Source: Alphaproteobacteria bacterium
Lineage (GTDB): Bacteria; Pseudomonadota; Alphaproteobacteria; GCA-2731375
Length of the DNA stretch: 63,896 nucleotides
Reading direction: 5' to 3'
Assembly: GCA_965225945.1 (NCBI GenBank)
Contig: CBDDBZ010000014.1
Location: 1 to 63,896, forward strand
Shown here: piece by piece, positions 1 to 63,896 of the stretch
How the letters are laid out: each line of letters starts with the position of its first letter
Position numbering within the stretch: the first letter of the stretch is position 1
Notes under the pieces: model-generated
The model's database searches: none
Told to the model about the DNA's origin: nothing
What the model saw: the letters and a program-made list of their open reading frames with translations, nothing else
Made by a program: the position numbers and the translations under genes

Positions 1-596
1 AGAAATTCGATCGCGACTACAAGCACCTCAAGACCTTCGCGGGGCTCGGCGACAGCGAGGGCAAGACCATCGAGGCGGAGTTCATGACGGTCGGCCGGAA
101 CGGCTTGGTCTATGTCGCCGAGGCCGGCAACCACCGCATCAGCGCCTTCGACGTCGACGGCAATTTCAAGTTCGCCTTTGGCCGGCTGGGCGTCGGCCCC
201 GGCGAGATGAACCGCCCCGAGGCGGCGAAGGTCGATTCCGAGGGCAACCTTTGGGTCACCGACTTCGGCAACCACCGCATCCAGAAATTCACCGCCGAGG
301 GCAAGTTCCTGAAGAGTTTCGGCACGGTCGGCCAAGGGCCGGGCGAGTTCCGGCGCCCGACGGGCCTGGCGCTGGACAAGTTCGACGACCTATATGTCTG
401 CGATCTCGGCAACAACCGGGTGCAGGTGTTCGACAAGAACGGGGTCTTCAAATTCGCCTGGGGCGTGGAAGGGGCCGGCGAGGGCCAATTCGCCAATTTG
501 CACGGCATCATCGTCGGCGAGGCGGGCACCGTTCACGTCGGCGACACGGGCAACAACCGCGTCCAAAAGTTCAAGATCTTGAACTTCGGGAAGTGA
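1..596 (+). CDS. NHL-repeat (beta-propeller) protein, 5' truncated by window edge
   Basis: Repeats of the type P.GLALD...LYVCD.GNNRVQVFD..G.F...G; frame is open upstream of 84 (KFDRDYKHLKTFAG...). Confidence 0.85.
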   Translation, partial: KFDRDYKHLKTFAGLGDSEGKTIEAEFMTVGRNGLVYVAEAGNHRISAFDVDGNFKFAFGRLGVGPGEMNRPEAAKVDSEGNLWVTDFGNHRIQKFTAEGKFLKSFGTVGQGPGEFRRPTGLALDKFDDLYVCDLGNNRVQVFDKNGVFKFAWGVEGAGEGQFANLHGIIVGEAGTVHVGDTGNNRVQKFKILNFGK

Positions 597-1021
597 TCCC
601 GAAACCGTTTGGAACGCCCCCCGGGAGAAAGACAGTCGTGATTTTGAAACCGTTCGGCTCCATCGCAGCCCGCCTCCACGCCGTGGTGTTGATCGTGCTG
701 ATCGGCTTCGGCTCGTTCGGGACGACCGCAATTGTGCTCCTGCGGCAGATGGAGCGTGCCTATGTGCAGCGCGCCAACCTCCTCGACGCGCGCGCCGATA
801 TGGAGACGTTTCGCAAATCGTTTCTGGAATCGATCGTGCTTCTGGATCAGATCCTGTTCGAGGACGAGGCCGAGGCGGTTCCGCGCCTGCTCTCCCGTAA
901 CGAGGATACCTTGGCCAGTTTCTCGCACTACCAGATTCAAGCAGAAGCACACGGACTGCGTGACGAAGTGCATGCGGCCACCGAGCACGAGCCCGTCGTG
1001 TTCAGGTTGCGCAATGATTTT

Positions 1022-2051
1022 CCTGATTACGCATCAACCTCAGCCAATTTGAGGAGCCGATATGGCATGGGGGGCGTGCGCAGGGCGTCGCGTCCGAGGG
1101 CCTCGATCATGTCGGCGAGCCGGTAGCGGCGGTTATATCGGTATTGGAACGCCGCCAGGTAGCGCGGAACGTGTTTGGGCCGGATCGCATGGTAGGTGCC
1201 ACGCAGGGTGTTCTTGAGATTGCCGAGGGTGGTGTTGACCCATTTGAAGGCCGGCACGGCGACGGCCCCTGGTCCGGAGCCGGTGGGTATCGGATGGTGG
1301 GCGCAGCCTTGCGCGGTGACCGCGGTGAAGCAGTTGAGCCCGTCGCTGAAGACGCTCGTCCCGGGGCTCAGGTCGCGCTTGGCCATCTTGGCGATTTCGG
1401 CCTTGCGGAAGCCCTTGACGCGGCGCAGCTTGATGCGCACGGGCTGGCCCTCCGCCGTGGTCTGGACGGCGGCGACGAACGGCGTCTTGCCCGGCGGGCC
1501 CCGGCCGCGCTTGGCCCCGGAACGGCGGCCGCCGAGGTAGGCGTCGTCCATCTCCACCCGTCCGGTGAGCGGCAATTTGGCGTCGCGCTCGAGCATGGAT
1601 TGCATCAGTTTCTGCTTGATCTTCCAGGCCGTGGTCTGGGTGACGCCGAGCCGGCGGCCGAGTTCGATGGAGGAGATCCCCTTCTTCGATTGGGTCATGT
1701 GATAGATCGCCGAAAACCACAGGGTCAGCGCCAGCTTGGTCGCGTGGAAGAGCGTGCCGGCGGTCAGCGAGACTTGATGACGGCAGGCGGCGCATTGGTA
1801 GAGTTTTCGCCCGGCGATCTCGCAATGGCGCGTGGCACCGCATCGGGGGCAGGAGAAGCCCTCCGGCCAACGCCAGCGGAACAGGGCCTCGCGACACTGC
1901 TCCTCGGTGCCGTACATTTCACGGAAACGCGGCTCGCTGAGCCCCTACTGGAACTGAACCTTGTTGCGTGACATCGTGAACTCCCTGAAAAACCGCCAAA
2001 GGTTCATGATTTGTACCACACCTGGTCGGCTGAGTGAAGCGCGTAATCAGG
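1022..2051 (-). mobile_element. IS1595-family insertion sequence
   Basis: Imperfect 24-bp IRs (CCTGATTACGCATCAACCTCAGCC / CCTGATTACGCGCTTCACTCAGCC); 8-bp TSD ATGATTTT at 1014-1021 and 2052-2059. Confidence 0.93.
1027..1974 (-). CDS. IS1595-family transposase (in-frame TAG at codon 10; downstream ATG at 1917)
   Basis: Zn ribbon CPRCG...CAAC, EMDDAYLGG, SDG, AAFQYRYNRR; MSRNKVQFQ*GLSE with TAG at 1945-1947. Confidence 0.88.
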
Positions 2052-3172
2052 ATGATTTTTATCGCGCCCTCGCGGCTTACCGGGACGATGATCGGGAACA
2101 GGCGTTGCGAATTCGTCGAGACGTCCTTCGATACCGGCTCCGGGTGGTCTCGACGTTTCTCGCCAACACCGAAGAAATTCGAAATTTCCGCATCGCCGAT
2201 GCCGACAGGACGTTTCGGGACTTGCGCCAACGGTTGGTGGTATCCGCCCTCGTTATTTTCTCCGTCACGCTGCTGATCAGCATCGGCACGGCCTATTTGG
2301 TGGTACGCTCGATCGCGGTCCCCCTTTCGCGGTTGAGCCAGGCCATGGCGACGATTCGGCCGGACACGTACGATTTCGCCACCGACTACGACCCGGCGAA
2401 ATTCGGCAGCGGCGAGACTGCCCAACTGGGCCATGCCTTCAACAAAATGGCGACCGACCTTCGCACGGTCCAGGACCAGCTCCTGCGGAAGGAACGCCTG
2501 TCGTCGATCGGCCAGGTCACGGCGACGGTGAGCCATGAGCTGCGCAACCCGCTGGGAGCGATCCGCTCGGGCATCGACGTGATCAAGAAATTCACCGTCG
2601 AGGCGCCACCACACATGAACCGAGCGGTCGCGCTGATCGAACGCGCCGAGGGCCGGTGCAACGCCATCATCACCGATCTCCTGGATTTCACCCGCGCCCA
2701 TGAGTTGGATCGGACGGCCATGGCGGTTGACGACTGGCTCGAAAACGTGCTGGACGAATTCGTTCCGCCTCCGGATTTGAGCTTGCGGCGGGAGTTGAAT
2801 GCGGGAGTTTCGATCGAACTCGATCACGAACGGCTGCGCCGCGTTGTGCAAAACGTTCTCGACAATGCCTGTCAGGCCCTGGACGGCGACGGCGAAGTCC
2901 GGACGGCGGAGATCGCGGTTACCACCGCCGTGGCGGGGGACCGCGTGGAGATAACCATTAGCGACAACGGCCCCGGCATCGCCCCCGCTGATTTGGAGCT
3001 GATCTTCGAGCCCCTGTTCACGACCAAGTCGATCGGCGTGGGTCTCGGGCTGCCGATGGTGCGCCAGATCATGGAACAACACGGCGGTGGCGTGGAGATC
3101 ACCAGCGAGCTCGACCGTGGCACCCGCGTCGTCCTCGGGATACCGTTGCAGAGTTCAGCATAAGGATAAACC

Positions 3173-3898
3173 ATGACGCCTCTCGAGATCTTCATCGTCG
3201 ATGACGACCCGGACTTTGCCGAAGGCATGGCATTGATGCTCGAAGTCGCCGGTCACGCGGTGGAAACCGCCTCCAGCGGCGAGGACGCGGTGCGAAAATT
3301 CGCCGAGCGGGACTTCGACATGACCTTCATGGATGTTCGCATGCCGGGGATGAACGGGGTCGAGAGCTTTTTCGAGATCCGCAAGATCAAGCCCGATGCC
3401 AAGGTGATGATGATGACCGCCTATAGCGTCGAGCAGTTGCTCGAGCAGGCCGTGGACGGCGGTGCCTTGGGCGTCTTGTACAAGCCGATATCCGAGGCGG
3501 CGTTGTTGGCGGCGGTGAAGGCGGCGAAGGCGGCCGGGATCGTTCTCCTGGTCGACGACGATCCGGATTTCGCCGAAGGCATCGAGCAGATCCTGGAAGA
3601 CGCGGGCTATGCGGTGGTTATCGCCCGCGATGGTCGCGAGGCCGTCGACAAGGCGGTCGATGGTGCCTTCGATGTCTTGGTGCTCGATCTCAAACTGCCG
3701 GTTCTGAGCGGCCTCGAGGTCTATCTGGAGCTGAAAAAGCGGGAGCGCACCCTGGCGACGATCATCGTCACCGGCTATGCGGTCGAGGAGGCGGACAGCA
3801 TAGATGCGCTCGCCGACACGTCCGTGACGGGCTGCTTGATGAAACCCGTCGCCTCGGAAAAGTTGCTCGAAGCTATCGAAGTGCTGCAACGAGAATAG
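3173..3898 (+). CDS. Response regulator with two tandem REC domains
   Basis: Two copies of VDDDPDFAEG...D(V/L).(M/L)P...T(A/G)Y...KP. Confidence 0.9.
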   Translation: MTPLEIFIVDDDPDFAEGMALMLEVAGHAVETASSGEDAVRKFAERDFDMTFMDVRMPGMNGVESFFEIRKIKPDAKVMMMTAYSVEQLLEQAVDGGALGVLYKPISEAALLAAVKAAKAAGIVLLVDDDPDFAEGIEQILEDAGYAVVIARDGREAVDKAVDGAFDVLVLDLKLPVLSGLEVYLELKKRERTLATIIVTGYAVEEADSIDALADTSVTGCLMKPVASEKLLEAIEVLQRE

Positions 3899-4417
3899 AG
3901 GCTGATATGGTCATGCCCGCCCCCGAGGCGATGCCCGCGGCCGAAGGCTCCGAGCGCAAGATCCTGATCGTCGACGACGATGCCGATTTCACCGAAGGCC
4001 TGGATCTCCTGCTGACGGCGGAAGGCTACGCGGTCCAATCGGCCCGTGACATCGCCGATGCCACCGATGCACTCGAGCGGTTCGATGCCGACTTGATCCT
4101 GGTCGATCTCCACCTGGGGAAGGAAAGCGGCGTCGATTTGATAGATCGGCTGAAAGTGCGCCGATCATCGATCGGTTGCGTTCTGATGACGGCCTATGTG
4201 GAGGTCGAGGCGGTGGTCAGCGCCTTGCGCCATGGTGCTCAGGACTTTCTGACCAAGCCCATCCACAAGGACCTCCTGCTCACCGTACTGGATCGCTGTT
4301 TCGAGAGACGCGAGCTGGGGAAGGCGAAAGCCGCCGCCGAGGAGGCGCTGCGCGAGGCCCACGACAAACTGGAACAACGCGTCGAGGAACGCACGTCCGA
4401 GCTGAACCAAGAAATAC

Positions 4418-6069
4418 GTAACTGCCCAGGTAGCTGATTTCGATGAGGCTGCGGATTGGGTCTCTGGGGGCAGATTTTGTGGGTTTGGGGCGCTGACGGC
4501 CTAGATTTCGTTTGACAGAGGGTGGTTGGTCGATTCTAAGGATTCGATGGATAGGGATGTTCTTGCCTTTTTGTCGAAAGACGAGCTGATCGATGTGGTG
4601 CTGGCCCAAGGGTCGCGGCTCGCCGAGTTCGAACTCCGGCTTGGTGAACTCGAGCGCCGGCTTGGCCTGAACAGCACGAACAGCGGCAAGCCACCGTCGA
4701 GCGATGGATTGAACAAGCCACCGGCGGGTAAAAAGAAGCGCACCAGGAGCCTCCGTAAGAAATCGGCCCGCAAGCCGGGCGGGCAAAAGGGCCACAAGGG
4801 CGAGACCCTGCGCCAAGTCGCCGATCCCGACGCCACCGTCGACCATTATCCCGAGACGTGCCAGTGGTGTGGTTCGGGATTGACGCCGGATATGGCTACC
4901 GGCCATGGGGCCCGCCAGGTTTTCGATCTACCCGAGCCCCGGCCCCTGGTGGTCACGGAGCATCGGGCGCATCGCTGCCGTTGCGGGGATTGCGGCACGT
5001 ACACTCGGCACTACCAACTCCTGTCTTTTCCCGTCGCCATCACCGGCCCGGTTCAATACGGCGACCTTCTTTTCCCGTCGCCATCACCGGCCCGGTTCAA
5101 TACGGCGCTCGGATCGGAGCCATGGTGGTCTACCTGTCGCACTACCAACTCCTGCCCGAGGACCGCCTGGCTGAATTGATGAAGGATCTGTTCGGGGCGG
5201 AACTGTCTCCGGCGAGCCTCGCGCGGAGGGGCGGGAACAGCGCCGAGTCCGTCCAAGGCGTCGTCGATGTGATCCGCGAACTGGTGAAATCGGCGCCGGT
5301 CAAGCACATGGACGAGACCGGCTTGCGGATCGCCGGGCGGACCCAATGGTTGCACGTCGCCTCGACCGCGCGGTTGACCTTCTATCGGGTCTCGGAGCGA
5401 CGCGGCAGCCTGCTCGGCGGAGTCGGCGGCATCGTCGTCCATGACCACTGGAAGCCGTACTTTACGATGGAGGGCGTACGGCACGCGCTGTGCAACGCCC
5501 ATCACCTGCGCGAGTTGCAAGCCCTGATCGAGATCGAGAAGGAGGGCTGGGCACGCAAGATGCAGAGACTATTGCGCCGCGCCTGCCACGCGGTAAATCT
5601 CGCCCGGGAGCGGGGCGTGGCGCTGAAACCAGGCCTCGTCGAGCGCTTCCGAGGGTGTTACGACGCGATCACGGCCGAGGGCATCGCCTTTCACGAGGCA
5701 CAACCTCCTCTTGCGCCCAAATCGAGCAAGGCCAAGCGCCGGGGAAGCAAGCCGCGCCGCACCGGGCACAACCTTCTCCGGCGCCTTCAGACACACAAGG
5801 AAGACGCGCTGCGCTTCCTCATCAATTTCGCCGTGCCGTTCACCAACAATCAGGCCGAGCAGGACGGGCGCATGATGAAGGTCAAGCAGAAAATCTCCGG
5901 CGGCTTCCGCAGCCAGAAAGGCGCCGAAGATTTTGCCACCGTCCGCGGCTTCATCTCGACCGCTAGAAAACAGGGCTGGAACATCATCCAGGCGCTCATG
6001 GAAAATCCCGAAACCCTGATCGAGCGTCTCCACGCCGCCTAAAAGGCCACCATGTACCTGGGCAGTTAC
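4418..6069 (+). mobile_element. IS66-family element (single-ORF type), transposase frameshifted by an internal duplication
   Basis: IRs GTAACTGCCCAGGTA; 8-bp TSD AGAAATAC (4410-4417, 6070-6077); NSGKPPSSD, DETG, CNAHHLREL, TNNQAE motifs in ORF 4547-6042. Confidence 0.93.
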
Positions 6070-6250
6070 AGAAATACAACAACGGATTCAGGCGGAAGAG
6101 GCGGCCGAGGAAAGCGAGATTCGGTTCCGCGATCTGATCGAGGGCTCCATCGAAGGCATTGTGATCAACAGGAGTTTCAAGCCGTGAGTCGGACCCGATT
6201 TCCTTGGACACAGAATTGGCTTAATCGAAGTGTCCAAGGAGGACCGGAAC

Positions 6251-6662
6251 ATGACCGACAATTTTGAGAACAAAGTTGCTGTTGATGGGCCTGTGGTAAA
6301 CGAGGGCGAGCTTGGCTCGTCCACGTTTTCCCCGGGCCAGGTTTCGCCGGCAGGCCCGCTGGGACTTGGCCAGCGGTGGACGGTGACGCGCAAGCGTGAG
6401 GTTGCCCTGCGGCTTTTTGCGTGGCGAGCCGGTGGAACTTTTGTCGCGGCAGTTGGGCGTGGAGATTTTCCGGCTCGAGCAGTGGCGTGAGAAGGCGATC
6501 GCCGGGATCGATGCCTCGCTCAAGGAACGCAAGGGCGATCCGGTAAAGGCGGAACTGGACATCGCCATGAAGCGGATCGGGGAGTTGATCATGCAGGTGG
6601 AACTGCTGGAGGCCAAGACGGAGACGTCCGGCCCTTTGGGGCGGCGGAGGTCGCGGCGATGA
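6251..6662 (+). pseudogene. IS orfA (HTH), +1 frameshift in a T run near 6415
   Basis: GQRWTVTRKREVALRL in one frame continues as LRGEPVELLSRQLGV in the next. Confidence 0.7.
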
Positions 6663-7570
6663 GTGCCGCCACCTCTCCCGGCACGGGTTTGGCCTACGGC
6701 CTCCAGCGGGTCTGTGCGGCCTGGGGTTTTGCCCGTTCCTCGTTCTACGCCATGAAATCCCGGCAGCAGGCCACCGCTGAGCGCCCACCAGCAAAGCGCC
6801 GGGGACCGAAGCCCTCGATCTCGGACGAGGCTCTGCTGGTGGCCATCGAGGCCGACCTGGAGGCATCCCCCTGGGAGGGCGAGGGACACCGCAAGGTCTG
6901 GGCTCGGCTTCGGGTCTGTCGTGGCATCCGTGTTTCCCGCAAGCGGGTGCTCCGGGTGATGCGCGAGAACAACCTGCTCTCGCCCCATCGCTGCCGCCGC
7001 CGTGGCGGAAATCCCCATGTCGGTGAGATCATCACCCATGCCCCCAACCTCATGTGGGGCACGGACGGCGTTCGGGTGTTCACGGTGGACGACGGCTGGG
7101 GCTGGATATTCACCGCCATCGAGCATTGGAACGCCGAGTGCGTCGGCTGGCATGTGTGCAAGCGAGGCGACCGCTTCGCCGCCCTTCAGCCGATCTCCAT
7201 GGGGCTTGCGAGGCTGTATGCCTCGACCTCCGCCGGTGCGGCGCGGGGGCTGGCCTTGCGGATGGATCACGGCTCCCAGTATCTGTCGGACCACTTCACC
7301 AACCAGATCAAGTTCTGGGGCATCCAGCCGTCCTACGCCTTCGTCGAACAGCCCCAGACCAACGGCGTCGCCGAGAGGTTCAATCGCACGCTCAAGGAAC
7401 AGATCATCCATGGCCGCATCTACCGCAACATCGCGGAGCTGCGGAACGCCGTCCGCGGGTTCGTCGAACAGTACAATGCCCAGTGGATCGTGGAGAAGAA
7501 CGGCTACCTGAGCCCCGCTCAAGCTCGTCAGGCGTGGCACACCGCGATGTCACTCAGGCCCGCCGCATGA
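6659..7570 (+). CDS. IS orfB transposase (rve/DDE)
   Basis: WGTD, RMDHGSQY, NGVAERFNRTLKE motifs; ATGA overlap with orfA. Confidence 0.9.
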   Translation: MSAATSPGTGLAYGLQRVCAAWGFARSSFYAMKSRQQATAERPPAKRRGPKPSISDEALLVAIEADLEASPWEGEGHRKVWARLRVCRGIRVSRKRVLRVMRENNLLSPHRCRRRGGNPHVGEIITHAPNLMWGTDGVRVFTVDDGWGWIFTAIEHWNAECVGWHVCKRGDRFAALQPISMGLARLYASTSAGAARGLALRMDHGSQYLSDHFTNQIKFWGIQPSYAFVEQPQTNGVAERFNRTLKEQIIHGRIYRNIAELRNAVRGFVEQYNAQWIVEKNGYLSPAQARQAWHTAMSLRPAA

Positions 7571-9030
7571 GACAAACTTGTGTCCAAGGAACCGGGTGCG
7601 ATACAGGAGTTTCAAGCCGCTGTTCGCCAATGACACCTACGCAAGAATGCTCGGATACGACAGTTCAGAGGAAATAATTGGCCTCGACACGGTGCTCGAA
7701 ACCGCCGCGCCGCACGAGCGGGCGCGCATCGAGGGCTATGCGGCGGCACGGCTGCGCGGGGACGGCGCCCCTAGCCAATACGATTACGAGGGCTTGAGAA
7801 AAGACGGCTCGACGATCTGGTTGGACAATCGGGTCCGCTTGGTCACATGGAACGGTGAGGCCGCGATCCAGTCCACCGTAGTGGACATCACCGGGCGCCG
7901 GCGAGCCGAAAGGGAACTCGAGAAGAGCAAACGACGCTTGAACGACTATCTCGAAGCCTCGACCGACTGGTTCTGGGAAATGGACGAGAATTGCCGCTTT
8001 TCCTATTTCTCCGATCGTTTCGAAAAGGTGACCGGCGTTCCGCCAAGGATGCTGCTCGGAAAGACCCGGGAGGAGACGGGCATCCCCGATGTCGACCCGA
8101 TGGCCTGGCAAGAGCATCTGGATAACTTGGCCGCCCGGCGATCGTTCCGTGACTTTCGCCATCCCCGCACGCTCGCCGACGGCAGCCTCGTCACGCTATC
8201 GATCAACGGCAAGGCGATCTTCGATGCCGAGGGCAACTTCCAGGGCTACCGCGGCACCGGCCGCGATATCACCGACCTCGTCACCGCGGAACGACGGGCG
8301 CGACGCGCGGAGACGCATTTGACGAGCGCGGTGGCGGGCCTCTCGGAGCTGTTCGTTCTGTGGGACGGCGACGGTCGGTTCGTCCTGTGCAACGAGGAAT
8401 TCCGCCGGATCAACCGACGCGTGATCGAGACATGCCAGCCCGGCGTATCCTTTCACGATCACATCCGCGCGGCACTCGACGCGGGCCTTTACCCGGAAGC
8501 CGAGGGACGAGAGGACGAATGGTTGACGGAACGCCTCGCCCGACACCGCGACCCCGCCGCGCCCTTTGAATTGGCCCGCCAAGACGGACGGTGGCTGTTG
8601 ATCAACGAGCAAAAGATGCCCGGCGGCGGCACTGTGACCATTGCCACCGACATCACCGAACGCAAGCAGGCCGAGAAGGCGCTGCGCGAGAGTGAAAGAC
8701 GCTATCGGCATATCTTCGATGATTCCGTCGTCGGCACTGCCTTGGTCGCGCCTAAAGAGAGCGAGCCGGACGGCCGCTTTAGCCAGGTGAATCGGGCTTT
8801 CTGCGAGATGCTCGGCTATTCCGAGGAGGAACTGCTGTGCATGACCATCAACGACGTGACCCACCCCGACGACCGCGAACCCAACCTCCGGCTCCGGCGT
8901 CAAATTGTTGAAGGCTCGACTGATGGCTTCCAACTGGAAAAGCGTTACATCCATAAAACGGGGCGCATCGTTTGGGCCCAACTGCGTGTCACGGCTATTC
9001 GCGACGAGGATGGGCGCTACATCTATGATA

Positions 9031-10168
9031 TACTCGCCTCACCGCAGAACCCGAAAATCCTTGTGCGAGATGATTCGGAAATTGTCGGTGATGGTGTCGC
9101 GCCACGTCGTCCACTCTCGTGGCAGTCGTCGGCGGAAGAAATCGTCGATGGCTTCGGTGAAGAGGGCGAAGCTGGCGTAGAAGCTGTTGTGGGTCACCTC
9201 GCGATGCATGACGCCCCATAATCGCTCGATGGCGTTGAGGTGGGGAGCGTAGGACGGTTGGAAGATGAGCTTGATGCGGCAACCCGGTCTCTCCAGCCAT
9301 TGTCGGACCAGGCGGGCGTGGTGATAGCGGGCATTGTCGGCGAAGACATAGATCCGCGACTTGCCGGGATTGGTGGCCTCCAGCATCTCGAACAGCGCGA
9401 TCGTCGAGGCGGCGTTGATCCTCTCGGCCTGGACCAAGGGGCAGTGGAAGTTTTCCAGGTTGAGCGCGCCGTGGAGATTGATGCGCTGGCGCCCCGAGGT
9501 CCGGCGTAACGCCACTTTGTCGCCCTTCTTGACCCAGCCATGGACTGGGCGGGACTGGAATTCCGGGTGCACCGCATCGGCGAAGTAGACCACCTCGTCG
9601 GCGGCCAAGCCGTTGAGAAACTTATCATAGGCCTCGATAAAGGCGGCCTGCTCGGCCTCATCGGCCTGAGCCGGCAGGCTTTTCGGGCGCTTGTATTCGA
9701 AGCCCAGGCGATGCATCACCTTGATGCAGCCCGAATGGCTGTAGATCACTCCGTAGGTCGCCTTGATATGGGCTGCCACCTCGCCGGTATCGCGGTAAAG
9801 CCGTTGGCTCAGATGGGCCGAAAGCTCCGCCTCTTGCTCCCGGCTCAGATGGCCCGACCGGCCATGCCAGTCGAACAGCGTCATTTCATCCAGGCCGCCC
9901 GCACGGTAGCGCTTCAGCCACGTCCGCACCGTGTCGTCGTCGAGGTAGAGCCCCTTCGCCACCTCGACGCAGCTCAAGCCGTCATCCAAGAGCAGAACGG
10001 CGTTCGCGCGGCGCGCCACCCCGTGGGTCTCGCTCGGATGCCCCATCACCGCCTCCAGGGCCGCGCGTTCCTCGATGCTCAGAAATCCACCGCGAATCAT
10101 GACCGCGAGAAGAATCGATCCGCAGCCGGATTGCCAGAACTTTTTCGGGTCTGCGGGGAGTCGGGGTA
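9031..10168 (-). mobile_element. IS630-family element; transposase 9039-10100
   Basis: TA TSD (9029-9030, 10169-10170); imperfect IRs TACTCGCCTCACCGCAGAACCCGAAAA / TACCCCGACTCCCCGCAGACCCGAAAA; DNARYH and YAPHLNAIERLW motifs. Confidence 0.93.
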
Positions 10169-11744
10169 TATCGGCCATCATCAGGACATCACCGACCTCA
10201 AGCAATCGGAAGAAGCCGTGCGGTACAGTCGTGCGCGGTTTCGTGACTACGCCGAGGCCTCGGCGTATTGGTTCTGGGAGATGGATGCCGATCTTCGGTT
10301 CACCTACATGTCGCCGAACGTCGAGCGCGTCGTCGGGGTGAAGCCAGAATGGCACTACGGCAAGACGCGTCAAGACATCCTCGGCACTGGCTATGACCGC
10401 GAGACCTGGGACGCGCATCTAAAGACCCTGCGCCGGCATGAGCCGTTCCGGGATTTCGTCTTTTACCGTGTCGGCGAGGGTGTCGAGCCGCGCTGGCTGA
10501 GCACGAGCGGAACGCCGGTCTTTGACCAAGACGGAGACTTCCAAGGCTACCGCGGTAGCGGGAGCGACGTTACCGGTGCGGTCGCCGCCGAGCGGGCAAT
10601 CCAGGAGAGCGAGGCGCAAATGCGCCTCGTCACCGACAATCTGCCGGTATTGATCGTCCAATTCGATGCGGAACTGCGCTTTCAGTTCGCCAACGATTCG
10701 ATGCCTGCCAGAAGCCAGAAGTGGTACGCGAGACCGCTCGATCGAATTATCGGCGCCACCGTCGGCGAAGTGTTGGGCGCCGAGGCGATGGCGGTCCTGC
10801 GCCCGCGCCTGGACGCCGCCAGGCAAGGCGAGACCACGAGCTTCGAGGAACGGGTCACGTATCCCGACGGAGTCACGCGCGACGTCCAGATCACCTATAT
10901 CCCGAACCGGGGCTCGAACGGCGATGTCGCCGGTGGCTTCGGCCTCGTCATGGACATCACCGGGCAGAAGAGGGCCGAGGTGGCCAGAGACCGCTTCCTC
11001 GATGCGATCGAGAACCTGTCCGAGGGGCTGGCGCTCTATGATGGCGAGGAGCGCCTGGTGATATGCAATAGAGAATACCGTCGGGTCCTCGGGCTCGCCG
11101 GAGACGTCGCCAAGCCCGGCATGAGGTTGGAAGAAATTCTCCGCGCGATGATCGAAAGAGGCGTAATTCCGGAGGCCGAGGCGGACCCGGAGGCGTGGCT
11201 CGAGGCGCGGATGGTCCGTCATCGCCGCGCATCGGGAGATCCCGAGGTCTTTGAGGCCGAGCGAGTCGATCGGCGCTATCTGGTCTGCGAAGAACGGCTG
11301 CGCGATGGGAGTGTGATTATCTCGACACTGGACATCACCGAGCGGAAGGAGGCCGAAGAGGCGCTCCGCGAGCGGGAGGCCATGTTGAACGCGGTCGTCG
11401 AAAACGTCCCGATTTCGCTTTGTCTGAAAGACCGCGAGGGGCGCTTCACCTTGGTCAATCCTGGCTTCGAACGGCTCCACGGCGTCACCGCCGCCGAGGT
11501 CCTGGGCAAGACGTTTTTCGACATCTTGCCCCATGAAATCGCCGCCGATGCCGCCGCCGAAGATCGCCACGTGGTGCAGAGCGGCGAGCCTCTGCGCACG
11601 GATTACTCCTGGCCCGCCCATTTGGGAGTCCAGCACGAATTGATCTTCAAGTTTCCGCTTCGCCTTCACCATGAAGGTCCAATCACGGGCGTTGGTGTCA
11701 TCGCGCTGGATATCACCGAGCAGAGGCGGCAGGAGGAACAACTC

Positions 11745-13084
11745 GATTGAGCAACCTGATGTGTGGAAATTCGGAACGCCGTTGATCAGTCATCCTCTGC
11801 TTTCCAAGTGATGTAGGGTTTTTCGGTGGTTTCCCATTTCTCGTCGATTTCGACGAGGATGGCGGTGACCAGACGTTCGAGCGAGGCCTCGTTGGGAAAG
11901 ACCCTGACCTTTACGGTGCGGCGCTTGATCTCCTGCTGGATGGATCGCTCCATGGGGTTCGAGGTTCGCATGCGCTTTTGGTGGCGCTCGGGCAGGGCGA
12001 AGACGGCGAGGCCCTCGGGGATCGCCGTCTCCAGCCAATCGGCGAGCTTGGGGGCGCTGTCGCGGTAGGCCGCCACCAGATGGCCCAGCTCGGCCTCGGC
12101 GGCCTTGCTGTCGGCGGCGTTCCAGACCCGGCGCAGCTCCTTGCCGATGGCCTTTCGGATGGCGAGGTTGGGGGCGTGATGGATGGCGTTTTGAGCCAGA
12201 TGGTACTGACAGCGCTGCCAGACGGCGCCGCCGAGGACGGCCTTGCGCGCGGCGCCGAGGCCTGGATGATCATCGGAAACGATATAGGCGACACCGCGCA
12301 TGCCACCGGCAACCAGGGTCTCCAGGAAGGCGCGCCAGTGCACTTCGGCCTCGGAGAGCGCACAGGAAACACCGAGCACCCGGCGGCGCTGGTCGGGGCC
12401 GATGCCGATCACCGAGAGCACGGCGGCGTCGCGCACCACGCCACCCTCTCGGACTTTCTCATAGCGCGCGTCGAGGAGCAGGTAGCGGATCTCGCCCAGC
12501 GGCCGGTTGCGCCAGGCATCCAGCTCCCCATCCAAGAGCTTGGCGGCGCGGCTGACCTGGCTCGACGACAGGCTCTCCAGGCCGAACTCGCGCATCACCG
12601 CCTCGGCGTCACGGGTGGAGACGCCTTTGATATACATCTCCGCCACGGCCAGCATGACAGCGCGGCAGGAGCGCCGTCCGCGCTCCAGGGCTTGGGGGTA
12701 AAAAGGCGCCTCATGACCGGCGGTCTTGGGAACCTCGAGCCTCACCGTACCGGCCGGGGTGTCGATCTTCTTGGGTCTGGTGCCGTTGGCGTATCCCCGC
12801 CGCTCGGGCGTGCGCTCATAGTGGCCGGCGCCCAAGAACCTCTCCCGCTCGATCCGCATGGCGAGATTGAAAAGGCCGGCGAAGACCGTCGCCATGTTCT
12901 CGCTACCGCCTTCGATCAATTGTTCCACCAAAGCCTCGACAGCGCTATCCTGGTCTTTCCGCATACTGGTTCTCCATGTTTGTTTGGACGCTTTCATGGA
13001 TAACCAAAATGACGGATCGCCCCGCGCCGGGGTATACCCCGGCGCGGGGCGAAGCCAAATTTCCAGACCTCACGCTACACAAGC
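11745..13084 (-). mobile_element. IS256-family element; transposase 11786-12964
   Basis: Mutator-type motifs (MYIKGVSTR, LLLDARYEKVR, WQRCQYH, RTSNPMER); 8-bp TSD AACAACTC (11737-11744, 13085-13092). Confidence 0.93.
13017..13052. repeat. 36-bp perfect palindrome in the IS256 leader
   Basis: TCGCCCCGCGCCGGGGTA|TACCCCGGCGCGGGGCGA. Confidence 0.9.
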
Positions 13085-14299
13085 AACAACTCCGCCAGGC
13101 CCAGAAGATGGAGGCGGTGGGGCAATTGACCGGGGGCATCGCGCATGACTTCAACAACCTAATGGCCATCATCCTGGGCAACATTTCCTATCTCGACAGG
13201 AAGCTCGAGCCCGATAGTCAACTCAGGGCGTTGACGGCGCCGGCCCTGCGGGCGGTCGAGCGGGGCGCGTCGCTGACGCAACGCTTGTTGGCCTTCTCTC
13301 GCACGCAATCGCTCGTCACCGAGACGGTGGATGTCGAGAAACTGGTGGCGGAACTCGGCGAGCTGCTGCGGCGCAGCCTCGGCGAGGATGTCAGAATCGA
13401 GATCGCGACATCAGCGGACTTATGGCGATGCCAGGTCGATCCGGGACAATTGGAGCAGGCGGTCCTCAATTTGGCCAACAACGCGCGCGACGCCATGGCG
13501 GATGGAGGCAACCTCACCATCGAGACGTCGAACGAAACATTGACTCGAGACGATCCAGACCAGCAGCTCGAGGCAGCCCCCGGAGCCTACGTGATGATCT
13601 CGGTAACGGATGACGGCGAGGGTATGTCGCCGGAGGTTCGTGAGAAAATCTTCGATCCCTTCTATACGACCAAGGAGGTGGGCCAGGGCTCCGGGCTCGG
13701 TCTCTCCGTGGTGTATGGCTTTATCCAGCAATCCGGTGGCCACATCAGGCTAGACTCCGAGGTTGGGGTCGGCACGACCGTCCGTCTCTACCTGCCGGCG
13801 GTGACCCAGGTCGATGCGCCTGCGCCAAGGGCGGCGGAAGCTGCTCTGGGACCGGAACCGGGAGCGAGGGTGCTTCTCGTCGAGGACGACGAGGATCTAC
13901 GGGCAATGACCCGGATCTTCCTTATCGACCACGGCTACCAAGTGCTGGACGCCAGTACGGGACAAGAGGCGCTGAAGATCTTCGATGAGAACGGCGGGAT
14001 CGATCTCTTGCTGTCGGACGTCGTCTTGCCCGGGGGGCTGCACGGGCCTGACGTCGCGGTCGAAGCGCGCCGAACCAGGCCCGACCTCAAGGTCGTCTAC
14101 ATGTCCGGCTACGCCGGCGACGCGCTCGAGCGATACCGCGGCATCGATCCCGATCCGGTGCTGATCCAGAAACCATTCGATTGCGATATTTTGGGCCGCC
14201 GACTGCGACAGGTTCTCGATCAAGGCTGAACGGGACGCGCTTGCCGCTCCGGCCCTCCACCGAGAGGCCAGCCCGCGGCTCGACGACGATAAAATCGCT

Positions 14300-15352
14300 T
14301 CAGCCGCCGTTGCCGAGCTTCGAGCGGGCGAGCCGGGCACCTTCGACCATGTTCACCAGCTTGGCCCACGCGATGGGCGGGGCGAGGGGGACGAGGCCGC
14401 AGTCGGGGGCCGCCTGAAGCTGCCGCGCCGGCAGATGGCGGGCCGCCGCCAGGAGTTTCGCCGCCACCTCCTCCGGCGTCTCGACCGAATCGATGCCGTT
14501 GTCGATGCAGCCGAACATCACCGTCTTCGAGGGGCAAAGGCGCAAGAGCTCCGGATCCAGGCGCGAGGCCTCGAACTCCAGCGCCAACTCGTCGACCCGG
14601 GAATTTTCCAGCGCCGCCAGGATCGTCGGGTAGCTGTCGAGGATCGGCCGGGGCACGCCCGCCATCGGGTAGCTGTAACAGACGTGGACCGCCGTCCGCG
14701 CCGCCAAGCCCTCGAGGGCGCGGTCGAGCGCCTCGATGCCCCACTCCACCACCTTACCGGGATAGCGGGAGAACACCGGCTCGTCGAACTGGATCACCGC
14801 GGGCTGAAGCGCGTCGAGCGCGCGAGCCTCCGCGTTCAGCGCGACGGCCACGTCCATCGCCATCGCCGCCTGGTCCTCGCCGTAATGCTCGTCGGCTAGC
14901 GTGTCGACCACCGTCATCGGCCCCGGCAGCGTCACCTTGAGCGGCCGGCTGGCCTGGGCAAGCGCGAAGGCCAGGTCGTCGACGACGATCGGCCGGACTC
15001 GATGGATCTTCCCCGTACAGCGCCCGACCTCGGCGAGCCGCCGCCTGTTGCGGGTCCACTTCTTGGCCAGCCTCCCGTAGTCGACCCCGCCGAGCGCCCG
15101 TGTCACGTAGGTGAGATAGGATTTTCGCCGCTGCTCGCCGTCGGAGACGATGTCGATCCCGGCGTGCTCCTGATCATGGATCGAGAGGCGAACAGCGTCG
15201 TCGAGCGCGGCGTCGAGCGCCTCGCCCTCCAGCCGCCAGTCGGCGCCCGCGCCGTGCACCTGCTTGCCCCGGGCATCGAGTGGCAGCTTTTCCTGCAGCC
15301 AGACCGGCTTCGGCATGCTGCCGACGACGGTGGCGAGAAACGGTTCCCCCAT
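14300..15352 (-). CDS. Cobalamin-independent methionine synthase II-like protein (MetE C-terminal domain only), Zn thiol-activating enzyme
   Basis: VVGSMPKP, GIDIVSDGEQRR, TLPGPMT, IQFDEP, Zn ligands HVC...E...PDCG. Confidence 0.85.
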   Translation of the reverse strand: MGEPFLATVVGSMPKPVWLQEKLPLDARGKQVHGAGADWRLEGEALDAALDDAVRLSIHDQEHAGIDIVSDGEQRRKSYLTYVTRALGGVDYGRLAKKWTRNRRRLAEVGRCTGKIHRVRPIVVDDLAFALAQASRPLKVTLPGPMTVVDTLADEHYGEDQAAMAMDVAVALNAEARALDALQPAVIQFDEPVFSRYPGKVVEWGIEALDRALEGLAARTAVHVCYSYPMAGVPRPILDSYPTILAALENSRVDELALEFEASRLDPELLRLCPSKTVMFGCIDNGIDSVETPEEVAAKLLAAARHLPARQLQAAPDCGLVPLAPPIAWAKLVNMVEGARLARSKLGNGG

Positions 15353-15406
15353 GGCCGCGCGCCTCCTGGTCCGTGGCGATGGCGCGGCGTCGTCCGAAAG
15401 GCGAGC

Positions 15407-15931
15407 TCAGCGCGCCGTGAGCAGCCCCAAGATGTCCTCGAAGGCGGCCTCGGCGATGGCGCGAATTTCCGCCGTCGTCCGATCCTGGATCGGATGCGGG
15501 ACGTAGACGATGCCCGGCTCGAAGCCGAGCGCGCGGGCCTGTGCGTCGGCCGCCTGTTCGAAGGCGGTGGTGGCGATCATGCCGCCGGGAATGCCGCGAC
15601 TGTCGAGATCCGCGATGTCATGCAAACTGCACGACGTGCAGGAGCCTCAGTCGCTCAGCGCCTCGACGACGAGGTCGCATTCGGTGGTGATCGCCTGCAG
15701 GAGCTCGACCGGCGCCGTCTTGGTGTTGGTCGGCTTGGCGTAGCGGCGCACCCGGATGGCGCGGTCCGCCATCAGCTCCTCGACCCGGTCGATGAACTCG
15801 TCGCCCCGGGCCTTGCCGATGTCCAAGAGGGCGATGGTCAGCCCCTCGAGCGATGCGGGCGGCGCCTTGCGCCGGCGCTTGGCCGGCGCGGTCTCCGCCG
15901 TCGGATCCAGCAGTATCGTCGATTGGTTCAT
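15407..15931 (-). CDS. UGSC-family selenoprotein (in-frame UGA read as Sec), 174 aa
   Basis: ORFs 15647-15931 and 15407-15625 share a frame joined by TGA (15647-15649): VVEALSD-U-GSCTSCSLHDIADLD; hairpin immediately 3' of the UGA. Confidence 0.88.
15605..15646 (-). promoter_or_regulatory. Candidate bacterial SECIS element
   Basis: UGA-GGCUCCUGCAC-[GUCGUGCA-GUU-UGCAUGAC]-AUCGCGGAUCUC: 8-bp upper stem, GU-starting apical loop after a 19-nt spacer, lower stem also possible. Confidence 0.7.
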
Positions 15932-17367
15932 TCGCCCACCTCCAAGGTTACCATTTCGCTGCCTTTCTCGCCGGTCGCGGCCCAGCCGCCGATGATCGCC
16001 GACATCATGCCGGCGGTGCCGCCGGCACGGACGATATTGAGGCCGCCCGGGCGAAACTTGGCGAGGCTCCGCTCGGCGAGGCTCTCGGGCATGCCCTCGG
16101 CAATGCCGCCGGCGCCGCGCGCCAGCTCAGCGACGGGCCGCGTCGTCGCCTCGTCGAGCGCGCCCAGCAGATCCCGCCGGCTCCAGCCCGCCTCGGCGTA
16201 GGTTCTGAGATGCTCGGGCGAGATCACCACCAGCGCGTCGTGCGCCTGCGCCTTCTTCGGATGGCCGATCGAGAGCAGCGAGGCCGCGAGGCTGCGGGTG
16301 AGGGAGTCCGGCGTGCGCGAGGCCTGGTCGAAGCAGCCGAGCACGCCGTCGCCGCCGAACAGCGTCACCGTCGAGGTCCCGGGCGCGAAGCCGCGCTCGA
16401 CGGAAAACGGCTCCCAACAGGGGTTCGATTCGTCCTCGGCGAAGCAGAAGGTGTATTTGCCGGGGGTGCCCAGGGTCGCCCGGTCGATGCCGCCCGGCAC
16501 GCCGCCACCGACGTTGCGAATCACCAGTTGCAGCGCCCGGCCGATGGTCGCGTTGGCGCGGTTGCCTTGGCCCAGCGCGTTCTCCCGGCTGTTCATGCCG
16601 ATTCGGCCGACGACGGGCCCGTTGACGATCACCACCGGCGCGGAGAAGTAGGTCGTGCACAACAGGCCGTGCATGCAAAATTCGGGGATCAGCGCGGCCT
16701 CCACGGCGGCCAGCACCACCGGCAGGTATTCCGGCTTGCAGCCCGCCATCACCGCGTTGATCGCCACCTTTTCGACCGTGCATTCGGCGAGGTTGGGCGG
16801 GACCCGGCCGATCACCTCGGCCGAATCGCGTCCGCTGCCCTTCAGCATGCGGAGCACGCGGATCTCGCTCGGCGGAACGACGGGCAGGCCGTCGCTCCAA
16901 CCCCGCTCGTAGGCCGACTCGACCGGGTCCTCCCAGCCGCCGAGCTCGATCCGGCGCGCGGCAAACGCCACCTCGCCGAATTTGAGCTCGAGGATCTCTT
17001 CCATCCCCGGATCATGGCTGCGCGAGCCGCAGCCGGGCCGCTCGTCGGGCAATCCCGAGCCGAGGCCGCCGAGCCCGGACACCGTTTCCCATTCGCCCCG
17101 ATGCCAGCCGATGGCGCGGGCGACCTCGTGGCCCCCCTCCATCCGGATCAGCGTCGGAACGGTCTCGATATCGAGCCGCCAGGAGGCTTCCAGTTCGGTG
17201 TCGTCGACCGGCGCCTCGATTCCTGCGGGGAAGCTCGGATCGTCCTGGCTGTAAACGACGAGGGGCGCATCCGCGCCGGCGAGCTGGCTCAAGACCGGCT
17301 CGATCAGGATGCAGGCCGGGCAGTCCCGCTTGGCGACGACGATCAGTCCGTCGGCGAGCGGCGTCAC
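15928..17367 (-). CDS. Thioredoxin-fold (CPAC) N-terminal domain fused to a conserved domain of unknown function
   Basis: KRDCPAC...IETVPTL thioredoxin-like N-terminus; GWSDGLPVVPP, TVEKVAINAVMAGC, GNRANATIGRA motifs; stop overlaps the selenoprotein start (ATGA). Confidence 0.8.
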   Translation of the reverse strand: MTPLADGLIVVAKRDCPACILIEPVLSQLAGADAPLVVYSQDDPSFPAGIEAPVDDTELEASWRLDIETVPTLIRMEGGHEVARAIGWHRGEWETVSGLGGLGSGLPDERPGCGSRSHDPGMEEILELKFGEVAFAARRIELGGWEDPVESAYERGWSDGLPVVPPSEIRVLRMLKGSGRDSAEVIGRVPPNLAECTVEKVAINAVMAGCKPEYLPVVLAAVEAALIPEFCMHGLLCTTYFSAPVVIVNGPVVGRIGMNSRENALGQGNRANATIGRALQLVIRNVGGGVPGGIDRATLGTPGKYTFCFAEDESNPCWEPFSVERGFAPGTSTVTLFGGDGVLGCFDQASRTPDSLTRSLAASLLSIGHPKKAQAHDALVVISPEHLRTYAEAGWSRRDLLGALDEATTRPVAELARGAGGIAEGMPESLAERSLAKFRPGGLNIVRAGGTAGMMSAIIGGWAATGEKGSEMVTLEVGE

Positions 17368-17383
17368 GCGGTGCCTCCCGCGC

Positions 17384-17758
17384 TCACTTGCGGACCCATT
17401 TACCGTTCTCCCCCAGAAAATACGTCCCGCTCGGGGCCTTTTTAAGGATCTGTTGGGCGTAGACCCGGCCGACCTGGTCCGCCGGCACCTTCTGTTGCTG
17501 GGCCCGTTTCTGGTAGATCCCGCGCCGCTGGGCGTTGACCGAGCGGACCAGTTTCTTGATCGCGGCCGACGGGTTGGGCTGGGTCGCCATGACGTATCCG
17601 TCGAAGCGCTCGCCGATATGGCCGCCGGCGCGGTACTTATCGAGCGATTGCGCGGCCGCCGGCTCGGGCGCGGCGGCGACCAGCAGCACAAAGACGACCA
17701 TGAGCGCCGGCCAGAGGCGGCCAGCGAGGGAAAGAGCGTTCGCAGCGGAGGTCGGCAT
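17384..17758 (-). CDS. ydbL: YdbL family (DUF1318) protein
   Basis: Signal peptide, G.IGERFDGY, VNAQRRGIY; synteny with ynbE/ydbH. Confidence 0.8.
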   Translation of the reverse strand: MPTSAANALSLAGRLWPALMVVFVLLVAAAPEPAAAQSLDKYRAGGHIGERFDGYVMATQPNPSAAIKKLVRSVNAQRRGIYQKRAQQQKVPADQVGRVYAQQILKKAPSGTYFLGENGKWVRK

Positions 17759-17964
17759 TAGAATACGTTCGGGTTCTTGTTGATATCGTCTTGCGCCGCT
17801 TGCTCCAGCTTCACTCGGACTTCCGCCTCGAGATTGATGTTGAGGTTGATGGTGATGGGCTCCCTGGGGGCCTCGATCTTGACCGTCGGCGCGCAGGCCG
17901 AAATTGCCGCGATCATCGACAGAGCCGCGATCATGGGAAAGCAAAGATAGCCGAGTGAGCGCAT
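17758..17964 (-). CDS. ynbE: YnbE-family lipoprotein
   Basis: Lipobox ISAC then PTVKIEAPREPITINLNINLEAEVRV. Confidence 0.85.
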   Translation of the reverse strand: MRSLGYLCFPMIAALSMIAAISACAPTVKIEAPREPITINLNINLEAEVRVKLEQAAQDDINKNPNVF

Positions 17965-18020
17965 GTGTCGCTCCCGGGATCGAACATCGGCTCGCGGCGG
18001 CGGAACCGGCGGACGCGAGG

Positions 18021-21000
18021 TCAGCGGACGGTACCGCGAATGGCCTGGTCCGACAAGCGATGGACCTCGAGCGCGGTCTCCAGCAGCCGGTCGAATTGGC
18101 CGCGCAGATCGATGTTGACGGCGAAGGGATGGCCGTCCAGGACGGCGGGATTGTGGCCCTCGATCGAAAGCGTCAGCTTGCCCCGGCCGTCCGGCGGCTT
18201 TTCCAGGCCGAGAACCAGGCGCGAATAGCGGAAATCCTCCAAGGCGCTCAGCAGCAGCTTGACCGGCTCGCCCGAGCCGGTCAGCGCGGAATCGAGTGCC
18301 GCGAGCGAGATCCGGATCACCCCCGGTCCCTCCGCCTCCAGCCAGCCGCCGGAGACGGCGAAGCCCTGCTCCAGCACGGCGATCGGTATCGTGCCCGAAA
18401 GCCGCCCGGTCCCCGTCACGCCCTCGATCTCCAGCCGCTCGAAGAGCTTCGCCAGATCGACCTCCGAGAGCCGCAGCTTCAAATCGTGGGTTCCGGCGTC
18501 GGCCTCGATGTCGGTGTCCTCCAGCTTTACCCGGGCGAAGGGCGTGGTCGCCTCCAGCCCCTCGATCCGAAACACCAGCGGGCGCTCGGCGGTGCCGACG
18601 AGCGACACGCGCGCCTCGATCTCGCGCGCCTCGACGCCGGCGACGATGGAGGCGATGGTGAGCCGTTGCGGCGCCGCCGTTCGGGGCGGCCAGAGCTCCG
18701 ACAAGGCGATCCGGGCGTTCAGGCCTGCGACCGTCGCCGCCTCGATTTCGAAGCCGATGTCCGCCAGCTCGATCGTCGCACTGCCCGAGACCGTGCCGTC
18801 GGCGAGGCGCAAGTCGGCCGCGCCGGCGACCCGCCCCGCCACCCGCTCGAGCCCGGCGAGCGCGGGGAAAAGCGCGCCCGGTTGCGTGCCCTCGGCCTCG
18901 AACACCGTCGGCGGCAGCGTGATCCGGGCCTCCAGCACGCCGTCGGCGAAGCCGTGGCGGGCGGTGACGTCGAGGCGCAGAAAGTGGCTCTGGTCCAAAA
19001 CCGAGAGACCGAGGCCGATATCCTCGGGCCCGATCCGGGCCCGGCCGATCGCGCGGAGCCGGGGGAGCGCCAGGGGAGCCTCGGTCCAGCGGATCGCGCC
19101 GATCTTGAATTCGACGCCTGCGAGGTTCCGCAACTCGGCCTCGACGCCCTCCATCGTGACACCGAGGGCCGGCGCCGCGAGCCCGCCGCCGAGCAGGCGG
19201 ATCGCGCTCTCGCCCCTTTGCAAGGCGATGTCGATCTCCTCGGCCGCCAGCTCCAGCTCGAGCGGTCCCGCCTCGCGGGCCAGCGCGAGGGTGAAGGGCT
19301 CGGGTACGATCCGCGCCCGGACCTCGTGGGAAAGCTCCGCCCACTCCAGACGCAGCAGCGGCGCCTCGCTCGCCAACAGCGCCAATTTCAGCGGCGCCGG
19401 AGCCGAGAGCGTTTCGCTCAGCCGGAGCGCCGGCAGCCGCAGCTCGCCCCGACCGTCGAGCGCGAGGGTCATGTGCGTCCCGCTCGCGCGGAGTTTCAAC
19501 GGCAGGCGCGCCGTTATCCAGCCGAGGCCGGAGAGCGCCTCCAAGCGGGGCCGGACGGTGCCTTCGAGCAGGCCCGCCGCCGTCGTCTCGCCGTCCTGCC
19601 AGGTCACGGTGCCGGTGAAACCGAGGTGGCGCGCGCGGTGGCCCGAAACCTCGACATCGCGTGCCGAGAGCGTGGTCGGCGCCGCTGCGACGCGACCCGT
19701 GAAGCCGGTGCCGTCGATGCGTCCTTCCCCCCTTACCTCGGCTTCCAGCCCCAGCCGTTCCAGCGCCAGCGAGACGTGCGCCGCGCCGGCGAGGTCGACG
19801 CCGGTGATGCTCCCGTTTCCGTCACGCGTCGGGCGGAGCCGGATCGCCGGACTCGGCGCGATCGTCAGGCGCACCGGCCCCCGGGCGAGCGTCGCCGGCA
19901 CGCCCAACGCCTGGGCGGCACCGAGCGCGATCTCACCAGCGGTCAAGAGGGCGGGCGCGGCGAGGCTGGCCTCGATCTCGCCGGCCGGGCCCGAGAGGTC
20001 GAGCGTGACGATGCCCGAAATCCCGGAGGCGATGCCGGGAAGCGCCACATCGTCCAGATCGACGACGACGGTGAGGAAGCCCTCGGCGATTACGGCGGCC
20101 GCGCTCAGGGCGGGCGCGGCGGCGAGGTGCCCGAGGTCGAGCGTCAGGTCGCGCCCCACCAGGTGCAAGCTGGCGCGTCCCGCCGTCGGCGCCCACGGGT
20201 CGAGGTGGCGCCAGAGCGCCGCGTGATAGGGGGCCGCCGCCTCGAGCGACAGGCGCTGGAGGCGAAACGATCCGGCTGCTAAATTCGGCGTGCCCGAGAT
20301 TTCGATTCGCGCCTCGGCGCCGCGCGCCCGGCCCTCGAAGCTGGCGAGAACCACCTCGCCCTGCCGGCTCACCGACAGGGCGCCCGAGGCCACCGCCACG
20401 CCGTCGACCTGGAGGCGAAGTTCGGAGAGCGCGGCATGCAGCGTGGCGAGCGCGCCCGCCACGATCGTGAAGCCGACCTCGCCCGAAAGGCCGTCGATCC
20501 GCCCCCGCTCGAACTCGAGCCAGCCGCCGGCGAGCCGCAACTCGCCCGCGACGTCGCCTCGGATCGTGCCGGCGAGGCTCAGCTCGGCGGTGACACGACC
20601 CCGCTCGGCCTCCGCCACGATGGCGACCTCGCTCTGGAGGGCGCCATCGGCGCCCCGCGTCAGCTCGCCCGAGACCGCCGCCCGCAAGGGGCCGAGGGGG
20701 CTAACCCAGCGGACCTCGCCGTCGACGATTCGCACCGCGAGCGGCCCGGGATCGAAGCCGCCACCGCCCTCGCCCGCCCCGTCGCCCGCCGTCGGCCCGA
20801 AGCCGGGCAAGCTCGGGTCCGAGAGGTCGACCCGGGGAGACTCGATCAATATGTCGTCGATCCGAGGCGCCCAGGGAGCCGAGAGATCATACTCGACGCT
20901 GATCGCGCCCGCGGCGAGTGCCGGGCCGAGGTCGATCTCGGCGAGCTTCAGGCCACCGAAGTCGAACCGCTCGACACGGTAGTGGGCCTCGGCGAAGCCG

Positions 21001-21125
21001 GCCCGCGCCAGCCCCACGTCGATCGCGACGCGCGCCAACTCCGCCCGATTGGCCCAGGCGAGCCCGAGCCCACCCGCCAGAAGCGCGGCGAGGACTAAGC
21101 CCGAGATTTCGGCGGCCCGACGCAT
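18021..21125 (-). CDS. ydbH: YdbH-family (AsmA-like) intermembrane lipid transport protein
   Basis: N-terminal TM, long beta-rich body, C-terminal GTGRLSGTIP...ALEDFRY...GHNP...VNIDLRG. Confidence 0.8.
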   Translation of the reverse strand: MRRAAEISGLVLAALLAGGLGLAWANRAELARVAIDVGLARAGFAEAHYRVERFDFGGLKLAEIDLGPALAAGAISVEYDLSAPWAPRIDDILIESPRVDLSDPSLPGFGPTAGDGAGEGGGGFDPGPLAVRIVDGEVRWVSPLGPLRAAVSGELTRGADGALQSEVAIVAEAERGRVTAELSLAGTIRGDVAGELRLAGGWLEFERGRIDGLSGEVGFTIVAGALATLHAALSELRLQVDGVAVASGALSVSRQGEVVLASFEGRARGAEARIEISGTPNLAAGSFRLQRLSLEAAAPYHAALWRHLDPWAPTAGRASLHLVGRDLTLDLGHLAAAPALSAAAVIAEGFLTVVVDLDDVALPGIASGISGIVTLDLSGPAGEIEASLAAPALLTAGEIALGAAQALGVPATLARGPVRLTIAPSPAIRLRPTRDGNGSITGVDLAGAAHVSLALERLGLEAEVRGEGRIDGTGFTGRVAAAPTTLSARDVEVSGHRARHLGFTGTVTWQDGETTAAGLLEGTVRPRLEALSGLGWITARLPLKLRASGTHMTLALDGRGELRLPALRLSETLSAPAPLKLALLASEAPLLRLEWAELSHEVRARIVPEPFTLALAREAGPLELELAAEEIDIALQRGESAIRLLGGGLAAPALGVTMEGVEAELRNLAGVEFKIGAIRWTEAPLALPRLRAIGRARIGPEDIGLGLSVLDQSHFLRLDVTARHGFADGVLEARITLPPTVFEAEGTQPGALFPALAGLERVAGRVAGAADLRLADGTVSGSATIELADIGFEIEAATVAGLNARIALSELWPPRTAAPQRLTIASIVAGVEAREIEARVSLVGTAERPLVFRIEGLEATTPFARVKLEDTDIEADAGTHDLKLRLSEVDLAKLFERLEIEGVTGTGRLSGTIPIAVLEQGFAVSGGWLEAEGPGVIRISLAALDSALTGSGEPVKLLLSALEDFRYSRLVLGLEKPPDGRGKLTLSIEGHNPAVLDGHPFAVNIDLRGQFDRLLETALEVHRLSDQAIRGTVR

Positions 21126-21238
21126 GGCGGAAGATTATAACCTCCGCCGCCCGCGCACTATCGCCCGGCCGTCGGATATCAGGCAGGGACGTCTCGGACG
21201 GGATGGTGATTTCGCCCCGATTCCGCTAAAATCCGGCG

Positions 21239-21457
21239 ATGAGCGCGGACGATACATTGACCGAGGCCGAGGTCGCGCTGGCCCGCGAACGGCGGCTGAT
21301 CGCCATGCACCTGCAGGAGATCGAGGGCAATCCCCTCGATGGCGCGGACGTGGCCATGTTCGAGATGTTCGAGCGCGAGCGCTGGTCGCACGAGCGCCGC
21401 CGCGCCTACATCGCCGCTCACGACAAAAAGGCGCCGGCGCATGACGCGGCCGAATGA
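21239..21457 (+). CDS. Small Fic antitoxin (FicA/VbhA-like)
   Basis: 72 aa, LQEIEGN resembling the xxxE(G/N) inhibitory motif; ATGA overlap with the Fic gene. Confidence 0.65.
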   Translation: MSADDTLTEAEVALARERRLIAMHLQEIEGNPLDGADVAMFEMFERERWSHERRRAYIAAHDKKAPAHDAAE

Positions 21458-22026
21458 GCGACACGGATTACTGCTATCCGCCGGACTACGCCGTTCTTCG
21501 CAACAAATTGGGAATCCGCGATGCGGCCGAACTCGACCGCGCCGAGCGGCGACGGGTGGCGCAGCGACTCAGTGAGGCCGTGCCCCGGGGCGACTTCGAT
21601 CTCGATCACCTGAAGGCCATCCACCATCACTTGTTTCAGGACGTCTACGCCTGGGCCGGGCAAACGCGCACGATCGAGATCGCCAAGGGCGGAGCGCTGT
21701 TCCAGTTTCACCGCTATATCGAAATCGGCATGGGCGACGTGCACCGCCGCTTGGTTGATCGTGATTACCTCGAGGGCCTGTCGCCGGACGATTTCGCTCG
21801 GGAGGTTGGGCGCATCGTCGGCGACGTGAACTACGTCCATCCCTTCCGCGAGGGCAACGGCCGGACCCAGTTTCAATATTTGGACCAGCTCGCGACCCGC
21901 GCCGGCCATCCCCTGAACCCGAGGCGGATAGAGCCGGAGCGCTGGCTCGAGTCCTCGCGCGCGGCTCATGTTGGGGACTATGAGCCGCTGGCCGTCGCCA
22001 TCCTGGGCGCGATCGAAACCCCATGA
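21454..22026 (+). CDS. Fic-domain toxin (AMPylase)
   Basis: HPFREGNGRTQ Fic motif; LRNKLGI and IHHHLFQDVYAWAG. Confidence 0.92.
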   Translation: MSDTDYCYPPDYAVLRNKLGIRDAAELDRAERRRVAQRLSEAVPRGDFDLDHLKAIHHHLFQDVYAWAGQTRTIEIAKGGALFQFHRYIEIGMGDVHRRLVDRDYLEGLSPDDFAREVGRIVGDVNYVHPFREGNGRTQFQYLDQLATRAGHPLNPRRIEPERWLESSRAAHVGDYEPLAVAILGAIETP

Positions 22027-22425
22027 GTCCCGTCGTGTCGGCTTGAAGCGCCGTCAACTCAGTGTCAGCGCGGGGTCAGCGCAATGCGGAAGCCGCGTTT
22101 GCCGCTACGTAACGTGACGTTGTCGCCGCGCCGGTGTGCCGAGCGTAGCTTGTTCGCTTTGATGCCCCAGGAGCCGCCCCGCGGCATACGCCTTTCACAC
22201 TCTCCGGTCAGACCGCCGTCACCGGGTCCATACAACCTTCGCAACGGCGTCGGCTGGCGGACCAGCGGCGAAAAATCCGCCTTCACCGAGCCTTACCCGG
22301 GGAACGCGGCTTCTCCATGCCCGGGTTGCGAGGTAGCGTTTGCCCGCGCCATGATGGTGGGATGGTGCGGCCTGGCACCACTTCAAACCTAGGCAAAACA
22401 AGTCCGCGCAATGGGGGGATCGGCG

Positions 22426-22839
22426 ATGCTCGGCGACAAGATCTTAGACAGCGCGGGTAAGATGACCAATCGGCGGGTGCTGCCCTCGGATGGCCCTTTG
22501 CCCAAGTTTGAAACCAGCTTTGAACTCACGGGGACGATTCTCGGGCGGAACGCGAAGACAATCGTGACCTATTGGTCGATGATACGACCCGATGGCACAC
22601 TTTACGGCGAATGTCCGAGCCAAGGCTTAATCATGACGGAAAATGGCGAAAGCGCGACCTTCAGAGCCACCGGCGCTGGTAAATTTACCAACCAAGCCGG
22701 TGCGGTCGCTTTTCGCGGGGCGATTTACCACGAAACGGCCTCGGAAGGGCTATCCGCGCTCAACGGCCTCGCTGTCATCTATGAATGGGAGGTGGATGAA
22801 GAGGGCAATGCCACCTTCCAAGGCTGGGAATGGATATAG
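22426..22839 (+). CDS. Hypothetical protein (beta-rich, 137 aa)
   Basis: Isolated ORF with purine-rich RBS and plausible composition; no family recognised. Confidence 0.6.
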   Translation: MLGDKILDSAGKMTNRRVLPSDGPLPKFETSFELTGTILGRNAKTIVTYWSMIRPDGTLYGECPSQGLIMTENGESATFRATGAGKFTNQAGAVAFRGAIYHETASEGLSALNGLAVIYEWEVDEEGNATFQGWEWI

Positions 22840-23083
22840 CCAAATTTCGCTGACGTTTCGGACTTCCACGCCGCCAAAGCCGTCCCGAGAGCTCCGGCCG
22901 GCCGATGGTCTTCGCAACCAAGCGGCGCCCCGGATCGCGCATCGGCGAGGTCCGGAGTACCCCCAAGACTCCCCGTCACATTAGGGGTTGCCGACAGCCT
23001 TGAAGTGCGGCGCCCGGACGCGGGCGTCCCATGCACCGGGTCGGAACTCGTGATATGATTGCCGCCAGCGGAGAACGCCCGTC

Positions 23084-23779
23084 ATGAACCATCGTCGCCA
23101 AAACCGTGTCGCGGACCCGCGTGAACAACCGTCCTACTCCGTCGCCGAAGTCGCGCATTATCTGAACGTGCCCGGGGCGACGATCCGATACTGGGCGAGG
23201 GGTCGAGACATCTACCTGCCGTTGATCGATGTCCCCGATCATCGCCCGACGTTGCTGTCTTTCTTCAACCTGGCGGAGTTGCACGTCCTGGCGGCGATTC
23301 GCCGCCGGCACGCGGTGGCGATGCCCAAGGTTCGCGACGCCATCGAGTGGTTGACTCGCCATGCGGGCCGCGCCAGCGACAAGAGACATCCCCTGATCGG
23401 CAGGCAGTTGGACACCGACGGCCTGGATTTGTTCGTCGACTATTACGGCAATCTCGTCAATATCAGCCAGGACGGGCAAATCGCGATGCGTGAGGTCATG
23501 AGCGCCGCGTTGCGGCGGATCGACCGCGATCCGAGGGGTGTTCCCGTCAGGCTATTTCCCTTTACCCGAAACTCGATCTCGGACGCGCCGACATCGGTAG
23601 TCATCGATCCCAGGCTGTCCGCCGGTCGGCCGGTAATCGCAGGCACCGGGATCGCCACCGAGATCGTCGCCGAGCGATACAAGGCGGGAGAGTCCGTGGC
23701 CGAACTTGCCCGTGATTACGAGCGATCCGGCGACGAGATCGAGGAAGCGATCCGTTGTGAACTCCCGGCAGCCGCCTGA
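23084..23779 (+). CDS. DUF433-domain antitoxin (VapB45-like)
   Basis: N-terminal HTH YSVAEVAHYL; C-terminal DPRLSAGRPVIAGTGIATE...GESVAELARDY. Confidence 0.85.
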   Translation: MNHRRQNRVADPREQPSYSVAEVAHYLNVPGATIRYWARGRDIYLPLIDVPDHRPTLLSFFNLAELHVLAAIRRRHAVAMPKVRDAIEWLTRHAGRASDKRHPLIGRQLDTDGLDLFVDYYGNLVNISQDGQIAMREVMSAALRRIDRDPRGVPVRLFPFTRNSISDAPTSVVIDPRLSAGRPVIAGTGIATEIVAERYKAGESVAELARDYERSGDEIEEAIRCELPAAA

Positions 23780-24164
23780 CGGGCTCGTCTGTTTCATCGA
23801 TCGAAGCCTTGGAAAGCATCTGATCGTCGACGCGCTCCGCGCGGCCGGGGCGAGGGTCGAGGTTCACGATGATCATCTGGCTCGAGATGCCCCGGACGAG
23901 GAATGGATTGCTCTCGTCGGGGAACGTGGGTGGATCGCGGTCACGAAGGACAAGAACATTCGCTACCGCGCCAACGAGATCGCGGCGATCAAGCTTCATC
24001 GCGCGCGCGTCTTGGTGCTGCGCGCAAAGAACGCGACCGGTGGGGATATGGCTGATCTGCTGGTCGGGGCGCAACGTCAAATCGAGCGGTTCGTCGCCTC
24101 GTCCTCGGTCCCTTTCGTCGCCGGAATCGATCGCTCGGGCAGGATCAGGGCCTATGCGATCTAA
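23757..24164 (+). CDS. PIN-domain toxin (VapC45-like)
   Basis: FIDRSLG...APDEEWI...GWIAVTKDKNIRYR; overlaps the DUF433 gene. Confidence 0.82.
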   Translation: MNSRQPPDGLVCFIDRSLGKHLIVDALRAAGARVEVHDDHLARDAPDEEWIALVGERGWIAVTKDKNIRYRANEIAAIKLHRARVLVLRAKNATGGDMADLLVGAQRQIERFVASSSVPFVAGIDRSGRIRAYAI

Positions 24165-24974
24165 TTGCTTTGGCCTCGGCCCGCCCGCCCGGCGCGTCAA
24201 CGAAACGCCGGTTCGTCGTAGCTGCGGAGCTTGCGGGAGTGCAGGCTCTCGACGCCCGCCTCGCGCAAGCGGCGCAAGGTCTCGATGGCGATGGCGAGGT
24301 GTTGGCCGACCCGTTCCTGGTAGAACGCGTTGGCCATGCCGGGCAGCTTTAGTTCGCCGTGCACGGGCTTGTCGGAGACGCAGAGCAGGGTGCCGTAAGG
24401 GACCCGCAATCTGAAGCCGTTGGCGGCGATGGTCGCCGATTCCATGTCGATCGCGATCGCGCGGGATTGGTTGAAACGAACCGCCAGCTCGCGGTGACGG
24501 AACTCCCAATCCCGGTTGTCGGTGGTGAAGATGGTGCCGGTCCGAAGCCGGGTCTTGAGCTCGCGGTCCCCGAGGCCGGTGATGTCGCGGACCGCGCCCT
24601 CCAGCGCCACCTGCACCTCGGCGATCGGTGGCACCGGAACCCAGGGCGGCAGGTCCTGGTCGAGCACGTGATCCTCGCGCACATAGGCATGCGCGAGGAC
24701 ATAGTCGCCGAGCCGCTGGGTATGGCGAAGGCCGCCGCAGTGGCCGATCATCAGCCAGCAATGCGGGCGCAGCACGGCGACGTGGTCGGTGATGGTCTTG
24801 GCGTTCGAGGGGCCGACACCGATGTTGATCAAGGTGATCCCGCTGCGATCCTGGCGGACCAGGTGATAGCCCGGCATCTGCGGCAGGTGGCGCGGCCGCT
24901 CCCCGCTGCCCTCGGCCGCGCGAGTGCGGGCATTGCGGGAGATCACGTCGCCCGGCTCGACGAAGGCCTCGTAT

Positions 24975-25565
24975 TCAATTCCCGTTTCTATCTCGTTCCT
25001 TGCCTATCCGGTTATCACCCACACCCACTATATGGTGCACCCATTTTCCTGAGTAAAGCTCGGTGCAGGTCGAAGCGGAGATATCTCCGGCGATGCCGAG
25101 CAGGGACTCGGACGGCATTGTAGCGCCTTTTAGGCGACACTTTAGCGTGGTGGAAATCCTAATCATTGAGTCGGATTTGGCAAAACGCCACGTTGCATAA
25201 AGGACCGTCACTTCATTGAAATTTATCTGAAATCGGAGGTGAACGACACCGATGGAATATTCCAGGAAATCAGAGCTTCGTTCGAGTGCCGGATTATTCA
25301 CAAATAGCTCTGTGAACTGGTTTTCAAGTTCGCTCAATACGTCATATGAAGTAAACGGATTGAGGATCACGTTCTTGCGTGTCGCTTCGTCTTCGCTGCG
25401 ACTCAAAACGCGCAGGAGACTAACAGGCGCGGACGGGTTCTTCGCAACGATTCGTGCCAGCGCGTCGCTTTCTTCGACTAGTGCCGTCAATCGCTCAGAC
25501 GATGTCGTTTCATCAGCAGCTTCCCGTCTGGCCGTGGGTTTCTTCGTTTTTCCCTTGGTCGCCAC
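24975..25565 (-). CDS. Passenger ORF: short helical-repeat (LRV/HEAT-like) protein running into a transposase C-terminal remnant
   Basis: Repeats VAKNPSAPVSLL / VILNPFTSYDVL / FVNNPAL; lower GC than flanks; tail SLLGIAGDISASTCTELYSGKW matches transposase end SLLGIAGDTSAPTYAELYSGEW; reads through the IR. Confidence 0.55.
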   Translation of the reverse strand: MATKGKTKKPTARREAADETTSSERLTALVEESDALARIVAKNPSAPVSLLRVLSRSEDEATRKNVILNPFTSYDVLSELENQFTELFVNNPALERSSDFLEYSIGVVHLRFQINFNEVTVLYATWRFAKSDSMIRISTTLKCRLKGATMPSESLLGIAGDISASTCTELYSGKWVHHIVGVGDNRIGKERDRNGN

Positions 25566-25736
25566 CGTTCCGTCCCCCGATGTTAAGTACGTGACGTGAA
25601 TTAAACTCCGGTTTGGTTTTCAGAACAATCAAGAATTAGCCGGATCGCCTCCTCAATGCGCCTGCGCCGGCCCTTGCCTGCAGTCCAAGGAGACACACTA
25701 CATATAGTGGGTGTGGGTGATAACCGGATAGGCAAG
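24999..25736. mobile_element. Non-autonomous IS1595-derived insertion cassette with passenger ORF
   Basis: 36-bp perfect IRs CTTGCCTATCCGGTTATCACCCACACCCACTATATG; 8-bp TSD TCTCGTTC (24991-24998, 25737-25744); no transposase; ends match the IS at 58222. Confidence 0.9.
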
Positions 25737-26449
25737 TCTCGTTCGACGCATAGGAAATGAATTCATCGACATAGCGCTGATAATTCGTAAACAGGATGAA
25801 GCGTTGAAAGTGCGCCGGCGAGGTCCCCGTGTAGTGTTTCAGGCGCATCAGGGAGAGGTCCACCCGCTCCGCCGAAAAGAGCGACAGCGGCTTCGGCGCG
25901 CCGGGCTCGGGGAGGTTGGTTCCGTTGGCGACGGAATCCTCGATCGTTCCCAGGTCCGGGAGCGTGAACAGGCTCTGCAGCGCTTGCAAATCGTGCGACG
26001 AGATGGCGGTGGTGGCGTCCTCGATCACGAAGGGCAGCGCGATCGCCCGGTCGGAGAAGCCGACGGCGATTGGCCGGCCGTGGTTGGCGATCAACAGGCG
26101 GAGTTGCTCCAGGTAATAGTTCCGGAACAGTGCCGGCTTGGTCAGCGTCGTGCCGTAGGTGCCGCTATCGGAGAGCGCGCCGTAGGGCACGCGCATGTCG
26201 GTGCTGACGTCGCCGAGGCGAATCGTGATGCCGACATAGGGATAAAAGCCGATTTCCCCCGGGCTCTCCCGGTCGCCCTCCGCGAAGCGGTGGAAGCGAT
26301 CACGCACCCGGCGCTCGCCTTCCTCGTGAATCCGCAGGATACGCTCGAAGGCGGGTTCCGCCTCGTCGTAGCGCCTGAGTGCCGGCGCCGTGCCGTGACC
26401 GCTTTCCGCCATGCTGGCCGCCTTCGCCGGCCGTCCCCGGGCGTGGGGC

Positions 26450-27277
26450 TCAGACCGGCCGGTCGCCCTTGATCGTCACCCGATGGCCGGAACGTACTTC
26501 GGGGTAATAGTCCCACATCGCCATGTGCTGGACGCAGCGGTTGTCCCAGAAGGCGACCGAACCCGCCTCCCAGCGGAAGCGGCACTGGAACTGGGCCTGG
26601 GTCGAATGGGCGCAGAGGAAGGCCAGCAGCGCGTCGCTCTCGCCCGGGTTCAACTCGTTGATCCGCGTGGTGAAGGTCGAGTTGACGTAAAGCGACTTGC
26701 GCCCGGTCACGGGATGGGTGCGGACCACGGGGTGCACCGCCTCGGGATAGACCTTGTCCCGGTCGTCGACGCCCTTGTCCTTGTAACGGCCGCGATAGAC
26801 ATGATCGCCCGAATGGGTCGCCGTCATGGGGTCGAGCAGAACCTTCAGCGGCTCGGAGAGCGCCTCGTAGGCCGCATATTGCGAGGCGAAGAGGGTATCG
26901 CCGCCACCGTGCTCCGGCACGCTCCAGAGGTAGAGAACGCTGCCCATGGGCGGCTCCGAGTCGCAGGAGACGTCGCTATGCCATCGCTCGCCGGCGATCC
27001 GCTTGGCGTTTTCGTCGGCGTGAACGATCAGGATCTCGGGATGGCCGTCCGGCGGCGGCGAGCCCGGGTGGAGGTGCAGCTCGCCGAAGCGGCGGCCGAC
27101 CGCCTTGTGCTGTTCCACCGTCAAAACCTGGTCGCGGAAGAACACGACTTGGTGGCGCATCAGCGCCTCGTGCGCCGCCTCGAAGCTCGCGTCGTCCAAA
27201 TCGGCCAAATCGATACCGCGTATCTCCGCGCCGATCCGTGGCGTGAGCGGCTCGATCTCGATCGAATTGCGCATCAT
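26450..27277 (-). CDS. TauD/TfdA-family Fe(II)/2-oxoglutarate dioxygenase
   Basis: IGAEIRGIDL, WHSD, GGDTLFAS, HPVVRTHP, WDNRCVQH. Confidence 0.92.
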   Translation of the reverse strand: MMRNSIEIEPLTPRIGAEIRGIDLADLDDASFEAAHEALMRHQVVFFRDQVLTVEQHKAVGRRFGELHLHPGSPPPDGHPEILIVHADENAKRIAGERWHSDVSCDSEPPMGSVLYLWSVPEHGGGDTLFASQYAAYEALSEPLKVLLDPMTATHSGDHVYRGRYKDKGVDDRDKVYPEAVHPVVRTHPVTGRKSLYVNSTFTTRINELNPGESDALLAFLCAHSTQAQFQCRFRWEAGSVAFWDNRCVQHMAMWDYYPEVRSGHRVTIKGDRPV

Positions 27278-27349
27278 GCACCCATTCTCCCCTGCCTGTG
27301 CGTCAGGCTGCATCCTGCCAACGCGGGCCGCCCACGTCAAAGCGCACCT

Positions 27350-27588
27350 CGCCGATATCATGGAGGTTGCGTCTGGCCCGGCGTGTCCAGACAATTTCAT
27401 CCGTGCGGGACAAATTTTCGAACCGTGACCTTCACTTCCTCGGCCGTGGCAAAATCCCCGGCATCGGCTTCCACAATAGTCTTCCGGGTCTCTTCGTCGT
27501 GCCATGCCTCGACATCGGCGTCGGGGGACGTGGTCACGGGCTCGGTCGCCTGGTCGAGGGTCGGCGGCTTTGGGTCGGTGTCGTTCAT
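27350..27588 (-). pseudogene. Decayed ParD/ParE-type TA relic (antitoxin-like ORF 27397-27588 plus toxin N-terminal stub)
   Basis: EAWHDEETRKTIVEADAGDFATAEEV antitoxin-like tail, overlapped by start-less EIVWTRRARRNLHDIGE. Confidence 0.5.
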
Positions 27589-27797
27589 GATCTCATCATA
27601 ACATATATGGGTCGTTTCTTCCTCTGCATCATTTGATCCCGCCATCGCCCCGAATGCGCCGGTGCCTCGGCGGGTCGTCGGGAGCGTCCGCCGCGCCACC
27701 GGGTGACCCGACCTCGCGGTCGTGCGAAAGTGGCGGCCGAGACGCCTCGACCCTGATATACCATCGTCCGCGACCTGAGAGCGGGGAGGGGCAGCGC

Positions 27798-29903
27798 GTG
27801 GACGCCGATCAACGGGTGGCCTCCGACATCGGCGGCACCTTCACCGACATCGCTTACATCGACGAGGCCGGGCGACTGGTGACGGGCAAGCTGCCCTCGA
27901 CGCCCGCGAACTATGCCGACGGCGTGGTCGCGGGCGTGCTCGACCTGCTGAAGCGCGCCGATCTGGCCGCCGCACGGGTGGGCGAGATCCTGCACGGTTG
28001 CACCATCGCCACCAACGCGATCCTGGAGCACAAGGGCGCCGCCACCGCGCTGCTGACCACGCGCGGCTTCCGCGATATTCTGGAGTTGCGGCGGATTCGC
28101 GTGCCCAGATTATACGAGCCCCTCTACGTCAAGCCGCCGCCCCTGGTGCCGCGCCGTCGCCGGCTGGAGATCACCGAGCGGATCGGGCCCCGGGGCGAGG
28201 TCGTCACCCCGCTCGACATGGCCGACGTTGACCGCGCGATCGCGCGGCTTCGGGAGCTGGAGGTCGAGGCGGTGGCGGTCTGCTTCCTCCACGCCTATGC
28301 CGATCCGAGCCATGAGCGCCTGGTGGGGGAACGGTTGCGGGCGGCGCTGCCGGAACTCTTCGTCTCGCTTTCGGTCGACGTGCTGCCGCAAATTCGTGAA
28401 TACGAGCGGACCAGCACGACGGTGATCAACGCCTATGTCGGCCCGCCGGTGAAACGCTATCTCGATAGCATGGTGGCCGATCTGGCCGCGGTCGGGCTCA
28501 CCCGCCGGCTCATGGTGATGCAGTCGAGCGGCGGCATCCTCGATGCCGCGACGGCGGCGCGGAGGCCGGCGCAGATCATCGAGTGCGGGCCGGCGGCGGG
28601 CGTCATCGCCGCCCGCGAGCTCGGCCGGGCTTGCGGCTATTCGAACCTCATCAGCTTCGACATGGGCGGGACCACGGCCAAGGCGGCGATCATCGAGGGC
28701 GGCGAGCTGATGAGCGCCGAGGCCTTCGAGGTCGGTGGCGGCATCACCACCGGCGGGGGCCTCGGCGGCGGGGGCGGCTATGCCGTGGCGCTTCCGGCGA
28801 TCGACATCTCGGAAGTCGGGGCCGGCGGTGGCAGTCTGGTCTGGCTCGACAAGGCGGGCGCGATCAAGGTCGGGCCTTCGAGTGCGGGCGCGGTGCCGGG
28901 CCCGGCCTGCTACGACCTGGGAGGCGAGGCGCCCACGGTGACCGACGCCAATGTCGTCCTCGGCTATTTGAACCCCGAGGCGCTCGCCGGCGGCACGGTT
29001 CGAATCGACGCGGAGCGTTCCCGCGCGGCGATTTCGCGCGTCGCCGCGGTTCCGCTCGGCCTGGACGTGACGGCGACGGCGCACGGTATCCACACCGTCG
29101 CCAACGCCAACATGATGCGGGCGGTCAAGGCGGTGACGACCTATCGCGGGCGCGATCCCCGAAAATTCGCCCTGTTGGCCTTCGGCGGCAACGGCGGCGT
29201 CCATGGGGTCGATCTCGCCCGGGTTTTGCGGATCTCCAAGATGATCGTGCCGCCCGCCGCCGGCGTCTTCAGCGCCGTCGGCCTGCTGAACGCCGATCGG
29301 GAGCTAAACCTGACCGCCGCCTTCCCAGCGACCATCGGCGCCGTCGACCTGGCGGCGGCGGAACGGAGCTACGCTAAGCTCGAGGCCGAGATCCGGGCGC
29401 AATTCGAGCTCGACGGCCGGGCGCTGGAATTCCGCCGCCTCGCCGATATGCGCTATGGCGGCCAGGCCTTCGAGCTCACCGTGGCGCTTCCCGAGGGAGC
29501 CATGGGCGCAGACGCTTTCGCCGAACTCGGCCGCCGCTTCGAGAACGAGCACGAGCGACGCTACGGCCACAAGTTCGCCGGGACCTACGCGCTCGAAATC
29601 GTCAATCTGCGGCTGGTCGGCACCATTCCCCTGGCGGCCCGTGGTGCTATCGCCCTGGAAGCGAGGGGCGGCCCGGCGGGGGAGGGGAGGCGGACCGTCC
29701 ACTTCGGCCCCGCCTTCGCGCCCGAGATCGAAACTCCGATCATCGCCCGCGGCGCGCTCGCCGCCGGGGCGCGGGCCGGACCGCTGATCGTGGAGGAGCG
29801 TGATTGCACCACCGTCGTGCCGCCCGATTGCCGGGCCGGCCTGGACGAGCACGGCAACATCGTCATTATGGTCGGGGCTGAGCCGGAGGGAGGCGGCGGA
29901 TGA
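27798..29903 (+). CDS. Hydantoinase/oxoprolinase subunit A family
   Basis: DIGGTFTD, HGCTIATNA, EYERTSTT, DMGGTT, GAGGGS, PGPACY. Confidence 0.93.
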   Translation: MDADQRVASDIGGTFTDIAYIDEAGRLVTGKLPSTPANYADGVVAGVLDLLKRADLAAARVGEILHGCTIATNAILEHKGAATALLTTRGFRDILELRRIRVPRLYEPLYVKPPPLVPRRRRLEITERIGPRGEVVTPLDMADVDRAIARLRELEVEAVAVCFLHAYADPSHERLVGERLRAALPELFVSLSVDVLPQIREYERTSTTVINAYVGPPVKRYLDSMVADLAAVGLTRRLMVMQSSGGILDAATAARRPAQIIECGPAAGVIAARELGRACGYSNLISFDMGGTTAKAAIIEGGELMSAEAFEVGGGITTGGGLGGGGGYAVALPAIDISEVGAGGGSLVWLDKAGAIKVGPSSAGAVPGPACYDLGGEAPTVTDANVVLGYLNPEALAGGTVRIDAERSRAAISRVAAVPLGLDVTATAHGIHTVANANMMRAVKAVTTYRGRDPRKFALLAFGGNGGVHGVDLARVLRISKMIVPPAAGVFSAVGLLNADRELNLTAAFPATIGAVDLAAAERSYAKLEAEIRAQFELDGRALEFRRLADMRYGGQAFELTVALPEGAMGADAFAELGRRFENEHERRYGHKFAGTYALEIVNLRLVGTIPLAARGAIALEARGGPAGEGRRTVHFGPAFAPEIETPIIARGALAAGARAGPLIVEERDCTTVVPPDCRAGLDEHGNIVIMVGAEPEGGGG

Positions 29904-31648
29904 CGGTGAACATCGATCCCTTTCAGCTCGAGGTGCTGAAGAGCGCCTTCGACACCATCGCCGACGACATCGCGATCACCCTGATGCGGTCCTCCTATTC
30001 CGGAATCATCCGCGATTCGCTCGATTTCTCGACCGCGATCTGCGATCCGAACGGCCTCACCCTCGCGCAGGGCGTCTGCACGCCGATGCATCTCGGCAGC
30101 TTCCATGACGCCATGGCCAAGATCATCACGCAATACGAGGGCCGGATCGAGGAAGGCGACGTCTTCATCTCGAACGACCCCTACACCGCCGAGGGCCAGC
30201 ACCTCCCCGACATCTACATCGTCAAGCCGATCTTCTGGGAAGGACGGCGCGCCGGCTGGGCGACCACGGTGGCGCATCATTCCGACGTCGGCGGCATCGT
30301 TGCGGGCAGCAACGCGCTCGGCGCGGTGGAGATCTATCAGGAGGGGTTGCGCCTGCCGGTGATCAAGTTCGTCGAGGCGGGCCGGGCGAACCAGGCGGTT
30401 TGGGATATTGTCGCCACCAACGTGCGCACGCCGGAAAAGGTGATCGGCGATCTGCAGGCGCAGATGGCGGCCTGCGTCAGCGGCGAGCGGGAATTGTGCG
30501 AGTTGTTCGAGCGCTATGGCCTCGACACCGTGTTGGCTTACGCCGAGCATCTGCACGACTACGCCGAGCGGCTGGCTCGGGCCGAAATCGCGGATTTGCC
30601 GGACGGCGTCTATCGCTTCGTCGATCACATCGACGGGCTCGGCGCCGAGGGCGAGGAGATTGTCCTGAACGCCGCCGTCACCATTTGCGGCGAGGCTTGC
30701 ACGGTCGACTGGACCGGCTCGTCGCCCCAGGTCAAGGGCGGGATCAATTCGACCCTGCCGTTCACCAAGGCCTGTGCCTATACCGCGCTGCGCTCGGTCA
30801 TGGCGGCAGAGGTGCCCAACTGCCACGGCTTCACCCGCGCGGTGGAGGTGATCGCGCCGGCCGGCACGGTGGTCAATCCGGTCCACCCGGGACCTTGCGG
30901 GGCCCGCGGCATCACCGGCTACCGGATGATCGATTGCCTATTCGGAGCGCTCGCCCAGGCCGCGCCCGACAAGGTCACTGCCGACGGCAGCGGCGGCTCG
31001 ACGCTGCCCACCATCGCCGGCTGGCAGGACGGCAAGGCCTTCGTCTTCTGCGAGACCTTCATGGGCACCTGGGGCGCGGCCATGGGGCACGATGGCCAGG
31101 AAGGCGTGCCGCACATGGGCGCCAACCAGACCAACGTGCCGATCGAGATGATCGAGGCCGAATATCCCCTTCGCATCGAGCGCTACGCCATGGTGGCGGA
31201 TAGCGGCGGGCCGGGGCGCTATCGGGGCGGCCTTTCGCTCACCCGGGAATACCGCCTGCTGAGCGACGAGGCGGTGCTGAACGTTCGCTCCGACAAGCGC
31301 AAGCACCGCCCGCACGGCCTCCACGGCGGGGCCGAGGGGGGGGCCTCGAGCAATATCCTGGCGCGGGCGGCAGGTGGTCCTGAGGAAAGCCTGCCGGTGC
31401 TGCTGATGGAGCCGGTCACCATGCACGAGGGCGATGTCTTCCGACACGTGATGTCGGGCGGTGGCGGCAACGGCGACGCGCTGGCGCGCGATCCGGCCCG
31501 GGTGCTGGAGGATGTGCTGGAAGAGAAGGTGAGCCCCGCGCACGCGGCATCGGCTTACGGCGTCGTCATCGTCGAGGGTCCGCCGCCCGAGGTCGACCCG
31601 GCGGCGACCCGCGAGCTCCGCGCGCGCATGGGAATCGCGGCGGAGTAG
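29900..31648 (+). CDS. Hydantoinase B/oxoprolinase family
   Basis: NDPY...HLPD, HHSDVGG, YQEGLRLP, SGGPGRYRGG. Confidence 0.93.
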   Translation: MTVNIDPFQLEVLKSAFDTIADDIAITLMRSSYSGIIRDSLDFSTAICDPNGLTLAQGVCTPMHLGSFHDAMAKIITQYEGRIEEGDVFISNDPYTAEGQHLPDIYIVKPIFWEGRRAGWATTVAHHSDVGGIVAGSNALGAVEIYQEGLRLPVIKFVEAGRANQAVWDIVATNVRTPEKVIGDLQAQMAACVSGERELCELFERYGLDTVLAYAEHLHDYAERLARAEIADLPDGVYRFVDHIDGLGAEGEEIVLNAAVTICGEACTVDWTGSSPQVKGGINSTLPFTKACAYTALRSVMAAEVPNCHGFTRAVEVIAPAGTVVNPVHPGPCGARGITGYRMIDCLFGALAQAAPDKVTADGSGGSTLPTIAGWQDGKAFVFCETFMGTWGAAMGHDGQEGVPHMGANQTNVPIEMIEAEYPLRIERYAMVADSGGPGRYRGGLSLTREYRLLSDEAVLNVRSDKRKHRPHGLHGGAEGGASSNILARAAGGPEESLPVLLMEPVTMHEGDVFRHVMSGGGGNGDALARDPARVLEDVLEEKVSPAHAASAYGVVIVEGPPPEVDPAATRELRARMGIAAE

Positions 31649-31668
31649 CCGCCGGGTCGACCTCGCGG

Positions 31669-31725
31669 CGGCAGATCTTGCCGTCCCATGGCGGCAAATG
31701 ACGCCGGGCCGGCAGGATTTTCCCG
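31669..31725. promoter_or_regulatory. Three tandem ftr-like (FlbD-type enhancer) palindromes
   Basis: CGGCAGATCTTGCCG, CGGCAAATGACGCCG, CGGCAGGATTTTCCCG, about 90-145 bp upstream of a sigma54 promoter. Confidence 0.6.
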
Positions 31726-31741
31726 GTCGATGTATTCATGG

Positions 31742-31756
31742 TTAACGTGAAGTTAA
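31742..31756. promoter_or_regulatory. CtrA-type box
   Basis: TTAA-CGTGAAG-TTAA (TTAA-N7-TTAA) upstream of flagellin. Confidence 0.6.
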
Positions 31757-31814
31757 GCATCAAAAATTTGCCGCTTCAATACTTTGAATTCTTGAAATGG
31801 TTACCGACGAGTAC

Positions 31815-31830
31815 TGGCATGTCCATTGCA
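31815..31830 (+). promoter_or_regulatory. Sigma54 -24/-12 promoter of flagellin
   Basis: TGGCATGTCCATTGCA (GG-N10-GC). Confidence 0.8.
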
Positions 31831-31905
31831 GGATTGCAGGCGGACGCACAACGCGTCCCGGCGCAGAAACGCGCGATTCCGACTTCAGAAGAAGGAAGAC
31901 AGAAC

Positions 31906-32718
31906 ATGTCTTTGTCAGTCAACACCAACATGGGCGCGATGGTCGCGCTGCAGAACCTCAACATGACCAACAGGGAACTGGAAAAGACCCAGCTCTCCAT
32001 CACCACCGGTCTTCGGGTCAACGGCCCGAAGGACGACGCCTCCAGTTTCGCGATCGCGCAGAACATGCGTGGCGATATCGCCGGCTTGGGCGCCGTCAAG
32101 ACCGCCTTGGCCACCGGCGAGGCGACGGTCTCCGTCGCAATCGAGGCCGGCAAGTCGGTCTCCGACCTGCTGATCGAGATGAAGGCGAAGGTCGTGCAGG
32201 CCAACCAGGCGGGTCTCGACTCGACCTCGCGCTCGGCGCTGCACAACGATTTCTCCGAGCTGCGCGCTCAGATCGAGGAAATCGTCAAGTCCGCCGACTT
32301 CAACGGCACCAACCTGGTCAAGGCCAGCGCCACGAACTCCAGCGTCCTCAGCACCGTCGACGGCAGCTCGATCAGCGTCTCGGCGCAAGCGATGGACATC
32401 ACCACCCTCGCGATCGCCAGCCTGACGCTCACGACGTCGGCTGGCGCCGCCACGGCGCTCACGACCATCGATTCGGCCATCAACTCGGTCAGCGACAAGC
32501 TCGCCTCGCTCGGCTCCGTTGCCAAGCGGATCGAGGTACAGAGCGATTTCAACACCAAGCTCACCGACATCTTCAAGTCCGGTGTCGGAATCCTGGTGGA
32601 CGCCGACCTGGCGGCCGAGAGCGCGAAATTGCAGGCCTTGCAGATCCAGCAGCAGCTGGGCGTGCAGGCTCTGTCGATCGCCAACGCCGGTCCGCAGATC
32701 ATCCTGGGTCTGTTCTAG
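31906..32718 (+). CDS. fliC: Flagellin (270 aa)
   Basis: SVNTNMGAMVALQNL, TGLRVNGPKDDAS, VDADLAAES...QALSIAN. Confidence 0.95.
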   Translation: MSLSVNTNMGAMVALQNLNMTNRELEKTQLSITTGLRVNGPKDDASSFAIAQNMRGDIAGLGAVKTALATGEATVSVAIEAGKSVSDLLIEMKAKVVQANQAGLDSTSRSALHNDFSELRAQIEEIVKSADFNGTNLVKASATNSSVLSTVDGSSISVSAQAMDITTLAIASLTLTTSAGAATALTTIDSAINSVSDKLASLGSVAKRIEVQSDFNTKLTDIFKSGVGILVDADLAAESAKLQALQIQQQLGVQALSIANAGPQIILGLF

Positions 32719-32733
32719 GAAAGGGGAGGCGGA

Positions 32734-32761
32734 GGAGGAGGGGCCGCCCGGCCCCTCCTCC
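32734..32761 (+). terminator. GC-rich hairpin after flagellin (no U tail; may be a stabiliser or pause site)
   Basis: GGAGGAGGGGCC-GCCC-GGCCCCTCCTCC, 12-bp perfect stem. Confidence 0.5.
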
Positions 32762-32848
32762 AACCCACCGCCGGATCGCCACCCCGGGTAACGTAGACAG
32801 GCCAGGAAACGCTTTCGTCCCGCGCGGCGGAGGCAGGAAGAGAAGGCC

Positions 32849-33208
32849 ATGAACGAGGGGGTCCAGTTCACGTCCAGCCCGAGCGTTCAGCCGCTGTCCC
32901 CGCCCGCAACCCCGGATCGTCCCGAAACGCGTCCCGAAGCGAAGGCGGCCGGCGCCGTTCCCGAGGCTCGACCGGTCGATCATCGGGTCGGCAAGATCGA
33001 ACAGCTTCGACGCGCCGCCGAGGAGGCGGTCTCGCGCGACAACGTCAGACTTTCCATCATTTACGACGAGCCGACCGAACGCTTCGTCTATCGCGGCCTC
33101 GATCCGGACACGGGCGAGGTCGTGCGCCAGTATCCGACGGACGAGCTGCTGGAACGCGCCGCGCGGTTGCGAGAGCTGCGGGGCATCACCATCGATCGCA
33201 GCCTTTAG
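32849..33208 (+). CDS. flaG: FlaG-family flagellar protein
   Basis: RLSIIYDEPTERFVYRGLDPDTGEVVRQYP; directly after flagellin. Confidence 0.8.
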   Translation: MNEGVQFTSSPSVQPLSPPATPDRPETRPEAKAAGAVPEARPVDHRVGKIEQLRRAAEEAVSRDNVRLSIIYDEPTERFVYRGLDPDTGEVVRQYPTDELLERAARLRELRGITIDRSL

Positions 33209-33648
33209 ACGACCTGGTCGAGCGTTAGCGGCGCCGCCGTCGTGGCGGCCTGGAAGGCGGGCGCCATGACCGCGTTTCGGCCGTAGTTCATGACCGGCTT
33301 GTGGCGCCTGCCGGCGTGTTCGGCGAGTTGATTGAGCATCTTCTCGGTGATCGATCGCGCCGCCTGGACGAGCCGGCGATGCTCCTCCAGTTGATCCTGG
33401 AAATATCCCGTCGTGGCCCGCAGCTGGGCAAGGACCTCCGGCGCCAGGGCGGCGAGCGTGCCGGTGTCGTGCTTCAGCGCGCTCACTTCCACTTCGTAGG
33501 CCTCGGTGAGGCGCTGCTTCTCCGCCCCGAGCGCGGAAAGCGCCGAGGGCCGGCGGGCCTTCAGCAGCGCGTTTTCCTCGGCCACCAGCTCGCCGAGGCG
33601 CCGGCCGAGGGTGATGACGGAGTCGACCCGGCTTCCCGTTCCCTTCAT
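33205..33648 (-). CDS. FlgN-like flagellar chaperone
   Basis: Helical protein (EENALL...EKQRL..AY) at the end of the flgI-flgJ operon. Confidence 0.6.
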   Translation of the reverse strand: MKGTGSRVDSVITLGRRLGELVAEENALLKARRPSALSALGAEKQRLTEAYEVEVSALKHDTGTLAALAPEVLAQLRATTGYFQDQLEEHRRLVQAARSITEKMLNQLAEHAGRRHKPVMNYGRNAVMAPAFQAATTAAPLTLDQVV

Positions 33649-33935
33649 GTCGCCACCTCCTGCAGTCGCAAAATTTCGCGGTAGATGATATCGGCGATGC
33701 CGATGCCGCCGCGCGCGGCGACGGCCTTGGCGTATTCGTCGTTCAGCAGCGAGCGGTAGGTCTTCTCGGCCGAGCCGCCGCCGAAGGGGCCGTCGACCTC
33801 CAGACCTGTCGACATGTGGGCGAGAACCTGGGAGAGAAAGAAGCTCTCGAAGGCCTCGGCCACCTTGCGGGCCTGGACCGCACCCGCCGCCGGCGGCGCG
33901 AGCGTGGGGCTCGGCGGAATCGGCTGGATTTCCAT
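33645..33935 (-). CDS. flgJ: Flagellar rod-binding protein (FlgJ N-terminal domain only)
   Basis: AEAFESFFLSQVL...FGGGSAEKTYRSLL..EYA...GGIGIAD. Confidence 0.8.
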   Translation of the reverse strand: MEIQPIPPSPTLAPPAAGAVQARKVAEAFESFFLSQVLAHMSTGLEVDGPFGGGSAEKTYRSLLNDEYAKAVAARGGIGIADIIYREILRLQEVAT

Positions 33936-33937
33936 CG

Positions 33938-35077
33938 TTACTGCACCATGATTTCGGCTTGCAGGGCGCCCGCCGACTTGATGATCTGCAGGATCGAGAT
34001 CAGGTCCCTGGGGCCGACTCCAAGCGCGTTCAGGCCGTCCACCAAATCGCGCAGGCTAACGCCCCGGTTCAGCACCGCGAGCCGACGATTGCTCTCCTCG
34101 TCGACCTCGATCTGGGTGCGCGGCACGATCTCCGTCGTGCCGGTTTGGGAGAACGCGTTCGGCTGCGAGACCTGCGGCGTCTCCGTCACCCGGATGGTGA
34201 GGTTGCCCTGGGCGATCGCGATCTCGTCGACCCGGACGTCGGCGCCGATGACGATGATGCCCGAGTGCTCGTCGATCACCACGCGGGCGATCTGGTCGGG
34301 TTCGACCCGGAGTTGCTCGATCTCGGCCAGCAGATCGACCATGGCGAGCCCGGAACCGGCCGGCAGAACCACCGCCACGGTGGCGGGATCGAGCGAGCGG
34401 GCCACCTCGCCCTCGAAACGCTTGTTGATGACATTGGCCATGCGTCTGGCCGTGGTCAGGTCCGGATTGCGCAGCGCGATCTTGGCCGTGGTCAGGCTCG
34501 CCAATTCGAAGCCGATCTCCCGCTCGACGATGGCGCCGTTGGCAATGCGGGCGCTGGTCGGCACCCCCTTGACGACGGTTTCCGCCTGACCGCCGACGGC
34601 AAAGCCGCCGACCGCCAACGGTCCTTGCGCCACCGCGTAGACCTCGCCGTCGGCGCCGAGCAGGGGAGTGACCAGCAGAGCACCGCCCAGGAGGCTCCTG
34701 GCATCGCCCAGGGCAGAGATGGTGACGTCGAAGCGGGTCCCCTGGCGGGCGAAGGGACGCAGGTTGGCGGTGACTATCACCGCCGCCACGTTCTTGGTGG
34801 AGGCGTTGGCGTTCCGCGTGTTGACACCGAGCCGCTCCAGCATCGACTCGAGGCTCTGGCGGGTGAAGGGGGCGTTTCTGAGGCGGTCGCCGGTGCCGTT
34901 CAGGCCGACCACCAGGCCATAGCCGATCAGCAGATTGTCGCGGATGCCCTCGAAGTCGGCGATGTCCTTGATCCGCGAGGCCGCCGAGGCGCCCTGGCTT
35001 GCGAAGATACCGCAAGAGAGGGCGAGGCAGAGAGCGAGGCCGGCGCGAAAGCCGCCGCGCAACGTCGCGAAAACCAT
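33938..35077 (-). CDS. flgI: Flagellar P-ring protein
   Basis: RIKDI...GIRDNLLIGYGLVVGLNGTGD, KNVAAV, AGALQAEI. Confidence 0.96.
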   Translation of the reverse strand: MVFATLRGGFRAGLALCLALSCGIFASQGASAASRIKDIADFEGIRDNLLIGYGLVVGLNGTGDRLRNAPFTRQSLESMLERLGVNTRNANASTKNVAAVIVTANLRPFARQGTRFDVTISALGDARSLLGGALLVTPLLGADGEVYAVAQGPLAVGGFAVGGQAETVVKGVPTSARIANGAIVEREIGFELASLTTAKIALRNPDLTTARRMANVINKRFEGEVARSLDPATVAVVLPAGSGLAMVDLLAEIEQLRVEPDQIARVVIDEHSGIIVIGADVRVDEIAIAQGNLTIRVTETPQVSQPNAFSQTGTTEIVPRTQIEVDEESNRRLAVLNRGVSLRDLVDGLNALGVGPRDLISILQIIKSAGALQAEIMVQ

Positions 35078-35158
35078 GCGAAGGCCGTCGAGCCGGCTTT
35101 GGTGGTGTTCGGTTGCGTCATTCTGGGCGCCGCTCCGTTTTGGATGCGGTGTCTCCTC

Positions 35159-35173
35159 GCGAAAACCATGCCA
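35159..35173 (-). promoter_or_regulatory. Sigma54 promoter of flgI
   Basis: Minus strand TGGCATGGTTTTCGC (GG-N10-GC). Confidence 0.7.
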
Positions 35174-35225
35174 CAGTATTGGGGGTCTCGGTGCGATATA
35201 ATAACAAGCATTTAATGGAATTTCT

Positions 35226-36448
35226 CATGGTACACGACGGCATTTACGTAGGACGTTGAAAGGGTTGTAGGATTCCCGATTCACTCCACGACGAGTCAAG
35301 AGGGAAATCATGCGAGACAACCCGATCAACGCCCTGCGTGAGACGCTACGATGCGGCTTCGCCTTTCGCAAGAGCCGTCTGGAGAGCCTTTGCGTCTTGG
35401 TCTTCGGCGTGTTCGTCGCCCGGACGGTGAACCTCTCTCACTTGGCCTGCCACTTTCCGGGGCGCGCGCGATCCAGCTCCAACTATCGGCGCCTGCAACG
35501 GTTTTTCGAGCAAGTCGATTTCGATTACGATCGCCTCGCCGAGTTCCTGGTCGCGATGATGGGGCTCCAGGCGGGGCCGTGGCGGCTGACCATGGACCGG
35601 ACCAACTGGCGGCTGGGTCGCCGCGACGTCAACATCTTGATGATCGGCATCGTCAACCGCGCCATCGCCATTCCCGTGTGCTGGCGGGTGCTCGACAAGG
35701 CGGGCAATTCCAATACCAAGGAGCGGATCGCGATCCTCGAACACGTCCTCCGGCTCTTCGGGGTCGACAAGATCGCCAGCCTCCTGGCCGACCGGGAATT
35801 CATCGGCGACGCCTGGCTGGCATGGTTGCAGGAAAAGGCCATCCCCTTTCACATCCGCATCCGATCCAACATCAAGATCGCCAACACGCGTGGTCGCATG
35901 GTCAAGGCGAGGGAGCTGTTTCGCGACCTCAAACCCGGGGAAAGCCGCATCCTCTCCAACGCCAGGCGCCTCTCGGAGGCCAGAAAACCCAAGGCCAGGC
36001 CCGTCTTCGTCGCCGCGCTCCATCTCAAGACCGGCGAACTGTTGATCGTCGTGACCAACGACGCGCCCGAGGAGGCCTTGGCCATCTACGCCCAGCGCTG
36101 GCAAATCGAGACCCTCTTCGCCGCCTTGAAAACCCGTGGCTTCAACCTCGAAGACACCCACATGACCGACCCGGAGCGCATCTCCAAGCTCACCGCCGTC
36201 CTTTCCATCACCTTCTGCTGGGCGCACAAAGTCGGCGATTGGCTCCACGAGGCCGAGCCGATCCGCCTCAAAACCCACAAAAGGATGGCAAAATCCATCT
36301 TCCGATACGGTTTCGAGTGGATAAGGCGACAGCTCGTCAATCCTATCGACAGGCGTCAAGCCATTGAGCTGATTCGTTTCCTCGTCCCCGGAAAACCACC
36401 AGTCCAGGTGCCCAGGCCAAAGCCAGCATGAACGAGTCGTGTACTGTG
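35226..36448 (+). mobile_element. IS4-family element; transposase 35310-36431
   Basis: IRs CATGGTACACGAC / CACAGTACACGAC; 9-bp TSD GGAATTTCT (35217-35225, 36449-36457); MDRTNW, ADREF and YAQRWQIETLFAALK (YREK) motifs. Confidence 0.92.
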
Positions 36449-36488
36449 GGAATTTCTTCAGACTGCAGTTTGATTTCCCGCTGGCTGT

Positions 36489-36524
36489 CGGCAAGGCTTG
36501 CCGAGGTGTTGGCGGACCTTGCCG
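36489..36524. promoter_or_regulatory. Two ftr-like (FlbD-type) sites
   Basis: CGGCAAGGCTTGCCG and TGGCGGACCTTGCCG; same motif as upstream of flagellin. Confidence 0.6.
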
Positions 36525-36527
36525 GGC

Positions 36528-36542
36528 TTCAGCCTTCGTTAA
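36528..36542. promoter_or_regulatory. Possible CtrA box upstream of fliX
   Basis: TTCA-N7-TTAA, one mismatch from consensus. Confidence 0.4.
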
Positions 36543-36610
36543 TCACCAACGGGCAAGCTGGTCGCGGTCGCTCGGCTCCTCGCGCGGCCGGCGGCAGCGA
36601 CGGAAGTGCC

Positions 36611-37024
36611 ATGAAGATCAGTGGACCGAGGGGACTGCGTCCGACGACGACGGCGCGAGTGAACGGGCGCGGGTCGACGCCGGGCGGGGCGGCGTTCACG
36701 CTCCCCGCCGAGGCGCCCGAGGCCGCCGCCGTCGGCGGCGGCAGACCGACGGCGGCGGTGGATTCGCTAATCGCGCTCCAGGAGGTGCCCGACGCCACCT
36801 CGAACCGGGCCCGGGCCTGGCGCCGTGGCCACGACCTGCTGGACCAGCTCGACCGGTTGCGCCACGCGCTCCTCCTCGGCAGCCTCGATCGTGGCCAATT
36901 GACGCGTCTCGCCCGGCTCGTGGCTGAACGGCGGGCGCATGACGTCGAACCGGCGCTCGCCGGCGTGCTGGCGGAAATCGAAGTTCGCGCCGCGGTCGAG
37001 CTGGCGAAGCTGGAGCGCGCGTGA
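36611..37024 (+). CDS. fliX: Flagellar assembly regulator FliX
   Basis: VDSLIALQE...RGHDLLDQLDRL...EIEVRAAVELAK; divergent from flgI, followed by dksA. Confidence 0.88.
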   Translation: MKISGPRGLRPTTTARVNGRGSTPGGAAFTLPAEAPEAAAVGGGRPTAAVDSLIALQEVPDATSNRARAWRRGHDLLDQLDRLRHALLLGSLDRGQLTRLARLVAERRAHDVEPALAGVLAEIEVRAAVELAKLERA

Positions 37025-37137
37025 GCATATTTTCATGATCGTCCCGCATGGCTGTTCAGGCCGCTTGAAGCCGCTCGGAGAGGTCGATATATAGGGCCCG
37101 CCCGAGCGAGGTATGCTCCTAGACGAGGGACCGCCGG

Positions 37138-37557
37138 ATGAACGACGTGACGCTTCCCCCCAATTATTTGCCGGGCGAGCGCGAGCCCTTCATGAATCCC
37201 AAGCAACGGGAGTACTTCCGCCGCAAGCTATTGGATTGGAGGGACGATATTTTGAAGGAAGCGCACGAGACGATCCTCCACCTGCAAGAGGACAACACGC
37301 CCGAGCCGGATATCGCCGACCGTGCCTCGACCGAGACCGAGCGCTCGATCGAGCTGCGCGCCCGTGACCGGCAGCGCAAGCTGGTGGCGAAGATCGACTC
37401 GGCCCTTCGTCGGATCGAGGAAGGCAGCTACGGCTACTGCGACGAGACCGGCGAGCCGATCACGCTACGCCGACTGGAGGCACGCCCCATCGCCACCCTT
37501 TCGATCGAAGCCCAGGAGCGCCACGAACGCCGCGAGAAGGTCTATCGGGACGATTGA
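37138..37557 (+). CDS. dksA: RNA polymerase-binding protein DksA
   Basis: FMNPKQREYFRRKL, PDIADRAS, YGYCDETGEPI...RLEARP. Confidence 0.95.
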   Translation: MNDVTLPPNYLPGEREPFMNPKQREYFRRKLLDWRDDILKEAHETILHLQEDNTPEPDIADRASTETERSIELRARDRQRKLVAKIDSALRRIEEGSYGYCDETGEPITLRRLEARPIATLSIEAQERHERREKVYRDD

Positions 37558-37660
37558 TACGAACGGCCATGAATGGCGACCCCTGGCCGCCGCTTTTATT
37601 GATCGCCGCTGGCGCGGCCCGCCGGGGGAGCGAGACGGGTCGAGCCAATCTTGCAATGCT

Positions 37661-38537
37661 TTAGCCTCGGGCTTCGACCACGATCTTGGTCGCCGCCGCC
37701 AGCACCGCCGGCATCGGCAGCTCGACGACGACGCCCTTGCGGAAGTCCTCCGCTGCCTGGATCACCACCGCCTCGATTTTGACGCGGGCCTCGCCAGATT
37801 GGGCCCTGAGCAGGGCGCCGGCCCGGACCGTGCCTTCGGCCACCGCGGTGACGATCCGAGCCGGTTCGGCCAGGCGCCAGAACTGCTGCACGTCGGACAC
37901 TCTCGGCGCACCGAAGCCGGCCCGGCGAAGCGCCCAGGTGCTGGCCTCGGCGTCCGAGAAGCGATAGTAGGGCGGCCCCTCGGGGATCGGCGCCGAGAGA
38001 TCGCCGTGCCGCTCGATCGCTTCTTGGACGATGTGGAATCCGACCGTATGCGGCGGCTTGGCCCAGACCGTGAAGGCGACCCGCCCGCCCGGACGCAGGA
38101 CCCGATAGGCCTCGTCGAGGGCGCGTTCCGGGTCGGGAAAGTGCTGCAGGCCGAAGTTGATCACCACGGCGTCGAAGCTGGCGTCCTCGAAGGGCAGCGC
38201 CTCGGCGTCGGCGACCTCGAAGACGGCCTCCGGAAACCGCTCGCGGGCCAGCTTGATCTGCGCTTCCGCGAAGTCGACGCCGATCGCCTTGGCGCCGCGG
38301 CGCTCGGCTTCCGCCGCGGCATGGCCCGGCCCGGTCGCGATATCGAGCAAGCGCTGCCCGCTGCCGGCGTCCGGCGCGATGCCGACGGCGCGCAACAGCG
38401 CGTCGACCGACTGGGTCGAAACCCGTTCGAAATGGAGCTGCCAGCCGCCGGCCTTGTCTTCCCAGCCGGCGTGCTCGAATTCGTGAAAAAGCCCGTGCGT
38501 CGAACTCAGGCACGGTCTTGGAGGTTGCTGTCGTCAT
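37661..38537 (-). pseudogene. Class I SAM methyltransferase, frameshift in a homopolymer at 38486-38490
   Basis: FDARAF|HEFEHAGW joined by deleting one base; LLDIATGPG, DAEALPFEDASFD, VLRPGGR. Confidence 0.75.
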
Positions 38538-38671
38538 CGTTCTCGCCTTCCCGAGGCTTGGTCACTTATCCGGCCGAACAATCGAGGGCACTTGCGGAAG
38601 GACAGCGCGTCGCCACCGACGACGATGACGTCGCACCCCTGAAGGTCCGTGAGCAACGGCAGGTATCTCAT
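38534..38671 (-). pseudogene. Siroheme synthase (CysG)-like N-terminal stub
   Basis: MRYLPLLTDLQGCDVIVVGGDALSFRK resembles the CysG start; truncated at 45 codons. Confidence 0.55.
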
Positions 38672-38691
38672 GCACTACTGATAGAAATATT

Positions 38692-40278
38692 GTAACTGCC
38701 CAGGTACATGGTGGCCTTTTAGGCGGCGTGGAGACGCTCGATCAGGGTTTCGGGATTTTCCATGAGCGCCTGGATGATGTTCCAGCCCTGTTTTCTGGCG
38801 GTCGAGATGAAGCCGCGGACGGTGGCAAAGTCTTCGGCGCCTTTCTGGCTGCGGAAGCCGCCGGAGATTTTCTGCTTGACCTTCATCATGCGCCCGTCCT
38901 GCTCGGCCTGATTGTTGGTGAACGGCACGGCGAAATTGATGAGGAAGCGCAGCGCGTCTTCCTTGTGTGTCTGAAGGCGCCGGAGAAGGTTGTGCCCGGT
39001 GCGGCGCGGCTTGCTTCCCCGGCGCTTGGCCTTGCTCGATCTGGGCGCAAGAGGAGGTTGTGCCTCGTGAAAGGCGATGCCCTCGGCCGTGATCGCGTCG
39101 TAACACCCTCGGAAGCGCTCGACGAGGCCTGGTTTCAGCGCCACGCCCCGCTCCCGGGCGAGATTTACCGCGTGGCAGGCGCGGCGCAATAGTCTCTGCA
39201 TCTTGCGTGCCCAGCCCTCCTTCTCGATCTCGATCAGGGCTTGCAACTCGCGCAGGTGATGGGCGTTGCACAGCGCGTGCCGTACGCCCTCCATCGTAAA
39301 GTACGGCTTCCAGTGGTCATGGACGACGATGCCGCCGACTCCGCCGAGCAGGCTGCCGCGTCGCTCCGAGACCCGATAGAAGGTCAACCGCGCGGTCGAG
39401 GCGACGTGCAACCATTGGGTCCGCCCGGCGATCCGCAAGCCGGTCTCGTCCATGTGCTTGACCGGCGCCGATTTCACCAGTTCGCGGATCACATCGACGA
39501 CGCCTTGGACGGACTCGGCGCTGTTCCCGCCCCTCCGCGCGAGGCTCGCCGGAGACAGTTCCGCCCCGAACAGATCCTTCATCAATTCAGCCAGGCGGTC
39601 CTCGGGCAGGAGTTGGTAGTGCGACAGGTAGACCACCATGGCTCCGATCCGAGCGCCGTATTGAACCGGGCCGGTGATGGCGACGGGAAAAGAAGCCCGA
39701 GTGTACGTGCCGCAATGCCCGCAACGGCAGCGATGCGCCCGATGCTCCGTGACCACCAGGGGCCGGGGCTCGGGTAGATCGAAAACCTGGCGGGCCCCAT
39801 GGCCGGTAGCCATATCCGGCGTCAATCCCGAACCACACCACTGGCACGTCTCGGGATAATGGTCGACGGTGGCGTCGGGATCGGCGACTTGGCGCAGGGT
39901 CTCGCCCTTGTGGCCCTTTTGCCCGCCCGGCTTGCGGGCCGATTTCTTACGGAGGCTCCTGGTGCGCTTCTTTTTACCCGCCGGTGGCTTGTTCAATCCA
40001 TCGCTCGACGGTGGCTTGCCGCTGTTCAGGCCAAGCCGGCGCTCGAGTTCACCAAGCCGGAGTTCGAACTCGGCGAGCCGCGACCCTTGGGCCAGCACCA
40101 CATCGATCAGCTCGTCTTTCGACAAAAAGACAAGAACATCCCTATCCATCGAATCCTTAGAATCGACCAATCACCCTCTGTCAAACGAAATCTAGGCCGT
40201 CAGCGCCCCAAACCCACAAAATCTGCCCCCAGAGACCCAATCCGCAGCCTCATCGAAATCAGCTACCTGGGCAGTTAC
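38692..40278 (-). mobile_element. IS66-family element, copy 2; intact transposase 38719-40149
   Basis: Near-identical to 4418-6069; 8-bp TSD GAAATATT (38684-38691, 40279-40286). Confidence 0.94.
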
Positions 40279-40382
40279 GAAATATTTTTCCGACTTGGCA
40301 ATAACAGTTGACAAATTAGAGAAGATCATTCTCAGAATCTGTCATCGTTGACGATTTCGGTCAAAAATTGGAGATTTTGGGA

Positions 40383-40832
40383 ATGGACGAAACGGACCTT
40401 CGCATCCTGAGAATTCTACAGGAGGATAGTAGCCTCTCCGTCTCGGATGTCGCCCGTCGCGTCGGCCTGTCTGCTTCCCCCTGCTGGAAACGGATCAACA
40501 AATTGCAGGCGGAGGGCATCATTCGACGGCAGACGGCGATATTGGATGGCGAGCGACTCGGCTTTGGTCTCACGGTCTTCGTCAGCGTCACGACGCAGGA
40601 ACATTCCGGCGCATGGCTGAAAACCTTCGCCGAGAGCATTACCGCCATGCCCGAAGTGCTCGAATTCCATCGCATGGCCGGCGAGGTCGACTATATGCTC
40701 AAGGTACTGGTTCCCGACATGAGGTCGTTCGATGCGTTCTATAAGCGCCTGATCGACAGCACGGCCCTCACCGAGGTCACGTCGCGCTTTTCGATGGAGT
40801 GCATCAAGGAAACCACGGCCCTGCCGATCTGA
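40383..40832 (+). CDS. Lrp/AsnC-family regulator (DecR-like)
   Basis: MDETDLRIL...VGLSASPCWKRI...EFHRMAGEVDY. Confidence 0.9.
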   Translation: MDETDLRILRILQEDSSLSVSDVARRVGLSASPCWKRINKLQAEGIIRRQTAILDGERLGFGLTVFVSVTTQEHSGAWLKTFAESITAMPEVLEFHRMAGEVDYMLKVLVPDMRSFDAFYKRLIDSTALTEVTSRFSMECIKETTALPI

Positions 40833-40993
40833 CGCCGCGGCGGGCCGAGTCCGGATTGTTCAGACGAAACATGATTCCCCTTATAGGGGTATTTTTAGCC
40901 TCTGCACGTGGTTCCGGATGGATCCGTGCGAGATGCCGAGTTCTTTCCGGATCCCCTTGCGGGACATGCGCACCGTGCCGAGCGTGGTCGGGT

Positions 40994-41476
40994 CTAGGCC
41001 TCGCCGCGCAGCGCCTCGACCAAGTCCGGCATCAGGCTGGCGACGTCCAATAGCCGGGCCCAGGTCGGGCGGATCGTGATCCGCGCCATCCGGGGCGTGA
41101 CGGCGCGCATCCGTTCGAGCCAGAGATCGCCGGCTCGCCGGCCGTAACAGTGATGGGCGGCTTCCTCGTATTCGGGCGCGATGCCGTCGACGACGTCGAT
41201 CTCGGCCGTGCCGCGGGCTTGCAGGCATCGATAGGGCGGCGTGTCGCCGTCGATGGTGAGCGCGACTTTCGGCCGAGGCCGGATCGCCTTGACCTTGGGC
41301 GCGTCCGCCCGGGTGGCGATGACGAAGGCCTCGCCCGTCCAGCGAAACCAGATCGGCAACACGCGCGGCCCGCCAGCCTTCCCCGAATAGGCGAGGCGGG
41401 CGGGAATGCGGGAAGTCAGCAGTTCTTGCGCCACCGGCCTCGCCAGCGCCGTCGGCAATTCGCCCCTCGTCGTCAC
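40994..41476 (-). CDS. Pyridoxamine 5'-phosphate oxidase-like split-barrel protein
   Basis: ARLAY...PRVLPIWF...KVKAI..RPKVALTID. Confidence 0.75.
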   Translation of the reverse strand: MTTRGELPTALARPVAQELLTSRIPARLAYSGKAGGPRVLPIWFRWTGEAFVIATRADAPKVKAIRPRPKVALTIDGDTPPYRCLQARGTAEIDVVDGIAPEYEEAAHHCYGRRAGDLWLERMRAVTPRMARITIRPTWARLLDVASLMPDLVEALRGEA

Positions 41477-41550
41477 CGTCTTCCCTCCCGCTCCCTCGTG
41501 GCCGTCCGGGGGGCTCTACCGACGATCCCGCCGTCGGGCCGGCGCCTCGG

Positions 41551-42432
41551 CTATCCCCGGTAGGATTCGCCGCTTCGGTAGAGTTCGAGGCGCGCGCGGG
41601 TGTCGGCCATGGTGGTTTCGCCCGCGCCTTCGGCCTTAAATGCCTCGATGGCGCGCTTCTGTTCGCGGACCGCGTCCTGGAACCGGCCGGCTTCCGCATA
41701 GGCCGCCGCCAGGGTGTCGATAATGGCGGCGCTCGATTCCAGTTTTGTCGCCCGTTCCGCGAATTCGACCGCGCGGGCGCCGTCGCGAAACCGAGGGTCG
41801 TTCGCCGTGGCGAAGTGCCGAGCCAATCCGCTGTAGGCTTCGGCGTTGCCGTCGGCCATTCGCATCGCCTTGTCGAGATCCTCCTCGGCATCGTCGTGGC
41901 GGCCCATCGCCGCGTGCGCCATGCTTCGGTCGATGTAGGCGCGGACGAATTTGGCCCTGAAGCGGATGGCTTTTTCAAAGTCGTCAAGCGCGCGCTCGTG
42001 GCGGCCGATCTTCAATTGGGTGTTGGCGCGGCTGTTGTAGGCTTGCGAAAGATTGGGTTGTATGCGGATCGCCAAGTCGAAGTCGCGGATGGCTTGGTCA
42101 TAGCGCTGCAGCTGAAAATAGGCGGCACCGCGAGCGACGTAGGCGGGCGCGTTGCGTGGATGGGAGCGTATCGACGCGCCGAAGTCGCGAGTCGCTTGCT
42201 CGTATCGCGCCATCATGAAGTGGGCGACGCCACGGAGGTAGTGGACCGTCGCGCGGCCCTTCTCGCCGAGACTCGTGAGTTCCAACAACCAGTCACAGGC
42301 GGGAACGGCGTGACCCGGCACCTTCACCGCGTCCGAGCACGTGCCGGCCTTGTTCCTGAACTCATTGGCGAACGCCGGGGGCGAGGCGAGAGCGAGTAAC
42401 GCCAAACCGAGAAACGCCGCAAGTCTCGTCAT
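41551..42432 (-). CDS. Secreted TPR-repeat protein
   Basis: Signal peptide; repeats AY..RG.AY.....YDQAIRDFD.AI. Confidence 0.85.
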   Translation of the reverse strand: MTRLAAFLGLALLALASPPAFANEFRNKAGTCSDAVKVPGHAVPACDWLLELTSLGEKGRATVHYLRGVAHFMMARYEQATRDFGASIRSHPRNAPAYVARGAAYFQLQRYDQAIRDFDLAIRIQPNLSQAYNSRANTQLKIGRHERALDDFEKAIRFRAKFVRAYIDRSMAHAAMGRHDDAEEDLDKAMRMADGNAEAYSGLARHFATANDPRFRDGARAVEFAERATKLESSAAIIDTLAAAYAEAGRFQDAVREQKRAIEAFKAEGAGETTMADTRARLELYRSGESYRG

Positions 42433-42665
42433 GACCCATTTCCTTGTACGAGCGATCCATGCATCCAGAAGCTGATCTCAACCTCACCACGCCGACCGCG
42501 TCATGCCCCAGGCGGCAAACTGTGAATGAATTTATACCAACCGCCAAAAATTGCGACTCCTCACGCCGCCCCACTCGCTCCCAACCCGTCGAATATTGTA
42601 CCCTCGTGGCCGGGTGCGAGGGGAGTGGGGCGAATGACGGCGAGCGGAAAGGGGAGGGCCGGCGC

Positions 42666-43271
42666 ATGAAGGTGCTTGGAATTTCGGGGAGTCTGCGGAA
42701 AAACTCCTTCAACACGGCGGCGCTCCGGGCCGCTCGAGAGTTGGCGCCCGACGGCATGGCGATCGAATTCGCCGATCTCTCCGCCGTTCCCCCCTATGAC
42801 GGGGACGTCGAGGCCCAGGGCCTCCCCGAGGCCGTGGTCACCCTTCGCCGCCAAATCGCCGAGGCGGACGCGCTGCTGATCGCCACGCCCGAATACAACT
42901 ACTCGATCGCGGGCGTGCTGAAGAACGCGATCGACTGGGCTTCGCGCCCGCCGGAGCAACCTTTCGACGGCAAGCCCATCGCGGTTCTGGGCGCCAGCCC
43001 CGGGCGGCTCGGCACGGCCCGGGCGCAATATCACCTGCGCCAGGTCTTCATCACCTGCGCCAGGTCTTCATCACCTGCGCCAGGTCTTCATCACCTGCGC
43101 CAGGTCTTCGTCTTCCTGAACGGTCGAGTCCTGAATCGGCCGGAGGTGATGATCGCCGCCGCGGGCCAGGCCTTCGATGGCGAGGGCCGGCTGGTCGACG
43201 AGGCCGCGCGGGAGCTGATCGCGCAACAGCTCCAGGCGCTCCGCGAGTGGGCCGGCCGGCTCGCCGGCTAG
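42666..43271 (+). CDS. NADPH-dependent FMN reductase (ChrR-like) with an in-frame 60-bp repeat expansion
   Basis: GISGSLRKNSFN, TPEYNYSIAGVLKNAIDW, GTARAQYHLRQ. Confidence 0.9.
   Translation: MKVLGISGSLRKNSFNTAALRAARELAPDGMAIEFADLSAVPPYDGDVEAQGLPEAVVTLRRQIAEADALLIATPEYNYSIAGVLKNAIDWASRPPEQPFDGKPIAVLGASPGRLGTARAQYHLRQVFITCARSSSPAPGLHHLRQVFVFLNGRVLNRPEVMIAAAGQAFDGEGRLVDEAARELIAQQLQALREWAGRLAG
43030..43109 (+). repeat. 20-bp tandem repeat, 4 copies
   Basis: ATCACCTGCGCCAGGTCTTC x4, exact. Confidence 0.95.
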
Positions 43272-43304
43272 GCGAGAGGCAGCCGGTATGGAGTTCTCGA
43301 TCGC

Positions 43305-45281
43305 CTAGCCGCCAGCGGCCTTGCCACAATCGAGGAGTTGGCCTCGGATCGCCGGTTCCAGGTCGTTCATTCGGAGCCAGAGCGTGATCGGCCCCTCGCG
43401 CCAGACCGCATCGTATCCGCCTGTGTCGGGCCGACCGAGGGCGCGAGAAACCTCGTCTTCCAGGATGATGCGTGGCGCTGGCGTCGCCTCGGCGCCGGCC
43501 GGCGCGGGGCCCAGCAGAGCGCTGATCCGAACAACCAAGAGATGATGATCGCGTATACCAACCCGGTGAAACATCCAATACATGTAACCTTGACGCGCGG
43601 AGAGCAAGCGAGACCACCGCCAGGACAGGGTCGAATCCGCTTGGTCGGTCGACGGAAAGTCGATCCAGCTCTCGATCCCGATATTGAACAAATTCAGTAC
43701 CGCCGCCGCGCGGGTGACAATTCGTTCGTTGGAACCAGCCTCGTGCAGCGGGAAGCCGACCGGCAGGTGCAGGTCGGCGTCGGTCCAAAGGGCCAGAAAA
43801 TGATTAAGTTCCGGACTGAGGGTCGCCGCGTCCTCGATTCCTCGCCGCGCGTCCAGACACGTCACCACGGCGCGCAAGTGCTCGATGCGTTTCGGCAAGG
43901 CCGTGTAGCGGGCACCGACGGCGCCGATGTAAGCGTTGGTTCGAACCGCGCTCAGGCCAGTGTATGCGAGCGGCACGGCGGCGCAAAGCGCGACGGCGAT
44001 CGCCCGCGCGTGGGCCGGGTCGCGAATTCGACTTCGCAGCGGCGCGCCGGCCCGCTTCGTGGCGCGTGCCACGACGATCAGAAGCGCGAGCCAGAGACAA
44101 CTTTCGACGCGATTGTGAAATTGCGTCATCTGATAGCCATGAACGCCGAGCCACGCCGAGAGAACGGCGAGCGCCGCCATCGCCAGGCCGGATAGGAGGA
44201 CGATCAGATAGGGCGCCGGGTTGCGCCAGCCGTGGAGAAAGTGGAAACACGCCAGCATTGGGGCGACGACCAGCCCGGCGCGACCGAGAAAGCCCCAACT
44301 CCATCGATCGAAGATGGCGAAGCTGAAACCGCCGCGGCCGATCCAAGCGGCACCTAGCCCCGCGCGGTCGGTGGCGTCGGGATGGCCGGCGGCGTGGAGT
44401 GCCGCATAGGCGGCCACCGAGATGGCGAGGCCGAGGACAATGATCCGCTGTTCGGCCAACCAGCGCACACTCGCGCGCAAGGCGCCCGGGGTCGAGGGCC
44501 CTCTGAGGGCGCGAAGCCAACGAAACGATACGGCGAAGGACACGACGCAAGCGGCGATCGCGAAGGCCCAGACATCTCCCAGTGCCAGCGGAACCAAGGT
44601 GACGGCGAGCATGACCGCCGAGACGTCGTCGCCCGCGCGGTCGGCCATCCGGCGCGCGGCGAGGACGACGACACTCGCCAGCAGACCGCTGCTCCACGCA
44701 AACGTCGATAGCCGCGAAAGCCTGCCGCCGGGCCAGACCGAGGGATCCGTCGCGTTGGCGAGATCGACGACCAGGCTCAGCGCCGCGCCCAGGCTCGGGC
44801 AGGTGGCGAACACAGTCACGATCGCCAGGCGCCCGCCCAGCCCCAAGGTGTGCCCGAAGGCACGGGAGAGGGCCGTGTAGAGCATCAGATGAGAGACGAG
44901 CAGCAGCCCGAACCACACCGCCGCATATGCCGGCTGCGACCCCTCGGTGAGCAGCACGATCCTGCCAATCAGGTATTGAAATACGTTTTTGGGCACTATC
45001 GGGAGCGCATCGCCGCCGAAGAGGTCGTCGACCCAGCCCCTGTCGGCGATCCGCTTGGCGCGGATGATGTAGAGGGAGAAATCCTCGGGATGCGCGAAAT
45101 TCGGCGTCCCGTGGAAGACGAAGAAGTTGGCCCGTTCCCCGTCGTTGGGTGCCGGCACAGGAATTCCGTCGCGATACGACTGTAGCTGTCCATGGAGCAG
45201 GACAGGCGACAGTGAGAACGCGAGGACGCCGAGCACGATCAGGTGGCGCCACCAACGTCTTGCGCGACCCGTGGCCATCAT
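43305..45281 (-). CDS. Large polytopic membrane protein of unknown function
   Basis: About 658 aa with many hydrophobic segments; start codon uncertain. Confidence 0.6.
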   Translation of the reverse strand: MMATGRARRWWRHLIVLGVLAFSLSPVLLHGQLQSYRDGIPVPAPNDGERANFFVFHGTPNFAHPEDFSLYIIRAKRIADRGWVDDLFGGDALPIVPKNVFQYLIGRIVLLTEGSQPAYAAVWFGLLLVSHLMLYTALSRAFGHTLGLGGRLAIVTVFATCPSLGAALSLVVDLANATDPSVWPGGRLSRLSTFAWSSGLLASVVVLAARRMADRAGDDVSAVMLAVTLVPLALGDVWAFAIAACVVSFAVSFRWLRALRGPSTPGALRASVRWLAEQRIIVLGLAISVAAYAALHAAGHPDATDRAGLGAAWIGRGGFSFAIFDRWSWGFLGRAGLVVAPMLACFHFLHGWRNPAPYLIVLLSGLAMAALAVLSAWLGVHGYQMTQFHNRVESCLWLALLIVVARATKRAGAPLRSRIRDPAHARAIAVALCAAVPLAYTGLSAVRTNAYIGAVGARYTALPKRIEHLRAVVTCLDARRGIEDAATLSPELNHFLALWTDADLHLPVGFPLHEAGSNERIVTRAAAVLNLFNIGIESWIDFPSTDQADSTLSWRWSRLLSARQGYMYWMFHRVGIRDHHLLVVRISALLGPAPAGAEATPAPRIILEDEVSRALGRPDTGGYDAVWREGPITLWLRMNDLEPAIRGQLLDCGKAAGG

Positions 45282-45451
45282 GATCGGGACAATAATGACG
45301 TTCGCCGACGAAAAAAACCGATACGCCTCGGGAACAGGGAATTCGACGCGCATCGACGAATGGAACCGTGGCCACGCCCGGCGCTGGAAGACCGTCGTCG
45401 TCGACCCGACCGGCCTTTGGCGGACGCGAGCGTCACGCATCGGGCTACAGC

Positions 45452-45570
45452 TTCGGCGCCATCTGCCCCGAGCTCAGCCCGCCACCGCCCTGGTGATGCC
45501 CCTCGCCAATACCGAGGCGATGAACCTGCATCTCCGGGAGATCAGCCGCGCCGTCACCCCCGGTCACCCC
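45452..45570 (+). mobile_element. IS630 transposase remnant
   Basis: FGAICPE...ALVMPLANTEAMNLHLREISRAVTPG, typical of an IS630 DDE segment; no ends found. Confidence 0.6.
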
Positions 45571-45680
45571 CGGCCCACCACGCCCGAGGGTAGCCTTCAT
45601 GGCTGGTGTGCCCGGGGAGAGGGCCGGTGGTGGCGGGGGCGGGCGTGTAATATGCAGGTGCCCGGACAGCGGGGGGAGCC

Positions 45681-46916
45681 ATGAAACATATTCTGGACGG
45701 GATCACCGTGCTCGATTTCACCCAGTTCATCGCCGGGCCGGTGATGACCCGGGCGATGGCCGAGATGGGCGCCGAGGTGATCAAGATCGAGCTCGCGCCG
45801 AACGGCGATTTCGCCCGTAACCTCCCCGTCATCAAGGACGGCCGCAGCGCCTATTACGTCCAGCAGAACCAGGGCAAGCGCGGCATGTGCATCGCCATGC
45901 GCGACCCGCGGGGGCTCGATCTGGTTCGCCGCCTGGTGGTCGAGGCCGACGTCCTGGTGGAGAATTTCTCGCCCGGGACGATCGGTCGCCTCGGCCTCGG
46001 CTGGGACGTCGTGCACGAGATCAACCCCGGGCTCATCATGTGCTCGATCTCCGCCTTCGGGCAGCAGGGGCCGCTCGCCGACCAGCCGGGCTTCGACTAC
46101 ATCGCCTAGGCCTATACCGGCGTCACCCACATGATCGGCGAGCCGGGCGAGCCGCCGCCGGTGACAGGGGTGGCGATCGGCGACGTCGGCGCCGGCATCA
46201 CGGCCTTGGCGGCGGTGAACGGCGCCCTCTACCACCGCCTCGCCTCCGGCGGCGAGGGCCAGTATCTCGATATTGCGCTGATCGACTTCTACTTCTATTC
46301 CCACAGCCTTTCGGTCGAGGCCTGGAGCGCCAGCGGCGGCGAGATCGAGCCGAACCGCAGCGGCTCGCACCACCAGCACGTCGCGCCCGTAGGCGTCTTT
46401 CGGGGCAGCGAGGGCTATCTCTTCATCTGCGCCGTCTCGAACGACATGTGGCACCGGATGGCCCGCGCCATGGGGCGGGAAGAGCTCGGGGACGATCCGC
46501 GCTTCGTCGGGCTCTCCGAGCGGCGGGAGAATCTGGTGCCGCTCTGCGAGATCATCGAGGACTGGATCCAGGCCCAGGAGAGCGACGAGGCCGCGCTGGA
46601 GGTGCTGAAGGCGCACCGGGTGCCGGTCGCCCCGGTGCTGGACGTGGCGCAGGCCATCCAGAGCCCGCATCTGATCGAGCGGGGCACGGTGCGCACCGTC
46701 ACCGATCCGCTTCTCGGCAGCTATCAAATTCCGGCGGTACCGCTCCGCTTCTCGGCCTTTCCGGATCCGGCGGCCGAAGGGGCGCCCTTTCTGGGGGAGC
46801 ACAACGGCGAGATCCTGTCGCGCCGTCTGGCCCTGCCGGAGGCCGAGATCCGCGCGCTGGAGGAAGCGGGCGTGCTGGTCGCCGAGCCGCTGCCGGCGGC
46901 GCGCGCGGCGAAATAG
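45681..46916 (+). pseudogene. CaiB/BaiF family III CoA transferase with in-frame TAG
   Basis: VLDFTQFIAGP, GAEVIKIE, VENFSPG, GFDYIA*AYTG (TAG 46107-46109), APFLGEH. Confidence 0.85.
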
Positions 46917-47183
46917 CTTCTCGCGCGGTGGAGCGGCGACCACGCCGCTCTTTGTCGATGGCCGCTCGCGCGGCCCGCCGGGCCTCCCGCACCCCCGCCC
47001 AACCACCCAGGAGCGGGAGGCCCGGCGCACCACCTGGCCCGGCCGGCTCGCTCGGGTGGATGGGCGGGGGAGCGGGCTGGCCGGGCCATGCCACGCGCCA
47101 GCGTGGCGACAAAGATTCGCGGGTGGTTTGGCCAGAGGAGAAGGCCAGCGGAGCGGGGCGGTCGGGACTTGCTTCGATTGTTA

Positions 47184-48335
47184 TCAATCGGCTTCGGCCG
47201 AGGTGCCGCGCGTGGTTTCCCCGATCAGCCAGTCGACGACCCGGCGCAGCGCTTCCATTGGCTCCGCGCCCTCGGCGATCGCCGCCTCGTAGGTCCTAAG
47301 CTGGTGTTCGGCGCTGCTGCCGTGGGCGACGATCTCGCGGGCATGGGCGATCTCGGCCTCGCAGCCCAGCCGTTCCGCGTCCGGCGCCACCAGCTCGATC
47401 ACCTCGTCGAGCAGCTCTGCGTAGGGCACCTGGGCGCCGCGGCCGAAATCGACCAGCGTGTGGGTGGTGCCGTAACGTTGCGCCCGCCAGCGGTTCTCCT
47501 CGACGCAGATCGCCGGATAGATCCGCCAGCGCTGATTGTCCCGCCGGAGGCGATAGAGCATCGAGAGGATGCACTGATAGAGCGCGGCGATGGCCAGGGC
47601 GTCGTCCAGCCGGGTGCAGACGTCGGTCATCCGCATCTCCAGCGTCGGGAACCGCGCGCTCGGGCGCACGTCCCACCAGATCTCGGTCGCGTCCTCGATC
47701 AGCCCGGCGTCGACCAGCCGGGCTACCAGGCGTTCGTATTCGCCCCAGGAATCGAAGCCTTCCGGTATCCCGGTGCGCGGCATGGCATCGAACACGGTCA
47801 GCCGATAGGACTTGAGGCCGGTATCGACCCCCTGCCAGAACGGTGATGAGGTGGAGAGGGCCAGGAGATGGGGCAGGAAGTATTTGACCTGGTTCATCAA
47901 GTCGATGCGCAGGTCCGGGTCCTCGATCGCCACGTGCACGTGCATGCCGCAGATCAGCAAGCGGCCGGCGACCGCCTGCATGTCGCGGGCCAGCATCTGG
48001 TAGCGTTGCTTGTCGGTGCGGCTCTGATCGCGCCAATTGGCGAAGGGATGGGTCGAGGCGGCGATCGGCGCCAGGCCATGTTCGCCCGCCACCGTGGCCA
48101 CGGTGCCGCGCAGTTCCACAAGATCGTCGCGGGCATTTTTGATCGAGGTGCAGACCCGGGTGCCGACCTCGATCTGCGAGCGCAGGAACTCCGTCGTCAC
48201 CCGGCCGCTCAAGCGACGCTCGCACTCCCGGATCACCTCGGGCGGCGGATCGACGGCGAGATCGCGGGTCTCGCGGTCGACCAGCAGATATTCCTCCTCG
48301 ATTCCAAGGGTGAAGCTGGGGTCGTCGAAAGCCAT
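47184..48335 (-). CDS. Carboxylate-amine ligase (YbdK / glutamate-cysteine ligase 2 family)
   Basis: TLGIEEEY, CGMHVHV, IWWDVRPS, TLEMR, ENRWRAQRYG. Confidence 0.92.
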   Translation of the reverse strand: MAFDDPSFTLGIEEEYLLVDRETRDLAVDPPPEVIRECERRLSGRVTTEFLRSQIEVGTRVCTSIKNARDDLVELRGTVATVAGEHGLAPIAASTHPFANWRDQSRTDKQRYQMLARDMQAVAGRLLICGMHVHVAIEDPDLRIDLMNQVKYFLPHLLALSTSSPFWQGVDTGLKSYRLTVFDAMPRTGIPEGFDSWGEYERLVARLVDAGLIEDATEIWWDVRPSARFPTLEMRMTDVCTRLDDALAIAALYQCILSMLYRLRRDNQRWRIYPAICVEENRWRAQRYGTTHTLVDFGRGAQVPYAELLDEVIELVAPDAERLGCEAEIAHAREIVAHGSSAEHQLRTYEAAIAEGAEPMEALRRVVDWLIGETTRGTSAEAD

Positions 48336-48339
48336 TTCG

Positions 48340-49122
<783 letters not shown>

Positions 49123-49212
49123 GGGGGCTACTATAGCCATCTGCCGCCGCCGCGATACGCACGGGGGGTCCGGGCGCGCGCGGCGGGGCTGGATGACCTA
49201 TCATGGCGGGCC

Positions 49213-50541
49213 GTGAACCAGGTGCGACCAGCAGACTCCTTACCGCTCGAGGCGAGACCTCGCCAGGGCCGGGTTCGCGTGCGCACCTTGGTGATCAGCC
49301 GTTGGATCGCCGTCACCGGCCAGGTCGTCGCCCTGCTGCTGGTGAGCGAGGGCCTCGAAATCGCGCTGCCGATGGGCTGGGCCATGGCGACCGTCGCCTG
49401 CTCCGCCGGGCTCAACATCTGGCTGCAGTTCCGCCGCTCGGCCGCCGGCTGGCACACGGAGCGGGAGGCGGCGGCGCTACTCGGCTACGACATCGTGCAG
49501 CTTTCGGTGCTGCTGTACCTGACGGGCGGGCTGGAGAATCCCTTCTCCGTCCTGTTGCTCGTGCCGGTGACGATCTCCGCCACGATCCTGAGCTTGGCGA
49601 GCACGGCCTCGCTGACGCTGCTCGCCGGCGCCGGCGCCAGCCTGCTGATGTTTAGCCACCTTCCCCTCGCCTGGCCCGCGCCGGGCATCGGCGTGCCGGA
49701 GCTCTATGTCTTCGGCGTCTGGGTGGCGCTGCTGTTGGGCATGGTGTTCCTCACGCTCTACGCCTGGCGGGTGGCGGAGGAATCGCGGCGCATGTCCGAT
49801 GCCCTGGCGGAGACGCAGCGGGTCTTGGCGCGCGAGCAGGAGATCTCCTCGCTGGGCGCGCTCGCCGCCGCCGCCGCGCACGAGCTCGGCACGCCCCTCG
49901 GCACCATCGCGCTGGTCGGGCGCGAATTGGCGCTCGACCTGCCCGAGGGCGACGCCATGGCGGAGGACATGCGGCTCTTGAACAGCCAGGTGCAACGCTG
50001 CCGCGACATCCTGACCCGCCTGGCCCGCGATCCCTCCGGCGAGCAGGACCGAACCTTTTCCCGCCTGCCGCTTCTGGCACTCCTCGCCGGCGCGATCGAG
50101 CCGCTGCGCCGCGCGGGCAAGGAGGTCCGGCTGGAGACGCTGGCGCGGGACGGCACGCCGGAGCCCATCGTCGCGCGGCGCGCCGAACTGCTGCAGGGCC
50201 TCGGCAACCTGCTGGACAACGCCTTCGACTTCGCCCGGAGCGAGGTTCGGGTGGCGGCGAGCTGGAGCGCCGGCGAACTGCTGGTGGAGATCGAGGACGA
50301 CGGGCCCGGTTTCGCAGCCGAGGTGCTCTCGGCGCTGGGCGAGCCCTATGTCGGAACGCGCCGGGGACGGGGCCGGATGGGCCTCGGAATCTTCATCTCC
50401 AAAACCCTGCTGGAGCGGACCGGCGCCACGCTCGAATTCGCCAATCGGGGGCGCCAGCGGGGCGCGCGGATTCGGATTCGCTGGCCGAGAGCACGCATCG
50501 AGGAGAGCGTGGGCGAGGTCGAGACAGGGAGCGCGACGTGA
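49213..50541 (+). CDS. regB: RegB/PrrB/ActS redox sensor kinase
   Basis: GGLENPF quinone-binding motif, AAHELGTPL H-box, RCRDIL Cys. Confidence 0.92.
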   Translation: MNQVRPADSLPLEARPRQGRVRVRTLVISRWIAVTGQVVALLLVSEGLEIALPMGWAMATVACSAGLNIWLQFRRSAAGWHTEREAAALLGYDIVQLSVLLYLTGGLENPFSVLLLVPVTISATILSLASTASLTLLAGAGASLLMFSHLPLAWPAPGIGVPELYVFGVWVALLLGMVFLTLYAWRVAEESRRMSDALAETQRVLAREQEISSLGALAAAAAHELGTPLGTIALVGRELALDLPEGDAMAEDMRLLNSQVQRCRDILTRLARDPSGEQDRTFSRLPLLALLAGAIEPLRRAGKEVRLETLARDGTPEPIVARRAELLQGLGNLLDNAFDFARSEVRVAASWSAGELLVEIEDDGPGFAAEVLSALGEPYVGTRRGRGRMGLGIFISKTLLERTGATLEFANRGRQRGARIRIRWPRARIEESVGEVETGSAT

Positions 50542-51095
50542 TGTCGGATGGCGAGCCCGAGCGGCGGGCCGAGCGATCGCTCCTGCTGGTGGACGACGAC
50601 GGGCCGTGGCTGGCCCGACTCGCCCGGGCGATGGAGCGGCGGGGCTTTTCGGTCCTACGGGCGGAAAGCGTCGAGGCGGGCGTGAGGCTGGCCAAGGCGC
50701 GGGCGCCGAGCCATGGGGTCGTCGATCTGCGCTTGGGCGACGGCAGCGGGCTCGACGTGGTGCAGGCGCTCCGCTCGGCGCGGCCCGACTGCCGGGTGGT
50801 GATGTTGACCGGCTACGGCAACATCGCGACGGCGGTGGCCGCGGTGAAGCTCGGCGCCATCGACTATCTGGCCAAGCCGGTCGACGCCGACGCCATTCTC
50901 GCCGCGCTGACCGCCGAGGCCGGCGCCCGCCCCGCCCCGCCGGAGCGCCCGATGTCCGCCGACCGGGTGCGCTGGGAGCATATCCAACGGGTCTACGAGC
51001 TTTGCGATCGCAACGTCTCCGAGACCGCGCGCCGTCTCGACATGCACCGCCGCACCCTGCAGCGCATGCTCGCCAAGCACTCGCCCCGGGAATGA
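50541..51095 (+). CDS. regA: RegA/PrrA/ActR response regulator
   Basis: PMSADRVRWEHIQRVYELCDRNVSETARRLDMHRRTLQR. Confidence 0.95.
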   Translation: MSDGEPERRAERSLLLVDDDGPWLARLARAMERRGFSVLRAESVEAGVRLAKARAPSHGVVDLRLGDGSGLDVVQALRSARPDCRVVMLTGYGNIATAVAAVKLGAIDYLAKPVDADAILAALTAEAGARPAPPERPMSADRVRWEHIQRVYELCDRNVSETARRLDMHRRTLQRMLAKHSPRE

Positions 51096-51162
51096 GAGGC
51101 ATCGCCGCGCGCGCGCGCCGACAGCCTGCCTGCCACGACTGGACATTCGAGTGAGCCGCAGG

Positions 51163-52930
51163 TTACTCCGGCAAGCCCGCTTCCCGCAGCGCTTCAGCAT
51201 ACCTTTCGTTCAATTCCGGCGAAAAACGGCCGAGCTGAGCAAACTCTTCAACGTGGAAATCCGGCTTCAGGCTGAGCAGACGCTCAGCCGACGCTCGCGC
51301 CACTTGCAGCTGCCCGCCCTGCCTACGACTGGCGGCGATGAGAGCCAGAGCAGGAAGGAATTGAGGATTGATGTGAGTAGAGCGCTGCGCCGCTTCGGCG
51401 GCATCTTCGTAGCGCTCCGTGAAGAAGTAGCCATAGGCCGCCGCCATTTCTGCCAAATAGCACATCGGGTCGAACGGGCTGAGGCGAAGCGAGGCTTCGG
51501 CATCCTCGATCGCCTTGGCGAACTGGCCCGCATATGCCCGGACGAGCGCGCCGAGGGCGAGCACGACTGGTGAGTTCGGCGTGTACCCTAACGCCCGCTT
51601 GATGGCGCTGAGTGCGACGTCGTAGTCGCGTTCAAACAACGCGAGCGCCCAAGCCGCGAACGCCAGCGCCAGGGAGTCATCCGTGTCGGGACCAAGTACA
51701 GCGCGCGCGTGCCGGACGGAGACGACGCAACGAGAATCACCGGGAAATGAGACGAAATGACCGTTGCACCACGCAGCCAGCCCATGGGCAGCCACATATC
51801 CCGAATCGATTGCCAGCGCTGCGTCGAGAAGCTTGATCGTCTTCTCCGCCTCCTCAGGTAGGTACGCCCAGGCGTGTGGCAAGGCCCGTAGGTAGAAATC
51901 ATAAGCGTCCAAACTGTCGGGCCGCTTGCGCCGTGAACGTTCGATCTCGGCCAGGCGCACCGAGGGCTCGATCGCGCCCACCACGCCCTCGGTGATCTGG
52001 TCCTGCAGGTCGAAGACATCCTCCAACGCGCCGTCGTACCTTTCGGCCCAAAGATGATTGCCAGTCGCGGCCTCGACCAGCTGGGCCGTAATTCTGAGAC
52101 GATCGCCACCCCTCCTTACGCTGCCTTCGAGCACGTAGCGCACGCCGAGCTCACGCCCGACGGTTCGCAGGTCCACGGCCTTGCCCTTGAAGGTGAACGA
52201 GGGGTTTCGGGCGATGACGAAAAAGCCGCGAAACCGGGAAAGCGCGGTGATGATGTCCTCGGCGATGCCGTCGGCGAAATACTCCTGCTCCCGATCGCCC
52301 GACATGTTGTCGAAGGGCAGCACCGCGATCGAGGGCTTGTCGGGAAGGGCGAGCGGCTCGCCGGCAAGGGACCCGGCCGCCGGGTCGGATGCCTCGACCT
52401 CGCCGGGCGACCAGCGCCAGACACGAAGCGGATCCCTAACGTTCTTCAACGCCCGCGCGCCGCCGTCCGCGAACGCGACGTCGAGCTTACCCGACGCCTC
52501 GGCTTGCACTTTCTCCGAGATGCAGACACCGCCCGGCTCGGCGATCTCCTGAAGCCGGGCCGCCAAATTCACCCCGTCGCCATAGATGTCGTCTCCATCG
52601 ACGATGACGTCGCCGAGATTGACGCCGATCCTGTACTCGATCCGTTGTTCATCGGGCTCCTCGGCGCCCAGCTCCGCCATCTTGGCCTGGACCTCGACGG
52701 CCCAATTCACGGCGTCGACGACGCTCGGAAACTCGGCCAACAGACCGTCCCCCATGAGCTTCACGACGCGCCCGCCGTGCTTCGGTGATCTTGGGATCGA
52801 CCAGTGCATTGAAGCGGGCCTTGAGGCGGGCGTGGGTGCCGACCTCGTCCCGCTCCATGAGGCGTGTATAGGCCACCACATCCGCGCTGACGATGGCGGC
52901 GAGCTTCCGTTGCACCGCCCGTTCGGCCAC
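51163..52930 (-). pseudogene. Class III adenylate/guanylate cyclase-TolB-like-TPR protein, frameshift near 52785
   Basis: RKLAAIVSADVVAYTRLM in one frame; HGGRVVKLMGDG, GDGVNLAARL, PSIAVLPF in the next. Confidence 0.85.
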
Positions 52931-53189
52931 GGGAGTCCTCCCCGTATTTGGGCTTGATAGCGCGATCATACGCCCGGGGGGTGAGGGAGTCCAAAAGACG
53001 ATCCGAGGGCTCCCAGCTGCGCCCCGCCGGCGTGCCCGGTATAGTCATTAGGAGACATGCCGCGAGCAATTGACTAGTTTTAGCCGAGGGCGGAAAAGCA
53101 TCGCCGCCGTATACGACGGGTTCTGGATCTGGTGCGAGCGCTACAACGTGCCTTTAAGCGTGGCCAAGATAAAATAATGGTGAGGCCGA

Positions 53190-54188
53190 TTAGAAGGTGT
53201 AAGCGCGGCCAACGGCCGAAGGATCGACGACCTCTTCGCCAAAGGCCTGCACAAGGGCGTTGACCGCCCGCCAACCGGTGCAGTGGCCGGGAATGATGCG
53301 GTACAGATCGAATTGCCCCAGGTCGGCGATCGTCTCGGGTATGATTTTTTCGACCGCCGCACCCGCCAGATGCAACCCGCCCATCACCGCATGCATGGGC
53401 AAGTCCGGAAAGCGGACCCGCGCTTCCGTCATGACGTTGATGACGCCGGCGTGCGAACAGGCGGAGAACACGACCAAGCCCTTGTCCTTGACGTTGACGG
53501 CGATGAAGCGTTCGTCCATGACCAAGGGATCCGGCTCCCACCTCCCTGCCTCGGTGAGGTGTACCTGATTCACCAGCCCCACCTCGTAAGCGGTGACTCG
53601 GGGGATCTCGCCGCTGAGCCAGAAGCAATCGTCCAATAGCAGGGCCGGGGCATCCGACACCACAACCTCGGCGCCTCGCTCTTCCAGTACCTCGGGGCGC
53701 GGAACATCCTTTAATGGCAAGACGAAGCCGTTGGGGAACTTCATTCCACGTCGGCGAAACATGCCAGGATGCAGATAGAGCGGCGTGCCGGCCGCGCCTT
53801 TCGCGGCGGTGATCAAGCGGAAGGCGACCTCTAGCCCAGCGCCATGGTCGAAGTGGCCGTGACTCAATATCGCGGCCTCGACCGATCCGAGGTCGAGCTG
53901 AAGCCGGGTGATGTTGCGCTCGAAGACGGCACCGTCCGGGCCAGTATCGAATAGCAGCGTCCGCGTCTGGTCGCCACTACGTGCGCTCAGAACCAGCGAG
54001 AGGCCCCAAGCGGCGCAACAGAGACATTCGCCGGCAAGCGTCGTCATGCCCCGGAGCTGCAGAAACTCCCGTTCATGCTGAACCCCTTCCTGTAGCGATG
54101 AAAGATTGTCCGTAACATTGTCGACGATCACGTTGACGGTGAGTTCATCGATAGGTTTCAACCCGAGAACGGGATCACGATCAGCCAT
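53190..54188 (-). CDS. Metallo-beta-lactamase-fold hydrolase
   Basis: LFDTG, SHGHFDH, ACSHAG, GGLHL, GHCTG. Confidence 0.88.
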   Translation of the reverse strand: MADRDPVLGLKPIDELTVNVIVDNVTDNLSSLQEGVQHEREFLQLRGMTTLAGECLCCAAWGLSLVLSARSGDQTRTLLFDTGPDGAVFERNITRLQLDLGSVEAAILSHGHFDHGAGLEVAFRLITAAKGAAGTPLYLHPGMFRRRGMKFPNGFVLPLKDVPRPEVLEERGAEVVVSDAPALLLDDCFWLSGEIPRVTAYEVGLVNQVHLTEAGRWEPDPLVMDERFIAVNVKDKGLVVFSACSHAGVINVMTEARVRFPDLPMHAVMGGLHLAGAAVEKIIPETIADLGQFDLYRIIPGHCTGWRAVNALVQAFGEEVVDPSAVGRAYTF

Positions 54189-54352
54189 TACCTGACTTCC
54201 CCAAATGACCGCAGGTTTCGAGGATCAGTGTAGCCATCCGGGCTCTCGGTGCAATATGGAGCCCGATGCGTGACGGCAGGCAGAAACCACCCTGTCGAAA
54301 GCGAGCGTGGGGTGCGAAGTGCGAGATTTGCCCTTGATCTGAACGCCGGTGC

Positions 54353-55042
54353 TCATGTTTTCCGTGACGCGCTCGGAAGCACCAAATCGGGATAACGTAA
54401 CCGATTGCGGCGGCACGCCAGGCTCAATGCCTCTTCGACGTCGAGAGCGGCGACGTCGGCTCGCCCATCCGTCGCGCGGGCAAAAGCATTACGGTCCCGA
54501 AAGAAGCTCACGCGATTGCAGAACGCGCCGCGTAGATCATCACGGCAAGCTTGTCGCTCGGGCGCCACCATCGACATGACGATGCCCGTGGGCTCGATCC
54601 GGTCCACTCGATCGATCACGATACCGACTTCGATCTCCTCGCCCGTCATCGGGCAATTCGCCGAGAGCTTCGCGGTCTCGGCGAGCACTTGAGGCAGGAA
54701 GAGCGCGTCGAAGACACACCAAACATAGAGCGCATGGCCGTCGACCTCGAAGCGGTGAGCGGTTGGTTTCTGGCTGAGACCGTTGAAGGCGATGATCGCC
54801 CCGCCGGCGTCTCGCTCGATCGTCGAGGCTGGGTGCCTCGCGAGCAGGGAGGCGACGGTGGTCACCGACAAACCCGTCCGGGCCGCCAAAGCCTGGTCTG
54901 CCACCGGCGCGCCCGCGACCAGGGCCCGGTAGGTCTCCACCGATAGCGCTTGCAGCGCCGGGGTGTTCTCCCCCATCAGGCTCGCGGTGAAAAAGTCGCC
55001 GGCGCGATCGTAAATATCCGCCGCTCGCCTGTCTTGGCTCAT
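54353..55042 (-). CDS. merB: Organomercurial lyase
   Basis: WCVFD (catalytic Cys/Asp), CPMTGEEI, FCNRVSFF; directly after merA. Confidence 0.85.
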   Translation of the reverse strand: MSQDRRAADIYDRAGDFFTASLMGENTPALQALSVETYRALVAGAPVADQALAARTGLSVTTVASLLARHPASTIERDAGGAIIAFNGLSQKPTAHRFEVDGHALYVWCVFDALFLPQVLAETAKLSANCPMTGEEIEVGIVIDRVDRIEPTGIVMSMVAPERQACRDDLRGAFCNRVSFFRDRNAFARATDGRADVAALDVEEALSLACRRNRLRYPDLVLPSASRKT

Positions 55043-57695
55043 TACCGGACGGCTAACCGGCACAGCACGAGAGCATGGCCACGTCCTTGTCGAAGCTCTG
55101 GGCGGCGAGCTTGAGGCCTTCGACGGTGGTCAGATAGGGAAAGATCATCTCGCCCAATTCGACCGTGCTCATGGCGGCCTTGATCGCCATCGCGGCGGTC
55201 TGGATGCTGTCGGCTCCTTCCGGCGCCAGGATGTGCGCGCCCAACAACCGCGCGCTCCCCGCGTCCGCCACGAGCTTGATGAGACCTCGTGTGTCGCGTG
55301 CGGCGAGGGCTCGGGGAACATATTCGAGCGGCAGGATCGAGGTGCGCACCGCGTGGCCCGATAGCTTGGCCCGGGCCTCCGTCAGGCCGACGCTCGCCAC
55401 CTGGGGATCGGTGAAGACGACGGCGGGCATGGCGAGGTTGTCGTAACGGCGGCCATCGCCGTTCAGCGCGTTCTCGGCCGCGAGCCTCGCGCCGTAGGCG
55501 GCCATGTAGACGAACTGGTCCCGACCGGTCACATCGCCCGCGGCATAGACGCCCGGCAGCGAAGTTCGCATCCGATCGTCGACCCAGATGGCGCCGTTGT
55601 CGCGGAGCGCGATCCCGGCCATTGCCAGCCCGAGCCCCTCCGTGTTGGCCACCCGGCCGGTGGCGTTCAGAACGAGCTCGGCTTCGAGGGTTCTATTCCC
55701 GGCAGCGCCATAAACGGTCAAGCTCGCGCCGGCATCGCTGCGCTCGATGGCTCGATAGGTGAGGTGGTCCAAAACGGCGATGCCTTCGTCGGAAAAGAAG
55801 CCGGCGAGCGCTTCGCTGATCTCGGGCTCTGCTTCCGGGAGCAAGCGGCTACGACAGACGAGTGTCACCGCGACCCCGGCGCGGGCGAACAATTGGGCCA
55901 GCTCGCAGCCGATATAGCCGCCGCCGATGACCAGCAGCGAGCGCGGTAGCTCCTCGAGCTCGAGCGCCGTCGTGCTGGTGAGATAGGCGACGTCCTCGAT
56001 GCCCGGTATGCTCGGCGCGCTTGCTCGCGATCCCGTAACAATGATGATCTTGCCCGCCTCGAGGCTGCTCCCGTTGACGGCAAGGCCCCCCGAGGTGAAC
56101 CGGGCGGGGCCGTCGAGATAGGCCACGGTGTCGTATTCCGCCAAGAGATCGAGGTACTTGGCCTGGCGCAGCTCGCTCACCAGTTCGTCCTTTTGCGCGA
56201 TCACGGCGCGCCAGTCGTCGATCCTCGCCGTCGTCGAGATCCCGGAGAAGCGGCTCGCCGCCCTCGATTGATGCAAGCTCTCGGCGGCCCGGATCAAGGT
56301 CTTGGACGGCACGCAGCCGACGTTGACGCAGGTCCCGCCGATCGTGCCATGGCCGATCAAGGCGACGTGGGCTCCCTGCTCCGCCGCCGTGATCGCTTGT
56401 GTAGCGTGAGGTCTGGAAATTTGGCTTCGCCCCGCGCCGGGGTATACCCCGGCGCGGGGCGATCCGTCATTTTGGTTATCCATGAAAGCGTCCAAACAAA
56501 CATGGAGAACCAGTATGCGGAAAGACCAGGATAGCGCTGTCGAGGCTTTGGTGGAACAATTGATCGAAGGCGGTAGCGAGAACATGGCGACGGTCTTCGC
56601 CGGCCTTTTCAATCTCGCCATGCGGATCGAGCGGGAGAGGTTCTTGGGCGCCGGCCACTATGAGCGCACGCCCGAGCGGCGGGGATACGCCAACGGCACC
56701 AGACCCAAGAAGATCGACACCCCGGCCGGTACGGTGAGGCTCGAGGTTCCCAAGACCGCCGGTCATGAGGCGCCTTTTTACCCCCAAGCCCTGGAGCGCG
56801 GACGGCGCTCCTGCCGCGCTGTCATGCTGGCCGTGGCGGAGATGTATATCAAAGGCGTCTCCACCCGTGACGCCGAGGCGGTGATGCGCGAGTTCGGCCT
56901 GGAGAGCCTGTCGTCGAGCCAGGTCAGCCGCGCCGCCAAGCTCTTGGATGGGGAGCTGGATGCCTGGCGCAACCGGCCGCTGGGCGAGATCCGCTACCTG
57001 CTCCTCGACGCGCGCTATGAGAAAGTCCGAGAGGGTGGCGTGGTGCGCGACGCCGCCGTGCTCTCGGTGATCGGCATCGGCCCCGACCAGCGCCGCCGGG
57101 TGCTCGGTGTTTCCTGTGCGCTCTCCGAGGCCGAAGTGCACTGGCGCGCCTTCCTGGAGACCCTGGTTGCCCGTGGCATGCGCGGTGTCGCCTATATCGT
57201 TTCCGATGATCATCCAGGCCTCGGCGCCGCGCGCAAGGCCGTCCTCGGCGGCGCCGTCTGGCAGCGCTGTCAGTACCATCTGGCTCAAAACGCCATCCAT
57301 CACGCCCCCAACCTCGCCATCCGAAAGGCCATCGGCAAGGAGCTGCGCCGGGTCTGGAATGCCGCCGACGGCAAGGCCGCCGAGGCCGAGCTGGGCCACC
57401 TGGTGGCGGCCTACCGCGATAGCGCCCCCAAGCTCGCCGATTGGCTGGAGGCGGCGATCCCCGAGGGCCTCGCCGTCTTCGCCCTGCCCGAGCGCCACCA
57501 AAAGCGCATGCGAACCTCGAACCCCATGGAGCGATCCATCCAGCAGGAGATCAAGCGCCGCACCGTAAAGGTCAGGGTCTTTCCCAACGAGGCCTCGCTC
57601 GAACGCCTGGTCACCGCCATCCTCGTCGAAATCGACGAGAAATGGGAAACCACCGAAAAACCCTACATCACTTGGAAAGCAGAGGATGACTGATC

Positions 57696-59326
57696 CTTGC
57701 CTATCCGGTTAACGCCCATGACCGCTACATGTAGGGTGCCGCCACTCTCCCGAGTAAAGCTCGGCATAGGTTGGAGCAGAGGTGTCGCCCGCGATGCCGA
57801 GCAATGAGCGGAAGGCGTTGAACGGGTAGAACCGCCTGTTGAAGCGGAAGGTGAACTCGTTGAGGTAGGCTTGTAGGTGCTGGTGGCTAACGCCGTGGTG
57901 GATACCGATCAGCCACGTCTTCAGGTTGGCGAAAACCAGATGGATGATCGGCAGGTATTGCTCGGCAACCTCTGGATCACCACACTCGGCAACAGCGAAG
58001 TGCTCATAGCCGCGCTTACCGAGGCCAGCATAGCCGCTCCAATCGTCAGTAACGATCAGCGATCCCGGCGCGACGGTGCTCTCGACGAACCCACAGAGCG
58101 ACTCGGCGCTACGGTCGAGCACGACGGCGAGCCGAACGCGTCCGGCATAGCGTCCGTCTTTCCGGTTGTCGAGCTTGGTGCCCGGCTTTCGATGACGCAC
58201 TGCGGTGGTCCTGGTTCGTTGCTTGCCTATCCGGTTTACACCCACACCCACTAGGGCTAGAATGGGCGCAAACCGGATATAGGGGAGCGCGCCATGGATG
58301 TTCTCGACCGCGCCGATCTCCCATTCCCGCATTCGCTACCCGAGTTCCAGCGACTTTTCCCCGATGATGCGGCCTGCGCCGCCTACCTGGAGAAAGCCCG
58401 CTGGGGAGACGGCTTTGCCTGCCCGCACTGCGGCACGGCGGGAGAGCCGTTCCACTTTGAAAACCGCCCTAGCGTCCTGCGCTGCCGCAAGTGCCGCCAG
58501 AACACCGGGCTGACGGTGGGAACAGTGATGGAGCGTAGCCACACTCCGCTGAACGTCTGGTTCTGGGCCGCTTATCTGGTCGCCAGTCAGACGCCCGGCA
58601 TGTCCGCCGTGCAGTTTCAGCGGCAACTTGGTCTTTCGCGCTACGAGACGGCCTTTCAAATTCTCCACAAGCTCCGCTCGGGCATGGTGCGGCCCAACCA
58701 AGACAGGATCGGTGGACAGCCCAAGAACCATGTTGAGGTGGACGAAACCTGGGTTGGCGGGCGAACGCGTGGGGAAGGCCGTGGTGTTCACCACAAGGTT
58801 CTCGTCTCCTGTGCCATCGAGGTGCGTCATCGAAAGCCGGGCACCAAGCTCGACAACCGGAAAGACGGACGCTATGCCGGACGCGTTCGGCTCGCCGTCG
58901 TGCTCGACCGTAGCGCCGAGTCGCTCTGTGGGTTCGTCGAGAGCACCGTCGCGCCGGGATCGCTGATCGTTACTGACGATTGGAGCGGCTATGCTGGCCT
59001 CGGTAAGCGCGGCTATGAGCACTTCGCTGTTGCCGAGTGTGGTGATCCAGAGGTTGCCGAGCAATACCTGCCGATCATCCATCTGGTTTTCGCCAACCTG
59101 AAGACGTGGCTGATCGGTATCCACCACGGCGTTAGCCACCAGCACCTACAAGCCTACCTCAACGAGTTCACCTTCCGCTTCAACAGGCGGTTCTACCCGT
59201 TCAACGCCTTCCGCTCATTGCTCGGCATCGCGGGCGACACCTCTGCTCCAACCTATGCCGAGCTTTACTCGGGAGAGTGGCGGCACCCTACATGTAGCGG
59301 TCATGGGCGTTAACCGGATAGGCAAG
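57696..59326. mobile_element. Composite IS1595 unit: inverted 505-bp right half, 21-bp spacer, full IS (58222-59326)
   Basis: 8-bp TSD GACTGATC (57688-57695, 59327-59334); 57696-58200 is the reverse complement of 58822-59326. Confidence 0.88.
58294..59313 (+). CDS. IS1595-family transposase
   Basis: CPHCG...CRKC, EVDETWVGG, TDDWSGY, YLNEFTFRFNRR. Confidence 0.93.
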   Translation: MDVLDRADLPFPHSLPEFQRLFPDDAACAAYLEKARWGDGFACPHCGTAGEPFHFENRPSVLRCRKCRQNTGLTVGTVMERSHTPLNVWFWAAYLVASQTPGMSAVQFQRQLGLSRYETAFQILHKLRSGMVRPNQDRIGGQPKNHVEVDETWVGGRTRGEGRGVHHKVLVSCAIEVRHRKPGTKLDNRKDGRYAGRVRLAVVLDRSAESLCGFVESTVAPGSLIVTDDWSGYAGLGKRGYEHFAVAECGDPEVAEQYLPIIHLVFANLKTWLIGIHHGVSHQHLQAYLNEFTFRFNRRFYPFNAFRSLLGIAGDTSAPTYAELYSGEWRHPTCSGHGR

Positions 59327-59467
59327 GACTGATCAACGGCGTTCCGAATTTCCACACATCAGGTTGCTCAATTGCCGTGATCGCCGCCGAGAAGCCCGCC
59401 GAACCCGCGCCGATGACGGCGAGGTCATAGTGCCCGTTTGGTTTGTCCGCCACGCGGCGAAGTTGGC

Positions 59468-59698
59468 TCATGAGCCTTGCTCCGATGCCCGCCCCGTTGC
59501 CCGCCATCGTCGATAGACGGCGTAGACGGTCAGCCCGATGAAGAACGCGAGGGAGGGGAGCAGGACGTAGTCCAACCACCCAAGCGCGGCCGAGAGGCCG
59601 ACGGCAGCGAGCAACACGACCAGGAGCGGGGTGAAGCAGCAGAGCGCGGCGACGACCGTCCCGACGATGCCGACGCCGAGCAGCTTGCGGTTATTCAT
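59468..59698 (-). CDS. merF: Mercury transporter MerF
   Basis: GTVVAALCCFTPLLVVLL...WLDYVLLP. Confidence 0.88.
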   Translation of the reverse strand: MNNRKLLGVGIVGTVVAALCCFTPLLVVLLAAVGLSAALGWLDYVLLPSLAFFIGLTVYAVYRRWRATGRASEQGS

Positions 59699-59975
59699 GA
59701 CTGGGACCTCCGGTTGCTTCGAGGTCGCGACGCGCCGCTTGCTCTGCCGCGCCAGCCGAGGCGGCTCGTCCACGGTTCCCTCGACGCTTCAATGCGTAGG
59801 CGAGGACGGCGGCCAAGATGGCGACCGAGGCCCCAACAAGGACTCCGCTGCCCGAGAGCCAGCCCCAGAACCCAGCTATCATCGAGCCGAGAACCACGGG
59901 GCCGAGGATGCACGCCGCACAGAGGGGAGCGACGACGAGAGCGGTGATCACCGCGGCCATGGGCTTGTCGCTCAT
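59691..59975 (-). CDS. Small membrane protein with CxxC inside the mer operon
   Basis: 94 aa, APLCAACILGP in a hydrophobic segment; overlaps the merF start. Confidence 0.6.
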   Translation of the reverse strand: MSDKPMAAVITALVVAPLCAACILGPVVLGSMIAGFWGWLSGSGVLVGASVAILAAVLAYALKRRGNRGRAASAGAAEQAARRDLEATGGPSHE

Positions 59976-59981
59976 GGTCGG

Positions 59982-60282
59982 CTACTCGATGACCGTCGAG
60001 GGAAAGCCGGCGCCGGACGTTGCCGCCAGCAACGTCGCGACATCCGTCTCGGTGTCCTCGAAGGTCACGATCGCATCCTTCCGACGGGCCGAAACCTCGA
60101 TGCCACGAACGCCCTCGACGTCGGAAGCCCTCGACGTCGGAAAGTGTCTCCTTGACCATGTAGGCGCACCCGGCGCACCACATACCGCTGATGCTCAACG
60201 TCACGGTTTGCTCGGCGGCGAAAGCAGGCGAGGCACCGAGAAGTGCCAGGCCCATGGTGGTGGCAGCGAGGAATGTTCTCAT
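59982..60282 (-). pseudogene. merP: Periplasmic Hg-binding protein, frameshifted by a 16-bp duplication
   Basis: Signal peptide, GMWCAGC; GCCCTCGACGTCGGAA x2 (60111-60142); removing one copy restores ...AGFPSTVIE*. Confidence 0.85.
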
Positions 60283-60300
60283 GTCTTCATCCTTCTTCCC

Positions 60301-60693
60301 TCAAACGCCAAGCAACCCGGGGCCGATATAGGGAAACGCCGCCGCGGCGATCACCAGCCCGGTCGCGGACCAGAGCGCGACCAAGACCCATCGGCGAGAA
60401 CCAGGCTGGCCGCAGGATGGGTCATCGTCGCACGCCACATAGGGCTTCCGGTACACCATCCAGTAGCCCGTGGCGAGACAGGCGACGGTCGCCCAGATGA
60501 AGATCGGTTGATAGGGCGACAGTGCCGCGAGATTGCCCATCCATGCCCCGCCGAGGCCGAGTCCGAACAGGGCCAACGGAACCAGGCAGCACGAGGAGGC
60601 CGCGATCGCGCCGAACACGCCGCCGAGCGCAACGAGCCCGACGGTCACGCGGGACCGATCGAGGGGTGATAACGCTTCTTGGCGTTCCGACAT
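60301..60693 (-). CDS. merT: Mercury transporter MerT
   Basis: ASSCCLVPL...GAWMGNL..L.PYQPIF; cytoplasmic Cys pair ACDDDPSC. Confidence 0.9.
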   Translation of the reverse strand: MSERQEALSPLDRSRVTVGLVALGGVFGAIAASSCCLVPLALFGLGLGGAWMGNLAALSPYQPIFIWATVACLATGYWMVYRKPYVACDDDPSCGQPGSRRWVLVALWSATGLVIAAAAFPYIGPGLLGV

Positions 60694-60727
60694 CGAGTTT
60701 GCTCCCCATACCTCGAGCTTCCGTGCT

Positions 60728-60758
60728 AATATCCACCCCGTAGCACCTACAGCGTCAA
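60728..60758 (-). promoter_or_regulatory. mer operator/promoter
   Basis: TTGACG, 19-bp spacer containing dyad CTGTAG-GTG-CTACGG, then GATATT. Confidence 0.78.
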
Positions 60759-60773
60759 GTTCAAGAAATCGTG

Positions 60774-61178
60774 ATGATGTTTCGCATCGGCGAGCTATCG
60801 AAGCTGACGGGCGTGCACATCGAGACCATCCGGTATTATGAACGGATCGGTCTCGCCCCCGAGCCGTCACGGAGTGCGAACGGCTATCGCCGCTACGGTG
60901 ACGATTCCGTGAAGCGGCTGGATTTCGTCCGCCGCGGTCGCGAGTTGGGCTTCACCTTGGCGGATATCCGGGGATTGCTGCGCCTCGTCGACGGTGGCGA
61001 TGCGACTTGTGACCAAGTGAGAACGATCACGCTGCAACACGTGGAAGACATCGCCGGCAAGCTCGCCGACCTCGGGCGCATGCGGGCGGTGTTGTTGGCC
61101 ATGGCCGAGGAATGCGAAGGCGGCGACATCCCCGAGTGCCCGATTCTGGAGACGCTTTTCGAAGGCGGAAATCACTAG
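60774..61178 (+). CDS. merR: Hg(II)-responsive regulator
   Basis: IGELSKLTGVHIETIRYYERIGL; three Cys (TCDQV, ECEGG, ECPIL); divergent from merT. Confidence 0.9.
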   Translation: MMFRIGELSKLTGVHIETIRYYERIGLAPEPSRSANGYRRYGDDSVKRLDFVRRGRELGFTLADIRGLLRLVDGGDATCDQVRTITLQHVEDIAGKLADLGRMRAVLLAMAEECEGGDIPECPILETLFEGGNH

Positions 61179-61393
61179 GCGCGAGTTCGTCGGACGGGTC
61201 ATACCAACCGCCATCAAACGTTCCCATATGGTCGGATCATGCTCTAAGGCCGGATTGCGCTTGATCCGAACCCGGGTGTTCATGTTTTCTCTGATGCCGA
61301 TTGAACCGTACCGCCCGCCGGGGTGGTTGGTGTCATCGCCGGTGATGGCTTCGTGTCGAGTTTCGAGCGAAGCCGAGGAAGGGAACGGCTCGA

Positions 61394-62612
61394 ATGCGGG
61401 TGCTCTTCGCCCATTCCAACTTCCCGGCGCAGTACCGCCACGTGGCGACGGCGCTGGCCGCCGCCGGCCATCAGGTGGTGTTCGCGACGACCAACCCGAG
61501 GGGCGAGTTGAAGGGTGTCGCCAAGCGGCTGTTCAAGGCGCATCGGGAGGTGAGGAAGGAGACCCATTCCTACGTCCGGCCGCTGGAATTCGCGGTGTTG
61601 AACGGCCAGGCGACCTACCGTCTGGCCAAAACGCTCCGGGCCGACGGGTTTCGTGCCGGACGTGGTCTGCGCCCATTCGGGCTGGGGCGCGGGGCAATTC
61701 TTCAAGGACGCCTTTCCCGAGGCGCGGCTGATCGGTCTCTTCGAGTGATACTATCACGCCTGGGGCTCGGACGCCTCGTTCTTGAAGGACTCAGGCCAAA
61801 GCGAGGACGACGTCCTGCGCATCCGGGCCAAGAACGCGCCGATTTTGCTCGATCTCGTCGCCGCCGACCTCCGCCTCTCGCCGACCGAATGGCAGCGCGC
61901 GCAGTTCCCGATTCTGGAGAGCTTCCGCGAGTCGATCCGGGTCCAGCACGAGGGGATCGACACCGCGTATTTCAGCCCCCTCGAGGGCGCGCGGCTAAAA
62001 CTGCCCAATCTCGATCTCTCCGGCGCCGAGGAGATCATGACCTTCGTCTCCCGAGGGATGGAGCCGTACCGGGGCTTTCCCGAGATGATTCGCGCCACCG
62101 CGTTGCTGCAACGCCGGCGGCCCGGGCTCCACGTCGTCGTCGTCGGCGCCGACCGCGTCGCCTATGGCCGCCGCCTCGAGGACGGCCGGACCTACAAACA
62201 GAAGATGCTGGAGGAGACGCCGGAACTCGATCTCGACCGGCTACACTTCACTGGCCTGCTGCCCTACGGCCAGTACCGGGAGGTCATCCGGGCATCCTCG
62301 CTGCATCTCTACCTGACGGTGCCCTTCGTGCTCTCCTGGTCGATGCTGGAATGCATGGCGACCGGCTGCCTGGTGCTGGGCTCCGACACCGAACCGGTGC
62401 GCGAGGTGATTGAGGATGGCGTCAACGGCCTGCTGGTCGATTTCCACGACGTCGAGGCGATCGCCGAAGCCGCGGACGCGGCGTTGTAGGCGCCGGAGGC
62501 TTGGACCGCGCTTCGCGCCCGTGCCCGCGAAACCATCGTCGAGCGCTACGACCTCGCCCGCCTGTTGCCGCGTCAGCTCGCCTTGATCGAGGCGGCCGCC
62601 AGCGGCCCGTAA
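61394..62612 (+). pseudogene. GT4-family glycosyltransferase with a frameshift and two internal stops
   Basis: HSNFPAQY, (D)VVCAHSGWG, RGMEPYRGF, LSWSMLECMATG; frameshift near 61650, TGA 61746, TAG 62487. Confidence 0.8.
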
Positions 62613-63615
62613 GCGCGGGCTCAGTCGCGAGTTTCGCCGCGCCAGACCAGCCAGGCCAGGATGGCGAGCATTATCGCCATGGCGACCGGGATGGCGGTCG
62701 CGCCGTAAGGGTTCCAATAAGGCAGGGTGCCCATCGCACCCGTCCACATGCTCCAGATACCCGTGAAAATTCCAGTAGATACAGTCATCTTCACCACCTC
62801 GGAATAAGGTTCGTCTCGACCGGCTCGAATGCCCGTACGGCGTGGGCCGGCGGTTCCGGTGGGCGCGTCGGCGCCCCGGTGGCGGTTACGGCCTCGAGGT
62901 TCAGGCCGGACCTACAAACAGAAGATGCTGGAGGAGACGCCGGAACTCGATCTCGACCGGCTACACTTCACTGGCCTGCTGCCCTACGGCCAGTACCGGG
63001 AGGTCATCCGGGCATCCTCGCTGCATCTCTACCTGACGGTGCCCTTCGTGCTCTCCTGGTCGATGCTGGAATGCATGGCGACCGGAACTGCCTGGTGCTG
63101 GGCTCCGACACCGAACCGGTGCGCGAGGTGATTGAGGATGGCGTCAACGGCCTGCTGGTCGATTTCCACGACGTCGAGGCGATCGCCGAAGCCGCGGACG
63201 CGGCGTTGTCGGCGCCGGAGGCTTGGACCGCGCTTCGCGCCCGTGCCCGCGAAACCTATCGTCGAGCGCTACGACCTCGCCCGCCTGTTGCCGCGTCAGC
63301 TCGCCTTGATCGAGGCGGCCGCCAGCGGCCCGTAAGCGCGGGCTCAGTCGCGAGTTTCGCCGCGCCAGACCAGCCAGGCCAGGATGGCGAGCATTATCGC
63401 CATGGCGACCGGGATGGCGGTCGCGCCGTAAGGGTTCCAATAAGGCAGGGTGCCCATCGCACCCGTCCACATGCTCCAGATACCCGCGAAAATTCCAGTA
63501 GATACAGTCATCTTCACCACCTCGGAATAAGGTTCGTCTCGACCGGCTCGATATGCCCGTACGGCGTGGGCCGGCGGTTCCGGTGGGCGCGTCGGCGCCC
63601 CGGTGGCGGTTACGG
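62184..63615 (+). repeat. Tandem duplication, ~720-bp period
   Basis: 62184-62891 recurs at 62904-63615 with a few SNPs and indels. Confidence 0.9.
62621..62788 (-). CDS. 55-aa membrane peptide (second copy at about 63344-63511)
   Basis: MTVSTGIFTGIWSMWTGAMGTLPYWNPYGATAIPVAMAIMLAILAWLVWRGETRD; GAGGTGG SD upstream. Confidence 0.5.
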   Translation of the reverse strand: MTVSTGIFTGIWSMWTGAMGTLPYWNPYGATAIPVAMAIMLAILAWLVWRGETRD

Positions 63616-63639
63616 ATTGAGGTTCAGACCAGAGGTCAT
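63610..63639 (-). other. 9-codon ORF (MTSGLNLNP) directly after the riboswitch
   Basis: Strong SD AAAGGAG, 6 nt before ATG. Confidence 0.4.
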
Positions 63640-63757
63640 GACGGTCTCCTTTCGGTGGCTCCGCTGCCTTTCCGAGCTCGATGTCCTCGAGCCGGGCGAA
63701 GGCCGGTGGCTTTGCGTCTCGCCGTTTCCGACGGTTTGCCCTTGTCGTCGAGCCGTC
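63640..63757 (-). ncRNA. c-di-GMP-I (GEMM) riboswitch
   Basis: ACAAGGGCAAACCGUCG-GAAA-CGGCGAGACGCAAAGCCACCGGCCU...AGGCAGCGGAGCCACCG parallels the Vc2 aptamer layout. Confidence 0.85.
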
Positions 63758-63896
63758 CCAATCGGGGAAGGGTCTTCCCCTTGGATCGGCGTATCGGACC
63801 CGAAGTCACGCAGCAAGTCCAACACGAGACTGATATTGGTATGGAAGGACACCAAGTCTGTGACCGTCGTCACATCACGTTTATATTTTGGCTCAA

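Follow-up and report, generated by a model that had tools for sequence, protein, structure and literature searches.

Do three neighbouring genes of an alphaproteobacterial contig, encoding a thioredoxin-fusion protein, a UGSC selenoprotein and a MetE-like Zn enzyme, make up one selenium-dependent thiol pathway? A first-pass annotation of the locus proposed that they may, as a relay in which a Sec nucleophile carries a methyl or alkyl group or is recycled by the thioredoxin domain. The genes lie in a window of 63,896 nucleotides (the whole stretch of DNA analysed, contig CBDDBZ010000014.1 of assembly GCA_965225945.1), and their coordinates agree with that annotation, which gave no strand; all three are on the minus strand. 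Gene A (15928-17367) encodes a 479-aa protein consisting of a thioredoxin domain and a second domain, referred to here as the A-domain, and has a GTG start with GGGAGG 5 nt upstream. Gene B (15407-15931) encodes a UGSC-family selenoprotein of 174 aa when an internal TGA is read as Sec, and gene C (14300-15352) a 350-aa, MetE-C-terminal-only Zn methyltransferase-like protein. Genes A and B overlap by ATGA, and 54 nt separate the stop of B from the start of C, so the co-directional arrangement, sizes, overlap and short B-C spacing are as first described. Since GC3 is 0.86-0.95 in all three reading frames and A, B, and C each have many homologues, we take them to be real genes rather than chance ORFs.

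The UGSC gene and its selenocysteine codon

The UGSC protein is a real selenoprotein. Of 79 related loci, 78 have its in-frame TGA (15647-15649, minus strand) and one has TGT; each of the six UGSC paralogues of the source genome likewise contains one in-frame TGA. A SECIS-like hairpin spans +16 to +32, counted from the U in UGA (15618..15634, minus strand), with an invariant apical G23 and U24. In the hairpin alignment (A4, built without L018, the Cys-form locus, and L089, which is truncated), 95.3% of cells are paired vs. 4-56% in slid controls; the synonymous sites of the stem are frozen, and one compensatory change occurs. The single Cys-form locus has no hairpin.

Were the TGA a true stop, B would be two small ORFs or a pseudogene, a reading in keeping with gene callers having split B and with selA and selB not being found in the source assembly (96.5% complete). 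However, protein sequence is conserved on either side of the TGA across the loci that retain it, and so is the hairpin, with its frozen sites and compensatory change; further, Cys homologues of UGSC exist, and selD and tRNA-Sec are present in the source genome, with selA and selB in its congeners. We therefore regard a true stop as extremely unlikely. The SelD of the source genome is fused to an NADH-dehydrogenase-like domain. A candidate for the Sec machinery (C25) turned out to be IF2, and an ORF considered as selA (C36) gave only a partial SelA match. As two genomes of the same genus have both selA and selB, their absence from the source assembly is judged to be an assembly gap. Among 80 related loci, selB comes directly after the A-UGSC pair in 14, and selA comes after it in 11.

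Gene B is a member of the UGSC family (NF041046, PF24696; “UGSC-containing protein”, Zhang and Gladyshev 2007/2008). It matches PF24696 at 4.8e-40 (137.9 bits, cut-off 25) and NF041046 with 136 bits (curated cut-off 125), and its UGSCTSC motif (Sec95, Cys98, and Cys101) contains U95-G-S-C98 with the in-frame TGA and the hairpin downstream. The available text of PMC2398784 (2008) ranks UGSC with the selenoproteins that are most abundant in GOS (255 sequences with Sec and 21 with Cys), describes its fusion to a domain named “Unknown_1”, and offers a Trx-like fold as a guess. In contrast to that guess, the AF2 model of B (pLDDT 90.7) has a predicted flavodoxin-like alpha/beta fold, not a thioredoxin fold, in which Sec95 would be at the N-terminus of helix 96-111, with Cys98 one turn and Cys101 two turns away along the helix. 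The model matches generic flavodoxin/Rossmann-like proteins (SsuE at 1e-4; 8s7v_H at Z 12.1, then many unrelated entries at Z 9-11), from which we draw no function, and a PDB profile search with UGSC found nothing below E 0.9. The third Cys of UxxCxxC is lacking in two paralogues.

The thioredoxin-fusion protein and its A-domain

More than 8000 homologues of gene A are about 479 aa in length; A itself has no match in Pfam or NCBIfam, and its AF2 model has a pLDDT of 91.3. Approximately residues 1-100 (17068..17367, minus strand) are a thioredoxin-fold domain with the active-site motif CPAC, in which the CxxC (C16-P-A-C19) stands at the start of helix 1. Foldseek assigns this N-terminus to thioredoxins with probability 1.0, VIA aligns 85 residues with thioredoxins at Z 9.8-10.0 and an rmsd of ~2 A, and a PDB profile search with A retrieved thioredoxins only. 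The Pfam Thioredoxin model gave no match to A at E<=0.01; in place of WCGPC, which we take to be the canonical thioredoxin motif, A has CPAC. The Cys motifs listed for A in the first-pass annotation are all present, as CPAC (C16/C19), PGCGS (C113), AGCKP (C210), and FCMHGLLC (C231/C237), but those beyond CPAC fall outside the thioredoxin domain and belong to a separate domain of ~350 aa that has no family model.

This conserved A-domain (residues 128-479; 15931..16986, minus strand) represents a large unannotated family, whose members (E<=1e-3) fall into 8111 clusters at 50% identity and for which no Pfam or NCBIfam model was found. In alignment A3, D159, R277, N285, and E311 are invariant, and C210 and C308 are near-invariant; one fusion paralogue has neither of the two Cys. 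Foldseek and VIA searches with the whole A model gave no convincing fold match for the A-domain, the VIA lists being filled by thioredoxins, and this does not show that the fold is new. The best non-thioredoxin Foldseek matches were class I Fe-S fumarate hydratases (E 9e-4, TM ~0.2), followed by weak matches to Toblerone-fold hydrolases (E 0.02-0.04), so that the comparison with these two groups, made with the whole model, spans E 9e-4 to 4e-2 at a TM of about 0.2. An ESM Atlas search returned unnamed look-alike clusters only, in one of which 16% of members carry UGSC. Judging from the available text of PMC2398784, “Unknown_1” is probably the A-domain.

Genes that accompany UGSC

The neighbourhood sample comprised 80 related loci, retained from a wide range of phyla, and in all of them UGSC directly follows the thioredoxin-fusion gene A, at a spacing of 0-253 nt. 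The pairing appears from either side: all ten UGSC copies surveyed (six in the source genome and four in three others) adjoin or are fused to an A-domain, and all eight A-domain copies of the source genome are at UGSC loci, among them UGSC::A-domain fusions (552 and 582 aa long). The pairing is thus obligate in these loci, and the functional coupling first suggested for the thioredoxin fusion and UGSC holds up well. Orthologues of the pair are 56-73% identical across phyla, and cultured Noviherbaspirillum strains (L080, L085, and L087) carry it. Contigs from RNA libraries of two studies span A-B with no mismatches, DNA carry-over being possible. Around the pair, neighbourhoods are heterogeneous: the next commonest gene family occurs in at most 16 of the 80 (SDR 16, TctC 12, AMP-binding 9, and CoA-transferase III 8), and neither transporter nor resistance genes recur as conserved neighbours in these loci.

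Fusions extend the picture to other electron donors. A Pfam scan covered 74 representatives of at least 400 aa among the best 150 A-domain cluster representatives. UGSC is fused to the A-domain, in either order, in 39 of them, an AhpC/TSA-redoxin domain in six, the ferredoxin-thioredoxin reductase catalytic chain in two (one also UGSC-bearing), and a thioredoxin-reductase-like Pyr_redox_2 domain in one; 27 have no Pfam family at all. In the paralogue neighbourhoods, where a Pfam scan covered 32 of the 70 called ORFs, there is one paralogous operon whose last gene encodes a 315-aa Pyr_redox_2 protein. Recycling of the Sec by a thioredoxin-type domain, as originally envisaged, is consistent with the A-domain being fused to these other electron donors.

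Gene C was correctly recognised as a MetE C-terminal-only protein with an HxC/E/C motif. It contains a PF01717 domain (3.7e-28, 99.2 bits, cut-off 21) and can be aligned from end to end with 3rpd_A, a single-domain enzyme (E 4.7e-66), with H223-x-C225, E259, and C318, presumably the Zn-ligand positions by analogy with MetE, in register. While it shares the HxC, E, and C positions with single-domain MetE-like proteins (3rpd_A; NF006589/PRK09121), it differs from them in scoring below every NCBIfam equivalog cut-off (NF006589 277 vs. 392, NF003317 187 vs. 406, and TIGR01371 72.7 vs. 930 bits), in being one of 13 MetE-like paralogues scattered over the source genome, and in having no link to A-UGSC outside the source genus.

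A three-gene relay, in which the Sec of UGSC would receive a methyl or alkyl group from the MetE-like Zn enzyme or pass one to it, would suit the co-directional genes, the short gap between B and C with no predicted terminator, the A-B-C order kept in two same-genus genomes, and an RNA-library contig (15143-15631, no mismatches, DNA carry-over possible) that spans B and C. However, a search of the 80 A-UGSC loci for MetE-like genes came up empty even at E<=1, with the sequence of 67 continuing for 1.2 kb or more beyond UGSC, and no such gene lies near the other five UGSC loci of the source genome or at the four UGSC loci in three other genomes. Viewed from the MetE-like side, 27 of 29 other such loci from relatives are without A and B, neither A nor B lies within 1.5 kb of the next C orthologues (~55% identity, G008 and G012), and the 13 paralogues are dispersed. 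The trio recurs only in the two same-genus genomes, where shared descent explains it. The MetE-like gene is therefore not co-conserved with the UGSC pair, an outcome that the first-pass annotation had itself named as refuting its proposal, and we consider the methyl or alkyl relay very improbable. Gene C is probably a neighbour with no relation to the pair, gained within the source genus, and the conserved unit is A and B only. Co-transcription of C with B in the source organism is possible, given the 54-nt gap, the lack of a predicted terminator and the one contig spanning B-C; that most of C (14323-14745) has no RNA contig cover in four RNA runs proves nothing.

A putative two-part selenoenzyme

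We propose that A and B probably encode two parts of one putative thioredoxin-system-driven selenoenzyme reductase, in which A would supply the thioredoxin domain with its CPAC motif and the 350-aa A-domain as a putative catalytic or substrate-binding part. The Sec95 selenolate would attack and reduce a substrate held by the A-domain, leaving a Sec95-Cys98 selenenylsulfide. The CPAC dithiol of A's own thioredoxin domain would take over this bond, possibly via Cys101, C113, C210, or C308, and the thioredoxin domain would then be re-reduced by thioredoxin reductase, or by a ferredoxin-dependent reductase in other lineages. Because orthologues remain 56-73% identical across phyla, we lean toward a small, widespread metabolite or an oxidised sulfur/selenium species as the substrate. 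The heterogeneous neighbourhoods, the losses of C210/C308 and of the third Cys in paralogues, the failure of the fold searches to yield a convincing relative of the A-domain and the absence of selA and selB from the source assembly weigh against the proposal.

A functional parallel may be found in GrdB and PrdB: according to a 2026 review (PMC13188914, in its available text), both are thioredoxin-dependent selenoproteins that carry a UxxC(xxC) motif and cooperate with a second polypeptide that activates the substrate. In chemistry of this kind, which is a specific version of the two-part reductase, Sec95 would attack a substrate carbon to form a selenoether that the UxxCxxC cysteines resolve; UGSC would correspond to GrdB/PrdB and the A-domain to the substrate-activating subunit. 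The UxxCxxC spacing of UGSC (U95, C98, and C101) equals that of the GrdB motif in the same text, dependence on the thioredoxin system would be common to both, and UGSC residues 83-152 match positions 335-399 of the TIGR01917 model at E 0.01. Yet that match amounts to 14.8 bits against a cut-off of 602, PF07355 finds no UGSC copy of the source genome at E<=1, and hhalign of the UGSC profile with the PF07355-positive PrdB/GrdB-like selenoprotein of the source genome gives a probability of 0.3 (E 0.2) without placing Sec on Sec; the A-domain profile scores a probability of 0.1 against the same protein. Homology of UGSC to GrdB/PrdB is thus not demonstrated by these comparisons, and no solved GrdB or PrdB was among the UGSC fold-search matches. 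Unlike GrdB and PrdB, UGSC is not accompanied by GrdA, GrdC, GrdE, or PrdA partners, nor by anything resembling them among GrdA- or GrdE/PrdA-like proteins, and the A-UGSC pair is spread over many phyla. We regard a glycine/proline-reductase-like reaction as unlikely. It is also quite improbable that UGSC serves as a dedicated redox carrier or handles metals, metalloids or selenium, with the A-domain as scaffold or acceptor and with U95, C98, and C101 binding or reducing selenite, arsenic, mercury, or an Fe-S/metal centre. A Sec and two Cys along one helix face would make a plausible metal/metalloid site, the best weak Foldseek matches of A are Fe-S enzymes (the class I fumarate hydratases, E ~1e-3), and selA/selB adjoin the pair in 11-14 of 80 loci; but the TM to fumarate hydratases is only ~0.2, conserved transporter or resistance genes are missing from the neighbourhoods, not all paralogues retain the third Cys, and the electron-donor fusions indicate catalytic turnover rather than storage.

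Thioredoxin-fused thiol-dependent reductases are familiar from fused methionine sulfoxide reductases and peroxiredoxin systems. Gene A likewise joins a Trx-fold CxxC domain to a putative catalytic domain, and the A-domain also occurs with AhpC/redoxin, FTR-B, and TrxR-like modules; it differs from those enzymes in belonging to no known family and in having its nucleophile on a separate small selenoprotein. Returning to the two-part reductase, we tentatively suggest, as a possibility that deserves serious attention, that the A-domain and UGSC constitute an undescribed class of two-subunit selenoenzyme, with a putative catalytic fold lacking annotated relatives, that uses the disulfide-relay donor of its host and, in aquatic and soil bacteria, reduces a common substrate that has gone unrecognised. 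The donors in such a class would be thioredoxin, a peroxiredoxin-like protein, ferredoxin-thioredoxin reductase, or thioredoxin reductase.

The available text of the UGSC literature assigns no function to UGSC, and we found in that literature neither the obligate pairing with the A-domain nor the set of electron-donor fusions. With UGSC joined to a 350-aa A-domain for which fusions to thiol-disulfide electron donors recur, a sequence motif becomes a defined system, open to purification and to assays with NADPH and thioredoxin reductase, and placing the MetE-like gene outside that system removes a misleading lead. The Noviherbaspirillum carriers of the pair offer a genetic handle. If the proposal is true, reduction of a common substrate would explain the abundance of UGSC among environmental selenoproteins.

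Gene organization in the window and conservation of the pair

The three co-directional genes described in the first-pass annotation are confirmed, and they lie on the minus strand of the window. Gene A (15928-17367, 479 aa) begins with a GTG codon 5 nt after GGGAGG, carries the motifs CPAC, PGCGS, AGCKP, and FCMHGLLC, and gave no Pfam or NCBIfam match at E ≤ 0.01; its thioredoxin domain is followed by a C-terminal domain of about 350 aa (residues 128-479, referred to as the A-domain, and with the thioredoxin domain as Trx-A). Through an ATGA overlap it adjoins gene B (15407-15931, 174 aa), which encodes a UGSC protein (PF24696, 4.8e-40; NF041046, 136 bits against a cut-off of 125) with the motif UGSCTSC, the TGA at 15647-15649 being taken as selenocysteine (Sec). 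Gene C (14300-15352, 350 aa) starts 54 nt later; in the family scan it resembles the C-terminal part of MetE (PF01717, 3.7e-28) and stays under all methionine-synthase equivalog cut-offs (top NF006589, 277 vs. 392 bits).

Searching one genome per species with A yielded 547 relatives, of which the best 80 loci were kept, representing Alpha-, Beta-, and Gammaproteobacteria, Myxococcota, Chloroflexota, Planctomycetes, Nitrospirales, Hydrogenedentota, and others. A UGSC gene lies immediately 3' of A in all 80 (tblastn; gaps of 0-253 nt), which supports the previously proposed coupling of the thioredoxin protein to UGSC. The only other conserved ORF clusters are two that we read as antisense shadow ORFs of A and UGSC. 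Among 300 further genomes sampled evenly from the phylum, three have UGSC, and the A-domain adjoins it at all four of their UGSC loci. On sequence evidence, the conserved unit is the A-domain plus UGSC.

In the genome of the window itself there are six UGSC genes, all containing a single in-frame TGA, and eight A-domain copies, all at UGSC loci. Besides the Trx-A and UGSC pair in the window, there are a second such pair, an A-domain followed by UGSC, a UGSC followed by two A-domains, and two UGSC::A-domain fusions (552 and 582 aa), one of them followed by a second A-domain. In an operon on contig C5, a UGSC::A fusion and a second A-domain directly precede a 315-aa Pyr_redox_2 gene.

Families neighboring the 80 pairs include TctC (12/80), AMP-binding (9/80), and CoA-transferase III (8/80). 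A short-chain dehydrogenase (SDR) gene adjoins the modules at 16 of the 80 loci and at two paralogous loci of the window's genome (L008:7338-8420 and L010:5-556), and could be a substrate clue or merely a common neighbor. Directly after the pair, selB occurs in 14 and selA in 11 of the 80 loci (e.g., L066:8998-12369, a Burkholderiales MAG); the pair may be the main reason these carriers retain Sec machinery.

Gene C, expression, and flanking genes

The methyl or alkyl relay through the MetE-like enzyme proposed in the first-pass annotation is unsupported, as a MetE-like gene is missing from all 80 loci at E ≤ 1e-5 and also at the looser threshold of E ≤ 1, with at least 1.2 kb of sequence available 3' of UGSC in 67 of them. 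Nor is gene C co-conserved with the UGSC pair: among 40 relatives of C, the A-B-C order is confined to two genomes of the same genus (82-85% identity in C), and A and B are absent within the 1.5-kb flanks of the next orthologs (~55% identity) and of other C-like loci. Gene C is thus a lineage-specific neighbor outside the A-domain/UGSC unit. The genome has thirteen MetE-C-terminal-only paralogs at 13 contig positions (26-42% identical to gene C), none near any other UGSC copy. Having so many paralogs points to a large family of Zn-dependent methyl/alkyl transferases that act on diverse substrates.

Four metatranscriptome runs have contigs covering parts of the region, although such contigs reveal neither the strand nor whether one transcript is involved. 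A and B are bridged by mismatch-free contigs from two studies (run X16, 15614-16053; run X18, 15847-16160), B and C by one (X16, 15143-15631), and A and the upstream DUF1318 gene by an X16 contig with a single mismatch (17266-17977). The intervals separating the genes gave no predicted terminator or sigma-70-like promoter. Co-transcription across the cluster is plausible, with DNA carry-over possible in RNA libraries. The genes upstream of A (17384-21125), on the same strand and separated from it by 16 nt, encode YdbH-like (18021-21125), YnbE-like lipoprotein (17761-17964), and DUF1318/YdbL-like (17387-17737) proteins. On the other side, a gene for a Mutator-family transposase (PF00872; 11786-12997, minus strand) is flanked by a PAS-rich ORF that ends at 11750 and by a HisKA/HATPase/receiver ORF (12976-14229), so that 9540-14229 looks like one hybrid sensor kinase split by an insertion sequence.

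Selenocysteine decoding

The Sec codon is TGA in 78 related loci and TGT in one, and one further locus ends at a contig edge. Counted from the U of UGA, positions +16 to +32 form a hairpin in which 95.3% of cells are paired, vs. 4-56% in slid controls, with one compensatory change (C-G to U-A) and always pairing-compatible variation at G18 (44 G-U, 29 G-C, 3 A-U); the sole Cys-form locus lacks the hairpin. Synonymous sites are frozen within the stem, while the same amino acids vary just upstream: Ser100 is TCG in 68 of 71 Ser codons and Cys101 is TGC in 75 and TGT in one, whereas Ser97 uses five different codons and Cys98 is TGC in 60 and TGT in 16. In the loop, G23 and U24 do not vary among the 76 distinct sequences, a pattern presumably resembling the SECIS loop of E. 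coli fdhF.

The genome encodes a 738-aa SelD with an N-terminal Pyr_redox_2 (pyridine-nucleotide-disulfide oxidoreductase) fusion (L097:2324-4537, contig C30), beside a tRNA-Sec (C30:103779-103874). The assembly (96.5% complete, 6.27 Mb) yielded neither selA nor selB, which we read as an assembly gap; the two same-genus genomes (7.4 and 8.0 Mb) and one same-family genome each carry a selA-selB pair. A second, unrelated Sec family is represented by a 405-aa PrdB/GrdB-like selenoprotein (L098:742-1956, contig C38; PF07355, 45.7 bits) whose in-frame TGA falls within the motif CPV-U-PNC.

Predicted folds, fusion partners, and a possible reaction

The model of gene A (pLDDT 91.3, pTM 0.86; 70-row alignment) has a thioredoxin fold at residues 1-100 (Foldseek probability 1.0; VIA Z 9.8-10.0, rmsd ~2 Å over 85 residues). 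With the whole-protein model as query, the remainder gave only weak Foldseek matches, the best being class I fumarate hydratase (E ~1e-3, TM 0.2). The A-domain alignment shows no variation at D159, R277, N285, and E311 and ~90% conservation of C210 and C308. The UGSC model (pLDDT 90.7) is a five-stranded parallel alpha/beta, flavodoxin/Rossmann-like fold with generic matches, in which Sec95 directly follows strand 87-93 and sits at the N-terminal end of helix 96-111. This contradicts the thioredoxin-like fold suggested in 2008 (PMC2398784). The same paper mentions a fusion of UGSC to "Unknown_1," which is probably the A-domain.

An A-domain-only profile built from 25 sequences, 7 of them paralogs from this genome, matched 8111 clusters (50% identity) at E ≤ 1e-3, including 2545 at E ≤ 1e-30. 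Pfam scanning covered 74 representatives of at least 400 aa among the best 150 clusters. UGSC is fused to the A-domain in 39, as a full-length N-terminal domain (11), as the post-Sec half only, in gene calls beginning after the TGA (24), or as the pre-Sec half at the C-terminus, in the opposite order (4). Other partners are AhpC/TSA-redoxin (6), the ferredoxin-thioredoxin reductase (FTR) catalytic chain (2, one also counted with UGSC), and a thioredoxin-reductase-like Pyr_redox_2 (1); 27 show no Pfam family, including tandem A-domains and Trx-type forms like gene A. Judging by these domain assignments, the identifiable partners are, without exception among the 74 scanned, thiol-disulfide electron-relay modules.

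Beyond the demonstrated pairing, Sec decoding, folds, and fusions, we infer a direction of electron flow, residue roles, and a reaction that would be a reduction. Electrons from NAD(P)H via thioredoxin reductase, or from ferredoxin via an FTR-like module, would pass to the Trx-type domain (C16/C19 in gene A), then to a Sec95-Cys98 selenenylsulfide of UGSC, possibly by way of Cys101 and Cys113, and finally to a substrate that the A-domain binds. It is also attractive to regard UGSC as a GrdB/PrdB-like selenoenzyme attacking carbon, given the UxxCxxC motif that it shares with GrdB according to the accessible part of PMC13188914 and a TIGR01917 match in its Sec region (E 0.01), but homology tests failed or gave no clear relation.

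Full-text searches on UGSC and its fusion turned up selenoproteome surveys and reviews only, and the portions available of PMC2398784, PMC1976440, PMC9312934, and PMC13188914 call the function of UGSC unknown. The A-domain and UGSC together represent a real, widespread, and uncharacterized selenoenzyme system of two parts, and they offer experiments a clear starting point.
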